25,290 bases of DNA. Origin: a virus (lineage: Duplodnaviria; Caudoviricetes). Shown piece by piece: positions 1 through 25,290 of the stretch (the stretch's first letter is position 1; each line of letters starts with the position of its first letter). The notes under the pieces are model-generated. The model did no database searches, was not told where the DNA came from, and worked only from the letters and a program-made list of their open reading frames with translations. Position numbers and translations under genes: made by a program. Location: the IMG/VR virus record IMGVR_UViG_3300045902_000573, positions 1-25,290 of that record. One strand, written 5' to 3'.

Positions 1-1067
1 AACCACCTTTCTTTCCAATACGTTATTAAATCGTTGTTTGAGTAGTCTATAAATTCGGGTTTATCTGTCTGCATAGTCAAAAACTCTTTCCAATTTTTAA
101 GCAAGGGGGTCATATAGTATGCTCGTTTCCAACCAATACTTAAAATATCTTCGTTTGGGAAACCTAAATTAGATAATCCTACTCTTAAAGTTCTAAGTTT
201 CCAATTAGAACCTTTTCCGTATTTGTAGCTTGCAAATCTTTCTTGCGGTACAAATTCTTTTATCAGTTCCCAACTTCCGTTGGCAGTTATATGAATATGA
301 CTTTTCCCTTGTGTATAGCCTAAAAATTGCCAATTTAAAAGTCTTGTGTAAATGGCTGATTTTTCAAATGCCCCAAAAGTGTCAATCATAGCTAAAACGG
401 GCATTTTTTGTTTACCTGCTATAATCGTTGTTTTGCCTTCATACTTTTGTTTAAATGTTTCTCTTACTTCGGGAAACATAGTCGTTAAAGCCACCAACTT
501 AGAGCCTAAAATTGTATTGTATGGCGGAACTGCACCTAAAATATAGGCAGTTAAGCAACTGTATAATCTTTCTTGTTTTTGTTCTCTGGTCCAACCTATG
601 TATTCATCTCTTACATTGAACCCAATTAGTGGGTCGCAAAGTCCAAAAAGCCCAATAACTTTGTGATTTTGCTTGTCAAATACCAAAAAACGAATACGCC
701 TGCCATAACCAGCACTTACAGGAACAGACCAAAAACTAAGACAATAAGCCCAGATTTTGTTAGTCATATTATTTTCTTGAACTTCTACAAGGTAAGGTTC
801 TACCTTGTATAAGTCTATTTCATCAGGTCTGGCAAAATAATATTTTACTTTACTTTCATATTGTTTGCCGTTTTGGTTAGTAACAAGGGAAAGTTTCTTT
901 TGAGTCAGACGAGCATCTTTTACTTCTAACCTTTTCATATCTTCGTCCCATTCTATGCCATAATCGGACAAATTTTGCAAAAGTTTCTCCCTTGCTTTTG
1001 CTACCTTGACAGATTGCAAAATCTCACAAAGTAATTGATTTTTAATATTTTGCTCATTATCAATCAT
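1..1067 (-). CDS. druA: DUF4338 / Druantia DruA-like protein (3' end runs off the window)
   Basis: Absent from the ORF track. Translated by hand from ATG at 1067 (MIDNEQNIKNQLL...), open to the window edge (~355 codons). Contains FARPDEID..VEPYLV, WSVPVSAGYGRRIRFLVFD, IGLFGLCDP..VRDEYIGW, AYILGAVPPYNTILGSKLVA, SAIYTRL..LGYTQG, GSNWKLR and YWKERW, matching the DruA motif series as I recall it. Confidence 0.85.
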   Translation of the reverse strand, partial: MIDNEQNIKNQLLCEILQSVKVAKAREKLLQNLSDYGIEWDEDMKRLEVKDARLTQKKLSLVTNQNGKQYESKVKYYFARPDEIDLYKVEPYLVEVQENNMTNKIWAYCLSFWSVPVSAGYGRRIRFLVFDKQNHKVIGLFGLCDPLIGFNVRDEYIGWTREQKQERLYSCLTAYILGAVPPYNTILGSKLVALTTMFPEVRETFKQKYEGKTTIIAGKQKMPVLAMIDTFGAFEKSAIYTRLLNWQFLGYTQGKSHIHITANGSWELIKEFVPQERFASYKYGKGSNWKLRTLRVGLSNLGFPNEDILSIGWKRAYYMTPLLKNWKEFLTMQTDKPEFIDYSNNDLITYWKERW

Positions 1068-1117
1068 ACTTAGAAGGCTATAAGGCTATTAAGATAATTT
1101 ACTCTACCATTTCCCAT

Positions 1118-1146
1118 AAAAAACAGGGGGTAATTACCCCCTGTTT
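1118..1146 (-). terminator. Intrinsic terminator
   Basis: Inverted repeat AAACAGGGGGT-aatt-ACCCCCTGTTT with an A-run at 1118-1123 (U-tract on the minus strand), just after the stop of 1153..1473. Confidence 0.8.
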
Positions 1147-1152
1147 ATGAAG

Positions 1153-1473
1153 TTACTCTTGTTCTTGTTCTTGCTCTTCTTTTTTTACTATAAACTCAAA
1201 ATACCCATTTGAAAAGTAAGGGCAGTCCATATCATTGGAGTTATAGTAATCTATGTTTCCTGAAAGAACATCACAGATGTCTTTCTTCTTTAGATATTTT
1301 AAAATATCTTTTGCTCTATGTACAACAGAAAAGATTTGGAGACTTGTACGAAAATCTCTGTATTGAAGAGAGACATCATACATTCTTCCTACTCTTGTTT
1401 CGGCAGTTGTTGAAGTAGAGAAAGCTATTGCTTTACCGATTTTTGAGACTTTGATTTTTTTTCTGATTCTCAT
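1153..1473 (-). CDS. Hypothetical protein, 106 aa, with its own promoter and terminator
   Basis: ATG-start ORF flanked by a consensus promoter (1529-1560) and a terminator (1118-1146); basic N-terminus, EQEQEQE tail. Confidence 0.7.
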   Translation of the reverse strand: MRIRKKIKVSKIGKAIAFSTSTTAETRVGRMYDVSLQYRDFRTSLQIFSVVHRAKDILKYLKKKDICDVLSGNIDYYNSNDMDCPYFSNGYFEFIVKKEEQEQEQE

Positions 1474-1528
1474 TTTAGTAACCCATCTGGGCGTTTATTA
1501 GTGATTGATTTGATTGAATTATCTGTTA

Positions 1529-1560
1529 CAAATATAATAGGTTTTTTATTACTGTGCAAA
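1529..1560 (-). promoter_or_regulatory. Bacteroidota sigma-A type promoter
   Basis: Minus strand reads TTTG (1560-1557), 20 nt, TATATTTG (1536-1529), matching the -33 TTTG / -7 TAnnTTTG consensus. Confidence 0.75.
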
Positions 1561-1711
1561 TATTTTTTACTTTTTTTTTTATTTTTTTTTCAAAAGTCAG
1601 TTTGCGTGCAGGAAACGTGGTTTTTTTAAAAAAAATCTTTTGAAAAGTTTAGAGTGTTTTAGAATTTTCTTAACTTAGAACGGTTTTTTAGATTTAGTTA
1701 GTGATGTATGC

Positions 1712-1741
1712 AAAAAGCACTGATTTTTAGTCAGTGCTTTT
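1712..1741. terminator. Intrinsic terminator, probably bidirectional
   Basis: AAAAGCACTGA-tttttag-TCAGTGCTTTT, just downstream of the exonuclease stop at 1754. Confidence 0.75.
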
Positions 1742-1753
1742 GCGTTTTTACTT

Positions 1754-2368
1754 CTATAAAATCTCAAAATACATTTCTTTAAGTATTTCGTAAGCCTCGC
1801 ACGCTCGTTCTTCTATCAATTTCATAGCATCTACATCTTGCTCTATTTCTACAATGTGCAAAGCTATTTCTTTTTGCAGTCGAGGATCGAATGAAGCAAA
1901 AACGCCTTTAGGCTTCTTTGCAATAAGCATATTGCATTGAAGTTGATAATAATAGTCGCTATTTACTTTTTTAAGTGTTTCGTTGTCTTTGATATTAAGT
2001 TTGTATTTTAAGTGTTCGAGCGAGCTAAAAGGACATTTGATTTCTAAAACAGCGTTTTTGCTGAGCCCATCGGGGCTCCCACCCAAAAAACTGTAATTTT
2101 CGTGTTTTAGAAATCCTGCCTTTTCGAAAGGCATCGTAAAATATGCTTTATTTACCCACTTAAAAGCCCATTCCTCGTACTTTGTGCCCCATTCCATTGC
2201 TTGCGTAACAGATGAAGGCAATTCTATATTTAGCACTTCTGCTAATTTTTCTGTTATGTACGATTGTGCTTCTTTCGTTTCTAAACTTTTGCCAAGTATC
2301 CTGCTTATCTGCGATGCAGTAAAGCACCCTTTACGTGCATCAAACCAATCTTTTGTCCTTTGTTCCAT
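1754..2368 (-). CDS. YqaJ / lambda-exonuclease family recombination nuclease
   Basis: MEQRTKDWFDARKG.FTAS, AMEWGTKYE, GGSPDGL, LEIKCP and YYYQLQ motifs. ATG 2368 is preferred over 2410 because it is the family-typical MEQR start and overlaps the upstream gene less. Confidence 0.9.
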   Translation of the reverse strand: MEQRTKDWFDARKGCFTASQISRILGKSLETKEAQSYITEKLAEVLNIELPSSVTQAMEWGTKYEEWAFKWVNKAYFTMPFEKAGFLKHENYSFLGGSPDGLSKNAVLEIKCPFSSLEHLKYKLNIKDNETLKKVNSDYYYQLQCNMLIAKKPKGVFASFDPRLQKEIALHIVEIEQDVDAMKLIEERACEAYEILKEMYFEIL

Positions 2369-2930
2369 CTTGCAAATCTGGGTTGTTTTCAGGGTTGATA
2401 TTTGTTTCATAGACGCTTACATAATCGTAGTCGTCTCTATTTACATCTCTGCCAAAAAGTTTGCCTAAGTGCATCGCTGCGTTCTTTATAGCATACGATT
2501 TTGCAGAAGGCAAGCCTTTCTGCACCGCTCCTGGAACAATTTGAGACAAGTCGGAAGCTGCTGCGTTTGCTTTTGTTTGCAAATCAACAGCCCCCACGCC
2601 GTCTTGAAAACGCCATTCCTGCTTTATCGGGTGAAAATAATGCAATCTGACGACGCAAAAGATGCTTTGTGCTAATTGCCCACAGTTCAAAATTTCAACA
2701 TACCAATCTTGGAAGATTTGCGTGAGCATTTGCTCCACCCGCTCAATTGATAGATATTTTGCGGGCACGTATTGCCCGTTTTTTTTAATTTTTATGTGTT
2801 CGTGTGCTTTTAGCAGCTCTGGTTTTGGGCGGGCGTTCAAAAAACGATTAAAAAGTTCTAAATTAGCAGTTTCTACACTTTGCTTTAAAACTTCTTTTGC
2901 TTTTATTCTTGGTTTTTCTTCTTGTTGCAT
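2340..2930 (-). CDS. Rad52-like (Sak) single-strand annealing protein
   Basis: YLSIERVEQMLTQIF.DW, GVGA, SAKSYAIKNAAMHLGKLFGRDVNR; directly upstream of the YqaJ exonuclease, as in phage Red-like pairs. Confidence 0.8.
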   Translation of the reverse strand: MQQEEKPRIKAKEVLKQSVETANLELFNRFLNARPKPELLKAHEHIKIKKNGQYVPAKYLSIERVEQMLTQIFQDWYVEILNCGQLAQSIFCVVRLHYFHPIKQEWRFQDGVGAVDLQTKANAAASDLSQIVPGAVQKGLPSAKSYAIKNAAMHLGKLFGRDVNRDDYDYVSVYETNINPENNPDLQDGTKDKRLV

Positions 2931-2932
2931 AA

Positions 2933-3145
2933 CTATAAATGTTTAGCGTAATAAATTAGTGTTTCTGTTTTTAGATATTGTGCATCTACGAGCTTTGCAG
3001 TTACGCATTGCGTAAGCAAACTACTAAGTATCTTTCTGTCCACGCTTGGGAAGCTATCCACAAGGTCCAAATAGCTAATTATGTCCTTTTTTTCAAGTAA
3101 CTTATTAGCTACTTCTGCGACCTCGTCAATCAAAATTTTTTTCAT
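2933..3145 (-). CDS. Small protein, possible winged-helix DNA-binding domain
   Basis: Likely start ATG 3145 (MKKILIDEV). SYLDLVDSFPSVDRKILSSLL...KLV resembles HxlR-like wHTH patterns (inference). Confidence 0.55.
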   Translation of the reverse strand: MKKILIDEVAEVANKLLEKKDIISYLDLVDSFPSVDRKILSSLLTQCVTAKLVDAQYLKTETLIYYAKHL

Positions 3146-3335
3146 AAGCAGCATTTTTTTTAAAAAGTTCGTAATAAATTTCTGCGTGCGTGCGGTCCGG
3201 GTCCTTGAGGCTTTCAATTTCCTCCCACTGCTCCTTTGTTAAAAAGAGCGTGCGGGGCTCTTTTCTGAGATTTTCGGGTATTTTTTTACGCCCGCTCCCT
3301 TTTTTTCTGATTTTTTTTTCATTCATATCATTCAT
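3126..3335 (-). CDS. Small DNA-binding regulator (RHH/CopG-like)
   Basis: 69 aa; RKKGSGRKK basic hook then RTLFLTKEQWEEI strand-helix pattern; first gene of the leftward operon. Confidence 0.6.
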   Translation of the reverse strand: MNDMNEKKIRKKGSGRKKIPENLRKEPRTLFLTKEQWEEIESLKDPDRTHAEIYYELFKKNAAYEKNFD

Positions 3336-3447
3336 AATGGTATTGTTTTAAGTTTTTATAAAATTACAAAAAATATTTTTTTTAAGCAAAAAAATTGCTA
3401 TTTTTAAATAAAATTTAAAAAAATAGTTTAACTAAATAACTTCTACG

Positions 3448-4062
3448 ATGTTTACATTAAATTCTGAAATTGATAAAAGTGCAAAGGTTTCTGTTCTTTT
3501 TGTTCGCAAAGACTCTATCTACAAAAGGTTAGGGGTCGATTGCTGGGATATTGAAAGAGACGCAACAAAATGGCAAGGGGGCAATGCAATTATTGCTCAC
3601 CCTCCTTGCAGGGCTTGGGGGCAACTTGCACATTTTGCAAAACCAAGAGCCGGCGAAAAGGAATTGGCTATTTGGAGTATTGAGCAAATACGCAAGTTTG
3701 GAGGCGTTTTAGAACACCCACGAGCAAGCAAATTATGGGAAGAATTAAACTTGCCTGTTGGAAACGAAACAGATGAATTTGGGGGCTATACAATTTGCGT
3801 AAATCAAAGCTGGTGGGGGCACAAAGCAGAAAAAAAGAGCTTACTTTACATTTGCGGTGTTCCGAGAAACTTGCTTCCGGTTATACCAATAAATTTTGAT
3901 GCAATAGAATACACAGTTGCAAGTAGAATTAAAAAGAAAACAGGCAGAAGGGTAAAAAAAGAAATTACAAAAAAAGAGCGAGAAGCAACCCCGGTAGAAT
4001 TTGCAAAATGGCTAATACAAGTAGCAGCTTTATGTAACAAATTGAAGGGGCAAGAAAAGTAA
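3448..4062 (+). CDS. Divergent C5 DNA cytosine methyltransferase-like phage protein
   Basis: IIAHPPC (motif IV PC), GVLEHP (motif VI-like), VNQSWWGHKAEK (motif VIII-like) and REATPVEFAKWL (motif X region); no FxGxG motif I. Confidence 0.65.
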   Translation: MFTLNSEIDKSAKVSVLFVRKDSIYKRLGVDCWDIERDATKWQGGNAIIAHPPCRAWGQLAHFAKPRAGEKELAIWSIEQIRKFGGVLEHPRASKLWEELNLPVGNETDEFGGYTICVNQSWWGHKAEKKSLLYICGVPRNLLPVIPINFDAIEYTVASRIKKKTGRRVKKEITKKEREATPVEFAKWLIQVAALCNKLKGQEK

Positions 4063-4084
4063 AACAAACATAAATCTTTAATCT

Positions 4085-4539
4085 TATGAAAAAATCAAAG
4101 CAAGTCTAACTTTAAGCGAAATGTAAAACTCTAAAATTATGGAAAAATTCACACTAAGAGAGCTTTTAGCATTGGAGCAAGTACGCATACATTACTTGCA
4201 AGCTACAAGAGAGTACAAAAAATCTTTACGTAATGATACAGGTATACAAATTGAAAAAGCAAAAAATTTGTGTATAAACTATGGCTTATGTCATTTTGCC
4301 TACAGCATGAATTCAATAAAGCCAAAAGTTGTGAAGAACTACGAAGATTTGATTAGAAAAGTCTTAAAATGTATGAATTATGACCCATTCGCATACGTCT
4401 ATTACAAGATAGAAAACTGTGAAACAAAAATTTTAGCAGAAATGGCAATAGAATATAGAAAGAAGCTACTGAAAAAGATGATAAAATTCGTAACTAAAAA
4501 GATATATGAAAAATCAAAGTAAATCCAACTTTAAGCGAA
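4085..4539 (+). repeat. Imperfect ~35-bp direct repeat (4085-4120 and 4505-4539) flanking the 127-aa gene
   Basis: tatgaaaaaatcaaagcaagtctaactttaagcgaa versus tatgaaaaatcaaagtaaatccaactttaagcgaa: 3 substitutions and 1 indel. Confidence 0.85.
4139..4522 (+). CDS. Hypothetical protein, 127 aa
   Basis: ATG ORF with an A-rich leader, in a same-strand run; no recognised motif. Confidence 0.7.
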   Translation: MEKFTLRELLALEQVRIHYLQATREYKKSLRNDTGIQIEKAKNLCINYGLCHFAYSMNSIKPKVVKNYEDLIRKVLKCMNYDPFAYVYYKIENCETKILAEMAIEYRKKLLKKMIKFVTKKIYEKSK

Positions 4540-4700
4540 GCACAGAAAGTTATCTATACTTTTTGTGCCAAAATTCAGACCTTGTGTACTCTGAAGTAGC
4601 TTATGAAAATATATTCAGGGATTTGAAAGCAAGGAAGAGGCTAAAAAAGTTTGCAGAGCGTATGCAGAAAAAGTATCCTTTTTTATTAGTAGAAGAATAG
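4506..4700 (+). CDS. Hypothetical protein, 64 aa
   Basis: Overlaps the preceding gene end. Its duplicated 5' end differs only at synonymous positions, which supports coding function. Confidence 0.65.
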   Translation: MKNQSKSNFKRSTESYLYFLCQNSDLVYSEVAYENIFRDLKARKRLKKFAERMQKKYPFLLVEE

Positions 4701-4814
4701 ACAAACTTATTGATGATATGAAAGTATTAAAACAAGAGAGTTAATCATACGAGGCTTTCCCGTGCTTACTGTAAAAAAAATCAAAAAAACATTTTTTATT
4801 ACTAAAATTATTTG

Positions 4815-4921
4815 TATATTTGTATTGCCCTGAGCAAACAAAGGCATTTTCATTTTTTCTTAAATCACTCTTTAGTGTTCTAAGTCAAGTCCAAAGTGTT
4901 GGGGACACTTTGGGCTTTTTT
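4815..4921 (+). ncRNA. Putative ~90-nt small RNA (promoter box to terminator, no ORF)
   Basis: TATATTTG -7 box at 4815-4822; hairpin AGTCCAAAGTGT..ACACTTTGGGCT (4888-4916) plus T-run. The hairpin may simply terminate the upstream operon. Confidence 0.4.
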
Positions 4922-4971
4922 ATTATTGTTTTTATTTTCTTTCTAATTTAAGAAGAGAATTTTTTACCTTA

Positions 4972-5072
4972 TTTTTTGTCAATAAAGATGCTTGAATATC
5001 AATGAGTTAAATGTTTTCTTTTTTTTGGCAATAAAAAAGTACCATTTTTATCCTCTATTTTTTGTCAATAAA
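4972..5072. promoter_or_regulatory. Three near-palindromic operator-like boxes TTTTTTG(T/G)CAATAAA
   Basis: Copies at 4972-4986, 5021-5035 and 5058-5072; an IHF-consensus-like TATCAATGAGTTA lies at 4997-5009. Confidence 0.55.
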
Positions 5073-5104
5073 TTTGCATTTGTGCTTGAAATTGCGTACT
5101 TTTG
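5073..5104 (+). promoter_or_regulatory. Bacteroidota-type promoter
   Basis: TTTG (5073-5076), 20 nt, TACTTTTG (5097-5104). Confidence 0.7.
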
Positions 5105-5109
5105 CCCTG

Positions 5110-5170
5110 TCCTTTATGTTTAGGGCTGTTCAATTGGTTATTTTCCATTGTTCAGCCCTCCTTTTTTTTT
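5110..5170 (+). ncRNA. Putative ~60-nt hairpin RNA or attenuator
   Basis: AGGGCTG-tt-CAAT...ATTG-tt-CAGCCCT (5122-5159) followed by T9, immediately after the promoter. Confidence 0.45.
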
Positions 5171-5474
5171 GTTCAACAAATACGCTTCGGCTGCGGGCTT
5201 GGTACCTATATTAACTTTAATTTTCAAAGCGGCGGAAAATCTATTTTTGGATTTGCCTATTTTTTTGCCCTATATTCAATTATTTTTCTTCGGACGATAA
5301 ATTATACCTTTTTTCAAAAATCTTTGCTTATAGAGCACTTAAAATGCGAAATTCAGGCTTTCGTTTTTTAGTTGATGCCACGCAAACTAAAACTTACTTT
5401 TTTTTGAAAAAATAAGGACCTAAAAGCTCCTGAAATTATCTATGAAAATTTTTTAAAAAAATCACCCCGAAAAC

Positions 5475-5640
5475 TATTTTTAATAGTTTTTAAATATTTA
5501 TAATAGTTTATATTAATTTATTATATTAATTAATTATTATTAATAAGGAGTGATTTGCGATTTTTTTGATTTTTTGGGCTTGCTTTGTACTTGCTTTGGT
5601 ATGTGCTTTGTACTTGCTTTGGTAAATTTTACCAAAGCAA
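5475..5640. other. Putative replication origin (iterons plus AT-rich unwinding element)
   Basis: Perfect 21-bp direct repeat TGCTTTGTACTTGCTTTGGTA (5581-5601, 5604-5624); 13-bp inverted repeat TTGCTTTGGTAAA-T-TTTACCAAAGCAA (5614-5640); almost pure A/T tract at ~5475-5546; upstream of the initiator gene. Confidence 0.65.
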
Positions 5641-5719
5641 AATTATTTCATTTGATTATTTTTTGATGCTTTTTGGCAGTAATAAAAAATGTATTATTTT
5701 TAAAATAAAGCAGATTTTT

Positions 5720-5855
5720 TTTGGTTTTTCAAAAATATTTTTATTCCTTTGTGTTGTAGCAGAAAGTATCTTTTAAATCCGTGGAAAGATACCTTCTTGA
5801 AGGAGTTGCTTGTCAACTTTTTGCCCCAAAGACCACGGAACTTTGGGGCTTTTTT
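5720..5855 (+). promoter_or_regulatory. Promoter and structured leader ending in a terminator before the replication operon
   Basis: TTTG (5720-5723), 20 nt, TTCCTTTG (5744-5751, one mismatch); hairpins at 5761-5797 and 5804-5818; terminator GCCCCAAAG-accacggaa-CTTTGGGGC-T6 (5823-5855). Confidence 0.65.
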
Positions 5856-5881
5856 GTTTATTAACAAAAAATTTTTAACCT

Positions 5882-6718
5882 ATGAACGGATATTCACTTA
5901 GTAAAAAATGGTTCTCTTGGGCTTTTGAAAACCCTCACCTCAACACCCCGGCCATCACAGCCCTATATTTTTTCATATTAGAAAAATGGAATAGATGCGG
6001 GCAAAAAGGCAAAATTATGCTTCATAATTCGGAGGCAATGCAAGCAATAGGGGTAAAAAATTACAAGACATACAAAAAATCTTTGATGGCTCTTATAGAG
6101 TTTGGGTTTTTAGAACTCTTGCAAGAAAGCAAAAATCAATACACTTGCAATATAGTTTCGCTTGTAAATTCTACACAAGAACAAGAACAAGAAATTGTGT
6201 TTGATGAAGCACAACCTACGTTTGAGGTACCAACCCCGCAACAGCCAACTCAACAAAAAATAAATGAAAATACAAGTGAACAAACAGCCATAAGTGAGCC
6301 TAAAAACATTGAAACTTTAAAGCAAGAACAAGCGAAAAATGCCCCTCAGAACGAAAATAAAAAGAAAAATGAGAAGAAGAAAGGCAAAGACCCTGCCCCA
6401 CAAGACCCGCCTTTTACAAGTGTTCGTTTTGAGCTTGCTTGGCAGGAATTTGTAGAATACCGCAAATCAAAAAATAAAAAAATTAGCATATATGCTCAAA
6501 ATCGGATTTTCAAAGAGCTCGCAAAAGAAAGCGAGGACATCGCAATAGCGATGATTGAAAAATCTATCAAAAATGATTGGCAGGGCATTTTCCCGCTCAG
6601 CGACACTGAAAAACAAAAGATAAAAACATCATCTATGATTGCCCAAACCGAAACCGTAGGCGAAAAACTGCCAAAGGGAGCGGTAATCTATAGAAGTAAA
6701 GCAGGGACTATAAAGTAA
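5882..6718 (+). CDS. Phage replication initiator (N-terminal HTH, Bacteroidetes type)
   Basis: MNGYSLSKKWFSWAFENP...ALYFF..WNR.G...AMQAIGVKNYKTY...QESKNQY N-terminus; low-complexity linker; C-terminal AWQEFVEYRK...MIEKSIKNDWQGIF domain; upstream of DnaB. Confidence 0.75.
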   Translation: MNGYSLSKKWFSWAFENPHLNTPAITALYFFILEKWNRCGQKGKIMLHNSEAMQAIGVKNYKTYKKSLMALIEFGFLELLQESKNQYTCNIVSLVNSTQEQEQEIVFDEAQPTFEVPTPQQPTQQKINENTSEQTAISEPKNIETLKQEQAKNAPQNENKKKNEKKKGKDPAPQDPPFTSVRFELAWQEFVEYRKSKNKKISIYAQNRIFKELAKESEDIAIAMIEKSIKNDWQGIFPLSDTEKQKIKTSSMIAQTETVGEKLPKGAVIYRSKAGTIK

Positions 6719-6730
6719 CTTTTTACCAAA

Positions 6731-7681
6731 ATGAATAACGGTTCGGTTTCATTTATTCCCTTTGAGGTTTTTAAACAGTCTTTGCAAGTTGAAAAAACCG
6801 TTTTAGAAGTTGCAGAAACAAACAACTTTGTAAAGTTCCTTATTGCCCTGTTTGGGGTTGAAGTTGCCAACCAGTTGATAAGCTGTTATTTTATTGGGAC
6901 ATCAAAACATTGGAACGGGGCAACGGTATTTTGGCAAATAGATACACAGGGCAAAATAAGAACGGGCAAAATAATGCTTTACAGCCCCACCACAGGCAAA
7001 AGAGTAAAAGAACCATTCAACCATATTTATTGGGCACACAAAGCCCTTAAAAAGCCTGAATTTGAGTTAAAGCAATGTTTTTTTGGTGAACACTTGCTAA
7101 TTGATATTGATAAAACAAAACCCGTTGCCATAGTTGAAAGCGAAAAAACAGCTATAATTGCCAGCCTTTATTTGCCCAAGTTTATTTGGTTGGCAGCAGG
7201 GAGTAAAGACGGGCTGAACGCTGAAAAATGCAGCGTATTAAAGGGGCGAACCGTTGCACTATTTCCCACCCTCAACAGGTTTGAGAAATGGAGTAACAAG
7301 GCAAAAGAGTTATCACATATTGCAAATTTTATCGTTTCTGATTTACTAGAACGCAAAGCCACCGAAGCTGAAAGGAAACAAGGGCTTGACCTTGCAGACT
7401 ATTTGATAAAGTTTGATTGGAGGCTATTCAGGGAAGGGGATATTCAGGAACAAACACCACAGCCCAAATTTGATATGAAAAAATTGAATAATATGACATT
7501 TGAAGAAAAACTTTTTTGGGAACTGTATAAAGACACAGAAGAGCATCTCGCTAATCTTAAAGAACATAGCGAAATCGCTAAAAAATACTACCTGCACGAT
7601 ATGAAAGAATTTTTTTTTAATCTTTTTGAACAAAAACAAGCAAAACAATGCAACAAAATAAAAAGAACTCCGAGAGACTAA
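6731..7681 (+). CDS. DUF6371-like Toprim/primase-related protein
   Basis: ATVFWQID.QGKIRTGKIMLY, QCFFGEHLL, VAIVESEKTAII, WLAAGS and GLDLADYL motifs of a Bacteroidetes mobile-element family; the last ~80 aa look unrelated. Confidence 0.75.
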   Translation: MNNGSVSFIPFEVFKQSLQVEKTVLEVAETNNFVKFLIALFGVEVANQLISCYFIGTSKHWNGATVFWQIDTQGKIRTGKIMLYSPTTGKRVKEPFNHIYWAHKALKKPEFELKQCFFGEHLLIDIDKTKPVAIVESEKTAIIASLYLPKFIWLAAGSKDGLNAEKCSVLKGRTVALFPTLNRFEKWSNKAKELSHIANFIVSDLLERKATEAERKQGLDLADYLIKFDWRLFREGDIQEQTPQPKFDMKKLNNMTFEEKLFWELYKDTEEHLANLKEHSEIAKKYYLHDMKEFFFNLFEQKQAKQCNKIKRTPRD

Positions 7682-9072
7682 TTGCCACAAAAATCGATGC
7701 CAAACAGCCTTCCGCTCTGGATATTGAAGAGCAAATTCTGGGTGCTATCATCTTAGAACCGCAAAGCTCGTTTATGCTATTGCCCGCTCTGCCAAAACCT
7801 TCCGATTTTTACAATAAAACATATCAAGAAATTATGCAAATAATTCTTGATATGAAAGAAAAAAATATGGTGATAGATATTAGCACAGTTTCGCACTATG
7901 CAAAAAAAATGCTTAACAAGAACATTGCATACGAAATTGTTCATATCACAACGAAGGTAAACAGCTCGCAAAACATCGCTTCGCACTACTTTATACTTAA
8001 AGAGTATGCTTTAAAGCGAAAAATGATTGAAAGTTGTATAAAAACAGCTCAAAGTGCATATCAAGACGATACAGACGCTTTAGAAATTTTAAATGTGATA
8101 CAAAAAGATTTGCAAGATATTACTTCTGATACATTTGAAAGCTCGCAAAAGCGAGTTTTTGATGGAGTAGAACTATACGAACAAACTCTTGCAAAAATTA
8201 AAGAAAATATACAAAAAAGATGGCTCGGAGAAGCTGCGGGCATAAGCACAGGTCTAAAACAGTTAGATGAAATACTCGGAGGCTGGAAGAAAGGCAAACT
8301 GTACTTTATTGCAGCACGCCCATCAATGGGCAAGACCGCAACTGCACTAAATTTTGCTTACAACGCTATAAAACAAAACAAAAAAGTTTTATACTTCAGC
8401 CTCGAAATGACAAAATACGATATATTTTTGAGGCTTTTAGTGCTGGAGGCTAATTTTTTGATAGATGAATATAACAAGAAAGGTTACTATGTTGAAATGC
8501 TTAGCAACCTTGAGGCTGAAAACGGCAATGTAACAGAAGAACAATTATTTTTCTTGGAAAAAGCAGGCGAAACACTTAATCTTGAAAATCTTTTCATTAC
8601 AGATGCTTCAAAAGTAACAAATCAGGAATTTAACAGCATTTGTTACTCTCAAAAAATGAAAACAGGTTTAGATTTAGTTATTTCAGACTACATACAGCTA
8701 AAAAAAGGCGACAAGGCTGAAAGAAAAGATTTAGAACTCGGTTCAATCTCGGCAAACAGCAAACAAATTGCAAAAACACTTGATATTCCTGTCATAGAAC
8801 TTGCTCAACTAAACAGAGATGTTGAGAAAAGAGAAAATAAAATCCCGCAGATGTCGGACCTTAAAAATACAGGCAATTTTGAAGAAGATGCAGATGTGGT
8901 GATTATGCTTTACCGACCAACCTACTATGGTATTGAAACATTTGAGGACGGCACGTCTGCACACGAAAAAATCGGTTTTTACATTCGCAAAAACCGTTCT
9001 GGTGCAGTTACGCCCGATGCCATCATCGCAAAATACATACTTCCTACCAATCAAATAAAAGATTTAACTTAA
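7648..9072 (+). CDS. dnaB: Replicative DNA helicase
   Basis: N-terminal EEQILGAIIL domain, GISTGLKQLD, Walker A AARPSMGKT, FSLEM, DYIQL, LAQLNRDVE, SDLKNTGNFEEDAD and KNRSG. Confidence 0.95.
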   Translation: MQQNKKNSERLIATKIDAKQPSALDIEEQILGAIILEPQSSFMLLPALPKPSDFYNKTYQEIMQIILDMKEKNMVIDISTVSHYAKKMLNKNIAYEIVHITTKVNSSQNIASHYFILKEYALKRKMIESCIKTAQSAYQDDTDALEILNVIQKDLQDITSDTFESSQKRVFDGVELYEQTLAKIKENIQKRWLGEAAGISTGLKQLDEILGGWKKGKLYFIAARPSMGKTATALNFAYNAIKQNKKVLYFSLEMTKYDIFLRLLVLEANFLIDEYNKKGYYVEMLSNLEAENGNVTEEQLFFLEKAGETLNLENLFITDASKVTNQEFNSICYSQKMKTGLDLVISDYIQLKKGDKAERKDLELGSISANSKQIAKTLDIPVIELAQLNRDVEKRENKIPQMSDLKNTGNFEEDADVVIMLYRPTYYGIETFEDGTSAHEKIGFYIRKNRSGAVTPDAIIAKYILPTNQIKDLT

Positions 9073-9078
9073 ACGGTT

Positions 9079-9221
9079 GCCATCGATGCCCCCCCGATGG
9101 CATCGATGAGTGGTACCTAAAAGTTGAAAAATGAAAAATTAAACCCTTTATTATCAGCAAGTTATGAAAGCAAAAAAGGCGTATAATTAACAATAACTCC
9201 GATGCCATCGATGCCATCGAT
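9079..9221. repeat. Two clusters of CGATGCCAT / ATCGAT repeats
   Basis: Inverted repeat CATCGATGCC-N8-GGCATCGATG (9081-9108) and tandem CGATGCCATCGATGCCATCGAT (9200-9221). Confidence 0.8.
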
Positions 9222-9252
9222 TCAAACAGATTTAACTTTTTAACTTAAAAAT

Positions 9253-9708
9253 ATGGCACAAACAACAGTACAAAAAACATTCATAATTCTTAATCTAATC
9301 GCACAAGTAGAAGTCTGGATAGATAGTCTTGTTGAAGAGCTCAAAGAAAAAAAACAGCATATTAAAAATAATAAAAATGCTGGTGGTAAACTTGAAGGAG
9401 TACACAGCGTTTTAGGCAATAATAACGTCGCTTTTAGGCTTAATAGCATTAAAAACAACATAAGAGGGCTAAAAGATGCACTAAAAGCAATTGGCTTTGA
9501 TAACGAGCTAAATACATATCTTTCAGCTGGCATTTACAAGTTGTTGGATTTAGTTGTAAAGCAAGACACAGAGAACCTCAATGCCATCAATCATATTGCG
9601 ATGATGATGCTGGACGAAGGTATCACACACGAGAATATATTCATATTTACTAATCCAACAACTATTAAATACGCAAAAAAATTGGTTGAACAACAAACAA
9701 GAATGTAA
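9253..9708 (+). CDS. Hypothetical protein, 151 aa
   Basis: ATG ORF with A-rich leader (aaaaatATG); last plus-strand gene of the replication block. Confidence 0.75.
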   Translation: MAQTTVQKTFIILNLIAQVEVWIDSLVEELKEKKQHIKNNKNAGGKLEGVHSVLGNNNVAFRLNSIKNNIRGLKDALKAIGFDNELNTYLSAGIYKLLDLVVKQDTENLNAINHIAMMMLDEGITHENIFIFTNPTTIKYAKKLVEQQTRM

Positions 9709-9948
9709 CTAATGCTCTTGTTTTGTTTGGTCAATCGTCAATTTGCTTAATATCGTAGCCGTTACGCTAATTGTTAAAGTGTACTTTAGCACTTCAATCA
9801 GGGTCGGGTGCACATAGTCTAAAACTGTTTGGCTTTCTAAAAAAGGCAAAACAACTAAATGTAAGCCCGATAAACTTAGCGTAACATAATGCACCTTTGC
9901 CCAAAATTTTGGCATTTTGCTTTTCCATCTGTTAATCAATTCTTTCAT
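9709..9948 (-). CDS. Holin-like membrane protein
   Basis: 79 aa, two hydrophobic segments, RWKSKMPKFW N-terminus, located in the lysis cluster. Confidence 0.6.
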   Translation of the reverse strand: MKELINRWKSKMPKFWAKVHYVTLSLSGLHLVVLPFLESQTVLDYVHPTLIEVLKYTLTISVTATILSKLTIDQTKQEH

Positions 9949-9949
9949 A

Positions 9950-10234
9950 TCATCTTACGTTGTTTCGTTCTAATTTTAGCTTTATATCCATCAACATTTT
10001 TTCAATATTGTCAAAACGCTCCCAAATACGAGTTTCTAAATCCTCGTAATCACTTCGCATTTCTTCAATACGTTTTTGTATCTCTTTTTTATTCATATCA
10101 ATATCTTTTTGCATTTGTTCGTTTTTTAATTCTAATTTCAGAACACGCTCCCGCATAACGCCCCACGCAATAAAGATAGATACCAAAACCGTGATTACTT
10201 TTTCAACCCATTGAATATTTTCCATATTTATCAA
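9950..10234 (-). CDS. Single-TM coiled-coil protein (holin/XhlA-like)
   Basis: TM segment VITVLVSIFIAWGVM followed by a charged coiled coil; overlaps the endolysin stop by 4 bp. Confidence 0.55.
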   Translation of the reverse strand: MINMENIQWVEKVITVLVSIFIAWGVMRERVLKLELKNEQMQKDIDMNKKEIQKRIEEMRSDYEDLETRIWERFDNIEKMLMDIKLKLERNNVR

Positions 10235-10770
10235 ATTTCTTTTGGGAAACTATTTAGTCTATTGAGCCAACCTTGTAAAAAAATTTTCATTTGAGGACGA
10301 GCCAACACAAGATTTCTATAAAAACGCTCTCGTTCCTGCCAAATTTTCTTGTAAAGCTCCGACTGATTAGCTTTGTTAATAGCTGCGATAGTTTTTATGC
10401 CTGCGATGCCATCTGTTGCTAAGTTATTGCCCATCGAGTTCAAAATGCGTTGCACTCTTACAATCGCTATACCAGCACCAGAATTGATAACCCAATCGAT
10501 GATGATTTCTGCAACTTTTTGATTGTGTATCAAATGCCCGCCGTTTGCTTCCCAAAACCACTTCTTATAGATAGCTTTTGCGTCTGCCTCTGTGATTAGT
10601 GCAACATCTTCGCAAGTAATTACACCATCGCCCGTTTTATCGTAGCCAAAACGCCTCCACGTGTCAATTGTAATTCCTCTGTTTGTACAGCCCCCTGGAT
10701 CCTCTTTGTAGTCGCCATATCCGCCCTCCCATTTGAGCACGTGCGGAATAAATTTCTCAAAATCTGCCAT
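10231..10770 (-). CDS. Endolysin, glycoside hydrolase family 108 with PG-binding C-terminus
   Basis: EGGY..DPGG.TNRGIT catalytic motif, DWVINSG, DGIAGIKT and FLQGWLNRL. Confidence 0.92.
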   Translation of the reverse strand: MADFEKFIPHVLKWEGGYGDYKEDPGGCTNRGITIDTWRRFGYDKTGDGVITCEDVALITEADAKAIYKKWFWEANGGHLIHNQKVAEIIIDWVINSGAGIAIVRVQRILNSMGNNLATDGIAGIKTIAAINKANQSELYKKIWQERERFYRNLVLARPQMKIFLQGWLNRLNSFPKEI

Positions 10771-10776
10771 ATTACA

Positions 10777-11067
10777 TTATTTTTTATTAAAAATTTTTCC
10801 TAAAAAACCTTTGCGTTTTGTCTCGCTTTTTGTACTGTCTGTAAGCTGTAAATTCTCTTTGCTTTCTACTTGTAACAAACTTTTTAAATCTATTGTGCCG
10901 TTTCCCTTCGCTTTTATTTTCTCGTTGTTGATATACAAAACTGTTTGCGGAGGACATTCGGGGCACTGAGGGCATTTTTCTGTAAAAAACTGCTCCTTTA
11001 CGATGTAGCCCGCCGAAAAACCCAACGAGGCAAAGCACAATGCAAAAATTATATCTTTACTAAACAT
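10777..11067 (-). CDS. Membrane-anchored lysis-region protein (possible spanin-like)
   Basis: N-terminal hydrophobic segment, CPQCPECPP motif, basic C-terminus KRKGFLGKIF; adjacent to the endolysin. Confidence 0.45.
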   Translation of the reverse strand: MFSKDIIFALCFASLGFSAGYIVKEQFFTEKCPQCPECPPQTVLYINNEKIKAKGNGTIDLKSLLQVESKENLQLTDSTKSETKRKGFLGKIFNKK

Positions 11068-11070
11068 ATT

Positions 11071-11328
11071 TTATGAATTATTGCTAAATATTTCAAAAAA
11101 ATCTGTATGCGGAGGCAATAAATCTGTAATATCCTCTCTTATTTCTTTGTAATGCAAATCTAATTTATATTTTGCAGGTTGTACTAAGAAAAACCACAAA
11201 TTTTTTTTGTGTGCTTTCCGTATCACTGCCCACGTTTCTGTGCCTTTTTTGTCAGGAAAGCCCATCTTTGCGTTGATTGCTTGCAACGCTTCTTCTGCTT
11301 TTTTTTTCGTGTTAAATACGTAATACAT
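11071..11328 (-). CDS. Hypothetical protein, 85 aa
   Basis: Tightly packed in the late operon after the lectin-like tail protein. Confidence 0.7.
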   Translation of the reverse strand: MYYVFNTKKKAEEALQAINAKMGFPDKKGTETWAVIRKAHKKNLWFFLVQPAKYKLDLHYKEIREDITDLLPPHTDFFEIFSNNS

Positions 11329-11332
11329 AGCC

Positions 11333-12001
11333 CTAAGGTATAAAATTATGATACGCTTGTAAATATGATTGTAATCTGTTGCGTTGGTCTGTGGTGAGTA
11401 TTGCAGAAAACAGTATTACACGAGAAATGTTGCCATTCCAATTCAACGCACCAGCGGGGTCTTGCCCTATCGCCAAATCTTTGTATGAACTTGTAGCTGT
11501 TACATAAACACTTTTAAATTCGTTCATAGGTAGAAATGATGCTGTATTTATGTTATTTATAGCTACGTAATTGGTAACCTCAGGAACGCTATTAAAAATA
11601 TTTGTAGTATTAAGCAACCCAAAAATACCTAAATGAAAAATATCCCCAACTGTTCTTGTTGAAACCAAACAATTGAAAAACCCAAAATTTGAATTATTAA
11701 AATTTGCTACCGCTACCGCTGAAAGCACAGCGTCTTCTGTAAGTACATCTACCGCAAAAATCCCTTTAGTCCCATCAAAAACGCACGTATCTGCAAGTTT
11801 TACAGGTTGTTGGCTTGCAACACCTTGCGAAACCGTAATGCCTCTATCTATGTAATCTACAACATAATTCACCCCGCCGTCATTTCGCAACGTGAAAGCA
11901 CTATTGTTTTTTGCATTAAAATCAAAAATAATAAGTGCCTCAATATCAGCGTCTAAGGTCGGTGTGCCCGACATCATACTTGCAAAGAAAAAATTGCTCA
12001 T
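11333..12001 (-). CDS. Tail-associated LamG/concanavalin-like domain protein (putative receptor binding)
   Basis: VSQGVASQQP...VFDG and AIG....WNGNISRVILFSAILT.DQR..LQSYL patterns typical of phage LamG-like domains. Confidence 0.6.
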   Translation of the reverse strand: MSNFFFASMMSGTPTLDADIEALIIFDFNAKNNSAFTLRNDGGVNYVVDYIDRGITVSQGVASQQPVKLADTCVFDGTKGIFAVDVLTEDAVLSAVAVANFNNSNFGFFNCLVSTRTVGDIFHLGIFGLLNTTNIFNSVPEVTNYVAINNINTASFLPMNEFKSVYVTATSSYKDLAIGQDPAGALNWNGNISRVILFSAILTTDQRNRLQSYLQAYHNFIP

Positions 12002-12007
12002 ATTTAT

Positions 12008-12799
12008 TTATATTGTTACAATTGGAACGTTGTAATAACTGCCGTTTACTAAAATAAATTCACTAAACGAAAACGCAAAAACAGCAACTTGCCCAGCAGG
12101 CACACGAACCGTAAAACTGTTAGAAGTAACTGCACTCACAGGAATTGAAAAGTTTTGCGAAAGCCTAAAAAAATATTGGTTATGAACAAAAGTTAAATCG
12201 TAGCCCGCACTATCTTGCAAAAGCACTTGCACGTAAGAACCTTCTTGTGATAAAGCAGGCAACATATTTAAAGTTGAGTTCCCTAATAAAAGGTCAATAT
12301 TTGCGTGCAAATTTCTTGGAGAATTTAGTAAATCGTAAGTACCATTCAAATCGTCTAATTGTTGATATAAAGTATCAACATATTTTTTAGGCACAAAACC
12401 TTTTTCATCTATGCTGTTGTATGAAGGCAAGTTAAAATAACGTGCTTTATTGTTTACAACAAGACCATCATTTGCAGAAAGCGTCATAAAACTTTCTGCA
12501 TTATTTACCCCATCATCATATATGACGTTCCATTCAATTGAACTTGAATAAAAACTCTCTCTTGCATTGCTATCGTTGTTTGCATCGTTTAACTGCAAAA
12601 AGAACCCTGAGTTTACAAGTGAACCGTTTTTAGAAACAAAATTCGCAATTAAAGCAGTAAGACCTTGAAGAGTATCATTAAAACCATCACTTTCAGTCTG
12701 CAATTCTTCAATCAAAGCATTGTATTTTGCTACAAAATTGCACATTGTTTCTGTGTTTGCATCTACTTGATTATCTAAAAAATTTGCCATATTATTCAC
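12008..12799 (-). CDS. Putative tail fibre/minor tail protein
   Basis: Position in the tail module; short N-terminal coil and the FVPKKYVD motif seen in fibre proteins. Confidence 0.5.
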   Translation of the reverse strand: MNNMANFLDNQVDANTETMCNFVAKYNALIEELQTESDGFNDTLQGLTALIANFVSKNGSLVNSGFFLQLNDANNDSNARESFYSSSIEWNVIYDDGVNNAESFMTLSANDGLVVNNKARYFNLPSYNSIDEKGFVPKKYVDTLYQQLDDLNGTYDLLNSPRNLHANIDLLLGNSTLNMLPALSQEGSYVQVLLQDSAGYDLTFVHNQYFFRLSQNFSIPVSAVTSNSFTVRVPAGQVAVFAFSFSEFILVNGSYYNVPIVTI

Positions 12800-13532
12800 A
12801 ATTTAATTTTAAACCATTTTTTTCAACTATTTTGCACGTTGCCATTCGCACGCAGAAATCGTCTTGCTCTGTTTTTATATCATAATCACCTCCAAAATCA
12901 TAAGATTTTCCGTTTATTTTTATGTTCCTGCCTTGCAGAAAAATCTTATGAAGCATTTTATGAAATTCATCTGTAACTAAATCTACTTTTAGCGTGTATT
13001 CGTAGTAAGTTTGAAGCCTGCCAACCCGCCTCGCTATCCCAGATGTGCTTTGATAGATTTTTACGTTGTTTGTCTTTGCTTGCATATTCGTATAGTAAAT
13101 AGGCAAACGCTGTTTTAATGCTTGCCAGCCCCAAGAAAATTTTAATTCATATTCTAAAAACATTGAATAACAATCTGTATTCAGATGAAAACAAGTTATT
13201 CCAGACTCGTAGAGAGGCAAACAATATTCAGAAATAGCGACAGTACAATAATCTTCAATAACCGTCCCGCATAGCAAATTGATAGGTCTTTCTACTAAAC
13301 CAAAAAAAATACTCCCTTCTTGCACGTTTGCAAGAGGTGTAAACCTGATTACTTCATAATCATCGTGCGTTGCAAGAACGCTAAAAGAAAAACCCTCCAA
13401 AACTGCATCATATTCTCTATTTTTCACAACAATATCAAAGCTCTCACCAGCTCTAAAAGGCAAGCTATAGCGATGACAAGAGCAAGCAGTGTTCGGAATA
13501 ATACCGTTTAAAAAGCCTCCAACTATTTCCAT
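12792..13532 (-). CDS. Putative minor tail protein
   Basis: 246 aa, overlaps both neighbours in the tail-tip region; no decisive motif. Confidence 0.5.
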   Translation of the reverse strand: MEIVGGFLNGIIPNTACSCHRYSLPFRAGESFDIVVKNREYDAVLEGFSFSVLATHDDYEVIRFTPLANVQEGSIFFGLVERPINLLCGTVIEDYCTVAISEYCLPLYESGITCFHLNTDCYSMFLEYELKFSWGWQALKQRLPIYYTNMQAKTNNVKIYQSTSGIARRVGRLQTYYEYTLKVDLVTDEFHKMLHKIFLQGRNIKINGKSYDFGGDYDIKTEQDDFCVRMATCKIVEKNGLKLNCE

Positions 13533-15601
13533 TATATCAAAACCAATTTAATAGTTGCTATCTGTTCAAATAATTTATATCTTAAATCTTCAATATATCC
13601 ACTCCTAACAACCCCATCACAAGTTGAAAAGTCTATTTTTTTCCTTGTGTTTGCTTTTATCAAATCAAATTGACTTTTAGTCATATTGCACTCAAATTCA
13701 ACAAAAATACATTTGAACAAAGGATTGTTTAACGCAAACAATGTCCCATCGAGCACCGCACTGTAGCCATTTTGACACGAAACTGCAATCGTATTGTTAT
13801 CTACCACAAACCCTCCCGTTCTTGCTGTTTGTCTCAAAAACCCTCCTACACCTTTCACTGTCCCATTACTAAATTCTCGTATGTAATTTAATAAATTTCT
13901 GTTTGGATTTATGCGTGTATTGTAATATTTTCTTACAGTCGTTTGCTCGCAAGTAAAAGGTGAATTTCCAGCTTGCACACACAATATAAACCAACTGTTA
14001 TCGTATTGCGTGTCAGTTGTCTCTAAAAATCTTGTTCTTCTTGTCTTTTCAATCAAATAAGAGCCCGCAATTAGCGTAGAAATTGCGTTTTTAGTTTGTT
14101 TAAATTGTGTTATGTTCGTCGCTTCATATTGTCTTGTTGAATTAAACTCTAAAAGCCCTTCTGTATATTCAGTTTCCCATTTTTGATAGCCAATATCAAT
14201 CAATTTGAATATCTTATTTGTTGCAAGACTTGTTTTAATATCTACCCCTTCTGCATTAAAAAAACTTGAAGTATTATCAAAAAATGTGTCTTTTGGCTCA
14301 ATTCTGATGTATTCTACGTTATTGATAACTTCGTAGGCAAGTGCTAAATTATCAATAGCTCTTAATCCATCAAAAATTTCTTTAAATGAAGCAACCGCAA
14401 TATTTTTGTCTCTTATATGAAAACCTGTTGTAAGAACTCGCCAAGCACCGCAACCGTTTGCACCGTAATCCCTTTGCCCAGCCCTGCCATAATACTTTGA
14501 ATATAGCTGTAATTGATTATTAGACGCTTTTTTGATTAAATCGTCTAATAATTCGTGTACTAAATAAGATTTTACTCTGCTTGTAGGGAAAGGGTCAGAG
14601 TTGAAAAATATTTTAACTGTATTGTCAACCGCATCGTAGGGAGGAGAATTGATAAATGCCTCACCCCAGCGAAATTTCGCTCCCCCGCTGTACGGAATTA
14701 ACGTATCGCAGCCCGTAGGGTTTGGGTTTCTATTGAAAGTGTATCTTATATTTAAAATATCTCCTACGTTGCAAACTCGTGAGTACGTCCCACCTTCAAA
14801 AATTGCTTCATAATCGTAGCCTCCGAGCGGGGTGTAAAGCTCTTGCCCCTGAGGGTCTAAATCGTAAGGTCTGAGCGTAACAGTTTGCCCAAAAACCGTA
14901 AAACTCGCACTGTGAGCAGGCGAAAAATTGTCCTCACTTCCTCGTATGCAATTATCAAAACCTGTTCCTAACTGCACCACAGGAATAGTGAAATTGATTG
15001 TAACAGGCTTAATACAACGCAACCAAGTATCCGTCCCGTCCTGCTCCCAAATGAAATAATTTTCAAAATCGGGTTCTTGCGAGCGGACCGAAAAAACCGC
15101 TTTCCGCTGGATTGGCGTAGGTGTGTAAGGGTCGGGACTTGTGCTTTGCGTAGGTTCGCTATTTAACCACGATAAAGCTACAAACAATTGAAATATTACT
15201 CCGTGCATATCCACTTGCACGCTTGGAGCGTTTACAACGCTTTCTTTGCGTTCTACATTGTTAGCAAATACAACTAATTTGTCAATGCTTTCAATATTAC
15301 AAGTAAAAACACCGTCTTCATCTGTATAAGATGTCAAATTAAGCCTGCCACGATACAAAAAACTACTATCGCAATCGTCTATTACTTCTAAAATTATTTC
15401 ATTTTCAAAATGTCCGTTGTCTAATGCTTGTAATATGATATTTCTTGCATCTCCATCAAACCCTAATTGCCCGCCACGTTCAAAAAATATTCCTTCATAA
15501 TTGCTATCTTTACGCAAAATAAGCTCCAAATCCGTAAAACCAACAGGCTCTTGGATTGGATAAGTTGTAAGATTGTGTATGAGATTAAATGAATAAGCCA
15601 T
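13532..15601 (-). CDS. Putative tail tip/hub protein
   Basis: 689 aa directly after the tape measure; beta-rich, with EYIRIEP and GYIEDLRY..ATIKL segments resembling Bacteroidetes phage tail proteins. Confidence 0.55.
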   Translation of the reverse strand: MAYSFNLIHNLTTYPIQEPVGFTDLELILRKDSNYEGIFFERGGQLGFDGDARNIILQALDNGHFENEIILEVIDDCDSSFLYRGRLNLTSYTDEDGVFTCNIESIDKLVVFANNVERKESVVNAPSVQVDMHGVIFQLFVALSWLNSEPTQSTSPDPYTPTPIQRKAVFSVRSQEPDFENYFIWEQDGTDTWLRCIKPVTINFTIPVVQLGTGFDNCIRGSEDNFSPAHSASFTVFGQTVTLRPYDLDPQGQELYTPLGGYDYEAIFEGGTYSRVCNVGDILNIRYTFNRNPNPTGCDTLIPYSGGAKFRWGEAFINSPPYDAVDNTVKIFFNSDPFPTSRVKSYLVHELLDDLIKKASNNQLQLYSKYYGRAGQRDYGANGCGAWRVLTTGFHIRDKNIAVASFKEIFDGLRAIDNLALAYEVINNVEYIRIEPKDTFFDNTSSFFNAEGVDIKTSLATNKIFKLIDIGYQKWETEYTEGLLEFNSTRQYEATNITQFKQTKNAISTLIAGSYLIEKTRRTRFLETTDTQYDNSWFILCVQAGNSPFTCEQTTVRKYYNTRINPNRNLLNYIREFSNGTVKGVGGFLRQTARTGGFVVDNNTIAVSCQNGYSAVLDGTLFALNNPLFKCIFVEFECNMTKSQFDLIKANTRKKIDFSTCDGVVRSGYIEDLRYKLFEQIATIKLVLI

Positions 15602-15602
15602 A

Positions 15603-18371
15603 CTATAAAGAATATCTCTTGTTTAAAAATTGCTCTGTTTGATTTCTTGAAGAAATATAGTGATTTATGCCGTTTTCGTCAATATTGATATAATGCGTGC
15701 TTTGATTTTCTAATGCAGAAGCTAATTTATCAACTTTGCTTAAAAGTGCTTTTATTTCGTTTTTAAGCGTATTTTCGCTTTGATTAGTGAAATCTTTTAC
15801 AAATGAATTAATTGCCTCTGGTGGCACTAAACCGTTGTGTATCGCCGATAACGCAGGGAAATATGCCTTGTTCGTTTTTGCTGACACAACCCTTTCGCCG
15901 GCTGAAAGCCTCGCAAGAATAGAGTCGCTTGTTTCTGTGCCAGGACCTTTCAACATTTCAACGCCTTCTTTGAATTTTGGGATAGGTCGTGAAGCAACTA
16001 ATGCAGCTTGAATTGCCCCTTGTGTGATAGCAAATGCAGAAAAAGGCAAACCGAACGTTTGCGGGCTTGTAGCAAGAGATTTTACAACTGCTAATGCTGT
16101 GTTGATAGCAATATCAAATAATGCTTTGTTTTTTTCTGCCCTTGCTTGTCCTTCTTTTATCTTTTTTTCTTCATTTGCAAATTTAGTCATAATAAACTGC
16201 TTGTTTTGCTCGTTATTGCCCGCTAAACGCAATTCTTCTTCTTGCTTCGCTTTTAAATTTTGCAGTTTTGCTTCGCTGTTTATTCTATCAAACTCAAACG
16301 CAGCTTGCCCAAGCGACTGCCCAAAATTAAAAGTTGCTTCTATTACTCGCTTCTCCCATTCTTTGCCTTCTGCTATTATTCGTTGCTTTTCTTCTTCAGC
16401 ACGCTTTGTTGCTTCAACTTCTTTTTCTATTGCATCTAATTTCGCTTTATTCGCTTCATCTAAAGCCTTTTTTTGCTCTTCTAACGATTTTTTGAAAATT
16501 TCTTGTTTTTTCTTTTCTTTATCTGAAAGAATTTTCCTGCTTTCTTCTTCAGTTTGTCTTTCAATAAGCAAAATTTCACTGTTTGTTAGCTTTTTAGTTT
16601 TTATTGCGTTGTTTTTATCTATTTCGTATTTTATTTTTGCTTGCTTGTTTTTTTCTTCTATTACAGCAAGTTCCGCACGTGCAAGACTTTCTTGCAAGCT
16701 AATTTTCTCTGCAACGCTTAAATTTTCTGCTTGTAAAGCCTCTTTGTACCTTGCTACACGAAATTCTGCTTCTTGCAACGCTAATTCTTGCTCTGCTTTC
16801 AGTTCTCTAAGCCTGAATTCTGCTGCTTGTCTTGCTTTTTCTTCTAAAAGACGTTTTTGCTCTTCTAATGCTCTTTTTCTTGCTTCTTCTGCTAATTTTG
16901 CCTCTTTTTTGCGTTCTTCATCTGCCTTTTTTGCTTGTTCTTCTGCATATTTGCGAGAAGCTGCAAATACTTCTTCTTCTTCTTTTTTAAGAAAATCTAA
17001 TCTATCTCTTTCAAGTTTTAATGTTTTTGTAGAAATCCCAAACTTGTCCAGAGACTCACTATTTAACGCTTTTTGATATTCTAATTGCTCTTGTTTTATT
17101 TTTGCAATTCTATTTTCGATTTCACTTAATCCAAAATAAGACTTTAGTATTTCTTTTCTATCTTGCAACTCTTTCTCACTCATTCCCGCTTTTTTGTATT
17201 CTTCTAATTTTCTCTGAACAGCTACTATTGCTTCTGCTTGCTTTGCGTACAATTCGTTAAGTTCTTCTGCAAGTTTTTTATCGCCTTGTTCAGCGAGTCC
17301 CAAAATCCTTTTTTTCTCAAAAACTATGTTTACATTTTTTAGCGTTTTTTCCAAATCTTCATAACTCGCTTTTTCAAGATTGATGTTATCTATGTATTCT
17401 CCATACTTTGATTGTAATTCATTTATAATGCGAGTCCTCGCTTCACCTTGCACGTTTGTATCTTGCAAAGCCTTCACAAGAGCTGTAAATTCGTTTCTTT
17501 CACTTTCAATTTTCTCTTCAAATGGAATTTCTATCAAGTCTTTGATAGTATTTAGAAAAGATGAAGAAATATTTAATGCTTCTGAAAACGCATCTTTAAA
17601 ACGCTCGCCGACCGCTAATTTCAGTTGGTCGAACGTATCACCTAAATTTGATAATTGCCCCTCCAGCGTTTTAGAAATAGCCGCCATACCACCGCTAACG
17701 CCCTTCAAATCCCCAAGACTTAGGATATACGCTCTTACAGCATCGTTTGTCTTTGCTACTTCTGTAGTAACACCTTTAAAGCTAAACGCAATTTTGTCGC
17801 CGTTCTGGCTTGCTTTTATGCCGAATTCTTTTAAACGCTCAAATTCAAAGCTCTGTGCATCTAAAATTGCCTCAGTTAGTTGGTCAAATTTTTTGCCCGT
17901 CGCACTTGCAAGGTCTCCGAGTTTTCTCATCTCTTCAGTTGTGGGTTTAAAGCCCGCGTTTGCAAGTTTTACAAAACTTTCTGTTAATTCTTCGACCGCA
18001 AACGGCGTAGATGAAGCAAAATCGTTTATTTGCTTCATTGCTTTTTGTGCTTCCGAACGGCTACCTAAAGTATTTGTCAAAACAGCCTCAAACTTTTGAA
18101 ATGTCGCAGTAGTTTTGAATACTTCTTGTGTAAAATCTTTGATTTTATCTACCGCAAAAAGCCCTGCAAGAGCCACACCCGCCATTTTTGCAATACCTGA
18201 AAGTTTCGATATATGACCTTGAGTAGATTGCAAACCTTGATTGGCACTCTTATTCGCTTCCTCAAACGCTTTTTTGCGTTTTTTTTCTGCTTCTGTAATG
18301 CTATCTAAGCCTTGCCGAGCCTCCTGGTCGCCTCGTATTCTTACTTCAATATCGTATATCTTATTTGCCAT
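15603..18371 (-). CDS. Tail tape measure protein
   Basis: 922 aa; N-terminal domain FASSTPFAVEELTESFVKL...MRKLGDLA, long E/K/A coiled coil, C-terminal PKFKEG..GPGTETSDSILARLSAGERVV. Confidence 0.92.
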   Translation of the reverse strand: MANKIYDIEVRIRGDQEARQGLDSITEAEKKRKKAFEEANKSANQGLQSTQGHISKLSGIAKMAGVALAGLFAVDKIKDFTQEVFKTTATFQKFEAVLTNTLGSRSEAQKAMKQINDFASSTPFAVEELTESFVKLANAGFKPTTEEMRKLGDLASATGKKFDQLTEAILDAQSFEFERLKEFGIKASQNGDKIAFSFKGVTTEVAKTNDAVRAYILSLGDLKGVSGGMAAISKTLEGQLSNLGDTFDQLKLAVGERFKDAFSEALNISSSFLNTIKDLIEIPFEEKIESERNEFTALVKALQDTNVQGEARTRIINELQSKYGEYIDNINLEKASYEDLEKTLKNVNIVFEKKRILGLAEQGDKKLAEELNELYAKQAEAIVAVQRKLEEYKKAGMSEKELQDRKEILKSYFGLSEIENRIAKIKQEQLEYQKALNSESLDKFGISTKTLKLERDRLDFLKKEEEEVFAASRKYAEEQAKKADEERKKEAKLAEEARKRALEEQKRLLEEKARQAAEFRLRELKAEQELALQEAEFRVARYKEALQAENLSVAEKISLQESLARAELAVIEEKNKQAKIKYEIDKNNAIKTKKLTNSEILLIERQTEEESRKILSDKEKKKQEIFKKSLEEQKKALDEANKAKLDAIEKEVEATKRAEEEKQRIIAEGKEWEKRVIEATFNFGQSLGQAAFEFDRINSEAKLQNLKAKQEEELRLAGNNEQNKQFIMTKFANEEKKIKEGQARAEKNKALFDIAINTALAVVKSLATSPQTFGLPFSAFAITQGAIQAALVASRPIPKFKEGVEMLKGPGTETSDSILARLSAGERVVSAKTNKAYFPALSAIHNGLVPPEAINSFVKDFTNQSENTLKNEIKALLSKVDKLASALENQSTHYINIDENGINHYISSRNQTEQFLNKRYSL

Positions 18372-18624
18372 CTAACGCTTCTATGTGTTTGTAATATTCT
18401 TCTATTGTCATACGTTTAACGCTATCGAGCGTCTGATGCGTTCTTTGTGCGAACGCAATGTATCCATCAAGCCTGCTCTTACGACTTCTTCTGACAAAGA
18501 ATTCATAAGGAGTTCCAAATGTCTTAAAATTTCTTCGTTTTGAGCTTTGTAGTATTGACTTATACTCAATGCTGAGCTGTCTAAAAAGGGAATGAACACC
18601 TTGATAGGCTTTTTCAAAAAAAAA
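18361..18624 (-). CDS. Start-less -1 frame, lambda gpT-like part of the tail assembly chaperone
   Basis: 87 sense codons from the T9 run (FFFEKAYQGVH...LDSVKRMTIEEYYKHIEALDGK*), ending over the tape measure start. Confidence 0.65.
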   Translation of the reverse strand, partial: FFFEKAYQGVHSLFRQLSIEYKSILQSSKRRNFKTFGTPYEFFVRRSRKSRLDGYIAFAQRTHQTLDSVKRMTIEEYYKHIEALDGK

Positions 18625-19064
18625 CTATCAACATCTTCATTTTGCTTCCAGAACGCTATTTTCTTCTCTGCAAACGCTAAATCGTAGCTGTAAGGGTCTT
18701 CGTTTTCTTCAACATAAATAATAGAAGCTAATTTGTAAAGCAAATCTATGTTTGTAATATGAGTCAATCTTGATTTTAATAATTCAGTATGAATAGCAAC
18801 TTGACTTAATTTGCCTTTGTCGCAAAGTTCTAAAATAGCATCACAAAACATTTTCAGATATTCAAAATCTACTTTGCAGTCAAGTTCTGTATAAACGTCC
18901 TGAGCGGATAAAGCACGCTCAACAGGCATCAACATTTCATCAGAAAATTGATAAAAACACTTTCCACCGCTTGCAAACGCAAATTGCATCTGCTTTGCAG
19001 GAGGGTTTTTTTTCTTGAAAAACCTTGCATATAAATTTTTTATCTTGTTCAACTGCTTTAACAT
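18408..19064 (-). CDS. Tail assembly chaperone (lambda gpG-like)
   Basis: Directly upstream of the tape measure; contains T TTT TTT TTG leading into an open -1 frame. Confidence 0.65.
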   Translation of the reverse strand: MLKQLNKIKNLYARFFKKKNPPAKQMQFAFASGGKCFYQFSDEMLMPVERALSAQDVYTELDCKVDFEYLKMFCDAILELCDKGKLSQVAIHTELLKSRLTHITNIDLLYKLASIIYVEENEDPYSYDLAFAEKKIAFWKQNEDVDSFFLKKPIKVFIPFLDSSALSISQYYKAQNEEILRHLELLMNSLSEEVVRAGLMDTLRSHKERIRRSIALNV

Positions 19065-19474
19065 ATCTTTACTGAATAGTTAAATTCAAACTCTAAAACG
19101 TATGTATAGACGTTTGTTTGATTGTCTTCTAAATATTCACTTGCTAAAAACTTTTCAGCAACAAAATTCATATTTAAAACAGTAGCTTTGACAAGTTCTA
19201 CTAAGTCAAAAATCCTCAAACCTTGCACAAATTGCGGACTTTGGATATTTGTGTCAGCAAAGTTTTCTTGAATTACTCTGATTGTTACACGAGACTTTGC
19301 TCTTTGTATTCTACTGCTTTCTTGCTTTTCAAAAGATGTTTGAATTTTGATAGTTGCTTTTGGCAAAATAGCCTCCGAGCCCACATCTGAATAATCAGAT
19401 CGGTGCAAATCAATGATTTTTAATTCATCAATTTGTGCTAATTCATTTGCAATATCTAAATACAGTTCTTTCAT
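19058..19474 (-). CDS. Putative tail terminator (Mu gp37-like)
   Basis: 138 aa; LYLDIANEL..I..LKIIDL start and YTYVLEFEF end, size and pattern of tail terminator proteins. Confidence 0.5.
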   Translation of the reverse strand: MKELYLDIANELAQIDELKIIDLHRSDYSDVGSEAILPKATIKIQTSFEKQESSRIQRAKSRVTIRVIQENFADTNIQSPQFVQGLRIFDLVELVKATVLNMNFVAEKFLASEYLEDNQTNVYTYVLEFEFNYSVKIC

Positions 19475-19480
19475 ACTATT

Positions 19481-19514
19481 AAAAAAGGGTGCTAAAAATC
19501 AACACCCTTTTTTT
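19481..19514 (-). terminator. Intrinsic terminator after the capsid and tail-tube genes
   Basis: AAAAAAGGGTG-ctaaaaatcaa-CACCCTTTTTT. Confidence 0.7.
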
Positions 19515-19545
19515 AAACCAACTAACTTCCAAAAACAAATACATA

Positions 19546-20091
19546 TTATCTAAACAAGTCTAATTGTGCTTGTGCAATGCCAGAAACGGGTTTTGCTAAG
19601 TCTATATTAGACCACGTCATCGTAAAATTAAAGCTCCTAACCTCTTCTAAATTTTGCGTTAAAGGCATTGTAGGAACAATCGTAACGTCTCTGTTGCCTG
19701 AGTAAAGCATCTCTTGAAAATTTCCTGTTATGAGCACAATCCCAAAATTCTTCGCTTTACAAAGAGAATTCATAAGAGCCCAATTCTTTGGATTGTACTC
19801 TACTTTTCCCGTTACTGTGTGCTTTCTGCCTGCGACTTGCTCCACTTTTGCCCCGTAAGCCTCTTGAATAATGTTCGGAACGCCTCCATCGTACTCCGCT
19901 GTGACATCGTCTAAAACAACGACATCGTCCAACAAATCAGGCAAATCGGCATAATTCCAAGATGCTGCAAGCCCAAAATCGATGCCACCGACTTTAATAA
20001 TGCCAATCGCGACAATTTTAGAATAAAAAAACGGGTCTGTATTGCAATCTAAAGGGAGATACGTCCCTAAATTTCCACAACCGTAAGGCAT
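19546..20091 (-). CDS. Putative major tail tube protein
   Basis: 181 aa beta-rich protein after the capsid gene, with a strong RBS and a downstream terminator (pattern of a highly expressed gene). Confidence 0.6.
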   Translation of the reverse strand: MPYGCGNLGTYLPLDCNTDPFFYSKIVAIGIIKVGGIDFGLAASWNYADLPDLLDDVVVLDDVTAEYDGGVPNIIQEAYGAKVEQVAGRKHTVTGKVEYNPKNWALMNSLCKAKNFGIVLITGNFQEMLYSGNRDVTIVPTMPLTQNLEEVRSFNFTMTWSNIDLAKPVSGIAQAQLDLFR

Positions 20092-20121
20092 ATTTACCTC
20101 CTTTTTTTAATATGTTTTTTT

Positions 20122-21063
20122 TTAGATACCTTCTGCAATAATCGCAATGCCTCGTCCGTCTGAGTAGAACCTGCTACCTCCTGCAAGCATCGTTGCAGAA
20201 AACTCCGTACCTCCGTGCTCTTGCTTAATTACCACAAGACTTTCTTGTGCAATAGCACGAGAGACGAATTGTGGGTGCCAAGCAATTGCCACATTACAAC
20301 TGTCTGAAGTCGTTGCGGTAGGTGTCAACGTATCAGCCGCTTTTGGTATGACCATTGCGTCATCTGAATGGTCAAAAAATGGCAATTGTGAACGCATAAA
20401 TACGTTAAATCCATAGATTTTCACAATAGCTCCATTCACCAACCCGTTCGTGGTGCCAATGATTGTGCTATCTAAAAGATTTTGGATTTCCAGCAAGTCC
20501 ATTTCCATTTCGGGTGGTACCACCAAAACACGCTGTCCGTCATCAGGGACATTGTCTTTGTTCATAGCCCTCCTTGCTGCTAATATATCAGCAAGCGTTA
20601 ATTTTTTTCTTGTGCCTGTGCCGTTTGCAATGCGTAAGTTCGCAGCTACATCTGCTCCTGTTGTGCGAAGTTTTGTCTTTGCCCCAGATGCCCAATTATA
20701 CAATATTCTCATCGCAATATCGTCCAAAAGACCCGATAGGTGGTCTTGGATTACATCTTGCCTCTTAGAATAATTGATAATCATTTCCTCTGTCCAATCG
20801 ATTTTGACGGGAATTGACTGAAACTCGTGTAGCGTGTAGCTTCGTAGCGTGTCGGGTCTTGTGCCAACTGTTAAGGCAACAGTGTCTCTGTCGATTACAA
20901 CATTTGCTTTTACGCCGCTTTGGTTCCAGTTCACTGTTTTGCCCTTTGCAGAGGCGTTCCAATTTCTTGAATATTGCAAACATTGATTAGATGCAAATAA
21001 ATTCCTTGCTAAATCTGCAAGAAACAATTGTGTTGCGGTTGAGTATGTGTTAGGTGCTGCCAT
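20122..21063 (-). CDS. Major capsid protein
   Basis: 313 aa after the protease; GKTVNW, ILAARRAMNKDNVPDDGQRVLVVPPEMEMDLL, GAIVKIYGFNVF and AIAWHP.FV patterns of phage capsid proteins. Confidence 0.85.
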   Translation of the reverse strand: MAAPNTYSTATQLFLADLARNLFASNQCLQYSRNWNASAKGKTVNWNQSGVKANVVIDRDTVALTVGTRPDTLRSYTLHEFQSIPVKIDWTEEMIINYSKRQDVIQDHLSGLLDDIAMRILYNWASGAKTKLRTTGADVAANLRIANGTGTRKKLTLADILAARRAMNKDNVPDDGQRVLVVPPEMEMDLLEIQNLLDSTIIGTTNGLVNGAIVKIYGFNVFMRSQLPFFDHSDDAMVIPKAADTLTPTATTSDSCNVAIAWHPQFVSRAIAQESLVVIKQEHGGTEFSATMLAGGSRFYSDGRGIAIIAEGI

Positions 21064-21067
21064 TTTT

Positions 21068-21913
21068 TTATATCTTAAATGCTTCTTCTAAATATTTTGC
21101 TACTAATTGTGCTGATTGTTCGCCGTTTTCTTCATAAATAGACAAGAGTCTTTCAGGGTCCTCTTTTTCAAGTTTTTGCCAAGAAAGAGACTTCAATTCT
21201 TTGTCCTTGTTTGTTTGCTCAAACTCGCTCATTTTCTTTTGACTTTCTATGAGCTTTTGCTCAATTGATAATTTTTCAGCTTTTAGTCTGTCAGCTTCAG
21301 CCTCCGCCTCTGCCAACCTTTTTTGCAATTCTTCTTCCATTTTTTTGTCTATTTCGTTTTGAATACTAAGTTGCACTGCTACTGTTTTTTGTGTTTGCTC
21401 TTGTGTTTCAGAAGCATTTTGAACATCTAATTTGTATTTTGCTTGTGCTTCTGCCATTGAGAGCTTTTTATACCCGCCATCTTCTTTTTCTTCATATATC
21501 GCCAAACTCACCGCCTCGCCGTTCGCGGGAATTGTCGCAAGCGACACTTCAATTAATTTTGATTTAGTTACAGTAGGTAATGTTTGCCCTGCAAGCATCA
21601 ATGAGGGGTCCTTGCTTGTCTCTTTTATCAAAATTCCTAAACTTGTTGCATTGATAATACCGTCCTGAACGTCGTTCTTCCACTCTTGCCCTTTTGCGTT
21701 CCGTGAAAATTGAGGATTAGAAACGTATAATTTGCCGTCTTTTTTCTCAATAGAAGTCCATTTGCCGATGCGTTCCCAATGATCGCCGAGCATTATTGGG
21801 TTGTTTCTAAAATCCTCAATATCAATGCCATCTGTCAATACACGAAACCCATACGCATTGACGTTTTCCGTACTTGCTATGAAAGTTTTTTCTATGATTT
21901 CATTTGCAACCAT
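21068..21913 (-). CDS. Prohead serine protease with C-terminal scaffold
   Basis: VNAYGFRVLTDGID..FRNNPIML.DH..IGKW, ATSLG and LIEVSLATIPAN; coiled-coil C-terminal third. Confidence 0.85.
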   Translation of the reverse strand: MVANEIIEKTFIASTENVNAYGFRVLTDGIDIEDFRNNPIMLGDHWERIGKWTSIEKKDGKLYVSNPQFSRNAKGQEWKNDVQDGIINATSLGILIKETSKDPSLMLAGQTLPTVTKSKLIEVSLATIPANGEAVSLAIYEEKEDGGYKKLSMAEAQAKYKLDVQNASETQEQTQKTVAVQLSIQNEIDKKMEEELQKRLAEAEAEADRLKAEKLSIEQKLIESQKKMSEFEQTNKDKELKSLSWQKLEKEDPERLLSIYEENGEQSAQLVAKYLEEAFKI

Positions 21914-21930
21914 CTACAAAATCAATTTTT

Positions 21931-21963
21931 TTTGCTAAATTAAATGAATTTTTATTAAATTTG
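21931..21963 (+). promoter_or_regulatory. Bacteroidota-type promoter, divergent from the head operon
   Basis: TTTG (21931-21934), 21 nt, TAAATTTG (21956-21963). Confidence 0.6.
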
Positions 21964-21996
21964 TGAATGTGTGCCCACAAAACATCGGAAGCAATT

Positions 21997-22164
21997 ATGA
22001 ATAAAAACAATAAATATAGTAACTTTATCAAAACAAGAGTTACAACTAATAAAAAAGAAGCGTTTAGAGTTCACGCAGAAAAAAAAGGTTTTGCGATGAG
22101 CACACTTCTAAAAAAATTGATGGATAAAGATATGAAAGAAAATATTATCCCACCGAATTTTTAA
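21997..22164 (+). CDS. Ribbon-helix-helix DNA-binding protein
   Basis: FIKTRVTTNKKEAFRVHAEKKGFAMSTLLKKLM is a strand-helix-helix pattern. ATG 21997 is preferred because 21967 lies too close to the -7 box. Confidence 0.65.
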   Translation: MNKNNKYSNFIKTRVTTNKKEAFRVHAEKKGFAMSTLLKKLMDKDMKENIIPPNF

Positions 22165-22190
22165 CGTTTAACACTTTAAATTTTACAAAT

Positions 22191-22406
22191 ATGGCAAAAT
22201 TAACAAACGCAAAAATCGAGAGAAACAAAGATGATAATTTCAAAGACACTATCTACATTCAGTACAACGAAAGCACAAATACAGATGAAGTGCAATCCTT
22301 ACAATCGCTGAAAGCAAAGCTACAGGACCCCGCAAATCAGCCAAAAATCACCATTTACGACGTTTCTGACACGATTACATTTGAGATAACGTGGCAGACA
22401 CCTTAA
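22191..22406 (+). CDS. Hypothetical protein, 71 aa
   Basis: ATG ORF with an A-rich leader in the plus-strand island. Confidence 0.65.
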   Translation: MAKLTNAKIERNKDDNFKDTIYIQYNESTNTDEVQSLQSLKAKLQDPANQPKITIYDVSDTITFEITWQTP

Positions 22407-22423
22407 TAAAAATATGAAAAATA

Positions 22424-22777
22424 ATGAAACTTGTAAGGCAAATTACAGAAACAATAGCTGTCTTAGTTGAAAATGATATATTGAATAACTTTGATAAAGA
22501 AGCGTTCAACAATCAAGCTTGGGGACCTCGCAAACGCGAGGACAGGCAACAAGGACGGCGTGCTTTACTTGTAAAAACAGGGCAGATGAAGCGTGGAATT
22601 AGTGTAAGAGTTGAGGGCAAACTAATTGCTGTGTATTCAGATATGAATTATGCAATATATCACAATGAAGGCACAGATAAAATCCCGAAAAGGCAGTTTG
22701 TTGGCTTTACAGATGAATTAGAAAAGCAAATAGACAAAGAAGTAGATGCTATTTTAGAAAAATTTTTCTCTGAATAG
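22424..22777 (+). CDS. Phage virion morphogenesis protein (Mu gpG-like)
   Basis: AWGPRK...RRALLVKTGQMKRGI, SDMNYAIYHNEG and IPKRQFVG motifs. Confidence 0.85.
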   Translation: MKLVRQITETIAVLVENDILNNFDKEAFNNQAWGPRKREDRQQGRRALLVKTGQMKRGISVRVEGKLIAVYSDMNYAIYHNEGTDKIPKRQFVGFTDELEKQIDKEVDAILEKFFSE

Positions 22778-22798
22778 TTTGATGTGAAAAGATGATAC

Positions 22799-22827
22799 AA
22801 AGAAACCCCTCATTGAGGGGCTTTTTT
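22799..22827. terminator. Terminator between convergent genes
   Basis: CCCCTC-att-GAGGGG-c-TTTTTT with an A-rich 5' flank. Confidence 0.65.
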
Positions 22828-22877
22828 GTATTTATATTTATGAAAAAATCGTACTAATTCAAAAAGTTGTTTTTTAT

Positions 22878-23708
22878 TTACTCGCTTTTATTAAGAATTT
22901 CATTGATTTTTGATTTTTCTTCATCTGAAACGTCAAAATAAGTGTGTTTCTCAGGGAAAACAACGCCTTTTTTTGCAGTATTTGCCCAAAACATTGAAGG
23001 CATATCATTTTTAATTTTAGTCATTTCTTCGCTGCTTACTTCTTTGCCTGACGTGCCTTTCTTTACTCTTTTGACCGTACAACGACAATTCCAACCATTC
23101 GGAGGATAAAAAGTATCCCAGAAAGGCGAGTCGACAGGTTCCACGATGCCGTTCAATTTGCTGTGGTCGGCTCTTGTTCTGTCATCTTTTACAGCTACGT
23201 ATTGCAAATCAAACAAATCTTTTGTTTCATCAAAAATTTGCCATTTTTTAGCCATCTGAGAACTTGCAACGGCGTGGTTATATTCAGCTTTTAGGTAGTT
23301 TAGATTGTAATTGTTGTTAAGAGAAATGACATCTTTTTGAAATGTATCAAAAGACTTTAAAGCACCGTTCTTATCCACAAGCAAATTCGTAACTTCTTTT
23401 AGTTCTCTGTAAGACTTAAAACCTGAAAAATATTGAATATCTGACAGAAGTTTATCAACGAGCTCTTTTTCACTGCTTGAAATAACATTGTCAAAAACTT
23501 CTCTGACAGCTTTTGAAATCTCTTTCTTTGTTAAATTCGTCAAACTTCTTATGATTTGTTCAAAAGAAAATATGTCTATTTTTTCTTTTTTCTTGAAAAA
23601 CTCATAAGCCTCGTATGCAAACTTTTGAAGCAGGGCAAGAAAATCATCTAAGATGTTGAGCTTAACAAACTGCCCTTCATTTGTTAAGCTCTGGCGAAAG
23701 GGTAGCCA
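22878..23708 (-). CDS. Minor head protein (Mu gpF / SPP1 gp7 family), probably reached by -1 frameshift from the portal
   Basis: YLKAEYNHAVASSQMA.KW, LQYVAVKDDRTRADH..LNG and FWDTFYPPNGWNCRCTV. The frame is open 55 codons upstream of the TTG at 23543, back to 23708, with no ATG/GTG/TTG in that stretch. Confidence 0.85.
   Translation of the reverse strand, partial: WLPFRQSLTNEGQFVKLNILDDFLALLQKFAYEAYEFFKKKEKIDIFSFEQIIRSLTNLTKKEISKAVREVFDNVISSSEKELVDKLLSDIQYFSGFKSYRELKEVTNLLVDKNGALKSFDTFQKDVISLNNNYNLNYLKAEYNHAVASSQMAKKWQIFDETKDLFDLQYVAVKDDRTRADHSKLNGIVEPVDSPFWDTFYPPNGWNCRCTVKRVKKGTSGKEVSSEEMTKIKNDMPSMFWANTAKKGVVFPEKHTYFDVSDEEKSKINEILNKSE
23632..23702 (-). other. Putative programmed -1 frameshift signal
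   Basis: Heptamer C CCT TTC (23702-23696), 4-nt spacer, perfect 12-bp stem (23691-23680 / 23669-23658), loop AGGGCAG complementary to TTGCCCT (23638-23632). Confidence 0.75.
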
Positions 23709-24856
23709 TCATCGTCATCACAGCATTTTAAATTCAAGTTATTTTCATTTGCAGTTGTTTGAGGCGTGGTTTCTTTCAAATTTCTGCGTTCGTGAAAAAA
23801 CTCAAATTCAAACTTAAATTCATCAATGCCTTTATACGCACGCCCTTGCTTTGCCAAGAATTTAAGGACCTTGCTATTTATTTCATATTCAATATACTTC
23901 ATATCGGACTCCACCCACCAATCTAATTTTCGTTCTTGCACTTCTGCCGAACCTACGTAAGATTTTTGCTCCATTGTCGCCGTTTGTCCTACAAGCGACT
24001 TTGCTATTTGCGTATCGTTAAAATCAATGAACATTTTAAACGTATCAACATTTGTGCTTGCTGTTGCGTTTAATGCTCCAATTTCGTCGCTATCATCGAA
24101 AACGCTAAATCCGTTCCTGCCAAAGTTGTCTAATAATTCATAATACGCTTGCTTGTCTTTTGCACTTGTTTTTACGTACCGATGTGGCATACCGAACTTT
24201 TCATTGTACTTTGCCCAATCAGAAACCGTAAAATTCTTATACATTACCCGTTTGGCAGGTCTTACAAGTAAGCCCAAACTCTGATAATTGCCGTCTATTT
24301 TGCCGAACTCGAGCACTAAGCTGAATTTATCTAAACTTTCGCCTTCTAAATCTCCGTAGGGGTCTCTTAAATAGACCCTACGGCGTGGATTGATGTTTTG
24401 TCTCGGAATTTTTGTAAATGTTGTAAATTCATTATTTGCAAAAAAATCTGCATAATCAAACTGTATCGTTGTATAACCCCAAGCCTTCGTCTCTACAATA
24501 GCGTAAAGCAACTCTAAAAACCAACTTTTTTGGATAATTTGCGTTGCTTCTTCGTTCTTATTGCCGTTTTTATCATATAAAGCAAAATTCTCAGCAACCG
24601 AACCGCTAAACCGTGTTTCAAGTGAACTGAAAACAACGTCATCTAAAATGGCGTTGTCGTATAAGTCGTAAAGAGGCACAAAGTTGTAATAAGGAGCTGT
24701 AAAACAGCTTTCAATCGCATTTTTCCAATCCGATAGTCCTACGTCTGTACGGTAGATTTTCTGCATCGTCCAGACGTTATTCTCAAACATTTTCATTTGT
24801 TGTTCTGTTTGTTTGAGCTCTTTTCTACTGCCAAAAAGTTTTTGAAAAATATTCAT
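23684..24856 (-). CDS. Portal protein (DUF935 / Mu gp29 family)
   Basis: LYDLYDNAILDD, AWGYTTIQ, LGLL, DWAKYNEKFGMP, QIAKSLVGQTAT and SYVGSAEVQE motifs. Confidence 0.9.
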   Translation of the reverse strand: MNIFQKLFGSRKELKQTEQQMKMFENNVWTMQKIYRTDVGLSDWKNAIESCFTAPYYNFVPLYDLYDNAILDDVVFSSLETRFSGSVAENFALYDKNGNKNEEATQIIQKSWFLELLYAIVETKAWGYTTIQFDYADFFANNEFTTFTKIPRQNINPRRRVYLRDPYGDLEGESLDKFSLVLEFGKIDGNYQSLGLLVRPAKRVMYKNFTVSDWAKYNEKFGMPHRYVKTSAKDKQAYYELLDNFGRNGFSVFDDSDEIGALNATASTNVDTFKMFIDFNDTQIAKSLVGQTATMEQKSYVGSAEVQERKLDWWVESDMKYIEYEINSKVLKFLAKQGRAYKGIDEFKFEFEFFHERRNLKETTPQTTANENNLNLKCCDDDDGYPFARA

Positions 24857-25257
24857 ACGTTTCTTTGTTCTACTTTGTTGAATAAAATTGCTTTTGCTTC
24901 GCTATTGTCTGCTAATACACGTTTTTTGCTTTCAATCGGCTGTTTGCCGTCAGAAATACGCTCCAACAACGCAATAGTTTCCGTGTAATCCATTAAATCA
25001 TCAGGCTTCTTGCGATTTGGCAGGCGTTTCCAGACGTTTCTTAAAGCAATAGAGATACAGCAATGCACGACTACTAAATCTCTATCATCGCCTCGTTTTG
25101 AAAAAATGTCATCTACATCATATAAAGTGCCCAAATAGCTTCGAATAAGAGCTATTGCAGAAGTTATTGCAGTTTGCAAGTCTATTGCACTGATGATGTC
25201 GTCTAAGTGCTCATCTTTTACGAATACTAACAAATCGTCTCTTGTAATGAATGACAT
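24853..25257 (-). CDS. Head-tail adaptor (Mu gp36 / DUF1320 family)
   Basis: MSFITRDDL, SAIALIRSYL...YDVDDIF, SIAL, DY..TIALLERISDGK; 4-bp overlap with the portal start. Confidence 0.85.
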   Translation of the reverse strand: MSFITRDDLLVFVKDEHLDDIISAIDLQTAITSAIALIRSYLGTLYDVDDIFSKRGDDRDLVVVHCCISIALRNVWKRLPNRKKPDDLMDYTETIALLERISDGKQPIESKKRVLADNSEAKAILFNKVEQRNV

Positions 25258-25290
25258 TATCTTGATTTTTTAAATTGAAAATAATTACTT
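25257..25290 (-). CDS. 3' end of an upstream gene (possibly terminase large subunit, by position only)
   Basis: ...SNYFQFKKSR* with a TAATG stop/start overlap on the gp36-like gene. Confidence 0.3.
   Translation of the reverse strand, partial: SNYFQFKKSR

What the first reader, a model, noticed from the sequence alone, without database searches (positions are those of the whole stretch)
22878..23711. Programmed -1 frameshift fusing the portal to minor head protein gpF
Seen on the minus strand: the portal ends GGC TAC CCT TTC GCC AGA GCT TAA. C CCT TTC (23702-23696) is a perfect X XXY YYZ heptamer in the right phase (Pro CCT to CCC, Phe TTC to TTT). The gpF frame is the -1 frame; it opens two codons before the heptamer (TGA at 23711-23709) and has no ATG/GTG/TTG for 55 codons. 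Four nt downstream is a perfect 12-bp stem GAGCTTAACAAA/TTTGTTAAGCTC containing the portal stop. Its loop AGGGCAG can pair with TTGCCCT (23638-23632), forming an H-type pseudoknot. Predicted products are a 390-aa portal and a ~659-aa portal-gpF fusion. Known: SPP1 gp7, the gpF homologue, binds the portal in only a few copies, and phage frameshifts are described mainly for tail chaperones, capsids and tail tubes. Inference: recoding sets a sub-stoichiometric number of gpF domains covalently tethered to the portal ring. I do not know of this being described.
Basis: partly seen in the sequence, partly recalled or inferred. Interest (0 to 1): 0.9.

Follow-up and report, generated by a model that had tools for sequence, protein, structure and literature searches.

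The report
Ribosome slip fuses portal to MuF
At the end of this hot-spring phage's portal gene, a slippery sequence and an RNA hairpin, kept at the same spot in dozens of distant Bacteroidota phages, very likely make some ribosomes slip back one base so that the next head protein (MuF) is made as a tail on part of the portal subunits, a recoding event I found in no paper.

Summary
Confirmed. The heptamer C CCT TTC (23702-23696) is in phase, a 12/13-bp stem follows, the MuF (gpF) frame is -1 with no usual start for 55 codons, and independent assemblies show no indel. In 48 of 62 portal clusters (70% identity) the MuF frame is -1 with an in-phase X XXY YYZ within three codons of the portal stop (controls 1% and 4%), mostly T TTT TTC, followed after 5-6 nt by a covarying stem. 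The start-less stretch is under purifying selection and holds a confidently predicted MuF helix. Cultured hankyphage has the signal. Single-ORF portal-MuF genes keep heptamer and stem with the polarity inverted (5 of 5 loci), so both products seem selected. Best reading: programmed -1 ribosomal frameshifting gives a 390-aa portal and a 659-aa portal-MuF fusion (about 0.88). Not shown: translation, efficiency, that the fusion is the minor product. The pseudoknot is plausible here only, not general. Nine literature searches found no report; this scan noted the same event before on other genomes.

The parts
23684..24856 (-). Portal gene (Portal_Mu/DUF935), 390 aa, zero-frame product
   Evidence: ORF; PF06074 E 1.4e-47; phrog_113; profile hits solved portals 9khx, 8rka
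23696..23702 (-). Slippery heptamer C CCT TTC (Pro-Phe codons), predicted -1 slip site
   Evidence: unchanged in L002 and in contigs of runs X2, X4, X6; homologous position holds T TTT TTC / A AAT TTT / A AAT TTA in relatives
23692..23695 (-). 4-nt spacer GCCA (relatives: 5-6 nt)
23658..23691 (-). Stimulatory stem-loop: 5' arm 23691-23679, loop 23678-23671, 3' arm 23670-23658; 13 bp; contains the portal stop
   Evidence: fold; innermost pair U.G / U-A / C-G in three strains; covarying stem at the same place in relatives
23684..23686 (-). Portal stop TAA, inside the 5' arm
23632..23637 (-). TGCCCT, possible partner of loop bases AGGGCA (23676-23671): 6-bp second stem of an H-type pseudoknot; lineage-specific, unproven
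   Evidence: 3 of 312 control windows and 2.1% of shuffles give 6 bp; both strands unchanged in L002 and X6; not enriched in other clusters
22878..23708 (-). MuF/gpF frame (-1 to portal), 276 codons stop to stop; 272 codons follow the slip; no C-terminal toxin domain
   Evidence: PF04233 at residues 125-212 (about 23336-23073)
23586..23651 (-). First predicted MuF helix (residues 20-41 of the frame), upstream of any ATG/GTG/TTG
   Evidence: AlphaFold model, pLDDT about 96; aligns with natural fusions L119 and L120 from residue 11 and 23
23541..23543 (-). TTG, first usual start codon of the MuF frame (rival independent start); falls inside predicted helix 46-71
24853..25257 (-). Mu gp36-like head-tail adaptor gene, overlapping the portal start
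22803..22823 (-). Terminator-like hairpin after MuF, usable in both directions (neck gene 22424-22777 converges on it)
   Evidence: PF05069

Best explanation
This is very likely a programmed -1 ribosomal frameshift: ribosomes that reach the in-phase heptamer C CCU UUC at the end of the portal gene are likely paused by the 13-bp stem just downstream, a fraction would slip to CCC UUU and read on in the MuF frame, so one transcript is predicted to give the 390-aa portal and a 659-aa portal-MuF fusion. Shown in sequence: the signal, its phase, its conservation, covariation of the stem, selection on the start-less MuF stretch. Inferred: the slip itself; that this is the main or only route to MuF here; that both forms co-assemble in the portal ring so that a set number of MuF domains hangs inside the head on a flexible linker, doing covalently what SPP1 gp7 does by binding gp6; that the fusion is the minor form in this phage (about 0.65).
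For:: 48 of 62 portal clusters (70% identity) are -1 with a strict in-phase heptamer within 3 codons of the stop, 5 more with an A-rich heptamer further up; controls 53 of 5454 internal windows and 21 of 494 other ORF ends. 41 of 41 portals ending FFx* use T TTT TTY (40 TTC) against 3 of 24 internal FF pairs; stem of 8 bp or more starting 3-8 nt after the heptamer in 32 of 48, control 66 of 1219; 38 of the 45 stems of 6 bp or more start at 5-6 nt; 16 gap-free junctions, 95% of cells paired, 12 double-sided changes, 0 of 500 shuffles, slid controls 33-57%; arms swap G-C for C-G between lineages; in 24 disjoint pairs, substitutions before the first ATG fall 283/158/127 on codon positions 3/1/2 of the -1 frame, 125 synonymous to 49 not; before any ATG/GTG/TTG 31 to 17; window against L002, 4 synonymous and 1 conservative change in the 51 start-less codons; near-cognate CTG and ATC there are lost in L002 and X6. 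TTG start would delete helix 20-41 and cut helix 46-71; the DNA motif alone finds portal stops in 116 of 120 viral loci; 5 of 5 single-ORF fusions found by homology keep heptamer and stem in the linker. Heptamers C CCT TTC, A AAT TTT, A AAT TTA have runs too short for polymerase slippage, and the stem lies downstream.
Against: No translation data. The closest divergent relative (P0123, 73%, ending YPFGKA) is known only as protein, so C CCT TTC was checked only in strains at about 95% identity. TTG 23543 has A at -3, -6, -12 and -13 (motif recalled), as do 3 of 12 predicted starts in the window. 14 of 48 clusters have an ATG/GTG/TTG within 15 codons of the slip, and hankyphage has an ATG at the portal stop, so a second route may coexist. 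The spacer (4 nt) is shorter than in relatives. Some relatives make MuF from its own ATG with no signal (L004, L039, L143, L077, FPSV-S1, lotta8-1). Clusters are related, so counts overstate independent events; 2 of the 48 are partial portals that may duplicate another cluster.
Confidence: 0.88

Rival explanations
1. MuF is made from its own weak start (TTG 23543 or a near-cognate codon, perhaps by re-initiation after the portal stop); the hairpin would tune that start and the heptamer would be incidental or a relic.
For: A-rich context of the TTG; weak sigma-70-like match 23578-23551, within chance (11 found, 7.4 +/- 3.0 expected); own-ATG relatives exist.
Against: TTG product lacks the helix with which own-ATG and fused homologues begin; upstream codons are under selection in the -1 frame; synonymous choice T TTT TTY in 41 of 41 has no role in initiation; first starts in relatives scatter from 2 to 114 codons after the slip.
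Confidence: 0.07
2. The fusion is made by transcriptional slippage (RNA polymerase adds one base in the run), not by the ribosome.
For: Most relatives have a T6 run; some lineages have A8-A9 runs (L059, L097, L141, Peternella_1, fF4), where polymerase slippage is plausible.
Against: The window's site has runs of only 3; A AAT TTT and A AAT TTA variants fit tandem tRNA slippage; all sites are in codon phase; the conserved stem lies downstream, not yet transcribed when the polymerase is at the run.
Confidence: 0.03
3. Assembly error or a pseudogenising indel in a simple fused gene.
For: In-frame fusions exist among the nearest relatives (L119, L120); one contig (L290) has a seventh T that fuses the frames.
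Against: L002 aligns over 2404 bases at 95% with no gap; contigs of runs X2, X4, X6 show no indel; 141 of 197 loci share the -1 overlap.
Confidence: 0.01

Closest known systems
Tail assembly chaperone G/GT -1 frameshift of lambda and most long-tailed phages (Xu, Hendrix and Duda 2004, seen only as a citation; SPP1 17.5/17.5* at UUUUUUC, passage in PMC6316719)
   Same: -1 slip on an X XXY YYZ heptamer near the end of a late gene gives a short product and a C-terminally extended one in fixed ratio; the same UUUUUUC heptamer.
   Different: Here the gene is the portal, the extension is a whole separate head protein family (MuF), and a downstream stem is conserved.
Frameshift-extended capsid and tail-tube proteins (SPP1 gp17.1/gp17.1*, +1, passage in PMC6316719; T7 gp10A/B recalled)
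   Same: Recoding puts an extra domain on a fraction of the subunits of a virion oligomer.
   Different: Those extensions decorate the outside of capsid or tail; here the oligomer is the portal and the cargo is inferred to sit inside the head.
SPP1 gp7 / MuF family and MuF polymorphic toxins (passages in PMC5576092, PMC6316719, PMC11699363)
   Same: PF04233 gene directly after the portal; few copies per head, targeted through the portal.
   Different: gp7 is a separate protein that binds gp6; here the link is predicted to be covalent. The window's MuF has no toxin domain; 15 of 48 signal-bearing relatives have CdiA_C- or Gln_amidase-type tails.
Single-ORF portal-MuF fusions (Microbacterium EA3/EA5/EA8 and EB, passage in PMC7302621; phrog_35074; P. 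gingivalis phages)
   Same: Same domain order in one chain.
   Different: Described as plain fusions; the Bacteroidota ones examined here keep a slip signal in the linker whose -1 frame stops after 6-32 codons.
E. coli dnaX tau/gamma -1 frameshift (recalled)
   Same: Heptamer plus 3' stem; matches the inverted relatives, where the slip would give the short form.
   Different: Host replication gene; in the window the slip gives the long form.

Membership tests
Programmed -1 ribosomal frameshift site | In-phase X XXY YYZ heptamer | tested here: met
Programmed -1 ribosomal frameshift site | Downstream ORF in the -1 frame, open across the heptamer | tested here: met
Programmed -1 ribosomal frameshift site | 3' stimulatory structure a few bases downstream, conserved by covariation | tested here: met
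   spacer 4 nt in the window, 5-6 nt in relatives
Programmed -1 ribosomal frameshift site | Signal conserved beyond protein need | tested here: met
   41 of 41 against 3 of 24
Programmed -1 ribosomal frameshift site | Trans-frame product shown by reporter, profiling or mass spectrometry | not testable with these tools
   no RNA holder listed; published hankyphage table not discriminating
H-type pseudoknot stimulator | Loop pairs with downstream bases, conserved with covariation | tested here: inconclusive
   6 bp, about 1-2% by chance, unchanged in near-identical strains; 2 of 27 other clusters against 29 of 513; no Rfam match
Portal_Mu / DUF935 portal | PF06074 above the gathering score, between gp36-like adaptor and MuF | tested here: met
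MuF1 / SPP1 gp7 family | PF04233 above the gathering score, directly after the portal | tested here: met
   (58.2 bits, cut-off 29.6)
MuF polymorphic toxin | C-terminal toxin domain and adjacent immunity gene | tested here: not met
   frame ends 64 residues after PF04233, no further family
Tail assembly chaperone G/GT frameshift | Site between major tail and tape measure genes | tested here: not met
   site lies in the head module; works like it, is not a member

The most novel reading that the evidence does not exclude
Bacteroidota Mu-like phages use a frameshift as a dial that loads a set number of MuF domains, and in relatives their toxin or effector tails, covalently onto the portal ring. 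The dial runs in both polarities (slip gives the fusion, or slip gives the free portal) and has flipped more than once, so a mixed portal ring of short and MuF-tailed subunits is the selected product, and many annotated MuF genes, hankyphage's among them, have no true start of their own.
Probability: 0.6. Interest if true: 0.85.

Novelty: new variant of a known kind. Interest (0 to 1): 0.75.

Why it matters
It would add the portal to the short list of recoded phage structural genes, offer a testable answer to how a few MuF copies reach the head, imply hetero-oligomeric portal rings, and change the annotation of MuF genes (about 1000 stored viral stretches hold just one form of the motif, an estimate), including toxin-tailed MuFs of gut Bacteroidales. 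A cultured, inducible phage with the signal (hankyphage) makes it directly testable.

Tried and rejected
Single-sequence portal scan of viral contigs found only L001/L002. The metagenome scan for the 73% relative found nothing, so the pseudoknot could not be tested for covariation. No RNA holder listed. Hankyphage capsid mass spectrometry (PMC12135933 S6 Table): MuF (3 peptides; portal 20) appears in the 250-85 kDa slice where a 940-aa fusion would run, but so do small proteins such as Gam and the head-tail adaptor, so it says nothing. Intrinsic terminator reading of the stem rejected: the T run precedes the hairpin and the scan lists no site there. Rfam: no match. MuF: no solved relative by sequence or Foldseek. 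The tree is the quick version only; the window's portal has a long branch and groups with fused L119/L120 at support 83, too weak for an order of events. Early stops in the -1 frame of fused genes are expected by chance and were not counted as evidence. No complex prediction was run. The Bxa locus was not examined. Rows dropped before the 62-cluster count: L001 (duplicate), 20 loci without a portal in the flank, 11 clusters from the single-sequence search (L006-L037), a separate clade mostly with +1 overlap and no signal.

Full report
Setting. The window is a whole 25,290-base contig of a tailed phage: DnaB, YqaJ and endolysin genes, tape measure, capsid, protease, and at its end a Mu-type head block read on the minus strand: gp36-like adaptor, portal (PF06074), MuF (PF04233). 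Runs holding it are hot-spring and mat metagenomes, one of which may be its source. The best named relatives are Cytophagales and other Bacteroidota, so the host is inferred to be Bacteroidota.

Observation. L002 matches over 2404 bases at 95% without a gap, and contigs of runs X2, X4 and X6 (one sample) show no indel, so it is no assembly error. The innermost stem pair reads U.G, U-A and C-G in three strains (the last at depth 3.6), which makes the stem 13 bp and the possible second stem 6 bp.

Relatives. Of 197 loci (196 fetched through MuF homology plus the window) 141 have MuF in the -1 frame overlapping the portal end, 28 in +1, 3 fused, 5 with a gap, 20 without a portal in the flank. After clustering portals at 70% and keeping the 62 clusters of the Bacteroidota-type clade (my label; 11 clusters of a separate clade left out), 48 have a strict in-phase heptamer within three codons of the stop, 5 an A-rich one further up, 3 are fused, 4 overlap without a heptamer (own ATG), 2 look broken. 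Control rates are 53 of 5454 internal windows and 21 of 494 other ORF ends. Portals ending FFx* use T TTT TTC in 40 and T TTT TTT in 1 of 41; internal FF pairs do so in 0 and 3 of 24. A AAT TTT, A AAT TTA and the window's C CCT TTC change the peptide but keep X XXY YYZ. The window's portal is only 20-33% identical to these, so the arrangement is old or recurrent. In the reverse test, the DNA motif alone returned 120 viral loci; in 116 its stop is a portal stop, and 77 of the 80 with long flanks also have MuF in the -1 frame.

Structure. An unbroken stem of 8 bp or more starts 3-8 nt after the heptamer in 32 of 48 clusters against 66 of 1219 control positions; 38 of the 45 stems of 6 bp or more start at 5-6 nt. 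Arms differ wholesale between lineages. On 16 junctions chosen for equal loop length, 95% of cells pair, with 12 double-sided changes, beyond all 500 shuffles and all slid controls; the structure was read from these sequences, which favours it. A second stem is not enriched elsewhere (2 of 27 against 29 of 513), so the pseudoknot is at most a local feature (about 1-2% by chance in the window).

The start-less stretch is coding. In 24 disjoint pairs, changes before the first ATG are biased to third positions of the -1 frame (283 against 158 and 127) and to synonymous (125 to 49); before any ATG/GTG/TTG 31 to 17. Window against L002: 4 synonymous, 1 Ile-Val in 51 codons. The model (mean pLDDT 91.5) has a disordered first 13 residues, then helix 20-41 and helix 46-71, which the TTG would delete and cut; natural fusions align from residue 11 and 23. 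Against this, the TTG sits in an A-rich context of the kind I recall for Bacteroidota starts, and 14 of 48 clusters have a usual start within 15 codons.

Cultured phages. Hankyphage and Elizabethkingia phage TCUEAP3 carry T TTT TTC, 6 nt, stem; Peternella_1 and fF4 have A-rich heptamers with -1 overlap and weaker structure; FPSV-S1 and lotta8-1 use their own ATG; P. gingivalis phage007a has one 853-aa ORF. None of these 7 records is annotated as frameshifted. Hankyphage also has an ATG at the portal stop.

Inverted polarity. All 5 fused loci found by homology (L119, L120, L140, L322, L420) keep an in-phase heptamer and a stem in the linker, often with Ser where the stop usually stands; their -1 frame closes after 12-30 codons. 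A scan for that motif gave 29 portal/MuF loci among 95: 18 of the usual polarity with a later stop and 11 fused; together 11 clusters at 70%, 5 at 50%. Among 35 fused proteins, 27 have FF, NF[RQP], KKK or KKN in the 60 residues before MuF, against 11 of 169 and 20 of 180 control stretches (pattern chosen after viewing the linkers). I infer that these genes make the free portal by slipping, as dnaX makes gamma (recalled), and that both forms are needed. It also means the minor status of the fusion is not guaranteed.

Mechanism. Shown: signal, phase, conservation, covariation, selection. Inferred: tandem slip of Pro and Phe tRNAs from CCU UUC to CCC UUU while the ribosome meets the stem; mixed portal rings; MuF held inside the head and used early in infection, as SPP1 gp7, which binds gp6, occurs in one to two copies and raises infectivity (passages in PMC5576092 and PMC6316719). 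15 of 48 signal-bearing MuF frames carry CdiA_C (9, two under the cut-off) or Gln_amidase (6) tails and 6 carry LPD3, so in relatives the slip would also meter effector load; the window's MuF has none.

Literature. Nine searches listed no paper on a portal frameshift. Passages read by term search: PMC8008677, PMC3711429, PMC5576092, PMC11699363, PMC5009743 (first 300,000 of 449,034 characters), PMC10367356, PMC7302621, PMC2628397, PMC6316719, PMC5512222, PMC7761591; PMC12135933 passages, methods section 34 and S6 Table. None mentions it; plain portal-MuF fusions are described (PMC7302621, PMC5512222). Cluster lists in the supplements of PMC3711429 were not seen and could bear on novelty; subscription journals are mostly outside the library. 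Earlier notes of this scan report the same event, in both polarities, on other genomes; none matches this portal by sequence. They are not independent support; I had reached both readings before seeing them.

Verdict. Real, conserved, very probably a programmed -1 frameshift; a known mechanism at a gene where I find it undescribed. Interest 0.75.

Noticed in passing
L119:513-3053, L120:646-3159, L140:2552-5260, L322:1076-3637, L420: Single-ORF portal-MuF genes keep heptamer and stem in the linker: inverted polarity, slip would give the short portal.
   Followed up: yes
L324:2204-2252 (hankyphage): T TTT TTC, 6-nt spacer and GC stem 13 codons before the portal stop; annotated MuF start lies downstream; an in-frame ATG also overlaps the stop.
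   Followed up: partly
L059, L092, L097, L141, L166, L003, L318, L323: Lineages with A8-A9 runs at the -1 overlap, weaker structure; ribosomal or transcriptional slippage not told apart.
   Followed up: partly
L290: A seventh T fuses portal and MuF in frame; natural mutation or homopolymer error.
   Followed up: no
L002:3203-3663: The 95% relative has about 460 extra bases after MuF holding an ORF of about 150 aa that the window lacks; unknown, immunity- or moron-like position.
   Followed up: no
window 3-1067 (-): DruA (Druantia) family match, E 2e-60, cut by the contig end, inside a phage early region.
   Followed up: no
window 22881-23708 (-): MuF folds confidently (pLDDT 91.5) but has no solved relative by sequence or Foldseek.
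   Followed up: partly
window 23711-23730 (-) and many relatives: Cys-rich motifs (CC, CxxC with His) sit at the junction: at the portal end here, at the MuF start in relatives; possible metal site.
   Followed up: no
window 21967-22777 (+): Three small genes, among them the Mu gpG-like neck gene, run opposite to the rest of the head module; no transposase or terminase on the contig.
   Followed up: no
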